This document shows positions 1-64,000 of a stretch of 64,000 nt of DNA, in pieces. Position 1 is the first letter of the stretch, and each line of letters begins with the position of its first letter. Origin of the DNA: Wickerhamiella versatilis (lineage: Eukaryota); contig JAQOWU010000007.1 in NCBI GenBank assembly GCA_030867685.1, positions 1,550,001 through 1,614,000 of the forward strand, in the 5' to 3' direction. The position numbers were made by a program, and so were the translations under genes. The notes under the pieces are model-generated. The model was given only the letters and a program-made list of their open reading frames with translations. It was not told the origin of the DNA and did not search any database.

Positions 1-412
1 ATGGCGTGGCATATGAGTACATCCCTGGTTGCTGCGACGCATATGGTTGCGGCATGGTTGGTCCAGCTGCCTGCGAGGCCAGCCCTCCTGGAGCAGCTCC
101 ATTCGAACTGTTTGTTGCACCATCCTGGGATTCTTGGCCTGGCATAGGATAATAGTATGAAGGCTGAAACTGGGAATAGGGAGCAGCATAGTACTGTTGA
201 GCTACAGCAGCTTGCTGTGCCGCCAGTGCTTGGGCCTGGGCTGCCGAAGGGGGTATTACCGGCTGATGCTGATGCGAGGGCGATATATTGCTCCCCGGGG
301 TGCCATCTGCGGAAACTGTCGCAGTCGACTGTGGAGTCTGCGTTTGACGCGCCATTCCGTACGTTCCAGTGGACGCACCACTGTTCATTTGAGATGGCGG
401 ATAAGGATACAT
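1..412 (-). CDS. 5' part of a gene running off the window edge; Gln/Pro/Tyr/Ala-rich N-terminus typical of a transcription factor or RNA-binding protein
   Basis: Manual translation from ATG at 412 gives an open frame to the edge: MYPYPPSQMNSGASTGTYGMARQTQTPQ...AQAQALAAQQAAVAQQYYAAPYSQFQPSYYYPMPGQ...QPYASQQPGMYSYATP. Not in the ORF track because it has no stop in the window. Confidence 0.75.
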   Translation of the reverse strand, partial: MYPYPPSQMNSGASTGTYGMARQTQTPQSTATVSADGTPGSNISPSHQHQPVIPPSAAQAQALAAQQAAVAQQYYAAPYSQFQPSYYYPMPGQESQDGATNSSNGAAPGGLASQAAGPTMPQPYASQQPGMYSYATP

Positions 413-1124
413 AGACCGCCTGCGTGTGAAGGCTATGTAAGCACGGGCGCTAGTTAGTCGAACAATTGCGCAGCTTCCCTGTACTTAAACCCTAGCCCGA
501 CAGAAGGTAATCGGCCAAGTTACGCTCTAGGCCGAAGATATAGCTACCTCTATTACTATCCTTCGGCAAAATGATCCGCAGATGTTACCTGCAGTGCTGC
601 GGAACGGGGCGTCGATGTGGTAAAATGCACATGTTGGGCTAGGGGTATTCAACTCTGCGACGCACCTGCACCGAGATCGATAGCTTCTTGGCACTTAGTA
701 TATGAAAAACTCGTCGGCTAAACTGGATTTTTTCGTGAAAAATGCATTTGAATACGGGAATCTAGTTTAAGTTTTGTCTTTCGCTTTGTGACAGTGCTTA
801 GTGTTACAATGCGAACCTGTAACAAAGGGCAGCAGGAGCGCAGTAGCTCCGATCCGCATAGGTACAAGAATCGTTGACGCGCAGATAGCTAACCGAGAGA
901 AGATTCTCCGACGTACAGCTTGTCAAATAGTCGTTGTGGACGGGTCTAAAAAAACTGGAGACATGCAGTACCTAACCTTGTGTCACCCTCTTTTTTACGC
1001 GATCACGCCCTTTACCCTTCGATCGAAGAGTACTGGAACTCGGGATTGTGTATATTTAACTCAACGAATTAGGAATAATAATTAGTAGCCGAATCACTTC
1101 AAGGCTACAGCAAAGCTTAAACGC

Positions 1125-2195
1125 TCATTGTTTCAGAGAGTGCTCTGCTTGGGCCAGCCATGCGGCCTCAGTGGCAACTGTTCTCACAGTTAGATTGCGA
1201 TCAGCGACAGCTTCGTTAATAGAATCAAGTATTCGTGTTTGGTCGACTATTGCCTCGAGTCCGCCCTGTAAGTCGGTCGATTTGTTGAATTTCCCCACTC
1301 TCAACTTATGCAAGACCCTGCCCGCTGTACGGAGGGCCAGAGACCGTTGGGCTGGGTTCGAACTGCGGCCGAGGTGAGCCAGCTCGGCCAAAGTGTACCC
1401 AGCAGCACTTGGGGCATCACCATGATGATGTAGGCCCTCATCTGTCCTAATGTACCTGGACATCCGAGGTGTGATCAAATCTCCTCTGAAGTCGAATCGC
1501 AGCTCAGAGGGTGCAATAGAAACCATTTCAGCATTGTATTCAGCCTCATCAACCTCGTCAATAGGGCGCATCCAAGCAAGTTTATCTGTTTCCACTGGAA
1601 GATCCGAGAAATACTCTTTGAGCTCTTCAGGTGGGGGTGGGAAATGCGGTGCTAGATGCTTTTGTGGGTTACGTTGTGGATGTTCAAGATTATTTGGGGG
1701 GACCAGTGGAGCATCCTCGGGACCGTATGTCCGTTCTGGTAATTTTTCGTCACTATGAGGCTGTTTTTGTTCATTACTGTCCGGAGTGGCATGATCCTCT
1801 GGCATGGGGGTCTGTGGTTTGTCCTTCGGTTCATTCGTGTCACTCAAATTTGAAGCTGCATGTGGCGGTGGCGCCTCTGAGACGGCCTGACTTTCTTTCA
1901 GTTCTGCCCGACGCAGTAACGATGCTAGAACCTGGGGGTCAACGCTGTTAATTAATTCTTCCTTTTCAGCAACGACATCTTGCTGGCTCATTGAAGCAAG
2001 GTGCTTGATATTTTCAAGATGAATTTTTTCAGCATCATTTAGGGGGGCCTGCTTTGCTATCTGCCGTGGCTTTGCGGCTGGCCTCTGGGTTGATTTCTGA
2101 GAAAATAAGCTCTTTCGTGGCTTTGGATTCTTATTTTTTGGTTGAGGAGGCTCTGCAGAGCCAGTATCCCGTTCCACAATGTCACCAATATTCAT
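1125..2195 (-). CDS. RBA50: RNA polymerase II assembly factor Rba50/RPAP1
   Basis: RPAP1_N-like IHLENIKHLASMSQQDVVAEKEELINSVDP and RPAP1_C-like LRFDFRGDL...GLHHHGDAPSAAGYTLAELAHLGRSSNPAQR. Confidence 0.92.
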   Translation of the reverse strand: MNIGDIVERDTGSAEPPQPKNKNPKPRKSLFSQKSTQRPAAKPRQIAKQAPLNDAEKIHLENIKHLASMSQQDVVAEKEELINSVDPQVLASLLRRAELKESQAVSEAPPPHAASNLSDTNEPKDKPQTPMPEDHATPDSNEQKQPHSDEKLPERTYGPEDAPLVPPNNLEHPQRNPQKHLAPHFPPPPEELKEYFSDLPVETDKLAWMRPIDEVDEAEYNAEMVSIAPSELRFDFRGDLITPRMSRYIRTDEGLHHHGDAPSAAGYTLAELAHLGRSSNPAQRSLALRTAGRVLHKLRVGKFNKSTDLQGGLEAIVDQTRILDSINEAVADRNLTVRTVATEAAWLAQAEHSLKQ

Positions 2196-2239
2196 CAGAG
2201 GGTAAATTACGTAGCTACTTACTACTTACATATCATAAA

Positions 2240-2770
2240 CTATACTGCTGAGGAGAACCACAGTGTTCTTAATTCCGTGTATCGGAAGATGAGTATGCCA
2301 GCGAGGACCGACGACCAGACTCCCAGCAACAATGAGCTTAAGGGAAGGACGTAACAGTCTGGGGACGGTAAATCTAATGCAAACAGTGTTGCACTGCTCG
2401 CAATGGCATCACCCATGAAGACCAACAGCAGCGCATGTGCTGGCCCGAGCATTGTAAGTGGGGCGTTTTTTTTGCAGAAGGTGGTGGAACCACTTGCGAG
2501 GACAAGAGCACTTTCTGCCTGTGCTGTGATTAGTGTGAGAACGCAGCTAGACCTAGGCCACCCTGGTTCTAACTGTACAGTCACTAGCCACTTCACCGTG
2601 ATGATTGTGACTGACAATATTGTCCATAGTCCTGTGCCTAGTACGGACCATCCATCCGTAGGGATTGCTGTGTATGCCGGTGGTGCATCGTCTTCCTCGT
2701 CACCGTCTGGATTCACAAGTGAGCGCCGTTTGGCAATCGGAGATGGGGGAGCTATTTTCAATTCAAGCAT
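2240..2770 (-). CDS. Small multi-pass membrane protein with an N-terminal PY motif (PPAY); family not recognised
   Basis: 176-aa ATG ORF with an acidic stretch plus PPAY, followed by 3-4 hydrophobic segments. Confidence 0.55.
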   Translation of the reverse strand: MLELKIAPPSPIAKRRSLVNPDGDEEDDAPPAYTAIPTDGWSVLGTGLWTILSVTIITVKWLVTVQLEPGWPRSSCVLTLITAQAESALVLASGSTTFCKKNAPLTMLGPAHALLLVFMGDAIASSATLFALDLPSPDCYVLPLSSLLLGVWSSVLAGILIFRYTELRTLWFSSAV

Positions 2771-2998
2771 GGAATATTAACGTTTTGTGCGCTGCTCGGT
2801 TAGAGGATTAGGGAATTCTAGGCTGGGCTAGGGATAAAGTGGTCCTCTTTTATATAACATATCCATAAATAGAGATATGTATTTTCCATAGATGTTAATG
2901 GCAAGAAACGAAAATTTCTTTTTAAGTAGTAGTAGGTCCGTCCTTATCTTACCAATTTGGGCTCACGATGAATCACACAGCTTTAGTCAGCCTATTCA

Positions 2999-5900
2999 AT
3001 GGTCGTGGAAGATGCAAATCGTCCTCCATCCAACCTTGAAGGCATAGAGTTGCAGTCGCGATCTATTGCAAATAGTCGCAAAACCAGCTATACATCCCGC
3101 CTGAGTCAAGACGCGTCCTCAAGGCGTGGATCGGGCGATATCAAGCGGGATGTTTTATCTGCCCGTGCAAGCTCACGCAGGCAAAAATCAAGAATAGATT
3201 ACAGTTCATCCAACAGGAGAGCAAGAAAAATCATAGGCAAGGGTATTGCTATGAGTTCGCGGTCTATGCGTCCATTAAAAATCCTAAAGCGTCCCTTCCA
3301 AGCTATTCGCGATTATTGGAAGCGGAGGCGTGTATTACCCCCAACAAAGCAGGGGAGGGTAATACCTGTGAGTGTAGAGCCTAAAAAGCTCTTGGATGAA
3401 CGCACGAAAAAGCCATACCGATCGAACACAGTGTCATCAGCCATATACACAGTATGGGACTTTTTACCTCGACAGCTTGTCTACCAGTTCTCCAAGTTGG
3501 CAAATATTTATTTTCTTTTTGTAGCAATCCTGCAGATGATTCCATCTTGGAGTACGACGGGAAGTTATACCACAATCATTCCACTGATGATTTTTGTTGG
3601 TATCTCGATGGGTCGAGAGGGCTATGATGACTGGGGACGGCATCGCAATGACCGTGAAGAAAATAACCGCAAGTGTTTAGTATTGGAACCAGGGGGGGGA
3701 TACAAAACGGTGGCATGGAAAGAGGTTAAAGTCGGTGATATACTGCGCGTACTTCAGAATGAATGGATTCCCGCAGACATTGTTCTTCTTCATTCCTCTG
3801 GTCCAAAAGGTGTGGCATCTGTAGAGACTCTCGCGCTGGATGGTGAGACAAATTTGAAGACCCGAGAAACGCCGATCCAAATCCAGCAGGCGTTTGGACC
3901 AGACGAGCTGGAAACAGCCCAAGCGGTTGTAACCACTGAGGATCCGAATCTGGACTTGTATAACTTCGAAGGTTCATTCGATGTAAACGGAGAGCGTATC
4001 CCTCTATCGGGATCAAATGTTATCTATCGTGGTTCCATGCTTCGAAATACGGCATCTGTGTTGGGTGTGGTAGTCTTTTCCGGACAGGAGACGAAAGTGC
4101 AAATGAATGCAACGCGTGGGTCTCGTATAAAGGCACCAAAGCTTCAATCACTCGTCAACAAGATCGTTATTATGATGGCGTCTTACGTTTTACTTCTCAG
4201 TGGATTTTCCACACTAGCTGCTCGCAGAATTCAAGGCTCTCATGAATACTGGTACCTTCGTGGCCTCGATGTGTCGACCACTCAAAATATTATGGGATTT
4301 ATTATCATGTTCAACACCTTGATTCCCATATCTCTCTATGTGAGTATGGAGATCTGTAAGGTCTTTCAGAGCTTCATTATGGAAAGTGATGTGGATATGT
4401 ACGATGAGGTCAACGATGTACCGTGCCGTGTACAGACATCATCATTGAATGAGGAGCTGGGTCAAGTAAGCTATGTTTTTTCTGACAAGACAGGGACGCT
4501 TACAGACAATATCATGCTTTTCCGTAAGCTGAGCGTCGCTGGCCATCCATGGCTGCACGATCTTGACCTCTATTTTAATGAGGAGCCTGAAGATGGCGTA
4601 TACTTATTTCACAAGGCCAAGCAGCCCGATAACCCCTTGCCTGATTCTTCCCTCCTTGAACAACTTGCGTCACTACCACGGCGGTCGTTTGGCGGCAGGC
4701 TCTCGAACGCCAATCGTCTCAGTGCTCTTGCTCCCAGCAGAGCGAGCAATCGACCTAGGCCTAGTCGACAAAGTATGGGAACACCTCGTCCCAGCGGGCT
4801 AGGTGAGTGGCAATCCACAGCAAACCCGGAAAAACCTCAGACCACACCGTCTACTTTAACCCTCATCGAACATATCATGGAAAACCCGCTTTCTCCGTTT
4901 TCTAGAAAGGCGCACTTTTTCTTGCTGGCCATTGCCTTATGCCACACAGCTGCACCTGAGGTTGATCTTTCACAAGAGGTTGATGGAAGCCGCAAAATTG
5001 AGCAGCTTGACTACCAGGCAGCTTCGCCTGATGAACTTGCGCTTGTTGCGGCTGCGCGGGATATGGGATATCTTGTTATCGATCGACAACAAGACTCAAT
5101 CACTATTCGCACATATCCAGCTGGATTTAACGAGCCTCCACAAGATCAAAAATACGAAATTCTGGATGTCATTGAGTTTTCAAGTGCCCGTAAGCGGATG
5201 TCGATTATAGTCCGCCTACCGAATCAACAGATTGTAATTCTTTGCAAAGGTGCCGATAATGTGATTATTGAGCGGCTTAGAAAATCGCTATTGCGAGCAG
5301 CAAAAGCCAAAAAGAATGATATAGCAGAAGATTCCAATTTGCGACGCTCGATTGAGGCTGACCTGGCAGTTGAGACCCCAAGACCCTCACTTCAGTTCCG
5401 TCGCGGTGATCCGGCTAGTGCCACGTTTTTCTCGCTGGATGAAATGATTCGCAACTCAACCGCAGACAGGGATATCCAAGAGAGTGGGCGGAGGTCGATG
5501 CAAACCTGGAAATCAGGCAAGTCTGTAGTCACGGCACCAGAGCACCTGCGGGAGCCTTTTGAGGCAGAAATGTTCGATGACCGAACCGTTTTGGAGAGGA
5601 CACTAGAGCAGATTGATGAGTTTTCTACCGAGGGGTTGCGTACTTTGTTGTATGGTCACAGGTTCTTGACAAACGATGAATATGCTGCATTTAAGAAAGA
5701 GTATGATGAGGCTCGAAGTTCCCTAACGGACCGGCAAAAACACATAGAATCAGTTGGTGAGAAATTGGAGCGCGAGTTTGAGATAACTGGGGCTACGGCG
5801 ATTGAAGATAAACTTCAGCAAGGTGTTCCAGAGGCTATCGAAAAACTTCGGCGGGCCAATATCAGAATGTGGATGCTAACGGGAGACAAACGAGAAACTG

Positions 5901-7390
5901 CGATTAACATTGGCTACTCTTGTCGACTTATCAAGGACTACTCAACGTTGATTATCCTTCGTCATGAAGAAGATATTACGGCTAAAATACTGGCTGCTAT
6001 GGAAGAATTAGAACAAGAGCAGTTAGCACACACGGTTATGGTTTTGGATGGTGCTTGTCTTGCACGCATAAATGACGATGCTATCCTCCTTAGTATGTTT
6101 ATTGAGCTGGGTCTAAGGGTAGATGCAGTGATCCTTTGCCGAGCGTCACCATCGCAGAAAGCTAGTATCGTTAAGAACGTTCGGCAAAAGAAACCCAACA
6201 AGGTGATGCTTGCTATTGGTGATGGTGCAAACGATATTGCCATGTTACAAGCCGCTGATCTCGGAATAGGAATCGCAGGACGTGAGGGTCTGCAGGCAGC
6301 CCGGTCCTCTGATTTTGCAATAGGGCAGTTCCGCTTTCTATTGAAATTACTGTTTGTGCATGGCCGCTGGAATTATATACGGACGTCAAAGTACATTTTA
6401 TCAACTTTCTACAAGGAATTCATGTTTTACATGTGTCAAGTGGTATATCAGCGGAATACTATGTTTACTGGTACTTCGCTATTTGAAAGTTGGTCCATTT
6501 CCATGTTTAACACTCTCTTTACGTCCCTTCCAGTGATATGTATTGGTGTCATGGACCAGGATTTATCACCCACAACGCTCATAGCTATTCCAGAATTATA
6601 TCGACAAGGCCAGGAGAACCGTGGTTTTTCGATTATGAAGTTCATTTACTGGATTATCCTAGCTCAGTTGCAATGCGTGATGATATCCTTCCTGGCTTAC
6701 AATTTCTATGGGTCCAATTATGGTGCAAAAGATACTGCTATATACCCCTTGAGTGTTGTGGTATACTTGTCAGTGGTTCTAATTGTGTGCACCAAGTTCC
6801 AGTTCATCATCATGATGCACTATATCACGGCGATTTCGGTCTTAGCTGCTGGAATCTCTGTTTGGGGATATCTTGTTTGGAACTTGTTTGTTGGCGCCAT
6901 TTATGACTTGCAACCGTCCAAGACATATTTCGCAGAATCTGAATTCAAGCAGATTCTTGGAAAGGAAACCAGTTTTTGGGCAACCGTAGCGATCTGCTGG
7001 GTTTGTGGTGTGCTGTTTGAGCTGTCAGTCCTCATACTACAAAAGCTTATCCTCACCACTGATGCTGATGTTTTTGAACAGCTGGAAATGGAGCCGGTTA
7101 TTTACAAACGCCTCGAGCAAGAAGCAGAGTCAGAGCTCCATCAAGGATGGAAGTATCAAGACGAGCTGGATCACTCGTGGTGGGCGTTCTTCCGCTTGAA
7201 GTGGCCTGGTCAACCACGTGCACGAGGTCAAGATCCTGTCACCTCCCGACGAAGAAAGCGGGACATTATAGCGGAGAAGCTGTGGCGCAAGCGTACAGAT
7301 TATGACCGCGAAATCCAGGAGATACTGGAACAACGAGAACGAGAAACGGATAGAGAAACAACAACCTACACAGAGGACAGTCAAGTTTAG
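2999..7390 (+). CDS. DNF3: P4-type ATPase phospholipid flippase, Dnf3-like
   Basis: DGETNLK, SDKTGTLT phosphorylation motif, YQAASPDE, MLTGDKRETA and AIGDGANDIAM; long cytosolic inserts typical of the Dnf3 clade. Confidence 0.9.
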   Translation: MVVEDANRPPSNLEGIELQSRSIANSRKTSYTSRLSQDASSRRGSGDIKRDVLSARASSRRQKSRIDYSSSNRRARKIIGKGIAMSSRSMRPLKILKRPFQAIRDYWKRRRVLPPTKQGRVIPVSVEPKKLLDERTKKPYRSNTVSSAIYTVWDFLPRQLVYQFSKLANIYFLFVAILQMIPSWSTTGSYTTIIPLMIFVGISMGREGYDDWGRHRNDREENNRKCLVLEPGGGYKTVAWKEVKVGDILRVLQNEWIPADIVLLHSSGPKGVASVETLALDGETNLKTRETPIQIQQAFGPDELETAQAVVTTEDPNLDLYNFEGSFDVNGERIPLSGSNVIYRGSMLRNTASVLGVVVFSGQETKVQMNATRGSRIKAPKLQSLVNKIVIMMASYVLLLSGFSTLAARRIQGSHEYWYLRGLDVSTTQNIMGFIIMFNTLIPISLYVSMEICKVFQSFIMESDVDMYDEVNDVPCRVQTSSLNEELGQVSYVFSDKTGTLTDNIMLFRKLSVAGHPWLHDLDLYFNEEPEDGVYLFHKAKQPDNPLPDSSLLEQLASLPRRSFGGRLSNANRLSALAPSRASNRPRPSRQSMGTPRPSGLGEWQSTANPEKPQTTPSTLTLIEHIMENPLSPFSRKAHFFLLAIALCHTAAPEVDLSQEVDGSRKIEQLDYQAASPDELALVAAARDMGYLVIDRQQDSITIRTYPAGFNEPPQDQKYEILDVIEFSSARKRMSIIVRLPNQQIVILCKGADNVIIERLRKSLLRAAKAKKNDIAEDSNLRRSIEADLAVETPRPSLQFRRGDPASATFFSLDEMIRNSTADRDIQESGRRSMQTWKSGKSVVTAPEHLREPFEAEMFDDRTVLERTLEQIDEFSTEGLRTLLYGHRFLTNDEYAAFKKEYDEARSSLTDRQKHIESVGEKLEREFEITGATAIEDKLQQGVPEAIEKLRRANIRMWMLTGDKRETAINIGYSCRLIKDYSTLIILRHEEDITAKILAAMEELEQEQLAHTVMVLDGACLARINDDAILLSMFIELGLRVDAVILCRASPSQKASIVKNVRQKKPNKVMLAIGDGANDIAMLQAADLGIGIAGREGLQAARSSDFAIGQFRFLLKLLFVHGRWNYIRTSKYILSTFYKEFMFYMCQVVYQRNTMFTGTSLFESWSISMFNTLFTSLPVICIGVMDQDLSPTTLIAIPELYRQGQENRGFSIMKFIYWIILAQLQCVMISFLAYNFYGSNYGAKDTAIYPLSVVVYLSVVLIVCTKFQFIIMMHYITAISVLAAGISVWGYLVWNLFVGAIYDLQPSKTYFAESEFKQILGKETSFWATVAICWVCGVLFELSVLILQKLILTTDADVFEQLEMEPVIYKRLEQEAESELHQGWKYQDELDHSWWAFFRLKWPGQPRARGQDPVTSRRRKRDIIAEKLWRKRTDYDREIQEILEQRERETDRETTTYTEDSQV

Positions 7391-8074
7391 GACTATATTT
7401 ATCACAATGTTCTGGCTGAGAACAATAAAAATACTTTTGTAAGCTATATATTTAAATGGGCTTTAGCTCTCAAGCTTTTTATTTGGAAATTCGGAAATTT
7501 GATGCGTCTGGGAACACTGTCGTATTTGAACCGAAGCTGCAGCAGCATTCTGCAATATTGCGGTTCACTGACTTAGTCCTCTTATCGTAAGTGCTGCTAC
7601 CTAGGATGCTGACGTGCCAGTCAGATATTTACTCAGAAATAAGAGACACTTCCAAAAAAACGTCGGATCTAATCTGGAAAGATTTAAAAGTTTAGCTGCG
7701 AATAAGTGGGCTGTTATAAGCCGAATGCGTGAGCCGCTATGAGCATATTGCCAGTGAGCTAGGGGATGCCTGTCATGGAGCTAGGGTTGGCCCTCAGAGA
7801 AATGTGCCACGTTGGCCGCATTCGTACCAGACGAGGCTAGCCACCATTCGGAAGCTTATAGTTATAGATGTGTACTCTACATAAGCATATATATTTCATA
7901 GGAGTCTACATGTAAGATTAAATTACGCGACCGTCGCGCCGGATAAAATCTCCTCGGGCCAAGTCAGTGTAAAAACCTCACCCCGCAATGAGCAACGATC
8001 ACCCTAACCACAATTAGGCGGGAATTTCAGACTTATAAGTCCCCAAACTCATAATTCAGTCTGAGATAAAAAAA

Positions 8075-8995
8075 ATGTCGAAGGTTCCTGACTTTACGTT
8101 GAACACAGGTGCAAAAATCCCCGCTATTGGGCTGGGTACCTGGGAAGCTCCTCCAGGACAGGTAGGCCAAGCTGTATATCACGCTCTAAAGGTTGGCTAT
8201 CGTCATATTGACGGTGCAGCGATCTACGGCAACGAGACCGAGGTTGGCGAGGGAATCAAGAAGGCTATTGATGAAGGCATCCTTAAGCGTGATGAGCTTT
8301 TCGTGACAACAAAACTTTGGTTGCAGGATTTCCGCAAGGTGCCAGAGGCTCTTGACACGTCGCTCAAGAAGCTTGGTCTTGACTATGTCGATTTGTATTT
8401 GATGCATTGGCCAATTGCTCTTGATGCTGAAGGTAAACCCGACCCATCTATTACCTTCAATGAGGTGTGGGCCAGCATGGAGCAGCTTCCCAAGGAAAAG
8501 ACCCGGGCCATTGGAATCTCAAACTTCACTATTGCCAACACCAAGAAGCTCCTTGCCACCGCAAAGGTCACTCCGGCCGTGAATCAAGTCGAGTTGCATG
8601 TCAATATGCCCCAGCCCAGGCTTCTCGAATTCTTGCACAATGCTAAGTACGGGTTCCCTGCTCATGATGGTAAGCCGATCCTTGCTGAGGCTTACTCTCC
8701 CCTCGCAAGAGGTAATCTTGAAAATCCCATCGTCAAAAAGGTCGCTGAGAAGCATAAGACTTCGCCGGCCACTGTTGTTCTCTCATGGGGTATTGCACGG
8801 GGATGCGTAGTTCTGCCTAAATCAGTTACGCCCTCTCGTATCGATAGCAACTTGGAGTATGTGGCCCTTGACAGCGAGGACGTTAAGGAAATCACGGGCA
8901 TCACCAATGGTGGTAAGGAGCATTTGGCACGCCACAGTGAGTTCTTAATCGAGAAGGGTGTTGATGTCTTTAATAACAATGAAGACTCTCACTAA
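8075..8995 (+). CDS. NADPH-dependent aldo-keto reductase (Gcy1/Ypr1 family)
   Basis: IPAIGLGTW, GYRHIDGAAIYGNE, LFVTTKLW, DLYLMHWP, IGISNF, NQVELH, LPKSVTPSRI. Confidence 0.95.
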   Translation: MSKVPDFTLNTGAKIPAIGLGTWEAPPGQVGQAVYHALKVGYRHIDGAAIYGNETEVGEGIKKAIDEGILKRDELFVTTKLWLQDFRKVPEALDTSLKKLGLDYVDLYLMHWPIALDAEGKPDPSITFNEVWASMEQLPKEKTRAIGISNFTIANTKKLLATAKVTPAVNQVELHVNMPQPRLLEFLHNAKYGFPAHDGKPILAEAYSPLARGNLENPIVKKVAEKHKTSPATVVLSWGIARGCVVLPKSVTPSRIDSNLEYVALDSEDVKEITGITNGGKEHLARHSEFLIEKGVDVFNNNEDSH

Positions 8996-10043
8996 GGTAT
9001 CTAGAACAGTTTTCTAATTATTTCTACAGCTGCTCTTAAGATTAGTACGTGTGATGAAGGGTTGTATTGTATAGAACCTAATGCCAAGAGAGAGAGAGAG
9101 AACAGGGCTATATAATAACATGAGAAAGGACCAATTGCCAAACGGGTGCCTCAGCAGCTGAGGGTAAATATAGTTTCTTCGGCTGAGTTTGTTCGAAGAA
9201 GCATCTAAGTGATGTACGTTGTAGCATTGATAGGCTCAGAAGTTACTTTGTTTTAGCAACAGCACATGTCTCATGTAAGGCAGAACGTTGAAGAGCATGC
9301 TCTTTACATTCCCCAGAAGAACCTAAAATAATCTGCAACTCTCAATTTTAAATATTGCAAATATCCACTGAAGTAGGCTTAATCGTTTGAGACCTGCTGC
9401 CACAATATGCGCGCTTGACAAATTTCATCACGAAGATTGAGTGATTGCTTCCTTGTATGCAGAAGCAACTCAATTCCACGTAAAGCCTTTTCAAGCTCTG
9501 CTTGGCAGTCTTGAAGTATTTTTGCGCGCTGTGTTTCGAATACCATGGCCGGCATGTTTGATAGACAACTTGTGCTTACTTAGGGAAAACTCGATGAAAA
9601 GCAAAAAGTTTCTCAGCAAGTTTACGAGGGTGAGCGCAAATTACAAGCCGCACTTACTATGCGGGCTATGGCAACCTTAGAATTCTTGTCATTACAATGG
9701 TACCACTCTACTTTCTAACGAGAAATGTTTTATGTGATATTATCTCATATATACTTTTAAACGAATTAGCCAGCATAACATGATAATCCCGCTTTGCTTT
9801 GTTTTTTTTGAAGTTGCTTGCTATATCTGTAGCTGTGACAGGAAATGCACACCCCTCAATATCTGGGTTGCTCGTCTTCAGTTAAAATAGGTCGTAGGCC
9901 GGTCAGGAGGCTTTCCTCATGCTATTGGGAGGTTTAAAGTATAATGACATGTGAATCATGTTGACAATGCCAGCGCAATCCTTGCTCTTCTTGCAGGGGC
10001 TACTTGAGGTGCACTGACCAGTTTGTCTAAGTAAGCTAATGGG

Positions 10044-11300
10044 ATGGTGCTGTGGGCCATCAATACCACGTGTGTTGTGGTGTCATGTAGCATTACAACA
10101 GTGGCTGTTTTGCGTCATTTAAAGAATTATCGAAAGCCTATGGACCAGCGACTTATAGTCCGCATAATGCTGATGTTGCCGCTTTTTGGCATATCAGCGT
10201 GGATGGAGCTTTATGGTCCCCGGTTTCTCGCAGGTACCCTGACTTTTTTACGTGAAATATACGAAGCATTTGTTATTTATACGTTTTACTCGCTGCTCAC
10301 TTCGCTTCTAGGCGGTGAACGCGAGATTATCTTCCAGGCAACAGGTCGTCCGCCCATGCACCTTTTTGGCCGAAAGATAGACTTAAGTGACCCACCCACT
10401 TATCTCAAAATAAAGCAGCTTGTCATGCAGTACGTTTGGATGCGGCCGCTTGTTACAGTCCTCAGCGTTATTGCGCCATCTTGGTTACAACTGCCGTTGA
10501 TAATCATCTATAATTTGAGTATAACTCTGGCTCTCAATGCATTAATGCTATTCTGGGTTTACTTAAATCAGGATCTTCAACCTTATCGTGTTGCACTGAA
10601 GTTCATTAGCGTGAAACTAATTGTTTTTTTCAGTTATTGGCAGAGCCTTTTTCTATCGATTCTCGGCCATTTTGGTGTTATGAGCGCTGAAAACTTGTCT
10701 CTTTCGAAAAATTCGCTAATGTGTATTGAGACTGTAGGCTTTTCCGTGCTCCATTGGTATGCATTCCCAGTTTCCGACTATGCGTCTACTGTAATGTTTG
10801 GTTTTGCCCGATTGAGACTTGGTGCGGCTATCCGTGATGTATTTGGAATCACTGACTTGCTGATAGATTTCCGCTCCACTTTTTTGGGGCCTAGATATGG
10901 CTACGTGGAGTTTGATAGTGTTGAAGCGGTGCTTGATCACAAGGATTCATTAACTAGGCAGCAAAGGATTGCAGCAGGCCTGCGATACCGTAACGGTGGA
11001 AGATCTAAATACTGGCTACCAAAGTCTTCACTCAAAAAGCTGCTTGCCAGAACCCCTCAACTGAGTCGATATGGTTCGGTCAGTGCCTCGCCCTTGGCTG
11101 AACCGTCAGCAGCGATTCCTGACAATTGTGTGGATCTAGGACTCGATGCGGAGTTGGATCTGGAGGCTGAACCACTTTACAAGGTTGCAAGGTCCTTGTA
11201 CGGTGACTATAACTATCCTGTGGTTACAGTGCGTGAATCAGAAGAATATGTTTCATATGAAGACCGCTATAGACGTCAACAAGTTCTTAGCGCTATATAG
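10044..11300 (+). CDS. HFL1: TMEM184/OST-alpha family vacuolar membrane protein Hfl1
   Basis: HLKNYRKPMDQRLIVRI, REIYEAFVIYTF, KFISVKLIVFFSYWQ, GLRYRNGGRSKYW and C-terminal LY..AR..YGDYNYPV. Confidence 0.88.
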   Translation: MVLWAINTTCVVVSCSITTVAVLRHLKNYRKPMDQRLIVRIMLMLPLFGISAWMELYGPRFLAGTLTFLREIYEAFVIYTFYSLLTSLLGGEREIIFQATGRPPMHLFGRKIDLSDPPTYLKIKQLVMQYVWMRPLVTVLSVIAPSWLQLPLIIIYNLSITLALNALMLFWVYLNQDLQPYRVALKFISVKLIVFFSYWQSLFLSILGHFGVMSAENLSLSKNSLMCIETVGFSVLHWYAFPVSDYASTVMFGFARLRLGAAIRDVFGITDLLIDFRSTFLGPRYGYVEFDSVEAVLDHKDSLTRQQRIAAGLRYRNGGRSKYWLPKSSLKKLLARTPQLSRYGSVSASPLAEPSAAIPDNCVDLGLDAELDLEAEPLYKVARSLYGDYNYPVVTVRESEEYVSYEDRYRRQQVLSAI

Positions 11301-11696
11301 CATCCAGATTTTTTTTTCCTTAGACAACTGCTGTAATTGATTCTCTTTCTCTCTCTGACTCTCAAATTCCTAAATCGTTGTATGTAGTACTTATCATATC
11401 TTCTAATTTTGCTGCAATTAATCAGCCACGGCACAGACACCCTAAATTAGATGCCTTCAGGTGTCCTTGATTGCATTTTCCGTTGAGCGACAAGAAGCTT
11501 GGAACAAGCTTCAAAGCATGCCCTCGATCACCCCTAGAAAGGGTTTCTTAAAAATCTATGACTATTAAAGTATATGTATCTTGAACGCGAGGTATTAATA
11601 GAGACTAGATCCCAAACTTTCATATTAAGCTAACTAAGCTGCATTGGCTGATCGACCTTACATTTCAGAAAATACAAGGCACCAAATATTGTCAGT

Positions 11697-12785
11697 ATGA
11701 CATGCCTTGAGCTCAATTTAGGGCCAGGGGTCTACACTGGAGGTGAAATTTTGCGAGGATTTGTGCGATTTGAGCCTAGTAAGACTTGTTCAATCCGAGG
11801 TATCTCTTTGAAGCTCAGATGTGACGAGGAGGCAGCGTTTAGTGCTCCAAATACAAGCAAGACAGTGAAAGAGTTCCGAAGAATATATGAGGATGAGCAG
11901 TTCCTGCGCTTTGGGCCTACAGGCAGCGAAAGCTGTGTACTTCGTCCAGGACGTCATGAATTTGCATTTGAATGGACTCTTCCTACAAACAGACGGGACA
12001 GCGGCCTTCCACTACCACCATCGGCAATATCTAGCTGTGGAAGTATCCGCCATTATGTCAAGGCGACGATTAGAAGGTCGTCTCGATTCTCTAACGATTT
12101 GAGGGCCGTCAAAGATTTTATTTATATGCCAGTATCTATAGTTACGGAAAGTGATGAGATGAATGCAATGACAGTAGAGGAACATGTCAGTTTCCAGAGA
12201 AGGGTCGAAAGGAGTCTCATGCAGCGTGTCTTTAGAACCAGACCCAGCACTATGCAGATTAATTCTGGTATTGTGCTAGAGTGCCACTTCCCAGCACAGG
12301 GTATAACCCAGAAGGATCTTCCTCTCAAGCTTCGATTATACTCGACTACCCAGGGGTTTGCTGTTCATGTTGTGGAACTCACAATAGAGCTTATTTGTGA
12401 GTCGCACTGGCGTGCCAAAGGGTTTCAACAGGTGAAGAAAGAACATACAATCCTTCTGCGACGAGCAAAAGTCGATGTGACAGGTACAAGGTTAGATTTT
12501 GAGCGGTTTTTGGAGGATATTGGAATTGTCGATCCCGTCACGCCCTCATTTAAGTCACCACTTGTCGACTATGAATACCAATTGGCTGTAAAAATGGTTG
12601 TTGCTGACCCAAGAGCCTTGGGTCAGACGAAGACGCTGTCTATGAAGAGATTGGTTACGTTACGCTCCCCTTACATATGGCGGCGTCCTGCTCCTGGGGA
12701 ATCCGTTGAGCCCAGCTGGCACGCAACAAAGCCGGTTGCTCCCCAACCTGATGCTCCCCCAGACTACTACACAATCGACTTTTAA
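11697..12785 (+). CDS. Alpha-arrestin-like protein (putative Rsp5 adaptor)
   Basis: Arrestin-N pattern VYTGGEILRGFV, LRPGRHEFAFEWTLP, LPPS, GSIRHYVKATIRR; PSFKSPLVDYEYQL; C-terminal PPDY. Confidence 0.8.
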   Translation: MTCLELNLGPGVYTGGEILRGFVRFEPSKTCSIRGISLKLRCDEEAAFSAPNTSKTVKEFRRIYEDEQFLRFGPTGSESCVLRPGRHEFAFEWTLPTNRRDSGLPLPPSAISSCGSIRHYVKATIRRSSRFSNDLRAVKDFIYMPVSIVTESDEMNAMTVEEHVSFQRRVERSLMQRVFRTRPSTMQINSGIVLECHFPAQGITQKDLPLKLRLYSTTQGFAVHVVELTIELICESHWRAKGFQQVKKEHTILLRRAKVDVTGTRLDFERFLEDIGIVDPVTPSFKSPLVDYEYQLAVKMVVADPRALGQTKTLSMKRLVTLRSPYIWRRPAPGESVEPSWHATKPVAPQPDAPPDYYTIDF

Positions 12786-12989
12786 GGGACACTAAAATAA
12801 TATTGTTGGGTAATGTAATACTTAATACGCCTCAGAAATGCACCAATTGTTGGGCAAACTTGTGATATATGACACACTGCTAGAAACATACCGATATCGT
12901 CCATTGTCAACAGAGACCGGTTGGACAATGCAAGATAGCCCACTCTATTCTTCCATATCAATATTACAAATATATATATATATGCAAGG

Positions 12990-14246
12990 ATGACTGACCA
13001 TTTTATCCCTGGTGTTGCTTATAAAGCTGTTCCAAAAAATATATCCTCGACCATGTTCAGCAAGGATGTGAAAATTGAATTGAATCTTGGGGAAAATGGC
13101 ATTGCCACATCTTTGGGGCCTTTGGAAGGAAAAGTACTTTTGACCTCTGCAACTCCAATGAGTGTCAGGGACATATCTGTTCGCTTACTAGGACGGTGTA
13201 GGACGTGTGCTTCGGTTCTTGACGAGGGAAAAACTTCGGAGAAAATAGAGACAGAGACTTTTCTTAAGGTTGAAAAAAAGATATTTCCTCCCAAGGAATG
13301 GAAACAGAAGGAACTGACACTCCCCGCAGGCGATAACAGATTTTCTTTTGCATTGGCGATACCTGAGCACGCCACTGGCGGTGATTCTTCACGGTGGCTT
13401 GGTCGTACATTGCCACCTTCTGTCGTATTTCCATATCACCGTGGGCGCATAGAGTATGACCTTGAGGTCAAAGTTCACCGGCCAGGATTTTGGGGGTTCA
13501 CAAAGAAGAACGGTGTCATAGTACCATATCGCTCAACTTTTATTCAGTATAACCCAGATAGTTTGGTGTATGCGCAACGTTCATTTGAAGTGCTAATTTA
13601 TGATTCAAAATATGGATGGGCCGCAATGATGTGGGAAGCCTTAGGTTATGATCAGAGTTCTATAAGACAGGCATATCGGGCACGTATGGAAACTCCACTT
13701 GAGGGAATTGTTCTTGGGGTACACAAAAAGTTGAGCGATGTAATCAGGAGGCTAAAGGTCGAACCAATAGGTGACACCGACTCAGCGAACTATCCCATAA
13801 TAATCGATTCGGTGCTTGTTCAAATTAACACCATGTGCAGAACCACTGCATTAAATATAACAGAAGAGAAAGAGGGAAGAACTATCTTGCTGCGTGCTGA
13901 AAAATTGAATTATCGTGTCCCTAGTGACAACGATATAACGGCACTTATCGCGGAAGCACCCATTCCTCCAGAACTACCTACATCTTTGTGCACGCCTCTA
14001 GCACAAATTTCTCACGAACTACGCGTAACACTGGGAGTGCGCCCTGTCAAGGGTTCGAAAAGAACATGTTATGTACAGCTTTTGAACAAGCTGCCAGCAA
14101 TCTCGGGCGTCATCCAATCTGACGAGCCACCTGCTTATAGTGCAATTGTCAATGAGCCGTCTTCGATCTCCGTTGGGGACTCTGCTAATGACAGCGCGAA
14201 TGAGAATCAAAAAAGTAGTGGCGAGCAGCTAAAGTCTAAGTCTTGA
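12990..14246 (+). CDS. Alpha-arrestin-like protein (putative Rsp5 adaptor), second of a tandem pair
   Basis: LEGKVLL, LPAGDNRFSFALAIP, LPPS, GRIEYDLEVKVHRPG, PTSLCTPLAQISHEL; C-terminal PPAY. Confidence 0.78.
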   Translation: MTDHFIPGVAYKAVPKNISSTMFSKDVKIELNLGENGIATSLGPLEGKVLLTSATPMSVRDISVRLLGRCRTCASVLDEGKTSEKIETETFLKVEKKIFPPKEWKQKELTLPAGDNRFSFALAIPEHATGGDSSRWLGRTLPPSVVFPYHRGRIEYDLEVKVHRPGFWGFTKKNGVIVPYRSTFIQYNPDSLVYAQRSFEVLIYDSKYGWAAMMWEALGYDQSSIRQAYRARMETPLEGIVLGVHKKLSDVIRRLKVEPIGDTDSANYPIIIDSVLVQINTMCRTTALNITEEKEGRTILLRAEKLNYRVPSDNDITALIAEAPIPPELPTSLCTPLAQISHELRVTLGVRPVKGSKRTCYVQLLNKLPAISGVIQSDEPPAYSAIVNEPSSISVGDSANDSANENQKSSGEQLKSKS

Positions 14247-14353
14247 AATCATATATAATATAATATAATTTTTGCATAAGGGTATGATATGATATGAGAA
14301 CAGATTTCCTCGATAGCTTAACATACAACACAAATTATTAGGGTACATATGTT

Positions 14354-15499
14354 TTATATAAAACTTGCTGGCATTTTTGGCAAACGCGCCACTCCTCTGG
14401 CAGCCTTACTAGGCTTCCATATCATAATAGTATTTGCATCATCACCTGTGGCCATAACCCAGGGATCCTTAGGATGCCAGTCGAAATCTTTAATTGGACC
14501 CACGCACCCAGCGTGTTGAAACAAAAGCTCAGGCACTGCATCTTCAGCCTCATCTGGGTCTTGCTCTTGGCCAAGTTTCGTCAAGTCCCACACCGCAAGT
14601 TGCTTATCTTCCCCTGCAGTGGCAAAGACACCATCGAAATGTGGACTCCATTTTAGAACATTACAAGCACCATCATGACCGGCAATAGTGTGTAATGGAC
14701 TTTCTGGTGATCTCAAATCCCAAATAGCCACCGTACCATCCATATCGCCTGTCGCCAGCATGTGAGGTGCAAATGGATTGAAAGCTGCCGTGATAACAGC
14801 CGTACTACTAACATTGAGCGTCATTGTATTCTCAAGTTTCTCCTCCCCCTCCTGGACTTTGAACATATACACATTGCCATCCTCACAAGCTACGGCAATC
14901 TCATTGGAGTCAAGCGGTGACCATACGACATCGTTAGCACCATTTTCCAAACTAGTTTGACCAACAGCCTTGGACTTCTTTTTATTCGACTCGGCGTGCC
15001 ATACTACTATGCTGCCATCGTCAGCACAGGTCGCCAGCTTTTTAGGATCACTGATAGACCACGAAAGCCCATACCCCCCATCAGAATGGATATGTGGGAG
15101 CTCGAATAGAGCGTTCGAGGGGTTTATGTTGAATATTTGAACTTTTCCTTCACTGTTAATCGACGCACCAAGTGTTGCATTCGAGGATACACGCGCCCGA
15201 TTTACGTCACCTTGATGTTCAAACGAGCTCTTCACCCACTCTGACCTTTCATCTGTTTTCTTAAATGCATCAACAATAAAAATTTCGGCGCTCTCGCCTG
15301 ACTCTTCTGGAGTGAAGTTGCCGCATAACAAATCGCTTGTGTCTCGGATCCACTGAAGTGACATCACAGGCCATTCCTCCTGTTTGGATAATATGAATTC
15401 ATAAAGCTCAGGTGAAATTTTCTTCCATTCTTCATGCTCCTTCGCAACATCTGGGTCGTAGTCCTCGTCGTTTTTATCCAGAACCGCCGGTAGAGACAT
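14354..15499 (-). CDS. WD40 histone chaperone of the RBBP4/Hat2/Msi1 family
   Basis: WKKISPELYE...WPVMSLQW histone H4-binding N-terminus, HQGDVNRAR, WDLRS, WDLTKLGQEQDPDEAEDAVPELLFQHAG. Confidence 0.9.
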   Translation of the reverse strand: MSLPAVLDKNDEDYDPDVAKEHEEWKKISPELYEFILSKQEEWPVMSLQWIRDTSDLLCGNFTPEESGESAEIFIVDAFKKTDERSEWVKSSFEHQGDVNRARVSSNATLGASINSEGKVQIFNINPSNALFELPHIHSDGGYGLSWSISDPKKLATCADDGSIVVWHAESNKKKSKAVGQTSLENGANDVVWSPLDSNEIAVACEDGNVYMFKVQEGEEKLENTMTLNVSSTAVITAAFNPFAPHMLATGDMDGTVAIWDLRSPESPLHTIAGHDGACNVLKWSPHFDGVFATAGEDKQLAVWDLTKLGQEQDPDEAEDAVPELLFQHAGCVGPIKDFDWHPKDPWVMATGDDANTIMIWKPSKAARGVARLPKMPASFI

Positions 15500-15637
15500 A
15501 GTGACACGTTAAGTCAGCGGTTAGTTCTAATTGTCTTGCGTAGGACAGTGAGAAGGTAGGGTATATTGTAAATCCGTGGAATCGTTTTCTTTTTCTCCAC
15601 TTATATTGAACAAGGATTAGGAACGTATAATCTGCTG

Positions 15638-15760
15638 CCATGTGAGAACACCCGCAGTAAAAGGTGTGTTCCCTTATCTTGAATATAGGAAGAAGTAGAA
15701 GGTGGCTAAATATATAAGTTCGGGAACTTAAACTACCAACAGTATAATCTACACCTTCTA
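15638..15760 (-). ncRNA. Candidate structured RNA with hairpin-hinge-hairpin-ACA layout (H/ACA-like, atypical)
   Basis: Nested stems TAGAAGGTG/CACCTTCTA and TAAGTTC/GAACTTA; AGATAA (ANANNA); stem GGGAACAC/GTGTTCTC followed directly by ACA. Spacing is non-canonical. Confidence 0.2.
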
Positions 15761-15833
15761 AAATTAAAAAAGCTAATGTATAAATGCATTTCTTTTTACA
15801 CCCTGTCAGATTCGGATCCAGGGCATGGCGTAC

Positions 15834-16517
15834 CTAGAAAATATAAGGCGTTAAACACCAGCGAATAGAATAACCATGAGAATTGTAATATTCTTTCTGT
15901 TGCTTAGCACTCATGCCTAGATTTGTTACGACCCAGAAAATGGTCGCGCAATGTAACATTGCATTGGGATATGGCAGTGCAAGATAAATGGCAATCTCTG
16001 CTGCATAATGAGGGTCTGAAACACTGTGGTGCTGGAATAATATGGGTAACTTGTATTTTTGTGTCCTTGCCAGTTCGCGATGCATTAAATGTTGGGCCAA
16101 GGACGCTGTTATGAAAATCGCCAGACCGAAGGAAGTAAACTGCCCCCCAGGCAATGCTTGGAATAAATAAAAGCACAGGCCTACAAAGTAGTGTACTAAA
16201 TGCATACGTGCCTTGCTTTGCGGGTCGAAAACATATAATTGTTCGTAGAGTCTCCGAAATGCATGGCACAGTAGCGCGACGCGTTTCAATCCAAAATCGC
16301 TATTATACCAAGCTGCAATTAATGTCAGAGTTGCGAGTTCTACATAAAAGTGACTGAACCATCTCTTAGGAACGGTGATGCTAGCCAATAGTGAAGAGCG
16401 TGATGGAGTTGTCTTGCCATATGCTAAAAACTCAGAGAGAGCTGGTATGAAGCCTGCAAGCAATACGGCAGCTGCAGCTGCACAGTGAAATAGTACGAAG
16501 AGAATCTCAAATATCAT
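15834..16517 (-). CDS. DFG10: Polyprenal/polyprenol reductase Dfg10 (SRD5A3 family)
   Basis: LAYGKT, VPKRWFSHFY, HAFRRLYE, MHLVHYFVGLCFY, PHYAAEIAIY. First ATG is at 16517; the ORF-track start at 16571 is a TTG. Confidence 0.9.
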   Translation of the reverse strand: MIFEILFVLFHCAAAAAVLLAGFIPALSEFLAYGKTTPSRSSLLASITVPKRWFSHFYVELATLTLIAAWYNSDFGLKRVALLCHAFRRLYEQLYVFDPQSKARMHLVHYFVGLCFYLFQALPGGQFTSFGLAIFITASLAQHLMHRELARTQKYKLPILFQHHSVSDPHYAAEIAIYLALPYPNAMLHCATIFWVVTNLGMSAKQQKEYYNSHGYSIRWCLTPYIF

Positions 16518-16555
16518 TTCACAGTTTGTCCATCGTATTTTCGTGAATTGCTGAC

Positions 16556-17764
16556 ATGAGCTTTGAAGCAAAATCCAGGAGCTTTTTGGACTGGGCTTCC
16601 AGCCGCGGTATATTTCTATCGCCTAAAGTAACCCTCTCAGATTTACGTGAATCGCATCAAGGTAGGGGTCTTATAGCTACACAGGACATTGAAGCAGGAG
16701 AGACCATCGCTGAGGTACCAGAGGATGCTGTTATCGCAGTTTCCAAAAATCCTGAATTTAACGCATTAGCAGATAAATATTCTTTGGAACAGCCACCGGT
16801 TTTGATCGCATACCTTATGAGCCTGTCAGCCAACCCAGAATACCAGAATTATTTTGCAGTTCTTCCCACGGAATTTACAACGCCAATGTTTTGGAGCGAT
16901 GAACAGCTTAAGCTACTTAAAGGTTCTTTCTTGACCACTAAAATTGGGAAGGAAGATGCAAATGCCCTCTACTCTACTCTGCAAAATACAATCTTGACCG
17001 AGCCAATCTTCGAAGGTGTGGATACATCCATTTCTGCATTTCATCGGATGGGGAGCATAATGATGGCTTATGGTTTTGACATAGGAGCTGAAGATGATGA
17101 TATTGAAAGGTCCTTCTTACCGGTTATTGATATGGCCAATGGATGTCATGATGCAAATGCAAAGCTTGATGGCCTCAAACTCGTTGCATCTAAACCAATA
17201 CAGAAGGGGGCTCAAGTCTACAACACATATGGTGATGACCTGCCCACTTCAGAATATGTAAGGCTCTATGGGTTTGCTGAAAAGGGTGGAACGCCCAATG
17301 AGATTGCTGAGGTCTCTCTCGAGGACTTGTTATGGGGTATTGAAGAAATACATGGGACTTCCAAAGAGACCTTAGAACATAGGGTCGAACATCTACGCAC
17401 GGTATTCGATGACGATTTAATTGACGATGATTTCGAGGTGTCAAAGGTGCCGAGTGAAGAATTAATTGCAGCGACAATTACTCTAAGCATGCCTCCCACA
17501 AAGAATAATCATGAGCAAGCCATGACTCTTACATCTGAAGGCCTTCTTACCCGTGCAGCTCGTGATGTGCTGTCAAAAGTTTTTGCAAAACGCTTGGATG
17601 AGTATCCAAAACCAGCAGATCTTTCGTCCGCGCCAACATTCTTAACCTCTGCCGAGAATATGAGTGCACAAGTATGTGACAGTGAGGTTCGGTGCTTTAA
17701 CGAGGCACAAAAGTGGCTTGAAACTGCACCCTTAGCCCGAGCAACAAAGAAGGGCCGCCACTGA
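16556..17764 (+). CDS. RKM4: SET-domain protein lysine methyltransferase, Rkm4/SETD6 family
   Basis: QGRGLIATQDI, LPTEFTTPMFWS, FHRMGSIMMAYGFD, PVIDMAN, VYNTYG, YVRLYGF. Confidence 0.8.
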   Translation: MSFEAKSRSFLDWASSRGIFLSPKVTLSDLRESHQGRGLIATQDIEAGETIAEVPEDAVIAVSKNPEFNALADKYSLEQPPVLIAYLMSLSANPEYQNYFAVLPTEFTTPMFWSDEQLKLLKGSFLTTKIGKEDANALYSTLQNTILTEPIFEGVDTSISAFHRMGSIMMAYGFDIGAEDDDIERSFLPVIDMANGCHDANAKLDGLKLVASKPIQKGAQVYNTYGDDLPTSEYVRLYGFAEKGGTPNEIAEVSLEDLLWGIEEIHGTSKETLEHRVEHLRTVFDDDLIDDDFEVSKVPSEELIAATITLSMPPTKNNHEQAMTLTSEGLLTRAARDVLSKVFAKRLDEYPKPADLSSAPTFLTSAENMSAQVCDSEVRCFNEAQKWLETAPLARATKKGRH

Positions 17765-18007
17765 AAATATCTAGAAAGTTCTATCATAGGAGATTTAATC
17801 CGCATAGTTAAAAAAACAATAGATAGCACCTTGTGCTGAAGAGATGCATTCCCGCCGCTCTATGAAGGAGGAATATAAACTAAGGCCATAAAATACGGCA
17901 CACTACTCTCAAATTTTATCATTACAGATCTTTTTTTTTAACAAACCAGAGCTTAAGCGACAGATATATATGCCTTGGTCTTGGTCTTGATTAACAGGCG
18001 CCTGCGC

Positions 18008-19645
18008 CTAGGTAGCCTTCACACGTTTGACCATAGGAGAGCCTGGTTTGGCCTTACGCCTCTTCGTTGGTCTTTCCTCGCCATCAGGAAAGCACATGTC
18101 CGGCAGCTGGTGCGCTTTGACAACTCTTAATGCAAGGCAATACAAATCATCATCATACTGCGGCCACATTTTCACAGTCTCATGGAATTCCTGACAAGGC
18201 CACTGCAAATTTATTTGTCTACGCGATTCATCGCTTGGACGAATATCAAGTCCAATAAAAAGTGAGGTGGCACGAACCACAAATTTTCCCTCCTCTATTA
18301 CGTTTTCAGTTTTCTCCTTCTCTGTCTCCATTCCCTCAGTAAGAAGTTGTGTGGTGGGTAATGGCTTGCCATCGGCCACACTCCGGGCTTCTTCCTCAGA
18401 ACTGCACAAAAATTCTTGCTCAAAGGGCTTGTTGAAAGGATGGGCAATCTCAATATCCGGTATGAGCTCCAACTTCTGGACCAGTAATCTGAGCCGCGAC
18501 TCAATCCATCCAGACCAGCCTAAATGTTGCTCTGAATCACCTTTGGAGGTTGCCATCACAGCCATATAGTACTTATAATCGTGGAAAAATCTGTGCTTCT
18601 CAAATAGAGCATCCCAACTGAGCTGTCCGTCAAAAATCTCCTGCGTGATCTTAGCGCCCCTCTCTAGTTCTTTTTTGATGATAGCATGAGTCGATGCTGT
18701 GACATTATGGGTAGCGCACATGGCAGGGTATGCTGGGGTAATTATAGGCATACGATGCGCACGGTCGCCGGTATACAGCTGGGGGTTCCAGATGCGAACT
18801 GGCAGTGGACCATCCTCAATTTTGGTGAGCATGACCGGCTGCGGCCATTTCCACATAGAATAGATATAAAAGAATCGATTCACAATAGTAGCTGCTATGG
18901 CATTAGGGTATAATTGGCATATTCGCGCGACCATCATTGCCCATGCGACACCTCCAGGAAACCCTATGATATTCGCATAAATTGCTCTTCGTTGTGCCCA
19001 CAGCTTTATTGTCCGCAATGCATGTCTAAAAACAGTTTTTTCAGGCACAAGAGCTAGAATTGCATCCGTTACACGCGTACCGTTCAGTGCACGCTGGTCT
19101 TTCTCATCTGTATTTTTTAGAAGATTGTTGTCTTCAAGAGTGAGGTTTTCAGGAATTTGCGCCAGGTCCAACCGTGCACAAATCAGATCAATGGAGATCC
19201 CCATAAGCTTGATCTTGATAATTGGCACAAAGGCCTCAGGAACTGCGGCAATTTCCTCCAGCTCCGGTTGTTCACGCAGAATGGCAACCATGTCTTCAAA
19301 GAAAGCCTCCCGGGAAACATGCTTCGGGACAACCACCAGGGTATCGATATCGGATCCTGGGCCGTACACACCCAAGCGGTACGAACCGAACGTAAACACT
19401 TTCCCACCTGCATCACGGGCCATACCATCACTCATATGGCGTTTGAGGCTTACCCTGTATACAAACTCCTTTGTTAGCCGCTGCATTAAAGCGAGGGCCT
19501 TTGTACGCCGCGCACCCTCTTCCTCAGATTCAAATGAGTTCTGCTCTTTGAGCTCGTGGATCATGGATTCATTCAATACGCGATCCTGAGGCGTTGGTCC
19601 TGCCGTAGATACAGGGCCAGTGATGCCATATTGCCTTCGAGACAT
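18008..19645 (-). CDS. PAP1: Poly(A) polymerase
   Basis: YGITGPVS, FTFGSYRLGVYGPGSDIDTL, ALNGTRVTD, GFPGGVAWAM, MPIITPAYP. Confidence 0.97.
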   Translation of the reverse strand: MSRRQYGITGPVSTAGPTPQDRVLNESMIHELKEQNSFESEEEGARRTKALALMQRLTKEFVYRVSLKRHMSDGMARDAGGKVFTFGSYRLGVYGPGSDIDTLVVVPKHVSREAFFEDMVAILREQPELEEIAAVPEAFVPIIKIKLMGISIDLICARLDLAQIPENLTLEDNNLLKNTDEKDQRALNGTRVTDAILALVPEKTVFRHALRTIKLWAQRRAIYANIIGFPGGVAWAMMVARICQLYPNAIAATIVNRFFYIYSMWKWPQPVMLTKIEDGPLPVRIWNPQLYTGDRAHRMPIITPAYPAMCATHNVTASTHAIIKKELERGAKITQEIFDGQLSWDALFEKHRFFHDYKYYMAVMATSKGDSEQHLGWSGWIESRLRLLVQKLELIPDIEIAHPFNKPFEQEFLCSSEEEARSVADGKPLPTTQLLTEGMETEKEKTENVIEEGKFVVRATSLFIGLDIRPSDESRRQINLQWPCQEFHETVKMWPQYDDDLYCLALRVVKAHQLPDMCFPDGEERPTKRRKAKPGSPMVKRVKAT

Positions 19646-19845
19646 TCCTGAGTGAAAGACGTCGCTTACTACGGAAATAGGTTAAGCTTAGTAGTGGTAG
19701 TGGTAGGTAGGAATAGAACATGGTAAATCGTGGAGAGCTTGTGTGGGTACTTAACGCTTATGTTCTATGTTGCTTGATTATTATTTCTTAAGAAATTAAT
19801 ATATCTGATGATGTGGGGGTTGAATGAATGCAATTATGTAGCACC

Positions 19846-20595
19846 TTACTTGGAGCCGGGTGCTGCAGCTTCGATGGGTTGGATTTCGTTGTAGCATTCA
19901 TACTCTGTGGATTCATAAATTTCATTCACAATAAACGGGGGATAAATAGAATATTGGAAAAGTAGTACGATGTTCAGCATCATGCAGCAAGCATTTCCTA
20001 GGATGAACGGGAGCTCAGCAAGTACGAACTCCATCTCCAGCTCACCGTCCTTGTCCACCGCAGTAAGGAAGATTGTCGCCAGGTAGTTGGCATTTGCAAC
20101 AGTATCGGTCAAAAACATGAACAGCGACACGCTACCCGTATATTTGCGGCGGAAATTATGGAGCACCTGGGGAACGATGGCGGCGAAATACAAGGACTGG
20201 GAGATGTAGGCAAAGGCCTGTCCCATGATAAAGTGGTAATCCAGAGGCTCTTCCGTGACACTCATGGCATTCACACCAGGAATAAGACGAGACACGCTGA
20301 CAATCATTAATGGCGCGCGGAGACCCTTGAGGGTGCGCATTCTCTCAAAATGAGTATGTTGCAGGATGAGCATAATATCCATGGTCAGGGAACATAGCGA
20401 AACGATACGCTGGAATAGTAGTTGTCGACCCCAAAAGCAACCTATGATATTAAACACGTCGCCGCACAACCAGCCCATTAGCATTAGCGGATTGAAACCG
20501 TCAGCTCCCTCATATATGAATCCAAGGTACAGTTGGTGCAGTCCTGCAAGCAGGGAAGCACAGATACACGCACCTCCCGTAAGGTCCGCAAGCAT
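19846..20595 (-). CDS. PQ-loop (Ypq/PQLC2-like) vacuolar amino-acid transporter, divergent
   Basis: WLCGDVFNIIGC in repeat 1 and IVPQVLHNFRRKYTGSVSLFMF in repeat 2; about 7 hydrophobic segments. Confidence 0.8.
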   Translation of the reverse strand: MLADLTGGACICASLLAGLHQLYLGFIYEGADGFNPLMLMGWLCGDVFNIIGCFWGRQLLFQRIVSLCSLTMDIMLILQHTHFERMRTLKGLRAPLMIVSVSRLIPGVNAMSVTEEPLDYHFIMGQAFAYISQSLYFAAIVPQVLHNFRRKYTGSVSLFMFLTDTVANANYLATIFLTAVDKDGELEMEFVLAELPFILGNACCMMLNIVLLFQYSIYPPFIVNEIYESTEYECYNEIQPIEAAAPGSK

Positions 20596-21305
20596 TTTAG
20601 GATGGTGGAGGGAATGTGGATCGACCGTTCCCTGACTTATCGATTTAGATTAGGGTTGGGTAGTTCCGAAGCCCCGATACATGGATAAGGTGGGGTGGGC
20701 GGACAGACAAATGGTAGTAACTTGTAGTTAAGGGAAATCTCCGGCATCGCAGATCTCTCGTTTATTTTTCCGTTTCATGTTCCGAGTCGACGTCGGACTT
20801 CTATTTTCAGGACCAGCAATGACTATACCCTAGCCTCAAGAGATCATATCAACGCAATGTAAGTTAAGCTTCGCGGTGGCCGGCGAACGGCCGAGCGGTC
20901 GAGAAAAATCCACGGCTTTATATGCCAGCTTTTCGGTTAATTTTTTCCACCTTTAATGCAGATGTAAAAATCATAGGTTTGAGCGCGTGGCTCGGTATTT
21001 AGCCGACTAAGTTCGGGGTGCCATGATAACTGTATATGGGCAGAATGTAAAGTCTGTTTACAGTTTTTATGGGGCTGTCTATCATTTTAAACATGATGCA
21101 GCTCACTATGCCTATGAAAATGTCATGTAAAATACTGTTTCTATGCCTGGCCAAATAATGCCATACTGAAGACTGTTGGATAGTGCTAAATATATATCTG
21201 GCCAGCACAGTTGAAAAAAAAATAAATACCAACCTTCACGAAACTTTTTGACCATGGACGTCTATAGGATAGTCCGCCACCAACACTGGTGTATTAGTAA
21301 GCCAG

Positions 21306-23336
21306 ATGGACAGGCACCTCATTGACGTTGTCAATAGGCTCCAGGATGCGCTAGCGTCGCTGGGCCCTACGGCAATAGACCTCCCCCAGATTACCGTAGT
21401 AGGATCGCAATCCAGTGGTAAAAGTTCTGTGCTTGAGAACATTGTTGGACGTGACTTCTTACCGCGGGGTACTGGAATTGTAACCCGAAGGCCACTTGTT
21501 CTCCAGCTTTTCAACCATCGGCTACCTTCTGGTAAAACGCTTCCTGATAATGAAACGAATGAGTACGAATGGGGTGAATTCCTTCACGTTTCAGGGAAGA
21601 GGTTCCACGACTTCGACGCTATCCGGGATGAGATAGTGAAGGTTACTGAAGCCACAACCGGTCACAACAAGGGCATATCGGCTGAGCCTATTACTCTGCG
21701 TATCTACTCGCCAAATGTATTGACCCTCACTTTGGTAGACCTTCCGGGACTTACCAAGGTACCTGTGGGTGATCAACCTAAAGACATAGAGCGACTGATC
21801 CGGGAGATGGTCATGAAATTCATCTCTAAGCCCAATGCAATCATTCTTGCAGTGACTGCGGCAAATACGGACCTTGCGAATTCCGATGGCCTTAAACTTG
21901 CACGGGAGGTTGACCCAGAGGGGAGCCGAACCATCGGTGTACTGACCAAGGTAGATCTAATGGACCAAGGCACTGATGTCACAGATATTCTTGCTGGTAA
22001 GGTGGTGCCGCTGAGGCTGGGATACGTCCCAGTGATTAACCGTGGCCAACAGGATATCAACTCGAAAAAGAGCATCAAGTCCGCGTTAGACTTCGAGGCT
22101 GAGTACTTCCAAAAGAACCCGGCGTATCGGCCCTACCTTAGACAATGTGGTACACCCTATCTGGCGAAGCGGCTGAATTCCATTTTGCTGAACCACATTC
22201 GTACCACCCTACCTGATATCAAGAATCGTATCGACCTTAACCTTAAGAAGTACCAGACTGAACTCGGCGCGCTTGGACCACCAACCCAGGGATCGTCGTC
22301 GAGTGTGGTATTGCAGGTTGTCACTGAGTTTTGTAACGAATACAAATCGGTGCTCGAGGGCCAAGGGCGAGACGTATCCTCTCAGGAGCTTTCCGGCGGA
22401 GCCCGTATCTCATACGTGTTCCACGAAGTGTTCACAAATGGAATCAAGGTTCTGGACCCTTACGATCAAATTAGTGACTCTGACATTCGGACGGTGCTGC
22501 ATAACTCGTCTGGGGAAATGCCAGCACTATTTGTGTCCAGCAGGCCATTTGTTTTCTTGATGAAGCACCAGGCTCGACGCTTTGAGGAGCCCAGCATGAA
22601 GTGCATTCAGCTGATATATGATGAGCTGGTTCGCATTCTCAATACGATTATGGCTAAGGCAGAATTCCAGCGATACCCTGCCTTGCGGTCCCAGATAAAC
22701 CATGTCTTCGTGCAATATTTGCGTCGCTCCCTTGTGCCTACACGTGCGCTCGTCAAAAACCTGGTCGATATGGAGGCAAACTATATCAACACCGGACATC
22801 CTGATCTTATCAAAGGAACTCAAGCTATGGATCTGGTAGCTCAGAAGTTGAAAGTGAAGCAGCATCCAAGTGTTGATCCAAAGACGGGCAAACCCCTGCC
22901 TAAGTCAGAAAGTGTTGCAGTATCTAAGGATGATATAAAAGAGCAGTCCATGTTTGGCGGATTCTTTGGTGACCTGTTCACGTCCAAAAATAAGAAGCGC
23001 CTGGCAGCCATGGAAGCACCCCCACCCTCGCTCAAGGCCAGTGGCACCATGACTGAGCGTGAGGCTGTGGATGTTGAGGTCGTTAAGGTTCTGGTCAACT
23101 CCTACTTTGCCATCTTGCAAAGAACAATAATAGACCTTGTGCCAAAGGCCATCACTTATCAACTTATTAACCAGTCAAAGGATGAAATTCAGAAGGAGCT
23201 TTTGGAGATTCTTTACAGGTCCGATGCTATAGACGATCTCGTAAAGGAGAACGAGTTTACGGTCTCTCGGAGAGAGCAGCTGAAGAAACAGGTGAAAGCA
23301 CTTACTGCCGCGCAGGCAATCGTGGCAGGTGTGTAA
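21306..23336 (+). CDS. VPS1: Dynamin-like GTPase Vps1
   Basis: [55 protein letters not shown] and C-terminal GED. Confidence 0.95.
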
Positions 23337-23480
23337 GGTTGATTCCTGGTGAAATAGGCTTACATCTCATCGTGTTTTTTTTATATAGTGGTGCTAAGGA
23401 ATATATTTGTATATTAGAGAGTGTTGTTAGCAAAGGTGACTATAGCTTGAGCTCATGAGTCGAGCTTTGATCATCGCGCT

Positions 23481-25310
23481 TCAGTTCTTGTTCTTAATGT
23501 AGCTTTCGATGAGATCACCAGTGGTTTGCTCACTGTATAGCTCAACCTGTCCATCCCAGCCCTGTTTCTTAAGGTAAGAAGTAACGTCTTCCTTAATATA
23601 GCTGATGAACACAAGATCAACCTTTTCAGTGGAATTATTGACATTTTGCTCAGACTGAAAAGCGTTAGGGATGTCATAGGTGTGGTAGGCGTCATGGGGA
23701 GTATCATCGCCGTTGCTACCGGCATCATCGTGTGTCACATAACCAGTGCGTTTCTTAAATGGTGTCGCAGGATATTTAGGAGGGACATATACCGTTGTTG
23801 GATTTGGAGCTGTTGGGATAGGAATTGTCGCGGAAGTACTGGTCAGTATCCGATCAAGCAGAGAGCGCTTTTTGATATTGGAGTAGTCGTCATTAAGATG
23901 GCTCAAAACTTTTCTTGCCAGGTCAATATCGAGATTTTTGGCGTAGTAGAATGGATCTTCATATGGATCTATCTGCACCTTTGTATCCAGGCTGAAAGGA
24001 CCCTTAAGGAGATCGTAGCGATAGTTACCAGTGTGCGCCAAAATGAACCGCGGCTCGTTATCACGCCCCACAACGCTCTTCATGGTCTTGTGAGCATCAG
24101 CAGCCAGACTGAAGAGTGAGTTATTGGATGGGTATGGTGCCCAGTTCGTGAGGTAGTCCTGAGGCACATATGCTGTCTCATTGTCTAGGGTCAAGTTCTT
24201 TCGTATATCAGCAATCATTTGCGAGACTGCTAATCCCTTTTTCGTCTGGAACGGCACTTCCTCGGCTGTTGCATTAATCGAGGTGTTCGTGTGGAATGCC
24301 AGGTTTTCAGGGCTGAAATCGATGTAGGAGCGAGAGAACTCTGTTCCATTGGGGGTCAGCGACAGTGAGGCCCACCCAATAGTTTCGAGATACCTTCCCG
24401 ACTCCAGGGCAGCTGCGTTAGAGTCGAAAATACGGTAGTCCCGTACATGGGTATGGCCCCCAAGTCCCTGAATTGGAATATTAGGATGGAACTTGCGAAT
24501 AGCATCTACATATGTATCGAGCTCGTCGAATCCGCGAACTGGTATGTGTCCTGTGAGCAGAATCAAATCATAGTCTGTACGATTCATGACATTCAAAAAC
24601 CAGGGTTGCTTGATGGCGTCCTTAGCAGGAGTGACGCGGGTACCATTTGCATTCCCCTTGAAGTCATAAATAAATCCGAGAGTCAGAACACGGTATCCCA
24701 GCACTTTTGTCTCAAGTATCCGGAACCTACGGCCTGCAGGGATCCATTCATTGTTCTCGAAAATGTCAACGTTTGATGCCAGATATGCTGCATCGTAGTG
24801 TGGTCTGATCATCTTATATTCTTGGTCGGCAACCTCATAGCTGTACAACTCATGGTTTCCAATATTTAAAACATCAATATCGTCCAGCTGAGCAAATACG
24901 TCCTGCGAACGATTTCCGTTGCCAATTGAGAGCCCTGTACCATCATGGCGATCCCCTGTTTCAATTACAAGTAAATCGGCATCCTTTTTCTCCGCAATTT
25001 GATGTATATGCTCCAGGAATGAGACCATATCACCCCAATCGGCAGCATATTCCGGCTGGTTAGAGAGGTGGCCAGCGAGCCATCCGTGGGTATCCGTGAT
25101 ATGAACTATATTAATATCACCCCATTGAAGGCCACGGAAATGCTCCTCCGGGGCTAACTGGGTATCAGGTTGAGAGCGCGTATGGAGAACAACATTATCG
25201 TGGTACGCCCGGATTCGCGCATTGAATCGGCCATCACCGTCGTCGCGACAACCTATGAATCCATGAGCAACCACCTGTGATAGCAGTGGGAGTAGGATGT
25301 TCAGCATCAT
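23481..25310 (-). CDS. Secreted/vacuolar 5'-nucleotidase-like metallophosphoesterase (YHR202W family)
   Basis: Signal peptide; LQWGDINIVHITDTHGWL, TGDRHDGTGLS, GNHELY, GGHTHVRD, ESGRYLETIGW, GYVTHDDAGSNGDDTPH. Confidence 0.9.
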   Translation of the reverse strand: MMLNILLPLLSQVVAHGFIGCRDDGDGRFNARIRAYHDNVVLHTRSQPDTQLAPEEHFRGLQWGDINIVHITDTHGWLAGHLSNQPEYAADWGDMVSFLEHIHQIAEKKDADLLVIETGDRHDGTGLSIGNGNRSQDVFAQLDDIDVLNIGNHELYSYEVADQEYKMIRPHYDAAYLASNVDIFENNEWIPAGRRFRILETKVLGYRVLTLGFIYDFKGNANGTRVTPAKDAIKQPWFLNVMNRTDYDLILLTGHIPVRGFDELDTYVDAIRKFHPNIPIQGLGGHTHVRDYRIFDSNAAALESGRYLETIGWASLSLTPNGTEFSRSYIDFSPENLAFHTNTSINATAEEVPFQTKKGLAVSQMIADIRKNLTLDNETAYVPQDYLTNWAPYPSNNSLFSLAADAHKTMKSVVGRDNEPRFILAHTGNYRYDLLKGPFSLDTKVQIDPYEDPFYYAKNLDIDLARKVLSHLNDDYSNIKKRSLLDRILTSTSATIPIPTAPNPTTVYVPPKYPATPFKKRTGYVTHDDAGSNGDDTPHDAYHTYDIPNAFQSEQNVNNSTEKVDLVFISYIKEDVTSYLKKQGWDGQVELYSEQTTGDLIESYIKNKN

Positions 25311-26080
25311 ACTGTGTGAAGAGAGGGTTTCTTACGATTTTTTCCATATAAGACTATCGACTATGCATAATTCACCTAACCCAATTCCTTTTTAGTAGTG
25401 GTAAGAGGCATATAATTGCAGGTCCGCGACCACGTGGTCCAGCTAAGCAAAGTTATTGCTTTCATTCAAAGAATACGCTTATTTCATGCCTTGAGGGTAT
25501 ACTGCTGTTCGAGATCCATTTCTCATTAATGGTATGGAATACTTGCCGTCCCGACAGACTTGGTTGAAATGTGTCAACGCTGAGCCAATTATTGGTACAG
25601 AAGGAGTTGGATTCATTTAATTTCACTGTAGTGAGTGCTGCACTGACCCCTGTACTGGTCCCTGTACTGGTCGCTGTTGCCATTTTACTTGTCACTGGTT
25701 TCTTTTGGCCGGTAGTTTAACTGCCATCCACCCATATCCTATCCTTTCCTATACATAGTAGTGGAGGCCAAATGCTCATACGTTTTATGATCAATCCAAG
25801 GAGTTTGATATTTTGCCAAGATACGATGTTACCGGTGTGGATCTCGATCTCAGGCCCTTTCCCTGGGCGGGTTCCTATTTCAATGCTGTTAGCAAATACA
25901 CATATATTTTTATATTTATTTTTGAGCTGCTCATGGCTTCGCAAACATATTCCTTCTTCACCGCACTATCTGCTATTTAATCAGCTGGTCACGTTCGCAA
26001 AAATAGTTCGTGGCGGCGTGGGGAATTAGTCAAGCTGAGTGTGGGTCAGTTACGATAACAGGATCTCAATTCAGGACATC

Positions 26081-26977
26081 ATGGTCGTGGGAATTAGATG
26101 GCTTGTCTTTTTTATCAGTGCTGCTATGATGTGTGCGCTATTGCTAGCTTATGTTAGCTATGTTAGTGTCTTTGAGCCGGGAATGGGGCTTTTAGTACAG
26201 GGAATTGTTACGGTTTCCCCAAATATTACCAGCTACGATGTGCGTCTTGCAACCTTTGGCCCACGCCCCCCTCAATTCGGTGGGCATAGCTCAATTGAGG
26301 GTCCAGTTGCAGCAGTGAATTCAAGCATGTGTGGTGAGAACCCCTTGGTTCCAGGATCATTGAATGGCACCATCGCGGTTGTGAGACGCGGTGATTGCCC
26401 ATTTGCAGAAAAAATCCTCAATCTTCAATCTGCAGGGGCTGTGGCTGTAATTGTGGGTAATAATGGCCCTGGAGGTCTGTTTACCATGTTTGGTACGGGT
26501 CCCGCAGCCCTGGTGGAGATTCCGGCCGTAAGTATAGGGTACAGGGACTGGTATGAGCTTGACAAAAACTCTGGGATGTGGAATGTCTCTATCTGGTCGC
26601 ATCCAGAGGAGTTCCAAGTCTTCGACGGGTTGCTCATGCTTGTTGCTCGGCCTCTTATGCTACTTGCACTGCTTTCGACTTTTTTCTCAATCAGTCTGTT
26701 TAATGAGCATGCTCGTAAGTTGAAGTGGAAGAGCATAGTTTCGGACCTACCTGTACACTGCTGGGATGGCCACGCCCAAATATACCATTGTACTGAGTGT
26801 ATTATATGTCTAGACGACTTTGAGATGGGAACTGAAGTAATGACTTTGCCCTGCAAACATGAATTTCACGCCGAGTGCATAGAGCGATGGCTACTGCGAC
26901 AACGGAAAGGCGAGTGCCCTATTTGCAAACGACTCGTCTCGGAGCCTACAGAGCGTACCCCTCTTCTTCTTAATTAA
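26081..26977 (+). CDS. PA-domain / transmembrane / RING-H2 E3 ubiquitin ligase (RNF13/GRAIL/RMR-type architecture)
   Basis: PA domain IAVVRRGDCPFAEKILNLQSAGAVAVIVGN, a TM helix, RING-H2 CIICLDDF...LPCKHEFHAECIERWL...CPIC, and C-terminal ERTPLL dileucine-type signal. First ATG is at 26081. Confidence 0.9.
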   Translation: MVVGIRWLVFFISAAMMCALLLAYVSYVSVFEPGMGLLVQGIVTVSPNITSYDVRLATFGPRPPQFGGHSSIEGPVAAVNSSMCGENPLVPGSLNGTIAVVRRGDCPFAEKILNLQSAGAVAVIVGNNGPGGLFTMFGTGPAALVEIPAVSIGYRDWYELDKNSGMWNVSIWSHPEEFQVFDGLLMLVARPLMLLALLSTFFSISLFNEHARKLKWKSIVSDLPVHCWDGHAQIYHCTECIICLDDFEMGTEVMTLPCKHEFHAECIERWLLRQRKGECPICKRLVSEPTERTPLLLN

Positions 26978-27102
26978 ATTATTGCTTGCCGAATGTTTTT
27001 TTTTCTTATTTGTCTTTTCTATAACACAATTTTGCTTGTTTGCATATATATTTATATAAATATATATATTACTTTGTATTGTGAAAATTTCATTTCCAGC
27101 AA

Positions 27103-28827
27103 ATGCATTTCCCCGCTGAAGGGAGGCTCGCGGTCATCCAGTTGCTTATTAAGACATATCAGGGAGGTGCCACTGGAACAATGGATGTGCCTGTGGCCGA
27201 CCAGGCACTGAACCGTATTGATCGGTATCAGATAGTGAAAACACTGGGGGAAGGCAGTTTTGGAAAGGTGAAGCTTGCCTACCATCTGGCCACAAACACC
27301 CGAGTCGCGCTCAAGATCATCAACCGACGAACTCTGCTAAAGTCGGACATGCAGGGTAGAATTGAACGCGAAATTGCCTATCTTAGGCTTTTGCGACACC
27401 CGCATATTATCAAGCTTTATGAGGTTATTAAGTCTAAGGATGAAATCATAATGGTTCTTGAATACGCTGGGAAGGAGCTCTTCGACTATATCGTGCAGGT
27501 GGGTCGGATGCCAGAGAATGAGGCCCGAGGTTTTTTCCAGCAAATCATCAGTGCAGTTTCCTACTGCCATCGGCATAAGATTGTTCATCGGGATCTTAAG
27601 CCAGAAAACCTCTTATTAGATGAGAATCTCAACGTCAAGATAGCTGATTTTGGGCTGTCGAATATCATGACTGATGGAAACTTTTTGAAAACCAGTTGCG
27701 GGTCTCCGAACTATGCGGCTCCCGAAGTAATATCGGGTAGATTATATGCTGGTCCAGAGGTGGATATATGGTCTTGCGGTGTTATTTTGTACGTGTTACT
27801 ATGCGGCCGACTACCGTTTGACGAGGAGAGCATTCCCGAACTATTCCAGAAAATCAGTGCGGGAACCTATACCATTCCTGATTATCTTTCATCCGGAGCT
27901 AGATCTTTAATGCAAAAAATGTTGGTGGTGAATCCGCTTGAACGAATCACTGATGATGAAATTATCGCGGACCCATGGTTCCGGGTAAACCTTCCGCGAT
28001 ACCTTTTCCCCGAGTCAAAGAGTGTGCGGCAAGAGTCTCTGCATTTCGAGGAGACGGACGGTATTGTTAAGACTTTGAGTCAAAAATCTGGGTACTTAGC
28101 ACGTGATGTCGCCGACGCCTTAAATTATCGTCAAGGCGAGGGTAAGCGGTCACCTGCAAATGTCTCGGAAATCGTGGATACATATAATTTGCTCGAGGAC
28201 CAGCAGCGTGCATCGAAGGATCAGCTAGACCAGTACATGGCTTCGCATGGGGTAGCCTCGCGACCCGCGCGTCGCTCCAGAGGTAATTCGGATGCATCAC
28301 TTCCTAATCTCGGTATTGAAACCCCACCTGTTGCCGTTGCGGGCTCTTGCATTGCTGTGCTTCCTCAATCCACCACCCCATATCACCTAGCTTACATGGA
28401 AAAGTCAAAAGGAATAATGCAGACACGGAGATTGACCCCACAGCCTAATAAGAAATCCAAGATACGGTGGTATTTCGGCATCCGCTCCCGGTCTTACCCG
28501 CTAGATGTTATGGGTGAGATATATCGAGCTCTTAAGTCTCTTGGTGCCGAATGGGCAGTGCCAAGAGACTTGGCTGAGGACCTTTGGACAATTCACGCCC
28601 GTTGGCGAGGAGATATAATCCCTCAAAAATCCGGTGACCCTGATTTTGAGCAGCTGAAGATGCGCATCCAGCTCTATCAGTTGGAACAGAACAATTATGT
28701 TGTTGACTTCAAATTTGATGGTTTTGAGAACCAAGGTGGACGCAACACAGAAGATACTTTTTCGGCTTATCCTTTCTTGCGGCTAGCTACAAAGCTAATC
28801 ATGGAACTCTTCGCAAATAGCCAATAA
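27103..28827 (+). CDS. SNF1: AMP-activated protein kinase catalytic subunit Snf1 (start may be the ATG at 27181)
   Basis: LGEGSFGKVK, HRDLKPEN, DFGLSNIMTDGNFLKTSCGSPNYAAPE, C-terminal RWYFGIRSRSYPLDVMGEIY. Confidence 0.97.
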   Translation: MHFPAEGRLAVIQLLIKTYQGGATGTMDVPVADQALNRIDRYQIVKTLGEGSFGKVKLAYHLATNTRVALKIINRRTLLKSDMQGRIEREIAYLRLLRHPHIIKLYEVIKSKDEIIMVLEYAGKELFDYIVQVGRMPENEARGFFQQIISAVSYCHRHKIVHRDLKPENLLLDENLNVKIADFGLSNIMTDGNFLKTSCGSPNYAAPEVISGRLYAGPEVDIWSCGVILYVLLCGRLPFDEESIPELFQKISAGTYTIPDYLSSGARSLMQKMLVVNPLERITDDEIIADPWFRVNLPRYLFPESKSVRQESLHFEETDGIVKTLSQKSGYLARDVADALNYRQGEGKRSPANVSEIVDTYNLLEDQQRASKDQLDQYMASHGVASRPARRSRGNSDASLPNLGIETPPVAVAGSCIAVLPQSTTPYHLAYMEKSKGIMQTRRLTPQPNKKSKIRWYFGIRSRSYPLDVMGEIYRALKSLGAEWAVPRDLAEDLWTIHARWRGDIIPQKSGDPDFEQLKMRIQLYQLEQNNYVVDFKFDGFENQGGRNTEDTFSAYPFLRLATKLIMELFANSQ

Positions 28828-28953
28828 ACATGAGCCATAGCATATTTATGTAATTTTTTGAGAGCTTACGTCTGAGTGTTTTGGTAACCTTCTAACTAAC
28901 ATACAGTAATTATTTTATGGAGAGATACGTTATGCACCTAAACGTCCATACTG

Positions 28954-30723
28954 CTAGGTTTTTGATGCATCATAGAGAGCCACTCGGGCCATTGATTTAA
29001 GGAATCGTTGCATGTTTGCTTCCGACTGTCGTGGCAATTTACCTGACAGAATAAGCTGACGATCAGGAAAGCTTTCTATTGCCCCAATTCCTTGCCTAAG
29101 AACTGTGTGGACTGTATCTGATACTGAAGTTTTGTTTTCAGTCGTCATTAGTTCGTATTGTTGGGCCGTAGTCTTCAAAAGGATGGCGGCTGCAGAACCA
29201 CGCAACCCGTAATGGTCTACGAGTTGTAAAAATACAGATGGTTGGCGTATGGTCCTGAAATACCACACTTCATAGTCCTCCACCATGAATATATCTCTTT
29301 TCAAAAGTCCGCTTGCCATCACCCTTATAAGTAATTCGGCGAGGTCATGCGCTTGTCCTTGCTGTTCCGTTGACGCTGGTTCGCCCAGGCGCATGAGGTA
29401 CTTTGCAACTCCAGACAGGGTCTGAATGAGCTGAAGCCAGTCATAAGCAAGTACTTGGTGTTCAAAAGACAGTTCACCCAGAATCTGAAATATGATTGAT
29501 AACAGTGACGTATACATGTGCCAATCAATTTTCTTTCCTGCATTGAATCTGAGCCCAACTTGTACACAGTCAAGTATACCTAGAAGAGCAGGACGGGTGC
29601 TATCATCCAAGGTAATACTGGGGGCTCTATTTTGAGCTATTTTCATCACATGGACGCTTGTCGTCAATTCCTTGAAAAGACTTCTTTCTTCCACCATATG
29701 GCGAAATATGATACAGAATAAGCGTGCATACGTATGCATACGGGTGCTACGTCCACCTATCTCCAAAATACGGGATCCCAATTGTACAAGCTCTCCAATA
29801 AGTGGTGACGAAGCCACCTTGTTTGCAAACAGGTCATTATGTATAGAAAACTCATAAAGTGGCAATAAAATTGCGATTTTAGGTGACATATCTTGCGTGG
29901 TGGTCCCTTTCTTGGCAGATGCCTTCGGATCAGCCCAAAGCCAGCCAAGCCACGAAGCTGTGGCTTTTTCTGCATCAACCTTGTGATCAAACTCGGTAAT
30001 CAGTTCTTGACAAGGCAGTTCAGCAAGCGCGACCATCTTGGCCATTATGGAATCATCGATGAACTCAGCAATGCGCAATATCTGACCATCCGCGTTATCA
30101 TCAAACCGAGCGAGAGTTGCAAGGGCCCCAAGAGCGAGAAATGCTCTAAAAACATCCTCACCATCCCCTGTACACGCGTCTATTAATCTCACAAAGGCTG
30201 CGAAAAAATTCTTCTGCATAAATATCGATGTCAACCCCGAATCAAGGGCGCTGGAAGCAACTGCAAGAACAAATTTCGTGGCAGGGCGGCTAAAGTCTTT
30301 GCCAATAAGACGCAAAAGATGGTCTGTTAATGTGTCAAACACAGTCTCTGCCTTATCGAGGCCTACAAGTATGTTAATCGTATCTGCGGCGGTCATTTTT
30401 TTGCCGGATACAGCAACAAACACGACACGAAGTATATTAAGAGCATTGACGTGAAGTTTGTCGTCTCCAAGATAATTAATTCCCGTAGACACAAGTTGCC
30501 TAGTCACTGGAGCGTTTCTCAATAACCTGTCTGTGTCTTGCGAGTCCAAAATTGACTTGAGGTAACTCTCATGAACGGGCAAAGAATAAAGCTCTACCCA
30601 ATAACTACGATCATGCTGAGATACCTTGAAGAGTTCGTCGTATATAGCAAAAGCTTTAGGGCGAGGCGGTTCATGCTGGCCGGCGTTAACCTGTTTCAGC
30701 GGTGAAGAAGGCTCGCCGGCCAT
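28954..30723 (-). CDS. Armadillo-like helical protein, probably ARMH3/C10orf76 (DUF1741) family
   Basis: IYDELF...YWVELY N-terminus, ILLPLYEF, ILDCVQVGLRFN and LAYDWLQLIQTL resemble fungal ARMH3 proteins from memory. Confidence 0.65.
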   Translation of the reverse strand: MAGEPSSPLKQVNAGQHEPPRPKAFAIYDELFKVSQHDRSYWVELYSLPVHESYLKSILDSQDTDRLLRNAPVTRQLVSTGINYLGDDKLHVNALNILRVVFVAVSGKKMTAADTINILVGLDKAETVFDTLTDHLLRLIGKDFSRPATKFVLAVASSALDSGLTSIFMQKNFFAAFVRLIDACTGDGEDVFRAFLALGALATLARFDDNADGQILRIAEFIDDSIMAKMVALAELPCQELITEFDHKVDAEKATASWLGWLWADPKASAKKGTTTQDMSPKIAILLPLYEFSIHNDLFANKVASSPLIGELVQLGSRILEIGGRSTRMHTYARLFCIIFRHMVEERSLFKELTTSVHVMKIAQNRAPSITLDDSTRPALLGILDCVQVGLRFNAGKKIDWHMYTSLLSIIFQILGELSFEHQVLAYDWLQLIQTLSGVAKYLMRLGEPASTEQQGQAHDLAELLIRVMASGLLKRDIFMVEDYEVWYFRTIRQPSVFLQLVDHYGLRGSAAAILLKTTAQQYELMTTENKTSVSDTVHTVLRQGIGAIESFPDRQLILSGKLPRQSEANMQRFLKSMARVALYDASKT

Positions 30724-31056
30724 GTGCAGTTAGACGTGGGTAAGGGGGTAAATGTATATGATCCCCTTTTTGGAATAAACCTCGAAGTGAGGCAGGTATT
30801 TTATTAGGAATTATATTTTTATTCAAGCTAGCTAGTATACTGATATTTTATAACTTGAATCACAGTCCTTAAAACTTTCCCAATCTAAAATTCTCACCAA
30901 GAAGAATCACCCTGCAATACAGACTTAGATATAAAGGCTCTACAAGTTAAACGTAACCTGCTCGGTTGATCTCTTCACAATCCAATCTTTTCGCGGCGCA
31001 ATCCGCTCCTTCGTTTCTATAAAGTAAACAAGTATTAGTCATTGTCAACAGGCCCG

Positions 31057-32268
31057 ATGCGCACCATCGGGCTTGAACCAGAGTTTAATGCAGAGCTAGA
31101 CTCTGTAGCTCGAAAAATCCAAGAAAGTAAGCGTACAATAGTTGTGACTGGGGCAGGTATATCGGTCAGCGCAGGAATTCCGGATTTCAGGTCCCGGGAT
31201 GGTTTATATGGTTTGGTCAAGCAAAAGTATCCAGATGCCGTGGTGAAGGGGCGGGACCTCTTCGATGCATCGGTATTCAAACAATCGAGAGCAACACAAG
31301 TATTTTATACATTTATGGCAGGATTGCGTCGAGCCACCGCAGATGCTAAGCCTACGCCAACTCATCAGTTCATTCGACTATTGCGGGATCGCAAGAAATT
31401 GTTGAGATGCTATACCCAAAACATTGACGGTCTTGAGAACCGTGCTGGATTACTGGATGAAAATGTTGTAAAACTCCATGGGGAACTTGAAACAGTGAAG
31501 TGCAGCCTTTGCGGTTTTGTCGAGCCGTGGGGGCAGGACCATGATGCGTTTTTCAATGAGGGTGCCGCACCACAATGTCCAAAGTGCTACAGAACGTCGG
31601 TAAACAGAGAACAACTGGGGAAACGAGCCACTTCAAAGGGCGTTATGCGGCCAAATGTCGTCCTGTACGGCCAAGAGCATCCACAAGGGGATAACATAGG
31701 AATAACAGCTGCACGAGATGCACGGGCGGGACCTGAGATACTCTTAATAGCTGGCACCTCCTTGAAGGTGGATGGCCTTAAAGCCCTTGTACGAGACCTG
31801 GCTAAAGCAGTTCATGCCAATAACGGCATAGTCGTATTTGTGAACCGCACACCTGTAGGTACCAGTGCTTGGCGTGGAGTCATTGATTTACATGTGCAGG
31901 CAGATTCAGATCTTTGGGTAGCGGATTTTCGCCAGCGTAATTCTTATTTATGGACTAATCAGAAGAGCCTTCCTGTGCTAACCGCTCCTAGAAAGGTGCT
32001 GACCCAACCAAAGACAGAGTCCGGACGGAAACGTATACGTGTGGAAGACCTTTTGGCTCCTGTTCCCTCGGGTGAGGATAAGAGCATTAACCCCACTGTT
32101 AAACAGGAACCTTGTCAGGAACCTCGTCAAGAACCTCGTCAGGGATTTAGAACTGCAAAGCCTTTTTCCGATATAGATACAGAGTTTTTGAGCGCACTAA
32201 AGCGCCCTTGGAAAAGCGAATCTATGGAGCATGCCAATATTAGGGCCGAGCCTGCAACAGATCACTAA
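31057..32268 (+). CDS. HST3: NAD-dependent histone deacetylase (sirtuin), Hst3/Hst4 subfamily
   Basis: TGAGISVSAGIPDFRS, VKGRDLFDAS, CYTQNIDGLE, LHG, CxxC...CxxC, RPNVVLYGQEHPQGD, GTSLKV. First ATG is at 31057. Confidence 0.88.
   Translation: MRTIGLEPEFNAELDSVARKIQESKRTIVVTGAGISVSAGIPDFRSRDGLYGLVKQKYPDAVVKGRDLFDASVFKQSRATQVFYTFMAGLRRATADAKPTPTHQFIRLLRDRKKLLRCYTQNIDGLENRAGLLDENVVKLHGELETVKCSLCGFVEPWGQDHDAFFNEGAAPQCPKCYRTSVNREQLGKRATSKGVMRPNVVLYGQEHPQGDNIGITAARDARAGPEILLIAGTSLKVDGLKALVRDLAKAVHANNGIVVFVNRTPVGTSAWRGVIDLHVQADSDLWVADFRQRNSYLWTNQKSLPVLTAPRKVLTQPKTESGRKRIRVEDLLAPVPSGEDKSINPTVKQEPCQEPRQEPRQGFRTAKPFSDIDTEFLSALKRPWKSESMEHANIRAEPATDH
32104..32142 (+). repeat. 12-bp coding tandem repeat (QEPC-QEPR-QEPR) in the Hst3 C-terminal tail
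   Basis: caggaaccttgt caggaacctcgt caagaacctcgt cag. Confidence 0.8.
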
Positions 32269-32504
32269 AGATAATAAGTAAACATAAGCAATATTGAATT
32301 TCTTTGTTCCTCACGTTTCCTGAAATCACTTTTTACTATCCTGTACTCCATTTTTTTCTTAGGGAGATGATTTTTTTGGTATTCTACGAAACAAGCTCTG
32401 TGAAGGAATTGAGAATCCCAGAATGAGAAAATGCCATCCGATAGACTCCTAGGAAAGATAAAATAAAAACTCAAATTGACTTACACGAAATATATAAAAT
32501 AACA

Positions 32505-35500
32505 CTAGATAATTAGCACAAACATGCTCATAATTATAGCGAGTAGGATATGCCTGCCCGTCTTAGAGGCTTTATTGGATAACATCGGCACTGAATCGGT
32601 CTGTGAAACAGAAGGGGCATCTGGGATAGCGTTGCTCTCAAACTGTGGTGCATTGTCGGACCGTGATTTGATCGAAGCAGTTGCAACTTCGCTGGTCGGT
32701 GCCGAGTTGAGATATTGAGAATTTATGGTAGCCTCTTGTATGGATCCTGACATCGACTCAGAAGCCTTTGGTTGTTCTAATAGTGTCGAGGAGCCATGTA
32801 GAACCATATAGGTGAGCTCACTTGTAGGACATGTAGTAGATGGAGACATAGTCGCAATAGTAACTAACTCAGGTCCTGTCAAGCTTCCGCGCGTAACAGT
32901 ACCATATGTGTAAGATTCCGATGAAGTTTCTGTCGATCCTGTAGGTTCACTTTGTGAATTAGAGGCTGTGATCGAAGGTGTAGAAACTTCGGTATTCTCA
33001 GGAGAATTTATTCCCGACGTTGATCCCGCACTAGCAGGATATTGAGGAGATGTGGGACTACTCACAGGGACTGTAGGTGTTTCCGTACCAGTTTGAGATT
33101 CAGATTGACCACCACACGGGATATCCGAAGTGACAGTCACAATATCACTGCCAGTGGATGTGGTGATAATGGTACTGCATATCTGTCCAGAAGTTGGTCC
33201 TGCAGCTCCAGGCCCATTACTAGGAGCCTCGGTAGGCTCCGAGCCGCTAGATACCGGTGCACTGGCTGTCGGGCTTGCCGCAGTCGATGGTTGCGGTTTC
33301 TGTGACAATCCACAGGGTACTGAAGCTGTGGTAGTAACAGTGATATTACCACTCAAGGAGGTGATAACCGTAGAGCATCCACTCACTGGTGTTGACGAAG
33401 CCAACGCAGATGATACTGGGCTGCTGGAAACTTCGACACCCGTTCCCGAACCACTAGATGCCGGGCCATTATAGGTTGTCTCATTCGATGCTGGACTAGT
33501 GAAAGCTGGACCGCTAGACTCCGGCACACTTAGAGATGGGCCGCTAGCTGAACCAGCAAGAGACGGGCCACTACGTGCGGAGCCACTGGGTGAGGGTGAT
33601 GGACCACTAGAGGCTTGGCCACTGGGTGTCGCGCCACTAGGTACCGGGGTACTTCCTGTGGGTGTTTGGGGCTGTTGTCGTGACTCACATGGAACGGCAG
33701 AAGTGATAGTAACTGTGCTGCCACCGCTCGAAGTAGTAAAAACCGTGCTGCACCCACCTTCTGGTGGTGAAGATGCTGATCCACTAGGTCCGGAGCCACT
33801 AGGTCCGGAGCCACTAGGCGCTGATCCACTGGGTGCTGATCCACTGGGTGCTGATCCACTAGGTGCTGGTCCACTAGTTTCACTAGATTCAGAGCCACTT
33901 GGTGCTGGTCCACTGGGTGCTGGTCCACTAGGTGCCGAGCCACTGGGTGTCGCGCCACTAGGTACCGGGGTACTTCCTGTGGGTGCTTGGGGCTGTTGTT
34001 GTGACTCACATGGAACAGCAGAAGTGATAGTAACTGTGCTGCCACCGCTCGAAGTAGTAAAAACCGTGCTGCACCCACCTTCTGGTGGTGAAGATGCTGA
34101 TCCACTAGGTCCGGAGCCACTAGGTGCTGATCCACTGGGTGCTGATCCACTAGGTGCTGGTCCACTAGTTTCACTGGATTCAGAGCCACTGGGTGCTGAT
34201 CCACTGGGTGCTGGTCCGCTAGGTGCTGGTCTGCTAGATTCACTGGGCTCGGAGCCACTTGGCGCTGGTCCGCTAGGTGCTGGGCCACTAGATGCTGGGC
34301 CACTTGGTGCTGGACCGCTAGAAGCTGGGCTATTTCCTGTAGTGGCACTGCATGGAACTGTGAAAGTTTGTGTGATAACTGAAGAAGCCTCTGATACTAC
34401 CACTGTAGATGTAGAGACTATTGTTGTCTCGCATTCACTAGCGGTAGCTTGCGGGACAGTCCACTGGCAGGTTGTGGTATATTCTGTTTGGTGGCATGTC
34501 TCATGGGTGCAAGGAACTGTCACGGTAGTTATAGCAGTCGTATGCGGTCCTGTCGAGGCAATACTAGGAGATGTCAAAGTTGGGAGCGAGGATGACCCAG
34601 TTGCAGCGCTAGGAGACTCGTTACCCGGACCAGAGCTTACAGGTTCAGAATGCGCAGAAGACGAATATGTTGAGGGTGATACTCTCGGACCGGTCCCTGA
34701 CGGTTGAGGTGTTTGTTGCGATTCGCATGGTACAGCTGAAGTAGTGGTAACAATTCCACTACCATCTGAAGTAGTGATAACAGTACTACAGCCTCTTTCT
34801 GGAGTTGAAGCTACCGATCCACTTGGAGCGGGACCACTAGATGCTGGAGCACTCGGTGCTGAGCCACTGGGTGCCGCGCTACCCCCGTTAGATGTCTGGG
34901 GCTGTTGTGACTCGCATGGAACAGCAGAAGTGATAGTAACGATGCTATCACCGCTCGAAGTAGTAAGAATCGTGCTGCACCCACCTTCTGGTGGTGACGA
35001 TGCTGAACCACTAGGTGCTGGCCCACTAGGTGCTGATCCACTGGGTGCTGGTCCACTGGGTGCTGGTCCACTGGGTGCTGGTCCACTGGGTGCTGGTCCA
35101 CTGGGTGCTGGTCCACTGGGTGCTGGTCCACTGGGTGCCGAGCCACTGGGTGCTGGTCCACTGGGTGCCGAGCCACTGGGTGCTGGTCCACTGGGTGCCG
35201 AGCCACTGGGTGCTGGTCCACTGGGTGCCGAGCCACTGGGTGCTGGTCCACTGGGTGCCGAGCCACTGGGTGCTGGTCCGCTAGATTCACTGGGCTCGGA
35301 GCCACTTGGCGCTGGTCCGCTAGGTGCTGGTCCGCTAGGTGCTGGTCCGCTAGGTGCTGGGACACTAGATGCTGGGCCACTTGGTGCTGGGACACTAGAT
35401 GCTACGATAGTAGGTGCTGGGCCGCTAGAAGCTGGGCTATTTCCTGTAGTGGCACTGCATGGAACTGTGAAAGTTTGTGAGATGACTGAAGAGGCCTCTG

Positions 35501-38500
35501 ATACTACTACTGTAGATGTAGAGACTATTGTTGTCTCGCATTCACTAGCAGTAGCTTGCGGGACAGTCCACTGGCATGTTGTGGTATATTCTGTTTGGTG
35601 ACACGTCTCATGGGTGCACGGAACTGTCACGGTAGTTATAGCAGTCGTATGCGGTCCTGTCGAGACAATGCTAGGAGATGTCAAAGTTGGGAGCGAGGAC
35701 GACCCAGTTGCAGCGCTTGGGGACTCGTTACCCGGACCAGTGGATGCAGAACTAGTCGGTACTGGACCACTTGATTCTGGCTCACTGGGTGCTGAGCCAC
35801 TGGGTACCAGGCTGCCCTCGTTAGATGCCTGGGGCTGTTGTGACTCACATGGAACAGCAGAGGTGATAGTAACTGTGCTGTCACCGCTCAAAGTGGTGAG
35901 AACAGTGCTGCACCCACCTTCTGGTGGTGACGATGCTGAACCACTAGGTGCCGAGCCACTGGGTGCTGATCCACTGGGTGCTGATCCACTAGGTACTGAT
36001 CCACTGGGTGCTGGTCCACTAGGTGCTGGCCCACTAGGTGCTGATCCACTGGGTACTGGCCCACTGGGTGTCGGGCTGCCTCCGTTAGATGTCTGAGGCT
36101 GTTCTGACTCGCATGGAACAGCCGAAGTGATAGTAACGACACTATTACCGCTCGAAGTAGTAAGAACCGTGCTGCACCCACCTTCTGGTGTTGAAGATGC
36201 TGAACTGCTAGGTGCTGGCCCACTAGGTGCTGATCCACTGGGTGCTGGTCCACTAGGCGCCGAGCCACTAGGTGTTGGTCCACTGGGTGCTGGTCCACTA
36301 GGTGCTGGTCCACTGGGTGCTGGTCCACTAGGCGCCGAGCCACTAGGTGTTGGTCCACTGGGTGCTGGCCCACTAGGTGCTGATCCACTGGGTGCTGGTC
36401 CACTAGGTGCTGGTCCACTGGGTGCTGGTCCACTGGGTGCTGATCCACTGGGTGCTGATCCACTAGGCGCCGAGCCACTAGGTGCTGGTCCACTAGGTGC
36501 TGGTCCACTAGGTGCTGGCCCACTAGGTGCTAATCCACTGGGTGCTGGTCCACTGGGTGCTGGTCCACTGGGTGCCGAGCCACTGGGTGCTGGTCCACTG
36601 GGTGCTGGTCCACTGGGTGCCGAGCCACTGGGTGCTGGTCCACTAGGCGCCGAGCCACTGGGTGCCGAGCCACTGGGTGCTTGTCCACTGGGTGTCGGGC
36701 TGCCCCCGTTAGATGTCTGAGGCTGTTCTGACTCGCATGGAACAGCCGAAGTGATAGTAACGATGCTATTACCGCTCGAAGTAGTAAGAACCGTGCTGCA
36801 CCCACCTTCTGGTGTTGAAGATGCTGAACTGCTAGGTGCTGGCCCACTAGGTGCTGATCCACTGGGTGCTGATCCACTGGGTGCTGGTCCACTGGGTGCC
36901 GAGCCACTGGGTGCTGGTCCACTAGGTACTGATCCACTGGGTGCTGGTCCACTAGGTGCTGGCCCACTAGGTGCTGATCCACTGGGTGCTGATCCACTAG
37001 GCGCCGAGCCACTAGGTGCTGGTCCACTAGGTGCTGGTCCACTAGGTGCTGGCCCACTGGGTGCTGGCCCACTGGGTGTCGGGCTGCCCCCGTTAGATGT
37101 CTGAGGCTGTTCTGACTCGCATGGAACAGCCGAAGTGATAGTAACGATGCTATTACCGCTCGAAGTAGTAAGAACCGTGCTGCACCCACCTTCTGGTGTT
37201 GAAGATGCTGAACTGCTAGGTGCTGGCCCACTAGGTGCTGATCCACTGGGTGCTGATCCACTGGGTGCTGGTCCACTGGGTGCCGAGCCACTGGGTGCTG
37301 GTCCACTAGGCGCCGAGCCACTGGGTGCCGAGCCACTGGGTGCTTGTCCACTGGGTGCTGAGCCGTTAGATGCTGGTCCACTAGGTGCTGAGCCACTAGG
37401 TGATGGACTGTTACCACTAGATGACTCTGGCTGCTGTGATTCACATGGGACGGCAGAAGTGATAGTAACGGTGCTACCACCACTAGTTGTAGTAATTACT
37501 GTGCTGCATCCACTTTCTGGAGTTGATGGCGCTGGGCCTGTAGGCATCGGGCCGTTAGAAGCTGCGCTATTCCCTGTAGTGGCACTGCATGGAACTGTGA
37601 AAGTTTGTGAGATGACTGAAGAGGCCTCTGATACTACTACTGTAGATGTAGAGACTATTGTTGTCTCGCATTCACTAGCGGTAGCTTGCGGGACAGTCCA
37701 CTGGCAGGTTGTGGTATATTCTGTTTGGTGACACGTCTCATGGGTGCAAGGAACTGTCACGGTAGTTATAGCAGTCGTATGCGGTCCTGTCGAAACAATG
37801 CTGGTAGGCGTCAAAGTTTGGACAGAGGATAATCCAGTTTCAGTGGTGGGAGACTCGTTACCCGGACCAGTCGCAGAATTCAGAGATTGCTCAGAAGGCG
37901 AATATGATGAGGATGGTACTCTTGGACCGGCTCCTGACGTCTGAGGGCTTTGTTGCGATTCGCATGGTACAGCTGAAGTAGTGGTTACAATTCCATTACC
38001 ATCTGATGTAGTTATAACAGTATTACAGCCTCCTTCTGGTGTTGGAGATGCTGATCCGCTAGGTGCTGAGCCGCTAGGTGCTGGTCCGCTAGGTGCTGGT
38101 CCGCTCGGTGCTCCGCTCGGTGCTGGTCCACTAGTTGCTGATCCACTAGGTGCTGGTCCACTAGGAGACGGGGAAATTGATGCACTGGGTGCTATACCGC
38201 TAGAGTTTGGTCCATTTGGAGTGGAGCCGGCAGGCACTGAACTAGTTTCTGAAAACGGAGTTGGTTGTTGTGACTCACATGGAACAGCTGAAGTAGTGGT
38301 AATCACTTCGCTTCCACTGGAGATAGTAATTACAGTACTGCACTCTTCCTTGGGACTCGATGAGACTAATGTACTGGGATACTGGCCACTTGGCGTAGGT
38401 AAGCTTGGTGCCCGAACACTAGATTCGATGCTGCTAGGTACCAGTGGGGTCCCTGGTGACGTTGGTTGCTGAGATTCACATGGAACAACAGTTGTAATGG

Positions 38501-41500
38501 TTATTATAGCGCCATTGGCATTTGAGGTAGTAATAACAGTATTGCATCCTGACCCTGGAGTCGAGGATGCCTTGCCCGGACCATTATTGGAAGATGTAAG
38601 CCCATTAGCCGCTGATCCACTAGGTGTTTCAGGTATTGATGAGAGCGGAACATTGTTCGATGTCGGCTTAGCGGACTGTGATTGACATGGAATGGTTGAT
38701 GTGATTGTTTCAGTCCTATCACCTCTCGAAGTTGTGATTATAGTACTGCAAACTTCCTCTGATACAGACGAAGGTGTTGAAATAATTCTACTCTCTGATG
38801 GCGATTCTGATTTTGATAATGGTGTAGTGCCACTAGTTGCAGGATAAAGTGTGGTCACTAGGTAGCTTCTTCCTGAACATACCTCTGGATGAGAACAAGG
38901 AAGTGTAGAAACTACGTATGAAGGCTGTGTAGCTGATTCACTGGCTGGGCTGCTACTGATCGACGGATTAACGCCTGAGTTGCCCACCCCAGGAGTTACA
39001 GGCTGACTTTCAAGACTAGTCGCAGATGATGATCCTGAGTTAGCTGGTCCGCTTCCTGGCTGACCTCTAGGACTAGTCACAGATGGCGTGCCTGAGTTGG
39101 CTGGCCCACTTCCAGACCCTGGCTGGGATTCCGAGCCACTAGCTTCTGGGCCACTAGCCTCTGGCTGGGAGTTGGTAGGAGCTACACCACCTGATGAAGG
39201 GCATGGTCCAGCTGTTGTTATTGTAACAAGCTCACTGCCGCTCTGAGTTGTAAGAACCGTAGAGCACACAACAGTCGTGACTGGCCCAGGTTGAGTCTCA
39301 GGACTAGCCTCAGATGGCGATCCTGAGTTAGCTGGTCCGCTTCCTGGCTGACTTTCAGGACTAGTCTCTGATGGCGATCCTGAGTTGGTTGGTCCGCTTC
39401 CAGATCCTGGCTGGGAGTTGGTAGGAGCTACACCACCTGATGAAGGGCACGGTCCAGCTGTTGTTATTGTAACAAGCTCACTGCCGCTCTGAGTTGTAAG
39501 AACCGTGGAACACACAACAGTTGTGACTGGTCCAGGTTGAGTCTCAGGACTAGTCACAGATGGTTTGCCTGAGTTAGCTGGTCCGCCTCCAGGCTGACTT
39601 TCAGGGCTAGTCACAGATGGCGTGCCTGAGTTGGCTGGCCCACTTCCAGACCCTGGCTGAGTTCCCGGGCCACTAGCCTCTGGCTGGGAGTTGGTAGGGA
39701 CTATACTACCTGATGTAGGGCATGGTCCAGCTGTTGTTATTGTAACAAGTTCACTACCGCTCTGAGTTGTAAGAACCGTGGAACACACAACAGTTGTGAC
39801 TGGTCCAGGTTGAGTCTCAGGACTAGTCACAGATGGTGTGCCTGAGTTAGCTGGTCCGCCTCCTGGCTGACTTTCGGGACTAGTCACAGATGGCGTGCCT
39901 GAGTTGGCTGGCCCACTTCCAGACCCTGGCTGAGTTCCCGGGCCACTAGCCTCTGGCTGGGAGTTGGTAGGGACTATACTACCTGATGTAGGGCATGGTC
40001 CAGCTGTTGTTATTGTAACAAGCTCACTGCCGCTCTGAGTTGTAAGAACCGTAGAGCACACAACAGTCGTGACTGGCCCAGGTTGAGTCTCAGGGCTATT
40101 CACGGATGGTGAGCCTGAGTTAGCTGGTCCGCTTCCTGGCTGACTTTCAGGATTAGTCTCAGATGGCGATCCTGAGTTAGTTGGTCCGCTTCCAGGCTGA
40201 CTTTCAGGGCTAGTCACAGATGGCGTGCCTGAGTTGGCTGGCCCACTTCCAGACCCTGGCTGAGTTTCCGGGCCACTAGCCTCTGGCTGAGAGTTGGCAG
40301 GGACTATACTACCTGATGTAGGGCATGGTCCAGCTGTTGTTATTGTAACAAGCTCACTACCGCTCTGAGTTGTAAGAACCGTAGAGCACACAACAGTCGT
40401 AACTGGCCCAGGTTGAGTTTCAGAACCAGTAACAGATGGCGTGCCCGAACCATTTTCAGACTCGAAGCTAGCTGGTCCGCTTGCAGAACTTTGCTGGGTT
40501 CTGGAGCCACCAGCTCCTTGCTGAGAGCTGGTAGGAGCAGTTATGCCACTCCCCTCAGTAGCTGAGCTAACTAGGGAAAATGTTGAGAGCGTACCAGACG
40601 CTTCAGGTACCGTAGAGGCACAAGCAACCCGAGTTGCTGTTACAGAGACTGGTACGGTTATCTCAGAAATCGTTATTGTAGACCTAAGCACAGAAGAAGT
40701 CGAACAGTCACCAGATGCAGTCGGTGTTGGTACGGTGAAGAATAACGTTGTTGATAGCTCAGTCTTGGGATTGCATCTCTCCTCGTTGCAAGTCACAGTA
40801 ACTGTTGTAGTTATTGTTGTGGCGGGTTTGGTGGTTTCATACGAAGGACTCTCGGAACCACTCGGAGGCCCCCCAGACGGTGGTGACCTCGTAATAGTAT
40901 CTGAGGGGGCTGCAGTGATACTTGGATAAATCGTGCTTATTATATAGCTGCGTCCTGAACAAATTTCGGCATGTGAACACGGTACAGATATGACAGTATA
41001 GCTGGGGGAAACTGAATTTGATTCCTGTGGTACATTAGTAGAGCTTTCACCTGCAAATCTGCTTGTTCCAGCTGTGCCTGGTGTTGGGCTAGCCGGGTTG
41101 CTCGTGCCAGGTCCTTCCGAGGCCTCAGGCGTAGGGGTTTCATTTCCAGATCCATTCGTTACGGTTGAGCTTGCTGTAATTCTGCCAGATTCGCCTGTGT
41201 TAGAGCCTTCAGAGACTCCCGAAATGGACCCTATACCTGTAGAGCTACTCGCTATCGCTGCCGGTGATGTAGATTCAGCTGGGTTGCCCGTGCTAGATGC
41301 CTCTGATGCACCAGCAGTTGGTCCTTTACCTGAAGAGCCACTCACCAAGGCTGTGCCTGATTTTGGTGCGGTTGAACCACCTGTATTTGATTCCCCTGGT
41401 GATGGAATACTATTACCTGATTCAGAGGTACTACTGCCTTCAGCTCCTCCTAATGTAGATGACCCCAGTGAACCAGTACCAGTTGGAGCACAAAGGACAT

Positions 41501-44500
41501 CAGTGGCTGTCACGACAACTTCCTTAGAGTTACTTGAGATGGTTACTGTGGTTGAAAGTACACTCTCTGTAGCACACATTCCCGTATCTGTAGGCTTTGG
41601 CACAGTAAATTCGCAAACAGTTGTGTAGGTAGTAACTACCCCCGCGGGACACTTAGTGCAAGTTACTGTGACCGTGGTCGTGATCGTCGACTCGACACCT
41701 CCGGAAGTTGGTGTGGCTGCACCACTAATTTCGCTTGTGGCACTATTTCCTTGATCACTAGTCCGGGGTATACCGCTGCTTCCCTCTGGGACAGATGCTT
41801 CTGACCCGAAAGCGTCGCTACCTCCACTAGTTTTTGGTACACCACTACTGCCTGCAGGGCCAGGTGTACCCGATCCATTAGCATTGTTCGTACCGCTAGT
41901 TGGTGCTGCGCCACTATTGCCCGCTGGACTAGATGGTCCTGATCCTGCTGCTCCGGAAGATACTGTAGCATTGTTTGCAACACTGGTTTGTGCAGTACCG
42001 CTACTGCCGCCTGCAAGGTCAGTTGTTCCCGATCCTGCTGCTCCTGAAGAAATAGTAGCGTTGCTCGCACTGGTTTGTGATGTATCACTACCGACGAAAG
42101 CACTTGTTGGTGCACAAAGGACATCAGTGGCTGTCACTACAACTTCCTTAGAGTTACTTGAGACGGTTACTGTGGTCGAAAGTACACTCTCTGTAGCACA
42201 CATTCCCGTATCTGTAGGCTTCGGCACAGTAAATTCACAAACAGTTGTGTAGGTAGTAACTACACCTGCCGGACACTTAGTGCAAGGCACAGTGACCGTG
42301 GTCGTAATCGTAGACTCGGCCCCCGAGTACGTTGGGGTACCTGTAGCCATGGAAGCAGCACTATTTGTACCACTGCTTTCTGATACACCTCTGCTACCGC
42401 TTCCAGAAACCACTGAGGGGGAGAAGGTATTTTTTTCTGCTCTGCTAGTTATTGGTGTATTATTTCCATTGCTGGAAATGATCTGGGATCCACCTGCCCC
42501 AGAAGACGCTATAGCATTGTTCGTAGCGTTAGTTTGTGCCGCGCCACTATTGCCCGCTGGACCAGATGTTCTCGCTGCTGCTCCGGAAGATACTGTAGCA
42601 TTGTTTGCAACACTGGTTTGTGCTGCAGTACTACTGCCTGCAGGGCCAGGTGTACCCGATCCACTAGCATTGTTCGTACCGCTAGTTTGTGCCGCACCAC
42701 TATTACCCGCTGGACCAGATGGTTCTGATACTGCTGCTCCGGAAGATACTGTAGCATTGTTTGCAACACTGGTTTGTGCGGCACCGCTACTGCCTGCAGG
42801 GCCAGATATTCTCGCTGCTGCTCCGGAAGATACTGTAGCATTGTTTGCAACACTGGTTTGTGCGGTACCGCTACTGCCGCCCGCAAGGTCAGTGGTTCCC
42901 GATCCTGCTGCTCCTGAAGAAATAGTAGCATTGTTCACACTGGTTTGTGATGTATCACTACCGACGAAAGCACTTGTTGGTGCGCAAAGAACATCAGTGG
43001 CTGTCACGACAACTTCCTTAGAGTTACTTGAGACGGTTACTGTGGTCGAAAGTACACTCTCTGTAGCACACATTCCCGTAGCTGTAGGCTTCGGCACAGT
43101 AAATTCACAAACAGTTGTGTAGGTTGTAACTACACCCGCCGAGCACTTAGTGCATGGTATAGTAACAGTGGTCGTAATCGTAGACTCGGCACCTGAGGAT
43201 GTTGGAATCACTGAACCTGGGTATCCCGAATAAATTGTACCATTGGTCGAACTACTTCCAGTAATCACAGCTGAGCTACCAGTTTCACCAGATACGGTGC
43301 CATTGCCAGCGCTAGTTTTTGGAGTGTATATCGATGAGTTTCCAGCCTTATTTGTCGCAGGCAATGTCACTGTGAATGTTAAAGGAGTAGTACCACCAGG
43401 ATATGTTATAACATCCGTTTGCGTAATAGTACTCAGAGGTGCATTACTAGATGCTGTTGGAAGAATAGCCCATACTGTGGTTGTATATTGAGGTGCAGAG
43501 CATTTTGACAGTGTACAAGGGATTGTTATCAAACTCGTCCATGTGCTGCCATCTGAAATAGAGCTGGTGAGCCCACTTATCGGTAAAGATTTACCTGGCC
43601 CTTCCGCAGCACCACTGTCTGTCGCAGCACTTTCTGAAGTGCTTTGATTCCCACTTGCTGAATTGTAGTACGAGGCCAAAGAGGCGGGATAACCGGTAGT
43701 CTGTCCAGGTATAGTAGAGTTTGATGCCCTAGGAGGGAGGCTGTTGGAGCCTACAGCACTAGCTTTGTTTCCATTTGATGGTCCCTGAGACTTTGTTTCA
43801 ATCACAGATGTGGCATTCTTTGTATTTGGTAAATATGAAGGTACTGATGATGGATTTGCTGAAGGAGAAATAGATTCAACACTATTGCCACGAAGGCTGG
43901 CAGAGTGTAATTTTGACCCAGTGGCTGAGCTAGAATTTGAACTCAATTCGGCGCTAGTAGTTGGTAATGTCGTGTCACGTGTGTTATTTGACTGGGATTT
44001 CGGTGAGACAACAGAGCTTCCCGGCTGGATGATAGTGGCTTTCTGAGATGAAGGCGAAGAGATACTAGTATTAAAGCTTGTTATTGGCGCAGCAGATTTT
44101 CTCGATGTCTGCCTAATACCTGATAAGCTCTTATCACTTTCGAAAATGCTGGACCCTGTCAATGACGCATTCAAAGTACTACTTTGATGATGATTAGTCT
44201 GAGAAGATACCACCAACGATGAACTTAACAAAGGATTTTGCGGTACACTAGTTGAATTCACTGGCGAACTGGTAGATACTAGTGTCGCACGAACTGTGCT
44301 TGCATTCTCACTAGGCACCGGTACAGGGATATGAATTGATGGTATTGATGCATGCGATGAAAGACCTGTAGAGTTATTTCTTATCGGCGATAGAGAACTA
44401 CTCGCTTCACTGCTCAAGGCAGAGATAGACGAATTGTCTGTCTTTGTTACCTTGCCAGATGTAAGGGTGCTTGTATTATCACTAGTCACCGGTAAGGGAA

Positions 44501-46211
44501 TGTGTAGTGATGATATTGATGTTTGCGATGAGACAGCGGTAGAGTTGTTATCATTTGTCGGTAATGCAGAGCTCCCTCTGCTTGTTTTACTACTTAAAGC
44601 ACCTGGGGTGTTTGCCTCGTTTGTTTTTGTTGCATTACCGGAAGATGAATGGGTGGTCGAAGGCCCCCCAATATTTGAGATAGAAGCATATTTATTCCAA
44701 GATCGAGATGATACCACTTTATGTGTACTATTTGGGCTTGACGAAGTCTCAGTTACGCTTCTATCAGTATCGGGCTTGCTGAAGAATGTACTATTAGGTG
44801 ATGTCGAACTTCCTGGTGTGGAAGATAGAATTTTCGAGCTGGAAGAACCTATACTTGATTTTCTGGAAATTAAGGATAAACTTGGAATGCTCGAGGCAGC
44901 GTTTCGAGTTGCCACTGTATTAGATATCGAGTTCACTGTTTTCCCTGAGGCATCTGTTGATGAAGTATTTGGAGCGGAAACACTCTCAGCCGAAACCCTT
45001 TTTATTGAGCTTGTCAAAGCAGCATAGGAGGTTTTCAACGATGACGCATTCGAAGGGTTATTCTCTTGAGCAGCTGAAGAAGAGCTCAATTTTTGCGTGT
45101 TGGACGCAGATTCCAGAATACTTGTATCCGAAAATATAGGCGAGCTCCTACCCTGAGTACTGCTTATCAGTGTCTTTGAAGAATTGGATGGAGCTGAGCT
45201 AGAGGATAAAAGGGTTGAACTTGATAGAACCACAGATTTGGAATTCACACTCGTTCCCCTTGATGAAGTCAAAGCAGAAAAAGAGGTATCTGTTTTTGCC
45301 GAGATTTCTGAATTTGACTTGACACCAATTGCGGTAGTCGAATTCGAGCCAAGACTCGTCTTAGTCTCAAGTGGGGAAGAAGAAGAGAGACCAGGATTTC
45401 CTGAAGATTTTCTCAATGAGATAGATATAGGTTTAGAACTACTCTGTGTTTTTTCAGAGCTAAGCGCACCGCTCGAACCCTGAGAACTCCTAGTCGACTT
45501 ACCTGGAGAAGACGTAAGAGCCGTATTTGATGAAATCTTCGATGAAACTGCAGTTGAATTTGCAGAGGAGGCCGTAGATGACGAACTTGATGGTCTTGCT
45601 GATGATCCCTTAGACGAAAAACTTGACGAAATCGCTGATGATCCCTGAGACGGAGAAATTGACGAATAAGCTGAAGATCCCTTAGACGAAAAACTTGATG
45701 GAGCCGCTGATGACCACTTAGACGAAAAGCTTGATGGAGTCGATGCCGACTCCCTAGACGATAGACTTGGTGGTATCTGTGATGACCCTTTGGACGAAGA
45801 ACTTGATGGAATCGTTGACGATCCCTTAGAAAACGAACCTGACGGAATTGCTGATGATCTCTCGGACGACAAACTTGACTGAATCGCTGATGATCCCTTA
45901 GACGACTTTGATGAAATCGCTGATGATCCCTTAGACGTTGATGAAATCGCTGATGATCCCTTGGACGACTTTGAAGAAATCGCTGACGATTCTCTAGACG
46001 ACTTTGATTTTATCGAGGACGAAATCAAGGATATCGAGCTCGACGTGGCTGGAACAGAACTTGATAAATGGATTGTAGAATTTAGTGATGAACTACTCTG
46101 CGACGAGTAATCCAAGTCTACTTTTTCATTTTCTGGTGATATCAATCCTTGCGCAGATACTGACTTAGGGCAGAAGCCCATCAGTATCAGCAACAATCCA
46201 GCTGCACGCAT
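32505..46211 (-). CDS. Giant (4568 aa) Ser/Thr/Pro/Gly-rich GPI-anchored cell-wall protein, adhesin/flocculin-like
   Basis: Uninterrupted 13.7-kb ORF; signal peptide MRAAGLLLILMGFCPKSVSA; C-terminal SNKASKTGRH-ILLAIIMSMFVLII GPI-type signal; several families of internal repeats. Confidence 0.92.
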   Translation of the reverse strand: MRAAGLLLILMGFCPKSVSAQGLISPENEKVDLDYSSQSSSSLNSTIHLSSSVPATSSSISLISSSIKSKSSRESSAISSKSSKGSSAISSTSKGSSAISSKSSKGSSAIQSSLSSERSSAIPSGSFSKGSSTIPSSSSSKGSSQIPPSLSSRESASTPSSFSSKWSSAAPSSFSSKGSSAYSSISPSQGSSAISSSFSSKGSSARPSSSSSTASSANSTAVSSKISSNTALTSSPGKSTRSSQGSSGALSSEKTQSSSKPISISLRKSSGNPGLSSSSPLETKTSLGSNSTTAIGVKSNSEISAKTDTSFSALTSSRGTSVNSKSVVLSSSTLLSSSSAPSNSSKTLISSTQGRSSPIFSDTSILESASNTQKLSSSSAAQENNPSNASSLKTSYAALTSSIKRVSAESVSAPNTSSTDASGKTVNSISNTVATRNAASSIPSLSLISRKSSIGSSSSKILSSTPGSSTSPNSTFFSKPDTDRSVTETSSSPNSTHKVVSSRSWNKYASISNIGGPSTTHSSSGNATKTNEANTPGALSSKTSRGSSALPTNDNNSTAVSSQTSISSLHIPLPVTSDNTSTLTSGKVTKTDNSSISALSSEASSSLSPIRNNSTGLSSHASIPSIHIPVPVPSENASTVRATLVSTSSPVNSTSVPQNPLLSSSLVVSSQTNHHQSSTLNASLTGSSIFESDKSLSGIRQTSRKSAAPITSFNTSISSPSSQKATIIQPGSSVVSPKSQSNNTRDTTLPTTSAELSSNSSSATGSKLHSASLRGNSVESISPSANPSSVPSYLPNTKNATSVIETKSQGPSNGNKASAVGSNSLPPRASNSTIPGQTTGYPASLASYYNSASGNQSTSESAATDSGAAEGPGKSLPISGLTSSISDGSTWTSLITIPCTLSKCSAPQYTTTVWAILPTASSNAPLSTITQTDVITYPGGTTPLTFTVTLPATNKAGNSSIYTPKTSAGNGTVSGETGSSAVITGSSSTNGTIYSGYPGSVIPTSSGAESTITTTVTIPCTKCSAGVVTTYTTVCEFTVPKPTATGMCATESVLSTTVTVSSNSKEVVVTATDVLCAPTSAFVGSDTSQTSVNNATISSGAAGSGTTDLAGGSSGTAQTSVANNATVSSGAAARISGPAGSSGAAQTSVANNATVSSGAAVSEPSGPAGNSGAAQTSGTNNASGSGTPGPAGSSTAAQTSVANNATVSSGAAARTSGPAGNSGAAQTNATNNAIASSGAGGSQIISSNGNNTPITSRAEKNTFSPSVVSGSGSRGVSESSGTNSAASMATGTPTYSGAESTITTTVTVPCTKCPAGVVTTYTTVCEFTVPKPTDTGMCATESVLSTTVTVSSNSKEVVVTATDVLCAPTSAFVGSDTSQTSASNATISSGAAGSGTTDLAGGSSGTAQTSVANNATVSSGAAGSGPSSPAGNSGAAPTSGTNNANGSGTPGPAGSSGVPKTSGGSDAFGSEASVPEGSSGIPRTSDQGNSATSEISGAATPTSGGVESTITTTVTVTCTKCPAGVVTTYTTVCEFTVPKPTDTGMCATESVLSTTVTISSNSKEVVVTATDVLCAPTGTGSLGSSTLGGAEGSSTSESGNSIPSPGESNTGGSTAPKSGTALVSGSSGKGPTAGASEASSTGNPAESTSPAAIASSSTGIGSISGVSEGSNTGESGRITASSTVTNGSGNETPTPEASEGPGTSNPASPTPGTAGTSRFAGESSTNVPQESNSVSPSYTVISVPCSHAEICSGRSYIISTIYPSITAAPSDTITRSPPSGGPPSGSESPSYETTKPATTITTTVTVTCNEERCNPKTELSTTLFFTVPTPTASGDCSTSSVLRSTITISEITVPVSVTATRVACASTVPEASGTLSTFSLVSSATEGSGITAPTSSQQGAGGSRTQQSSASGPASFESENGSGTPSVTGSETQPGPVTTVVCSTVLTTQSGSELVTITTAGPCPTSGSIVPANSQPEASGPETQPGSGSGPANSGTPSVTSPESQPGSGPTNSGSPSETNPESQPGSGPANSGSPSVNSPETQPGPVTTVVCSTVLTTQSGSELVTITTAGPCPTSGSIVPTNSQPEASGPGTQPGSGSGPANSGTPSVTSPESQPGGGPANSGTPSVTSPETQPGPVTTVVCSTVLTTQSGSELVTITTAGPCPTSGSIVPTNSQPEASGPGTQPGSGSGPANSGTPSVTSPESQPGGGPANSGKPSVTSPETQPGPVTTVVCSTVLTTQSGSELVTITTAGPCPSSGGVAPTNSQPGSGSGPTNSGSPSETSPESQPGSGPANSGSPSEASPETQPGPVTTVVCSTVLTTQSGSELVTITTAGPCPSSGGVAPTNSQPEASGPEASGSESQPGSGSGPANSGTPSVTSPRGQPGSGPANSGSSSATSLESQPVTPGVGNSGVNPSISSSPASESATQPSYVVSTLPCSHPEVCSGRSYLVTTLYPATSGTTPLSKSESPSESRIISTPSSVSEEVCSTIITTSRGDRTETITSTIPCQSQSAKPTSNNVPLSSIPETPSGSAANGLTSSNNGPGKASSTPGSGCNTVITTSNANGAIITITTVVPCESQQPTSPGTPLVPSSIESSVRAPSLPTPSGQYPSTLVSSSPKEECSTVITISSGSEVITTTSAVPCESQQPTPFSETSSVPAGSTPNGPNSSGIAPSASISPSPSGPAPSGSATSGPAPSGAPSGPAPSGPAPSGSAPSGSASPTPEGGCNTVITTSDGNGIVTTTSAVPCESQQSPQTSGAGPRVPSSSYSPSEQSLNSATGPGNESPTTETGLSSVQTLTPTSIVSTGPHTTAITTVTVPCTHETCHQTEYTTTCQWTVPQATASECETTIVSTSTVVVSEASSVISQTFTVPCSATTGNSAASNGPMPTGPAPSTPESGCSTVITTTSGGSTVTITSAVPCESQQPESSSGNSPSPSGSAPSGPASNGSAPSGQAPSGSAPSGSAPSGPAPSGSAPSGPAPSGSAPSGSAPSGPAPSSSASSTPEGGCSTVLTTSSGNSIVTITSAVPCESEQPQTSNGGSPTPSGPAPSGPAPSGPAPSGPAPSGSAPSGSAPSGSAPSGPAPSGPAPSGSVPSGPAPSGSAPSGPAPSGSAPSGSAPSGPAPSSSASSTPEGGCSTVLTTSSGNSIVTITSAVPCESEQPQTSNGGSPTPSGQAPSGSAPSGSAPSGPAPSGSAPSGPAPSGPAPSGSAPSGPAPSGPAPSGLAPSGPAPSGPAPSGPAPSGSAPSGSAPSGSAPSGPAPSGPAPSGPAPSGSAPSGPAPSGPTPSGSAPSGPAPSGPAPSGPAPSGPTPSGSAPSGPAPSGSAPSGPAPSSSASSTPEGGCSTVLTTSSGNSVVTITSAVPCESEQPQTSNGGSPTPSGPVPSGSAPSGPAPSGPAPSGSVPSGSAPSGSAPSGSAPSGSASSPPEGGCSTVLTTLSGDSTVTITSAVPCESQQPQASNEGSLVPSGSAPSEPESSGPVPTSSASTGPGNESPSAATGSSSLPTLTSPSIVSTGPHTTAITTVTVPCTHETCHQTEYTTTCQWTVPQATASECETTIVSTSTVVVSEASSVISQTFTVPCSATTGNSPASSGPAPTIVASSVPAPSGPASSVPAPSGPAPSGPAPSGPAPSGSEPSESSGPAPSGSAPSGPAPSGSAPSGPAPSGSAPSGPAPSGSAPSGPAPSGSAPSGPAPSGPAPSGPAPSGPAPSGPAPSGPAPSGSAPSGPAPSGSASSPPEGGCSTILTTSSGDSIVTITSAVPCESQQPQTSNGGSAAPSGSAPSAPASSGPAPSGSVASTPERGCSTVITTSDGSGIVTTTSAVPCESQQTPQPSGTGPRVSPSTYSSSAHSEPVSSGPGNESPSAATGSSSLPTLTSPSIASTGPHTTAITTVTVPCTHETCHQTEYTTTCQWTVPQATASECETTIVSTSTVVVSEASSVITQTFTVPCSATTGNSPASSGPAPSGPASSGPAPSGPAPSGSEPSESSRPAPSGPAPSGSAPSGSESSETSGPAPSGSAPSGSAPSGSGPSGSASSPPEGGCSTVFTTSSGGSTVTITSAVPCESQQQPQAPTGSTPVPSGATPSGSAPSGPAPSGPAPSGSESSETSGPAPSGSAPSGSAPSGSAPSGSGPSGSGPSGSASSPPEGGCSTVFTTSSGGSTVTITSAVPCESRQQPQTPTGSTPVPSGATPSGQASSGPSPSPSGSARSGPSLAGSASGPSLSVPESSGPAFTSPASNETTYNGPASSGSGTGVEVSSSPVSSALASSTPVSGCSTVITSLSGNITVTTTASVPCGLSQKPQPSTAASPTASAPVSSGSEPTEAPSNGPGAAGPTSGQICSTIITTSTGSDIVTVTSDIPCGGQSESQTGTETPTVPVSSPTSPQYPASAGSTSGINSPENTEVSTPSITASNSQSEPTGSTETSSESYTYGTVTRGSLTGPELVTIATMSPSTTCPTSELTYMVLHGSSTLLEQPKASESMSGSIQEATINSQYLNSAPTSEVATASIKSRSDNAPQFESNAIPDAPSVSQTDSVPMLSNKASKTGRHILLAIIMSMFVLII
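33770..38165 (-). repeat. Interrupted 15-bp minisatellite encoding PSG(S/P)A pentapeptides
   Basis: Plus-strand unit CCACTRGGTGCTGRT / CCACTGGGTGCCGAG; longest runs at about 35008-35280 and 36208-36690. Confidence 0.95.
39190..40415 (-). repeat. Five near-identical ~250-330-bp units carrying GPVTTVVCSTVLTTQSGSELVTITTAGPCP
   Basis: ggtccagctgttgttattgtaacaag...ctctgagttgtaagaaccgt recurs near 39205, 39451, 39724, 39996 and 40327. Confidence 0.93.
41481..43188 (-). repeat. Three copies of a ~70-aa Cys-rich module (ESTITTTVTVPCTKC...DVLCAPT) separated by QTSVANNATVSSGAA repeats
   Basis: Copies at about 41481-41694, 42105-42318 and 42975-43188, nearly identical at DNA level. Confidence 0.93.
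45560..46010 (-). repeat. Degenerate ~33-36-bp tandem repeat encoding SSKGSSAISS-type units at the adhesin N-terminus
   Basis: Recurring aatcgctgatgatcccttagacg on the plus strand. Confidence 0.85.
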
Positions 46212-47567
46212 GGCTGCTAAACTGTCAGGCAGAGGTTGAGAATTTGTACTATATCATATGCTATATATGCTGATCGCAAGCAGTAGAGCCATTAGGGTTG
46301 ATACATGCAATTTTTCACTCAAACCATGTAGTATTATACAGTAGTTCTGGTAATATCGACTTTCGTGACAATCAGGCGCGGGTCGAACAAGCGCATCTAA
46401 TAAAATTGGCATCGATAAATAAAGGACTCACACGTAGAAAAGCATTAAGCAGAGAAATTATAGCAGCTATAAAAATTATTTTGAAATATATATGACACCA
46501 CCTCTAGCTAGGAATGTATTTCTTATCTGATTTTTCTTCTACTTGCTTAACCCCTACCCTGTCCCGTTAGGCGTTGCAAGTGAGTTGACAAGTGAAACGG
46601 ATATAGGTGCATGAGCACTAATTGATGCTCCAATTATATAATTTATATACGAAATGCAAAGGGCGACCCTGGTAGCTTTTTCATCGCCCTTTTCAATGTT
46701 GAGTTATTTTTAAAAGCATAGAAGAGGTTAGCCACAACGGCGTTCAAAAATAGGACAAAAACACCTCGCTGCCGACGGTTTCCTATATTTGCTAGTTATA
46801 AGTTGCAACTCATCTTTCAATTAGGCAATTCGGATATTATACTAGGACTGATAAAAAAAACTCATAAAAAATTCAATCCATCAAATCTTCTTCTCCACTA
46901 AAAAGGTCATTCGCATGTAATGAGATCAAAATATCCAATGTTTCAGCAAGTCTTTGTTTCAGGACAAGTGCATATCAGCATAGAACTAGTAAACCATTAT
47001 TTAGGAACCTTCGTTTTCATTCCCTTCGATTATTAGTGGCTACCGACTGATTCCAGTGCCTCTTTTCACATACTTCTTATTCTCGAAAACCTTGCTTGAA
47101 GAAATAGCTGCCCACTGTGACCTTGAAAGATTCTGAACTAAAAGCTTGAAATAATACAGATCTATAGCTACTTTTTAAAAATCCTACCTCTTCCCCGTCA
47201 ATATTCCCATATTTCAGTCTCCCTCGCCAATCACTAGTGCTACACTGAACAGCCCCGTGATCGGCGGGCTGATGACCTAACCACTCATTTATCAAAATCT
47301 TTCATGTTATCCTAACCTACGAGGAAGAGAACGTCATGATACCAAGAAATATAGCTAACCTAGTCTGGATTCTACTGATTAGAGTACATGTAGCTTTACC
47401 GATCTGATTTTGAGCTCCAATCTTGCTCACTTGCTGGATCATGTTTGCTTGTGCCCTAACCCAGTTATAATCCTATATATGTTTGTACTGACGCTATAGA
47501 TTACCTCAGCAACGTTGAACTGCTTTGAGGTACTGCTAAAAACTTCAGTTCGAGTTAATTGAATTGA

Positions 47568-48764
47568 ATGGAATCGCTTCCCACTTACGATAGCTGGGAA
47601 AAGAGACATTTTGAGACTAACGAGGAAATTGACCCCGCTCGTGTTTGGCTGGAAGTTAATGAAACAACTTTCGATTGTGGTGGTCTCTTGACCGGGGTTG
47701 CATCAGTGGCAGTAACTAACTTTATGGAAAATGTGGATATTGAATTGGTGCTAATGCGGCTGGAGGAGTATGTCGATGATGTTAAAAAACCTCACAAACA
47801 TTACAGCACGATTGTGTCTCGTAAACTCTCCCCTACACTGGCAAGTGTTGAGCCTGGTTTCATGTACACGTCACCATTTGCTTTGCAAATACCCGTTCCA
47901 GCCGATTTGAGGCACCCAGAGCGGCTAGTTCCTACACTATCATTTGCCAGGTCTCTCAATTGTTGCCCGGGGCAGGCCCGTGTGACATACCAATTGATGA
48001 GTCGCATTCGGGAGCCTAAAAATATTCGGCGTAGACGAACATACTCGCATGATTTGCAGTATGCTGGTGTGGATTTAACGCATCTCACTGGGTTCAGAAT
48101 TGGCTCGGTGTTTGGGGTCATTGGGCCAGAGGCTGCGTCGGCCATAGAGGAGTATCAGGCATCAGACAATAAGTCACCAGAACTTGAAAACGTACATTTG
48201 GAGTGTGAGGCTCCTATTTGGCATTGTTTTGGGGATATCGGGATGGTGACCTTTCGCATTCACAGAGCGGGTATGGCAGGTCCTCCGCGCACTCCCTTTG
48301 CACGTATTTCAGTCATTCGTAACCTGCTGGTAGACCACAATGGGGTTCAAGGAAGCCCAGCCAGCTCCAGCCGTAAACATTACCGTTGGATTGTCAGTAC
48401 TGGGAAAGTGGTGCTGGGTGGACTGGTGTGGTATCAATCCGCTTCAGATGAATGGGAGGCAGAAATAAAGCTGCCTTACGAGCTGAAAGATGCTCATGAC
48501 TATCCCAGCTTTATGGCTGACCGCATTGCTATGACCTATAGATTGGAAGTTGAAATTGGTGATAAGTGTTTTGCCGTCCCGCTAATCATATGCCCACCGA
48601 TGCCGCCTCCTTACGGCCACATGCCAGCGCTCTCCCGTACAACGAGTAGGGGCTCGGTAGCAACCACAATAGCCTCTTCGGTAATGATACCATGCTACCC
48701 TGAGTCTACTTCGATACCGCAGAAGGCAGGCGAAAAAGCTACGTATGTCTCGACTGCGGGTTAG
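47568..48764 (+). CDS. Highly divergent arrestin-fold/PY-motif protein
   Basis: FDCGGLLTGVASV, YTSPFALQIP, LVPT, ARVTYQLMSRI, PSFMADRIAMTYRLEVEI; LPTY at the N-terminus and PPPY near the C-terminus. Confidence 0.65.
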   Translation: MESLPTYDSWEKRHFETNEEIDPARVWLEVNETTFDCGGLLTGVASVAVTNFMENVDIELVLMRLEEYVDDVKKPHKHYSTIVSRKLSPTLASVEPGFMYTSPFALQIPVPADLRHPERLVPTLSFARSLNCCPGQARVTYQLMSRIREPKNIRRRRTYSHDLQYAGVDLTHLTGFRIGSVFGVIGPEAASAIEEYQASDNKSPELENVHLECEAPIWHCFGDIGMVTFRIHRAGMAGPPRTPFARISVIRNLLVDHNGVQGSPASSSRKHYRWIVSTGKVVLGGLVWYQSASDEWEAEIKLPYELKDAHDYPSFMADRIAMTYRLEVEIGDKCFAVPLIICPPMPPPYGHMPALSRTTSRGSVATTIASSVMIPCYPESTSIPQKAGEKATYVSTAG

Positions 48765-48936
48765 ATATAATGCATATCCATTTATTTTTATGCCACATAA
48801 GCATCTGTACTATTTTACCCAAATATATTTTAAAATGCAGTTTAAACAATTCTCACCCAGGTGATGTGGCCCGCCTCTCTGCCGAGCTAAACTTATAAAG
48901 GTCTGTTCAGAATTTCAGGATTACGTAAAGCGAGAA

Positions 48937-49575
48937 ATGATACGCAGGTTGTGTCTACCTCGGAGAACAGTTGTTACCGTAACAAGCAGAGGCACACAGC
49001 GTTTAGGCCGTGGTTTAAAAAAGGATGAGTCCAGCTATATGCTGTCGCCGGAGGGTATTCCATACCCTGGACCTAGCGATATGCGTAGACCTGTTCATGA
49101 TATTCTTGGTGAAAAATGGGCTTTACCCGAGGAACTGCTAGTCCAAAGTCTTACCCACAAGTCTTTTGCACATGCTAAATGTCCTTATAATGAAAAGCTT
49201 GCCATACTGGGACAGCAGCTTCTCAGAATGGAAGCCTCTCGAGCAGTGGCCGATTATTATCCAAAGGATACCATGTCCGAAAACTATCTACTGAATGGTA
49301 AGAACTTCGACGTTGATCAACGTGCCGTTGAGCTCTTGTCAAGCACTCCAACTTTGTCCGCTTTGTGCCGTCAAGCTGGGCTTAACGGAGCAATATTTTG
49401 GAAACCAGCAAGACCAGGAGATGCGCCAACTGTTCAGGCCAAGGTGGTTTGTGCACTGGTAGGTGCAGTACTTACGCGCCACGGACTCGAATCTGCCTCT
49501 GCATTTATTCATGAAAAATTGTTTCAAGGGCCTTTATCAGTATTTAAAGTTGCAGACCAACTCTATCGGCCTTAA
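48937..49575 (+). CDS. MRPL15: Mitochondrial ribosomal protein mL57 (RNase III-like fold)
   Basis: Arg-rich presequence; LVQSLTHKSFAHAKCPYNEKLAILG, IFWKP, ALVGAVLTRHG. Confidence 0.85.
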   Translation: MIRRLCLPRRTVVTVTSRGTQRLGRGLKKDESSYMLSPEGIPYPGPSDMRRPVHDILGEKWALPEELLVQSLTHKSFAHAKCPYNEKLAILGQQLLRMEASRAVADYYPKDTMSENYLLNGKNFDVDQRAVELLSSTPTLSALCRQAGLNGAIFWKPARPGDAPTVQAKVVCALVGAVLTRHGLESASAFIHEKLFQGPLSVFKVADQLYRP

Positions 49576-49587
49576 TCTGTATATAAT

Positions 49588-50238
49588 TTAGACGATGCGA
49601 TCATTCTCAGAAGTTATGTTCCAACCAAGCAAAGCACCGATTTCAGTGACTTTTGCCCATGCAGTCTCCAGACACACCCTCAACATGCCTTTATGCTTAT
49701 TTTTCTTGTCCGCGGTGCCTTCAGCAGTGGTTGGAAGTACATTGTCACCGGCAGACAGGCTAATAAAAAGTGTGAGTGGCACGGCCCACACAAGAAGCCC
49801 AAAAAATGATGCTATTTCGCGGAATGGTGGTAAGGTCTCCCCCTTAAAGGTTGGAATATGTTCATAGACGGTATAAGGAGGTAAATCAGGGTTGTAGAAA
49901 TGTCTAGTCCACAAAAAGTGATTCAGCACTGCGCCAACACAACCCACGATAAATTGGGGGCTGGTGACCTCCACAAGGGGAAACTGTTTCATTGTTTGGA
50001 GATATACACAGTTAATAGCAATAGAAAACGCCGTTTTCCAGAATGAAAGACCATCGAAAAGCCAAAGCAGCGCGTGGCATGCGATGACTGCCCAGATCAT
50101 CTGAACTATTACCTTTTTGGCGAGTACACTGTGCTCTTCAACCTGCTCACTGATGAAATAAAGTCCAAGAGCTATTAAGAAAACCATGGTAAAAAAGCCT
50201 ACCACGGCTCCCACACCACTAAGGAGCCATAGAATCAT
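49588..50238 (-). CDS. SVP26: ER-Golgi adaptor Svp26/TEX261
   Basis: IALGLYFISEQVEEHSVLAKK, NHFLWTRHF, FREIASFFGLLVWAVPLTLFISLSAGDNVLPT. Confidence 0.93.
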   Translation of the reverse strand: MILWLLSGVGAVVGFFTMVFLIALGLYFISEQVEEHSVLAKKVIVQMIWAVIACHALLWLFDGLSFWKTAFSIAINCVYLQTMKQFPLVEVTSPQFIVGCVGAVLNHFLWTRHFYNPDLPPYTVYEHIPTFKGETLPPFREIASFFGLLVWAVPLTLFISLSAGDNVLPTTAEGTADKKNKHKGMLRVCLETAWAKVTEIGALLGWNITSENDRIV

Positions 50239-50659
50239 AAAATGAGGAGTATGTCGAACCTACAAATCACGTCAGCATTATGTATAATGATAAATGCTTA
50301 TAGCCATCACCTGCCGGATACACGTTACATTGAGCCGAAAAATAATTAAAAGCTTCTATTTAGGCATGTTCGATAGTAGAACCTGTGTGAATCTTCCTAG
50401 CTATTATACCAGCAACTATAGAATACCGCTTAAGCCCGATCACAACACTACTAGGGCTTAAGCTATCTACGAATGTTCAGATATATTATCAGACAAAAAC
50501 ACAGCTAGGTATTAAAAGAGGAAAAAAAATGCCGCTGGGCTTTATCAGGTGCCATATTTATCAAGTTATTATATCCCAAGTAATCCTTATTAGTCAACAG
50601 GGCATCGCCGAGGTCCCCCGTCTCCGCAAACCTGCTTCTCCCTGAACCCCAGCAAGATA

Positions 50660-53101
50660 ATGGGCAGCCAGAGGGAATATGATGCTGAAGAGACCACTGG
50701 AGCTGGCATCAGTCGAGTGAGCTCGATGCCTACAAAGCCATCGAGTTGGTTTCGTCACAATTCAACAAGTAGTGATGGTGGTAGCAGCCCAGGAACAGGT
50801 CGACGTCGCTCTGCGGCAGATTGGTTTAAGAGTCTAGGGAGTCGTCTTTCAAATGACAAAGGAAGCAACAATCATGCACGTGAACGAGCCAATTCGGTTG
50901 GAACTGGCATCAATGTTCACGAGGGAAAGGTTGATATGTCGCGAGTCCAAGCGCAACCACAGACCCATAAAAAGGATAACTATGAAAAGCCTAAGCGAGA
51001 AGGTGAGGTTCCACGTAGTCTATTGAAGCCTAAAAAGCATGTGGGTTTCTCCTCAGAGGTATTTTCTGTCGATCCGCCTCAACGAATCCCCCCTATACGA
51101 CCAGATAAGGGAAATGTTGAGTTCTTGGACAATGGAGAGCTCCGCCATAAAGTACGTGTAAGGCCAGGAATACCAAATATACCGCCATATTTGGCAAAGA
51201 ACTATGTTGAGGCAAGTGAAGCTGCAATAGAGCGAGCTCATGAATCTGCAGACCGACTACGGACTTCGCTAAGGCGACCTACGCTTTTTAGCAACGTTGG
51301 AAAGGGTCAGAAGGATACTCAGGTCGAAGACGATGAGCCATCGCCCCATATACCACAAGGCGATGTAGACCAGATAAGGTCGGCTCCCGCTAGAGGCCAT
51401 GTACGCCATGATAGCGATGAAATGATTGAAACTTCAAATGACCAGGTCTTTCAGGCTGCATCTGCTCCTCGTCCTGAAATCGTTTACACACGTTGCTGTC
51501 ATCTGCGGGAGATAATGCCCATAAAGAACATTCTGAGACAGTTGCATGGGCAAGAGGCGCCAGTCCCACACCTCCGTGTAGCTAATACACGGCCTACATT
51601 GGTAGAAATACAAGCTTTCAGCGATTTTCTCACTGCAGTACCGGTCGTCTCTCTTCAGCTCGATTATCATATCCTGACTGACGAAATGGTATTTTTGCTG
51701 ATGGAAGGCTTGTCCCGCTCTAAGGTAATTTCGCGGCTATCCCTTGTAAACACGAAGTTATCGCCAGCAGCATTTTCTGCACTTTGCTCCTTCCTGGGTT
51801 GGAATTCTTCGTTGCTCTCGTTGGATCTAAGTTGTCATCGCAGCGAGAGAATCCCTCCGTTTGATCGCCGGGATATGCCTTGGTATCTACTCAATGATGC
51901 TCTCATTAAGCAGGGTGGAATTTTGGAGGATCTTGGTCTTAGTGGGACACAGATAGCTTCCAAAGACCTTAATCTTCTCCTTGATAACGGCTTTAAATCT
52001 GGTAAAGGCTTGGAGTTAGCCTATAATGGCTTGAGCCCAAATGAAATTAAGCATGTGGTCGATTGGGTTCAGTCACCAACCTCTGAATGTTTGGGGCTCT
52101 CATTAGAGGGCAATGATATGAGTGAATGCTATGGGTTGGCTAATGTGCTACTTGCTAATAACACTTTGTACCGCCTAACATTACGGAATGCACAGCTTAC
52201 GGATCATAATGCCACTGGTCCCACATCAGTATTAACGCAGGAATTGGCCGAACAGAGCTCGTTACGACATCTTGATCTCAGTGGCAATCCTGCGCTCTTT
52301 CCCCGTCTGCTGACCAGACTTATCACTAACCTGCCGAAATTTTCACATCTAGCACGTTTAAGGCTTGATAACTGTAAGCTTGAGTCCGCAGACGTGGTCT
52401 CTCTGAGTGAAGCTTTGAGTCACTGTCATCAGCTTGTCTCTATCAGCCTTCTGGGTAATGAGACACTAAATCAAGCTGCTGCTGCTGCGCTTTGTGTAGC
52501 AGTTCATCTCAGTGGTTCACTATGCACTGTAGAAGTTGAAGGCTCACACTGGCCGGAAGCTCTGCAACTTCGGCTCAGTACTGCGTGTCTACGCAATTTG
52601 GAACGCCGTGCAGGTGATGAAGCCCAAGAGACACTACTGCTCGACGTCCGTCAAATTCAGCATCATATCCGCTCTGGTCAGCAGGTTACACAGGCAGAAA
52701 TTGATGCCGTACAACATCTGAGATCACAGGTACGACAGCGCATGCGGGACATGCTTGTTCGACGGAAGCGTGGACCACTTAGTCAAGCAGACCGTGAAAC
52801 TATTATTCGACTGTATTTCTATGATGGATCTCTTGACCGGTTACATCGTTTGATATCGGAACTGCTTGGCATGCCCTTGGCAACAGCCAAAGAACAAATT
52901 TCATTAGAAGAGGCCACCGAAAGAATGTCGGAAGGCGAGGTCACACCAGCGTTGTCCCGAGCGTCTTCTCAAACATCATTGATGACCTTAAAGAAGTTAG
53001 AACGCGAGGAAGGCAAGGCGCATATGCGCAATGCCGGTCAGTTGCCTGACCAAAATGGACGGTTTATGGATGTGCAGGATCTAGAAAAACTCATATCATA
53101 A
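50660..53101 (+). CDS. Mhp1/Gip3/Her1-family LRR protein, putative PP1 (Glc7) regulator
   Basis: RVxF-type KKHVGF followed by DPPQRIPPIRPDKGNVEF; YTRCCHLREIMPI; RNI-like LRRs. Confidence 0.82.
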   Translation: MGSQREYDAEETTGAGISRVSSMPTKPSSWFRHNSTSSDGGSSPGTGRRRSAADWFKSLGSRLSNDKGSNNHARERANSVGTGINVHEGKVDMSRVQAQPQTHKKDNYEKPKREGEVPRSLLKPKKHVGFSSEVFSVDPPQRIPPIRPDKGNVEFLDNGELRHKVRVRPGIPNIPPYLAKNYVEASEAAIERAHESADRLRTSLRRPTLFSNVGKGQKDTQVEDDEPSPHIPQGDVDQIRSAPARGHVRHDSDEMIETSNDQVFQAASAPRPEIVYTRCCHLREIMPIKNILRQLHGQEAPVPHLRVANTRPTLVEIQAFSDFLTAVPVVSLQLDYHILTDEMVFLLMEGLSRSKVISRLSLVNTKLSPAAFSALCSFLGWNSSLLSLDLSCHRSERIPPFDRRDMPWYLLNDALIKQGGILEDLGLSGTQIASKDLNLLLDNGFKSGKGLELAYNGLSPNEIKHVVDWVQSPTSECLGLSLEGNDMSECYGLANVLLANNTLYRLTLRNAQLTDHNATGPTSVLTQELAEQSSLRHLDLSGNPALFPRLLTRLITNLPKFSHLARLRLDNCKLESADVVSLSEALSHCHQLVSISLLGNETLNQAAAAALCVAVHLSGSLCTVEVEGSHWPEALQLRLSTACLRNLERRAGDEAQETLLLDVRQIQHHIRSGQQVTQAEIDAVQHLRSQVRQRMRDMLVRRKRGPLSQADRETIIRLYFYDGSLDRLHRLISELLGMPLATAKEQISLEEATERMSEGEVTPALSRASSQTSLMTLKKLEREEGKAHMRNAGQLPDQNGRFMDVQDLEKLIS

Positions 53102-53134
53102 TTCTTATCGGTTATTTGTGGTGCTGCATTGTTT

Positions 53135-53500
53135 TCAATTTGTTTTAAATAATAATACAAAATTATTTTGTGCTTCTTGTTGATTGAGATCTGTAGTTAA
53201 AGACTTAAGTTTTCCAACTGGGACACTCACGTGCAAAAAAGAGCCTTGCAGATGTGTAACATATGATCCAAAACTACAGCCCACAATGCAATGCCAAATT
53301 AGCCCGTGTGATACATCCATTTGCCTCTTGATATGCGTGGCCACGTCACTCTCTACATCATATTTTTCGAATGCCTCCTGTATCAAGGCGATGGTGAATT
53401 CCTGCAATTCATTTGACATATCCGTTGTTTTCACCTCTACTTGAGGAGCAGTTGGCTCCGTTTGGGGCTCTTTGACCTCTGCTGCGGGTTCGTCTGCCAT
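53135..53500 (-). CDS. DYN2: Dynein light chain LC8
   Basis: DMSNELQ, ESDVATHIK, WHCIVGCSFGSYVTH and terminal VLLFKT; carries an extra insert before the last strand. Confidence 0.9.
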   Translation of the reverse strand: MADEPAAEVKEPQTEPTAPQVEVKTTDMSNELQEFTIALIQEAFEKYDVESDVATHIKRQMDVSHGLIWHCIVGCSFGSYVTHLQGSFLHVSVPVGKLKSLTTDLNQQEAQNNFVLLFKTN

Positions 53501-53895
53501 AACGAGACTGATTATCTAATGTTATCATGGGAATAACTATCCTACTGTTATTTCCCATGGAAAGAACATAGCCTGTCATAAATGTATGTATGTATGTATA
53601 TGAAAACAAAATTTTATAAAGCATTGAGATTTCGCTTAAGTATGACTGAATTAGTATGTATTATAGTGTAGTGCTGCTAACAGAATATGCTGCAAAACTA
53701 TGTCATTTGATTTGACATCATATTTCTGAGTGTAGACGACGGGCTTCAACGTTGCAACTACGTATCATCCATTATTTAGACAATAGATTCTACGCTATTC
53801 ATAATAGTATGATACACAAAAGCGTTAACGTATACATCCCAAGAAGAGAAAATAAATCTAATAATGTAGTTTAAGACTTTTTGCTATTATAAGGT

Positions 53896-54783
53896 CTAAT
53901 TTTCGTTCTTAGCCTCGGCAATACGCTTCTCGATCTTCTCCTGCTTCTGAGCCTTCGTGAGCTTGGGCACCTTACGCTTCAGAGTCTCAGCCTTGTATTT
54001 CGCGACATCCTTCTCAGTGGGTTTTGGCGAAGGATCCTCACGGATGGCCTCATGTGCACCGGAGTAGATATCTTCAACACCGTCTGCCTCAATACCATCA
54101 TCAAGATATGACTGGAATACCTGGCGGTAACGCTCTTCATCATCATCAGCAAGCTCCTCCATGTATTCAGCAATGTGGCCACCAACAATGTACTTCTGGA
54201 GAGACTCAGCATCAAGCTCCTCAGTCTCGATGTCGAAGCCGGGGAAGCGCTTAGCAGAGTGAGGAATGTAGAGACCACCGTCAGAGGCACCCTTGAGGGC
54301 ACCGAACACACGGGCACCACAGGTAGTGCGCTGCAAACCAATGTCAAGGAAGACCTTGAAAGGGCGAGGGGCATCATCAACAGCTTCGGTAAGAGAGTAT
54401 TCACCGGAGTGCTCCTCATCACCCTTGTAAGTTTCATCGAGACCGAGCTTCTGAAGAGCACGGCGAGCAATTAGAAGACCAGTTGCGTATGCAGCAGACC
54501 AGTTGGTGAGACCATGCTTGATACCGTAACGGGGCAACTCGTGAGAGTAGGCCGAAGTGAAGACGACATCACCTTGAATTTGAGAACTGACAATCTGGCA
54601 GATGATGTCCTTGTTGGTGAAACGCACAACCAACCGGTACTTAGGGGTGGCATACTTAGCCTTGTGCTGCGTTACGAGACGCTTACGGGCATAGTAATCG
54701 GTTTTGCCCTCACGACGACGACGGAATGGCGTCTGGTACCGAGAAAGGTATGTACTCGACTTCTGACTCTTTTCGAAAGGCAT
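53896..54783 (-). CDS. RPL5: 60S ribosomal protein uL18 (L5)
   Basis: RRRREGKTDYYARKRL, KYRLVVRFTNKDI, AYSHELPRYG, RVFGALKGASDGG. Confidence 0.99.
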   Translation of the reverse strand: MPFEKSQKSSTYLSRYQTPFRRRREGKTDYYARKRLVTQHKAKYATPKYRLVVRFTNKDIICQIVSSQIQGDVVFTSAYSHELPRYGIKHGLTNWSAAYATGLLIARRALQKLGLDETYKGDEEHSGEYSLTEAVDDAPRPFKVFLDIGLQRTTCGARVFGALKGASDGGLYIPHSAKRFPGFDIETEELDAESLQKYIVGGHIAEYMEELADDDEERYRQVFQSYLDDGIEADGVEDIYSGAHEAIREDPSPKPTEKDVAKYKAETLKRKVPKLTKAQKQEKIEKRIAEAKNEN

Positions 54784-54935
54784 GGCGACTTTCCAATGCT
54801 GCTGTCGAGCTTAGACGGAGTGGGTGAGTGATTAGATCACACCCTGAGCCCTATATCACATAATACAAAAAATGTATACTAAAGCATGACTCAACATATC
54901 ACACAAGTTATTCCGCATACGTTTTAATACAATAG

Positions 54936-55029
54936 GTACGTTGATGATTACCATGGTCCGTGTTTCTGAGGAGGATTAAGACCCCTTCACTTGAAGTGAA
55001 ACCCATTTTACATGAACTGAGTCTAACAG
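54936..55029 (+). other. Predicted spliceosomal intron of a non-coding host transcript, hosting U18
   Basis: AG|GTACGT donor at 54936; CTAAC branch at 55023-55027; AG at 55028-55029 (alternative CAG at 55030-55032). Confidence 0.65.
54937..55023 (+). ncRNA. snR18: Box C/D snoRNA U18 (snR18/SNORD18 homologue), guide for 2'-O-methylation of LSU rRNA
   Basis: Box C TGATGA 54942-54947. Guide TGGTCCGTGTTT 54954-54965 is complementary to the conserved LSU rRNA sequence GAAACACGGACCA. Box D' CTGA 54966-54969, hairpin TTCAC/GTGAA 54986-55000, box D CTGA 55017-55020. Confidence 0.9.
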
Positions 55030-55239
55030 CAGAAAATCCCTTACCACTATTGAGTAGGTCTATGTGCTAGCTGTTAGCATGATATAGTGCTATTGATTAA
55101 GTGTCATAATAATCTAGACAGTTTTAATATTTCAAAACTTCGACAAGTTCTTCATTATAGGTGTCGCCTCGACGTGTACATCCGTTGAACCTGCCTTGGA
55201 AACTGACGTAAAAAACCACCATATTGCTCTGTGAGCCTA

Positions 55240-55950
55240 TTAGGATTCAATGAATCGCGCGAAAGCATGACCGAAAAGCGGTCCATGGTGATCAGAAGCA
55301 GCAGCTCTTTTCTTGGCGTCAAGAAGGTCTTGTTCTTTCAATACGAGATCGCAAAATAAAGACGTCACGTCATTGGAGAACTCTGGATGACCTTGAACAC
55401 ATAAGTATCTGCCAGGTGACCAGTAGGCTTGTATGGGCCCACCTTCCGTTGAGGCCAGCAACTGAGCTCCTTCAGGTAGCTCGAAAACCTGATCAGAGTG
55501 CATCTGGTTGAGAAGTACCGGTTCAAGACAAGCCAGTTCAGTGAATACCTTTTTTCCCGCATCTGTGAGCCTAACTGGAGTTGTGCTGACCTCCCATCCT
55601 TGGGTGCTGCGGCCAATAGGTGCACCCAAAGCGCGGGCGATAAGCTGATGCCCGTAGCAAACTCCAATGACCTTTACGGATCCCATTTTTGCTTCAAGAG
55701 CATTTCGGACGAAATCTAATAACTGTATAGTCCAATCATTGTTATCAAATGCATCGCTGCGGCTTCCACTTATGAGCAGTGTATCACCATCCTTTGGTTG
55801 AGGATAGACGCGCTGGTTGCGAACGTCCCAAGTCAAAATTTCGCCTTTATATCCTCCCTCTCGTACAAGACGCGTATACAGGGTGTCATAGTCGCCATCT
55901 ATTGGGAGCACATTATCGGGGACGCTATCTGCCTTCAGGATATGAAGCAT
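55240..55950 (-). CDS. Class I glutamine amidotransferase-like protein (YLR126C family)
   Basis: LISGSRSDAF, nucleophile elbow IGVCYGHQLIARALG, QMHSDQV, QGHPEF (Cys-His-Glu triad). Confidence 0.92.
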   Translation of the reverse strand: MLHILKADSVPDNVLPIDGDYDTLYTRLVREGGYKGEILTWDVRNQRVYPQPKDGDTLLISGSRSDAFDNNDWTIQLLDFVRNALEAKMGSVKVIGVCYGHQLIARALGAPIGRSTQGWEVSTTPVRLTDAGKKVFTELACLEPVLLNQMHSDQVFELPEGAQLLASTEGGPIQAYWSPGRYLCVQGHPEFSNDVTSLFCDLVLKEQDLLDAKKRAAASDHHGPLFGHAFARFIES

Positions 55951-56442
55951 CTATGATCAGCTAATAACTGACAGGCGTTGATAGATGTCTTGTCTCATTT
56001 ATGATCTTATGTGCATTGATTCATGCCGGTATAAGCTTTGCAGAGTATCACGTGCCTGCGGTTCCACGATAGCTTTTAATACAACTTTGTGTCCCAAGTT
56101 AAGGATACTCACATGCAAATTACTAGTATAGTCGTACAAGAGGCTATAACCGGTAATTATCAGATGCAAAGCAAAGAGTGCAAGGCTCAATGTTGAGATT
56201 GGTGTCCTTTACAATGTTAGTGCTGAGGGCTGCCTTCACAATAGTTCCTTAAAACAGACATTGCAAATCCATTGGTCTCATAGTACACCTCTGCTGGAAA
56301 CGGTCTTTTTGGATAAGCTAAATTTCGGTTGGCTTCGGGAGTTCTTAAGTTTTCCTAAGCCTCGTTTGAATCTAGCGTAAGTACAGAAACCTCTATCGGA
56401 TATAAGCTGACAAACCCTGCCTTCTCAGAAACTTCTGAACAA

Positions 56443-57000
56443 ATGCCCGTGGCGGCAACAAACACATTGGTTATTTACGGACTACGTCCAGTTGACTTTA
56501 GCGCAAATGGAATTGTGAGCCGGCTTCGCCAATTCGCTGATAAGCATCATGCTCTTTGGTCTGAGATTAAGTTCCTTGGCCGTGCGCTACTGGTGTTTCC
56601 TGAAGGTGCATGGGCAGCGCAACAGTGTATTGAAAAGGCGCGCAGGTGCGTAAACCAAGAGGAGAGTCTTCGCGGTGTACAAATTGGGTTTTCTGTCCGG
56701 AATATAAATCCAGATGAGGGTGCAGAGCCTCAACACTTGGAGTTGCCATCTCGAGGAACACTTTATTTTGTGAGCCCTCCAGTATCTCCGCCAGCAGAAT
56801 GGGAAGAAGGAAAGCTCGAGGAAGCCCCCAATAAGCAGACACACTGCCCAATTGACTTTAATCAAGAACTTTTTCGTGCCCTTCAAAATGTAGCCCAGCA
56901 GCAAAGCCCAGTCAGTGGTAACATGTCGCCCTCAGCGGCAGTAACTCTATTAGAAGCCGACGAAGCTCATCCCGGCCTCAACTTGGAGCCCTCAGAGTAA
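56443..57000 (+). CDS. RCN1: Calcipressin / regulator of calcineurin
   Basis: TNTLVI N-terminus; HLELP...YFVSPPVSPPAEW (FxISPPxSPP signature); EEAPN. Confidence 0.85.
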   Translation: MPVAATNTLVIYGLRPVDFSANGIVSRLRQFADKHHALWSEIKFLGRALLVFPEGAWAAQQCIEKARRCVNQEESLRGVQIGFSVRNINPDEGAEPQHLELPSRGTLYFVSPPVSPPAEWEEGKLEEAPNKQTHCPIDFNQELFRALQNVAQQQSPVSGNMSPSAAVTLLEADEAHPGLNLEPSE

Positions 57001-57345
57001 ATAACAGCAAGATTCAATGAGACCATGATGCATATCGCTGCGCCGGTAGAGACGAAAAGAGATTTCTAAATTGCAGCTCTAATAATTAGGAAGGAAAAAA
57101 TTGCATTCTAAGTTAAATATTTGTATTGGACAGTGTATCTATTTATGGACACGCGTAAGCACATTTATGTGCGATGAATTAACATCATAAATGCAATTTA
57201 GAACCTGTGGGCATTATCTTAATTTTGGACCTTCTCAGTTAACAGAATAACTGCTCACATCATATATACTATATACATATATACATATTAATTATATGTT
57301 CAAAACTTTGGAAGAAATAGAGGTCGTATCGGTGTGGTGTGGGGT

Positions 57346-58098
57346 TTATGCCTTGTTGGCTAAATCAACTGCAACGTTATCATTAGGAGTATATCCGAAA
57401 CTTGCAGCAAGACTTCTCGCAGTTTCCTTGGCTTCGTCTTCATTTTTAAATTGAGCTTTGAAAAAGGTATAGTGTAGAACCAACTGGTTGACGTGTGCAA
57501 GCGCTGGGTCTGTCGCGTAGTCGGGGTCAATGAAGAAGAAAAGCGGCATATCAATCTCCTCACCAGGACGTAGAATTTGCTCTTCGAAACAGAAACATTG
57601 AATCTTACTGAAGTAAGGTGCAGCTCTGTCGGGAACAACGGTATAGGTGGCCATTCCAATAATAGGCTCTGTACTCATATTTTTGGCCTTATAAAACGCT
57701 AATGCAGTCTCTCCAGGGAGAACACGCACCTCTCTTTGCTCAGGCTTGAAGGACCAGGGAAGCTGATCACTGACTTCACTACTGAATTTGATAGTGATTC
57801 TCCTCGATCCTTCCACTGGATCCATACGTTCAGGACCAAATTTGCTCGAGTCTGTCATTGGAGTTCCTCCGAAACCCGTACGGCTGCAGATCGCTCTGTA
57901 GAAGGGCACACTTGCATAAGTTAATGTACCCACGAGAATCATGAAACCGCCGCTATAGAGCGAGATAGTTGCAACATTCCGGCGTCTTCGAGCTTTGTGA
58001 GCATCTTTTAATGCTTGGAGTTCTTTCTGTGTCCATTTATGCGAGTATCGCGCTAAGGACAACCGTGGCTTCGCACACCATAAACGTTGGAAGAACAT
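57346..58098 (-). CDS. COX11: Cytochrome c oxidase copper chaperone Cox11
   Basis: YASVPFYRAICSRTGFGGTP, PGETALAFY, YFSKIQCFCFEEQ, DMPLFFFIDP. Confidence 0.97.
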   Translation of the reverse strand: MFFQRLWCAKPRLSLARYSHKWTQKELQALKDAHKARRRRNVATISLYSGGFMILVGTLTYASVPFYRAICSRTGFGGTPMTDSSKFGPERMDPVEGSRRITIKFSSEVSDQLPWSFKPEQREVRVLPGETALAFYKAKNMSTEPIIGMATYTVVPDRAAPYFSKIQCFCFEEQILRPGEEIDMPLFFFIDPDYATDPALAHVNQLVLHYTFFKAQFKNEDEAKETARSLAASFGYTPNDNVAVDLANKA

Positions 58099-58310
58099 AT
58101 GTAATCGGATTTCGGATCTCAGAGTTTGGAGGTTTATATCAAAAAAAAGGGCGAAAGTCGCTTCTCAGCAAATTTAGATCACATAACTAAAAATATTATT
58201 TGCTTTTAAAGGAGACATCGATTAAACAAATATTAGAGAGTGCTTTATAATAAGCAGAGAGGGTTAATCCGGCTTCGTTAGCTTTGTAGCATTGAGGATT
58301 CTATAAGAGG

Positions 58311-59186
58311 ATGGGCCGGAAAACGGATTCGGCGTGTGTATACTGCCGCCGTAGTCATATGACGTGTGATGTCTCTCGTCCTTGCCAGAGGTGCATCAAA
58401 CGTAAAATTGGCCATCTTTGCAGAGACGAGTCGATAGTCCAGGAGTCGCCAGTTCAGAGTACTCCTCCATTACTGAATGACCTTCTGGGTGATTTTGACT
58501 GGTTTGCTGGGCCTAACTCTGAGCACATGGACTCACAAGACCAGTTCCTGTTGACTGCAGCTGACCCTGTTTCTCAAAGTGCAGAGGGCCGTCTCTCTGA
58601 AGTAATTGAAGCTAAGCATAATGCAGGCCTCTTAAGGCCGTACAACTATGCCGCAGGATATGATCGGTTAAGACGCTACATGGATTCTCACATGAGTGCA
58701 GAGGCTAGACAACGTATACTGCAGCCCCTCAGTAGATTTCGTCCAGCTTTTCGCTCAATTGCGCGCTCCCTTCATGAAGGGGATTTAGAAAAAGTGGAGG
58801 AATTTTTTGAACGAATCTTGCTCGACTACGATCGAACCTTCAGCCTGACAGCGATGCCTGCATGTCTCTGGCGTAGAACCGGCGAGATATACAGGGGTAA
58901 CAAGGAGTTTGCTACGCTCGCAGGTGTGGAACCGGAAGATCTAAGAGAAGGAAGGCTAACGATATACGAGTTGATGACAGAAAATTCAACGGTTCTTTAT
59001 TGGGAAAGATTTAGCGGGGTCGCATTTGACACTGAGCAAAAGGCAGTTCTTTCTAAATGCCAAATCAGGAATTCCTCGGGCTTCTGCCAGCCCTGCTGTT
59101 TTGCATTCACTGTACGCAGAGATAAGTATAATATTCCCATTGCCATTGTCGGCAATTTCATTCCGATGCCTACACTGACTACATAA
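58311..59186 (+). CDS. RDS2: Zn(II)2Cys6 / PAS gluconeogenesis transcription factor, Rds2/AcuM type (compact)
   Basis: ACVYCRRSHMTCDVSRPCQRCIKRKIGHLC; AGLLRPYNYAAGY; PACLWRRTGEIYRGNKEF; IVGNFIP. Confidence 0.88.
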   Translation: MGRKTDSACVYCRRSHMTCDVSRPCQRCIKRKIGHLCRDESIVQESPVQSTPPLLNDLLGDFDWFAGPNSEHMDSQDQFLLTAADPVSQSAEGRLSEVIEAKHNAGLLRPYNYAAGYDRLRRYMDSHMSAEARQRILQPLSRFRPAFRSIARSLHEGDLEKVEEFFERILLDYDRTFSLTAMPACLWRRTGEIYRGNKEFATLAGVEPEDLREGRLTIYELMTENSTVLYWERFSGVAFDTEQKAVLSKCQIRNSSGFCQPCCFAFTVRRDKYNIPIAIVGNFIPMPTLTT

Positions 59187-59239
59187 ATTATCCATCCCGA
59201 CAACGCCTCCTAGATTTATCTAATGCGATTTCGACAAAA

Positions 59240-60160
59240 CTAGCCTGACACAGGCTTACTTGACTTTTTATGGTCCTTGCGCCGTTTTTTGGTTTCACGA
59301 TTATATTCAGCAATTTCATCCTCAGGGACAACTTCGGCCAGTAGAGTATCAAGCTCTTGCTCCTCACGCACCCGTTTCTGGGCCTCTGACTCAAAGTTAG
59401 GATCATCGTACGCACCTACATCAGCCTCCGAGTAAAGAGATTCCGTGTACCAAATTGGCAGCGCAGGCGTTTGTGAGCTACGAACGCTCAGGGACCGGAG
59501 AGTGTCTTCTTTCAAAGTATCCACTAACCAGGCTTCGACAGCCTTTGCATTTTCGGCAAGTTCCTTAGGAGAAAGCGCGGTGGAACCGATCCTGATATGC
59601 ATGAGTGTTGAAGCGGGGAGAATTGCCACAGTAGAGTTCAATAGACGGTCTATCGATTTCCCAGCCCGGTCTTTGCTCACTTCAGTGGGAGCATCCTTGT
59701 CTTTCATCCGAATAGGAACCGGTACGCCCGATGGCGACTTGTAAAAAATCTTACCCAAGAGTTTCGGAAGCATTGGGTAGACATCATCCTCACAGATAAA
59801 TAGCTCGTAGCTACTGCGTAGAAGTCGTCGTGCTTCATACGGTTTGAACTTACCTTTGAGTTTTGAAACACCAATGACACGATCCACTACACCTTCCAAC
59901 GCATCTTTATACTTCCTCTGTGGATCTCGTGTGAATATACAGATAGACGGCTTATGATCCGCCCAGACAGAATGTGGCAGGGAGATCACCTTTGGCTTTG
60001 AAGCTCGCTTCTCAGCGAAATAACGCTTTGACTGAACTACTAAGTAAATGGGTTCAGCATCCTCAGCAGTTGGTTCAAAGAGCGGTTTCTCCTCTTGAGC
60101 TGGTTTCTCTAGGTGCTTTTTCAAAGCCTTCAAAGCACGCTGGCATTTTTTTTGGTCCAT
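59240..60160 (-). CDS. Ribosomal L1-domain ribosome biogenesis factor (Cic1/Utp30/RSL1D1 family)
   Basis: ICIFTRDPQRKYK, VIGVSKLKGKFKPYEARRLL, LPKLLGKIFY, PALPIW. Likely start is MDQKK at 60160; an upstream in-frame ATG lies at 60229. Confidence 0.88.
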   Translation of the reverse strand: MDQKKCQRALKALKKHLEKPAQEEKPLFEPTAEDAEPIYLVVQSKRYFAEKRASKPKVISLPHSVWADHKPSICIFTRDPQRKYKDALEGVVDRVIGVSKLKGKFKPYEARRLLRSSYELFICEDDVYPMLPKLLGKIFYKSPSGVPVPIRMKDKDAPTEVSKDRAGKSIDRLLNSTVAILPASTLMHIRIGSTALSPKELAENAKAVEAWLVDTLKEDTLRSLSVRSSQTPALPIWYTESLYSEADVGAYDDPNFESEAQKRVREEQELDTLLAEVVPEDEIAEYNRETKKRRKDHKKSSKPVSG

Positions 60161-60508
60161 TAGGCTTCGATTATATAATTTTTGCGAAAAGAAAGATTTA
60201 TTGAGACTAGTCAACGTATGTGTCCTCATCACTGTAAATTATATTTAGTTAGGCAATATTGCCTAAAAATAAACTAAAATTCTATAGAAATTTTGTTTTG
60301 CCTAAAACTCACGGGTCAAAGAAAAAAAAGCTCCGTTCTTCAATTCCGCATCGAGCTCTGATGCTCAAATGGTGAAAATACGTCATGATTATTACTATTG
60401 TTTTTTATTCATTGACATATAGATCATTTTATATCGCTCATCTCCTTCACGCCCACAGGTAGTCAGGTATTGCTGACACATCTGGAGTTCGCTCTAGCTA
60501 ATCTGACC

Positions 60509-60814
60509 ATGGGAAAGCGGAAGAAGAGCACTCGCCAGCCAGCGAAACGCCAGAAGCAGGTATTGCCTTCCACATTTACGTGTCTGTTCTGTAACCATGA
60601 TGATTCAGTGACTTGCACAATGGATAAGCGTTTGGGAGTTGGTAACCTGAATTGTAAGGTGTGTGGCCAAAACTTTCAGGCTTCAATCAATCCTCTATCC
60701 GCACCAATCGACGTGTATAGTGATTGGTATGACGCCTGTGAAGCTGTTGCAGGCCATGGTGATGCGGCAGAAGCAGCAGACCCGCTATCGGACCCAGAAG
60801 ACGTCAGCGACTAA
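60509..60814 (+). CDS. ELF1: Transcription elongation factor Elf1
   Basis: [39 protein letters not shown] at 60509. Confidence 0.96.
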
Positions 60815-61097
60815 GCTACGGCACTAAATAGTACAACTACCTTTTGTATTGTAGCCCCTGGAAGTTTGCTGGTTTCTTATTATAGCGTTCCTACTTACAT
60901 GATTTCGTAGTTTTTGTAAAAAAAAAGAATACATAGCTAACAATATGTAGGATTAGTTGAAGAAAATATCATTACAATGCGACCAGGCCATTACTATTTG
61001 CTAAAGTTTTCATGTTATACACTATAAAAATCTGAAAAGGTTGCAATACAGTCCGCACGCCTTGAGAATCACGGGCAGTTGAAATTTCAGCTTTGTC

Positions 61098-62981
61098 ATG
61101 AGCCTCTGCCGGGCTCGGGCTCGCCCTCAGCGGTTAGTTCGTCGGTTTTCCCTGGCCGAGAGGATTCGACAACTACTCCCTGCAGATGCAACCGAGCCTC
61201 CATCAAGACTACAGTCTGCTCGAAGGCCACCTTTGGCTCCCTCATTGCACGAGCTGGAAAATGAATCGGAAGGACCAACTCTCAATGAAGTACTTACCAG
61301 GTCGGCAAAATTAAATGAAATCGATCGCTACGATCTAGCTTCTCGTCTGGATCCTGCGCTGGCGACTCAAGTGATCGGGGAGAGTGGAATAGTTGACGGG
61401 AATCCTAGTAGATTGTTTGAATGTGTGCGGAGACTGCAAGGAACCAGTACGCCAAGGAAATCTCTAGATGCCTATGTACAAATATGGCTACCGGGATATA
61501 GATTTCCCCAGATTTTAGCGGATGATACAGTACCTTTATGGCTCAGATGTCAACTGCTAGCTGCTGCAGGCTCAGACTGGCAATGGTTTTCAGCAAAACT
61601 ACGACGTTATGGCAGCCATTTACCTGATGACGACTGTGCTAGGATTATATGCAGAGCAGTCAATGCTTTGGAAAAGCGTAGCTGGCGTGTAGCTGCCGAC
61701 TACTATTTGAACGAAAAGCATTGCTGGCATGGTGTAGCGGCGAGCATTGAAACACCATCACAGTGGCGTTTCTATTATAGAAACCTTGTGAAAGCGCCAG
61801 CTCAACCGGACTTTGCCATAGCGACTGCTGTGTCAGTAGCTATGCGGCTTGGTCTGACATACGAAGTTGTCCGAGTTTGTGAACACTGGGGACACAAATT
61901 GCCATCTCTTACTGTTGGTCGCTGTCTTGTGACTGCGGCGTATGCCCAGAAAATGGTAGAGGATAAACACACCCCCTATGAAGATCCAGTAAAAGCTGCT
62001 GAACTGGTCAGGAGATGTCTTCGAGATCTTACCCCTGCCAAGGCAGACACAGCCCTGACTTGGGCCGCTTGCATATTACGCAAAAATCCTCCCAGAAATA
62101 TTCTTTGGGCTTTGATTCTAGGCTCTGACCGTCTTCCCTATCTCGATGGTGGCATGCCGTTGACGGCTGCAGTCGAAAGTAGAACTGCACTTGAACAACT
62201 TCGTTTTATGACAATGAGGAATGTTCCAGCAAAGGTAGTAACCCGACTGTTGTCTCGACATACCTCCAGACTCGGGGTCAGAGCTCCTCAGCCGGATGAA
62301 GTTGATCTTCTTTTGACGGGTATGATTATACTGAGCGAGAAATCAAGAGGAAAGCAGCGAGAATTCGCTCAAAGTGTTGGAAGGCTGCTTTTACGACCCT
62401 CCTCCACCGCGCAACCGGTTGTTCGCAAACTCGTGGCGCAGGCCGCCCGAGGGCCACTATCGGAGCAAGCTTCTGCCGTGCTATTAGGGCTACTTGTCCG
62501 ACATCGTAGCTACGCAGCTGCAGTGAGCATTCTACAAGCCCTAGATGCAGCTAAAATGCCTCCAGGGCCATTAAGTACCCTCCTGGAAGGCGTGGCCATC
62601 CATGCACCTGAGTCGGTTGTAAGTTTGGCAAGATGGCTGCTCCGACGGGGAGCACAGATTTCGCAGACTGTCCTTCGTAAAATCGCTATTCATGTTATTG
62701 AGAACCCTGCTCTCAGTGATCGACAGGCTCTACGCCGTTTTTTGGGAATTCGCGATTTAATACCAGGACACCGTCTTGGTCCCCGTGCTTCTAGTGCCCT
62801 AGTCGAATCAATGCTGAGTCGGGCGCGTCGGCACGGAAGGGGCTCTCGTGCCCGTCTTGCTTGGGCCCTGAATTTAGCGTTAGAGCAAAATGTTCCTCGA
62901 TCGCGCATAAAACGCTGGCTGTCTGAGCTACAGAGGATGAGGGCTCATGGTGAGGCGTATTGGGCTTATTTCCCACGGTAA
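61098..62981 (+). CDS. Uncharacterised basic, helix-rich 627-aa protein with a mitochondrial-type presequence
   Basis: Long ATG ORF; N-terminus MSLCRARARPQRLVRRFS is Arg-rich and lacks acidic residues; no catalytic motif recognised. Confidence 0.75.
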   Translation: MSLCRARARPQRLVRRFSLAERIRQLLPADATEPPSRLQSARRPPLAPSLHELENESEGPTLNEVLTRSAKLNEIDRYDLASRLDPALATQVIGESGIVDGNPSRLFECVRRLQGTSTPRKSLDAYVQIWLPGYRFPQILADDTVPLWLRCQLLAAAGSDWQWFSAKLRRYGSHLPDDDCARIICRAVNALEKRSWRVAADYYLNEKHCWHGVAASIETPSQWRFYYRNLVKAPAQPDFAIATAVSVAMRLGLTYEVVRVCEHWGHKLPSLTVGRCLVTAAYAQKMVEDKHTPYEDPVKAAELVRRCLRDLTPAKADTALTWAACILRKNPPRNILWALILGSDRLPYLDGGMPLTAAVESRTALEQLRFMTMRNVPAKVVTRLLSRHTSRLGVRAPQPDEVDLLLTGMIILSEKSRGKQREFAQSVGRLLLRPSSTAQPVVRKLVAQAARGPLSEQASAVLLGLLVRHRSYAAAVSILQALDAAKMPPGPLSTLLEGVAIHAPESVVSLARWLLRRGAQISQTVLRKIAIHVIENPALSDRQALRRFLGIRDLIPGHRLGPRASSALVESMLSRARRHGRGSRARLAWALNLALEQNVPRSRIKRWLSELQRMRAHGEAYWAYFPR

Positions 62982-63033
62982 TTATAGACAAAATAATACT
63001 TTAATTAATTGCATCTATGTATATGTGACGAAG

Positions 63034-64000
63034 ATGATAAGCGTTCAATATATGGTACGGGTCCGGGTCCTGTTTACCGGATCAGCTGATTACGCGTCTG
63101 ACTGTCTTGACATGCAAGGGTCGGGAACTGGTAAAAAGCGTGACCAGCCATCCTTGCATGCCTTTTTTGGCAAAAGGTTAGGCTCGCAGAACCGCAAGCC
63201 GCTGAATTCGCTTTCGCAGACCCCCAAAAGGGAGCCATCTTTTGAAGTAAAAAATAGACCTACTTGGTGGCATCAACCGAAAGAAAACCCGACAAAGCGA
63301 CAAAAACAGGAGGATTCAGAGTCTTCGTCGCGTCTGCGCCTCTGGGATGGTACTGCTCGCCCGCTGGTTCGGCCTCAAGGAGCGGCATCTGCCAAAAGGC
63401 AGGTATCCAACTCAACGCCAGATATTATATATGCGATGCTAACTGACGAACAAAAGCATGTACTAGACTTGGTTCTCAGCGGCCAATCGATCTTTTTTAC
63501 CGGTGCTGCTGGAACAGGTAAGTCATATCTTCTTCGACGGGTCGTGGAGAATCTTGCAATGCGGCACCGTAAAGATGAGGTCGCTGTCACGGCAACCACG
63601 GGTCTAGCTTCTTTTAATATTGAGGGAATGACTATACATAGGTGGGGTGGACTGGGATTAGCGCGTGGATCGCCTGAACAGATAGCGAAAAACATAACTG
63701 CGAATCGTAAGGATGCCTTGTTGAGATGGAAGCGATGTAAGGTTCTTGTTATTGATGAGATTTCTATGTTGGATGGTGATCTTTTCGATAAGTTGGAAGA
63801 GATAGCTCGTAGAGTACGCAATTCCCCACAGGCCTTTGGCGGTATTCAGGTAGTGCTTACGGGCGATTTCTTTCAATTACCACCCGTGTCAAAAGAGGGG
63901 CCGTCCAAGCTCTGTTTTGAGTCTCAAAAGTGGCAAAGCGTAGTTAGCAAGAATATTGTACTGTCCAAAGTGTTTCGACAGAAAGACGTACGACTAATTG
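63034..64000 (+). CDS. PIF1-family 5'-3' DNA helicase, Rrm3-like, truncated by the window end
   Basis: Manual translation: in-frame ATGs at 63034, 63052 and 63112; PIP box QPSLHAFF; LTDEQKHVL, IFFTGAAGTGKS, VAVTATTGLAS, LVIDEISM, FGGIQVVLTGDFFQLPPV, VFRQKD. Confidence 0.93.
   Translation, partial: MISVQYMVRVRVLFTGSADYASDCLDMQGSGTGKKRDQPSLHAFFGKRLGSQNRKPLNSLSQTPKREPSFEVKNRPTWWHQPKENPTKRQKQEDSESSSRLRLWDGTARPLVRPQGAASAKRQVSNSTPDIIYAMLTDEQKHVLDLVLSGQSIFFTGAAGTGKSYLLRRVVENLAMRHRKDEVAVTATTGLASFNIEGMTIHRWGGLGLARGSPEQIAKNITANRKDALLRWKRCKVLVIDEISMLDGDLFDKLEEIARRVRNSPQAFGGIQVVLTGDFFQLPPVSKEGPSKLCFESQKWQSVVSKNIVLSKVFRQKDVRLI

Follow-up and report, generated by a model that had tools for sequence, protein, structure and literature searches.

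The Locus and Its Host Transcript

The DNA analyzed here is a 64-kb window from Wickerhamiella versatilis (contig JAQOWU010000007.1); coordinates refer to this window unless another contig is named, and those of the motifs were read off its sequence. On the left of the locus lies the intron-less coding sequence of RPL5/uL18 (minus strand, 53899-54783), a single ORF with homologues annotated as 60S ribosomal protein L5 and bearing the Pfam domains PF17144 and PF14204, the best named relatives being those of Wickerhamiella sorbophila (78% identity) and Sugiyamaella lignohabitans (76%). On the right, a class-I glutamine amidotransferase-like gene (minus strand, 55243-55950; Pfam GATase, E 5.8e-15) is oriented convergently. 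Between these two genes, and divergent from RPL5, the plus strand produces a capped, single-intron, non-coding transcript of about 200 nt, and its intron (97 nt, GT..AG, plus strand, 54936-55032) carries a sequence that we identify below as a U18 box C/D snoRNA.

Transcription was followed with RNA-seq reads placed on 54650-55350, from two random-primed runs (X15 and X16) and two poly(A) runs (X18 and X19) bearing the same species label; the reads derive from a diverged strain of the species, with 95-99% identity. Reads that break at a constant oligonucleotide, which we take to be the template-switch adaptor and to mark RNA 5' ends, place the main start of the host at 54910 (58 reads in X18 and 20 in X19) and a minor one at 54896 (5 reads in X18). 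The same adaptor on the minus strand provides an internal control for this start, as it marks the RPL5 mRNA 5' ends at 54783, 54786, 54797 and 54798 (218, 242, 124 and 39 reads in X18, respectively). The RPL5 leaders are unusually short, these 5' ends lying 0-15 nt upstream of the ATG. The divergent start sites of the two transcripts are 112-127 bp apart, and an unstranded TATAT motif (54852-54856) surrounds the midpoint of 54798 and 54910 (54854); this motif is a candidate core for a promoter which RPL5 and the U18 host would share. Within the RPL5 coding sequence, the random-primed runs have a stack of about 350 fragment ends in each orientation at 54765, a pile-up which may come from strain differences or from a library effect.

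The first exon of the host is 26 nt long (54910-54935, plus strand), being bounded by the adaptor-tagged starts and by the splice junction at 54935. The second exon (55033-55119, plus strand, about 60-90 nt) was delimited by read depth and by right-hand read termini, which accumulate at 55119 (8 in X18 and 10 in X19) and at 55090 (9 in X19) and represent candidate 3' ends; since plus-strand coverage trails towards about 55200, the 3' end is tentative. The ATGs found in the spliced exons reach stops after two codons and the exons contain no ORF, as read from the sequence, which is why we consider the host to be non-coding. With a sense-strand U18 inside a spliced intron and exons devoid of an ORF, the locus has the composition of an intron-encoded snoRNA in a non-coding host.

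Identity and Structure of the SnoRNA

No part of the window matches an Rfam family at the gathering thresholds. When matches were reported by E-value, SNORD18 (RF00093) was the sole family found in the window, with a score of 30.8 bits against a cut-off of 41 bits. This score has to be read beside those of five fungal U18s used as controls (four hosted by EF-1beta and one, L060, in a different host), which reach 29, 31.2, 32.9, 37 and 41.8 bits, four of the five thus also falling below the cut-off. The window match covers the full model, from position 1 to position 71, and spans 54936-55024, or intron nucleotides 1-89; match and intron thus share their first nucleotide, and the last 8 nt of the intron lie beyond the match. 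The initial annotation had recognized U18 from its letters and proposed an Infernal/Rfam search for SNORD18; this search recovers it, full length and under the gathering cut-off.

An alignment of the window sequence with 11 fungal U18 sequences from metagenome contigs (12 in total) agrees with this identification. On the plus strand, box C (TGATGA, 54942-54947), which fits the SNORD18 model, the D' guide, box D' (CTGA, 54966-54969), which the model match also contains, and box D (CTGA, 55017-55020), close to which the model match ends, are invariant in 12 of 12 sequences. The guide TGGTCCGTGTTT (54954-54965, plus strand) has as its predicted target the A in AAAC-A-CGGACC of the LSU rRNA; its columns are invariant, and the string GGUCCGUGUUU directly before box D' is the same as in the SNORD18 consensus and in all 11 relatives. 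The aligned U18s also share a TTAAGAC loop, a C'-like TGAAG and a AAACCCAT stretch. The C'-like box of the window (TGAAGT, 54992-54997, plus strand) is degenerate and was read by eye; it aligns with TGAAGA of the relatives.

Between D' and C', the segment 54970-54988 (plus strand) forms an internal hairpin in which 54970-74 would pair with 54984-88, leaving TTAAGAC in the loop. Four pairs of this stem (alignment columns 44-47/57-60) are paired in 100% of the cells and three of the four present changes on both sides, including an A-U of the window that replaces a C-G. The covariation score was reached by none of 500 shuffles, and controls in which the stem was slid along the alignment scored lower. 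A second hairpin, present before box D in the relatives, is missing from the window U18, and the predicted fold of the entire intron (-17.4 kcal/mol, z 0.28) is no better than that of shuffled sequences. As for the terminal stem, the annotation had proposed that A54938/C54939 pair with G55021/T55022. Infernal draws the same pairing, flanked on the outside by a U-C mismatch and a G-U; conservation does not accompany it, as only 25% of the cells are paired in the alignment, and it amounts to two Watson-Crick pairs. Together, the model match, the invariant boxes and guide and the covarying hairpin identify the element, at the level of sequence, as the U18 (SNORD18/snR18) box C/D methylation guide of a Dipodascales-type budding yeast, full-length and of the fungal type.

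According to PMC2780460, the U18 of Neurospora crassa exists as two copies (Nc CD46A/B), which are intronic, 89 nt long, and provided with a D' guide for 26S-Am635; the window match, also of 89 nt and intronic, resembles them in both respects.

Arrangement of the Splice Signals and Evidence for Splicing

The splice signals lie at the very edges of the snoRNA. The 5' splice site GTACGT (54936-54941, plus strand), known from the sequence and the junction reads, doubles in the SNORD18 match as the predicted 5' leader of U18 and abuts box C with a spacer of 0 nt. On the other side, box D is followed by a GT (55021-55022) and then, 2 nt past the box, by the branch-site consensus CTAAC (55023-55027, with 55026 as the presumed branch A), an AG directly after it (55028-55029) and a CAG (55030-55032), all on the plus strand. 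The motifs announced from the sequence were all found where the initial annotation had placed them, GTACGT against box C and CTAAC 2 nt beyond box D. The complete pattern that it formulated occurs once in the window and in none of 300 dinucleotide-preserving shuffles.

Splicing is directly documented by the two poly(A) runs, which contain the same single junction: it joins 54935 to 55033, skips 97 nt with GT..AG ends and removes 54936-55032 (the aligner reports it as "from 54933 to 55031, skips 97, GT..AG (cut +2)"). It is supported by 62 reads, namely 44 reads with 23 start places in X18 and 18 reads with 12 start places in X19, and 16 further X19 reads, aligned from 55031, carry the tail of exon 1 as their unaligned head. 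These exon-exon reads establish a U2-type GT-AG intron. Two junctions had been proposed, from 54935 to 55033 or to 55030; the first is the one observed, and the second, a 94-nt alternative using the AG right after CTAAC, is absent from the junctions at a threshold of 2%. The picture of a U18 lying between directly adjoining splice signals is therefore upheld by motifs and junctions and has to be amended at the acceptor, since the AG that adjoins the branch motif is bypassed in favor of the CAG 3 nt further on, giving an intron of 97 nt. The random-primed runs, with a depth of about 6, contain unspliced reads and no junction, and provide evidence neither way.

Splicing of the host is partial. 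Binned read depth in the intron and in the first bin of exon 2 is 74 versus 117 in X18 and 52 versus 83 in X19, which means that, across the acceptor, about 60% of the poly(A)+ molecules retain the intron and about 40% are spliced at steady state. This ratio indicates that splicing is inefficient at steady state and that another route may feed U18. The unspliced share fits an interference between snoRNP and spliceosome, and it fits equally well a decay of the spliced product or a parallel route that does not depend on splicing.

The reads, coming from another strain, also inform on constraint. Between the two strains, the 97-nt intron shows no substitution, whereas 239 flanking transcribed nucleotides contain nine (at 54909 and from 55052 to 55194) as well as one 3-nt insertion (at 55209). 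The exons thus differ by about 4% and the intron by 0; at the rate of the flanks, the absence of any change in 97 nt has by our own arithmetic a probability of about 0.02, for this one strain pair. An invariant intron between changed flanks suggests, as far as a single strain pair can do so, that the exons drift and that the whole intron is held, including its splice signals.

Comparison with Other U18 Loci

To compare this packing with that of other U18 genes, metagenome contigs were scanned for the string made of box C and the guide with D', which yielded at least 119 loci. From at least 137 matches, 92 unique loci were kept after dropping duplicates and those with less than 150 nt of sequence before the match or 260 nt after it. 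Nine fungal contigs have their U18 in an intron of EF-1beta, the exons ending in ..SYI(V/A/T)G and resuming in ..SQADV; on one of them (L056), the acidic region of EF-1beta (E 1.1e-9) and the EF1_GNE domain (E 6.6e-28) are recognized in the flanking exons. In these nine loci, the donor hexamer and box C are 47-131 nt apart, the first branch-like motif, by a crude call, lies 22-137 nt past box D, and the introns measure 205-348 nt versus 97 nt in the window. Among the matches listed, a donor-like hexamer lies no more than 2 nt from box C in 2 of the 92 unique loci (L017 and L103), one (L081) has a branch-like motif with an AG close behind box D, and none is tightly packed on both sides. L017 and L103, where the hexamer is 1 nt from box C, were rejected as tight introns: they belong to the same tandem snoRNA cluster and have no acceptor near.

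The initial annotation had also set the locus against characterized intronic C/D snoRNAs, which normally lie tens of nt from the branch point; the packing is indeed much tighter than in the other U18 loci and than the fungal and mammalian spacings published in PMC2780460 and PMC10557570. In Neurospora, the distance of intronic C/D snoRNAs to the 5' splice site is mainly 41-60 nt (PMC2780460), in contrast to 0 nt here. Keyword searches of open-access text brought up no described snoRNA whose boxes abut the splice signals; an intron cut down to a snoRNA and its splice signals is thus without example in the 92 sampled loci and in what these searches retrieved. A loose regular expression for such a class, applied to 119 of the metagenome loci (646,950 bases), gave 7 distinct matches, and the only one containing the U18 guide (L009, plant-like, with a 9-nt spacer) was judged to be due to chance. 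In a BLAST comparison of these 119 loci with the window, none had more in common with it than the snoRNA itself.

Several of these contigs are of interest in their own right. L081 carries at 187-338 (plus strand) a U18 in what appears to be a multi-intron non-coding host of another organism: its box D (318-321) lies 6 nt before TATAAC-AG-CAG, with the same TAACAGCAG at its end as the window, about 49 nt separate the donor from box C, and the next intron seemingly holds another box C. In L060 (2581-2682, minus strand), a fungal U18 occupies an intron of about 184 nt whose flanking exons are unlike EF-1beta, which constitutes another change of host. L017, L084 and L103, and likewise L092 and L108, contain tandem clusters of U18-like snoRNAs in which neighboring copies have an altered guide AAGTCCGTGTTTCGTCTGA; these clusters look like polycistronic arrays from eukaryotes.

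Relation to Known Systems

The closest known system is the EF-1beta (EFB1) intron that hosts snR18/U18 in Saccharomyces cerevisiae and in other ascomycetes (PMC8609340, PMC3879985). The guide, the boxes, the internal hairpin and the intronic position on the sense strand are alike; the difference lies in a protein-coding host and in tens of nucleotides on either side of the snoRNA within the longer introns of the nine contigs, versus a non-coding host and spacers of 0 and 2 nt in the window.

Non-coding snoRNA hosts are known in fungi, and the window locus resembles those of the vertebrate UHG type and the clusters of Schizosaccharomyces pombe, Candida and Neurospora by its poorly conserved exons without ORF, by one snoRNA per intron and by an expression tied to ribosomal protein genes (PMC3596301, PMC4138321, PMC5033589). 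It differs from the clusters in being a single-intron mini-gene of about 200 nt. The Candida clusters shrink their exons down to 1 nt, whereas the U18 locus shrinks the spacers of its intron.

Mirtrons offer an analogy, and an analogy only: there too, the ends of a small RNA filling a short intron are set by splicing and not by a dedicated nuclease. They are, however, hairpins passed to Dicer and belong to another class of RNA, and the ends of U18 are here a prediction from the model match. Finally, the stable snoRNA lariats of vertebrates (PMC8609340) share with the proposed intermediate the presence of a snoRNA within a lariat; the branch motif of the window is, in contrast, a consensus one and the stability of its lariat is hypothetical. 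The intron-encoded U18, the non-coding fungal hosts of snoRNAs and the movement of snoRNAs between hosts were thus already known, and what sets the window locus apart from them is the extreme packing.

A Proposed Mechanism for the Production of U18

Experiments in yeast reportedly showed that the position of a snoRNA in its intron matters and that the dependence on debranching rises as introns shrink. The usual route for an intronic snoRNA goes from splicing to debranching by Dbr1 and then to 5' and 3' trimming, and in mammals splicing is coupled with C/D snoRNP assembly by AQR, bound about 50 nt upstream of the branch (PMC10557570). In Fusarium, deletion of dbr1 lowers the level of U18 and its lariat accumulates (PMC9606315). 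Extrapolating from the splicing, Dbr1, trimming and exosome pathway of PMC10557570 and from the Dbr1 dependence of Fusarium U18 in PMC9606315, we propose a mechanism for the window locus. The first splicing step would cut at 54936, precisely the first nucleotide of the U18 model match. The lariat bond formed between G54936 and A55026 would lie 6 nt outside box C and 5 nt outside box D, and could bring the two boxes close to each other with no need of the stem that flanks them elsewhere. Debranching would then deliver a 5' end needing little or no trimming, with a 3' tail of about 8-12 nt left for the exosome. The snoRNA would also use the donor hexamer as its terminal leader and the GU preceding the branch motif as its trailer, and splicing would take the place of the cap-removing cleavage and of the long exonucleolytic trimming used elsewhere.

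It is probable, in our judgment, that the locus works along these general lines: with U18 of a Dipodascales-type yeast residing in a minimal 97-nt intron of a tiny non-coding Pol II transcript, divergent from RPL5, splicing would replace the cap-removing cleavage and long trimming. A stricter version would make U18 the snoRNA counterpart of a mirtron, in which the donor hexamer is the mature leader, the first splicing step sets the final 5' end, the 2'-5' bond replaces the terminal or external stem missing from these fungal U18s, snoRNP assembly depends geometrically on splicing, and the C at donor position +4 and the GU are kept for both machines. The two features named last presumably depart from the usual consensus of budding yeasts, and they are the bases paired with each other in the predicted terminal stem; we hold this stricter version to be tentative and on balance doubtful.

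Alternative Explanations

One other explanation concerns the history of the locus. U18 may sit in an evolutionary intermediate, either an old snoRNA intron being whittled towards the loss of splicing or an independent U18 gene with newly gained splice signals, so that its packing would be transient. A Science paper of 2010 is reported to have described the loss of introns around yeast snoRNAs through decay of the splice signals, and splicing of the window locus is partial. The widespread host of U18 being the EF-1beta intron (PMC8609340), the window locus must have changed host, snoRNA mobility between hosts is documented (PMC8476143), and L081 illustrates another host that is not EF-1beta, tight on the 3' side alone. 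Against a transient state stands the whole intron, free of substitutions between the two strains. As this explanation is silent on how the RNA is produced at present, it is compatible with the main one; we regard it as possible, with the balance tilted against it.

Splicing could also be a side event in what is an independent snoRNA gene. U18 would then be made mainly from the unspliced transcript (capped, polyadenylated or terminated) by endo- and exonuclease trimming, as most budding-yeast snoRNAs are, with little contribution from the splice signals. The transcript does start only 26 nt upstream of the snoRNA, about 60% of the poly(A)+ molecules are unspliced and all the reads of X15 and X16 are so. 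However, junction reads were obtained in both poly(A) samples, a capped leader of 26 nt would be too short for the hairpin needed by the known cap-removing cleavage, and donor, branch and acceptor are located exactly at the edges of the snoRNA, a combination produced by none of the 300 shuffles. The splice signals are moreover unchanged in the second strain while the exons vary. Because of this exact placement and this invariance of the splice signals, the independent gene is weakened, and we consider it unlikely.

The splicing-dependent production favored above could also end differently, if the excised intron persisted as a stable lariat or circle in the manner of slb-snoRNAs, the snoRNP proteins blocking debranching from a distance of 5-6 nt to the branch. 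The geometry alone and the existence of stable snoRNA-bearing lariats in vertebrates (PMC8609340) speak in its favor. The vertebrate cases are nevertheless linked to atypical C branch points (PMC11028025), in contrast to the consensus CTAAC of the window, lariat forms are reported to be inactive as guides (PMC8609340), and no back-joined reads were listed, although poly(A) libraries would not contain them; such a persistence is improbable.

Lastly, a redundant or decaying paralogue of U18, with the working copy elsewhere, for example in an EF-1beta intron, would account for the sub-threshold Rfam score and for the missing 3' hairpin, and N. crassa does possess two copies (PMC2780460), but neither the boxes nor the 12-nt guide are damaged, a compensatory change maintains the internal stem, the locus is transcribed, its intron does not differ between the two strains and four of the five compared fungal U18s also score below the cut-off, so that this is very improbable indeed.

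Implications for the Spacing of Intronic SnoRNAs

On the view drawn from work in yeast and in mammals, the splice signals have to lie tens of nucleotides away from an intronic box C/D snoRNA. Set against this rule (PMC10557570, PMC2780460), the U18 locus constitutes a natural case of near-zero spacing that is still spliced; its packing is moderately surprising to a specialist and provides a natural test of the rule. It lends itself directly to testing two points, the sharing of one substrate between the spliceosome and snoRNP assembly and the definition of a snoRNA end by splicing alone. With about 200 nt and a first exon of 26 nt, it also illustrates to what small size a snoRNA host gene can shrink, and it shows U18 leaving its ancient EF-1beta host. 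Loci of this kind escape gene finders and the Rfam cut-off alike, and they would form a class if the same design recurs in further snoRNAs of this compact yeast lineage.

Related Motifs in the Window

In the 64-kb window, a looser version of the full pattern finds the U18 site as its sole match. Its 3' half alone occurs twice versus 1.03 expected, and the single motifs are not enriched in the window (CTAACAG, 4 versus 8.7 expected; GTACGT, 11 versus 14.7). A scan of the window for introns bridging ORFs returned mostly false in-frame matches inside long ORFs and gave no usable intron consensus. Its recurring false calls included "introns" at about 34500-43600 (minus strand), where a very long ORF of several thousand codons has a repeated unit with GTGGGC...AGCTAAC.

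A second copy of the 5' motif, GTACGT-G-TGATGA, is present at 9045-9057 (plus strand), 50 nt past the stop of an aldo-keto-reductase-like ORF (8075-8995). It is followed by a CTGA-GT at 9183-9188, with no CTAAC..AG close by and no Rfam match. This motif is expected 0.09 times per window, which gives a chance of about 9% for one extra copy, and it may be a chance occurrence or an unrecognized snoRNA.
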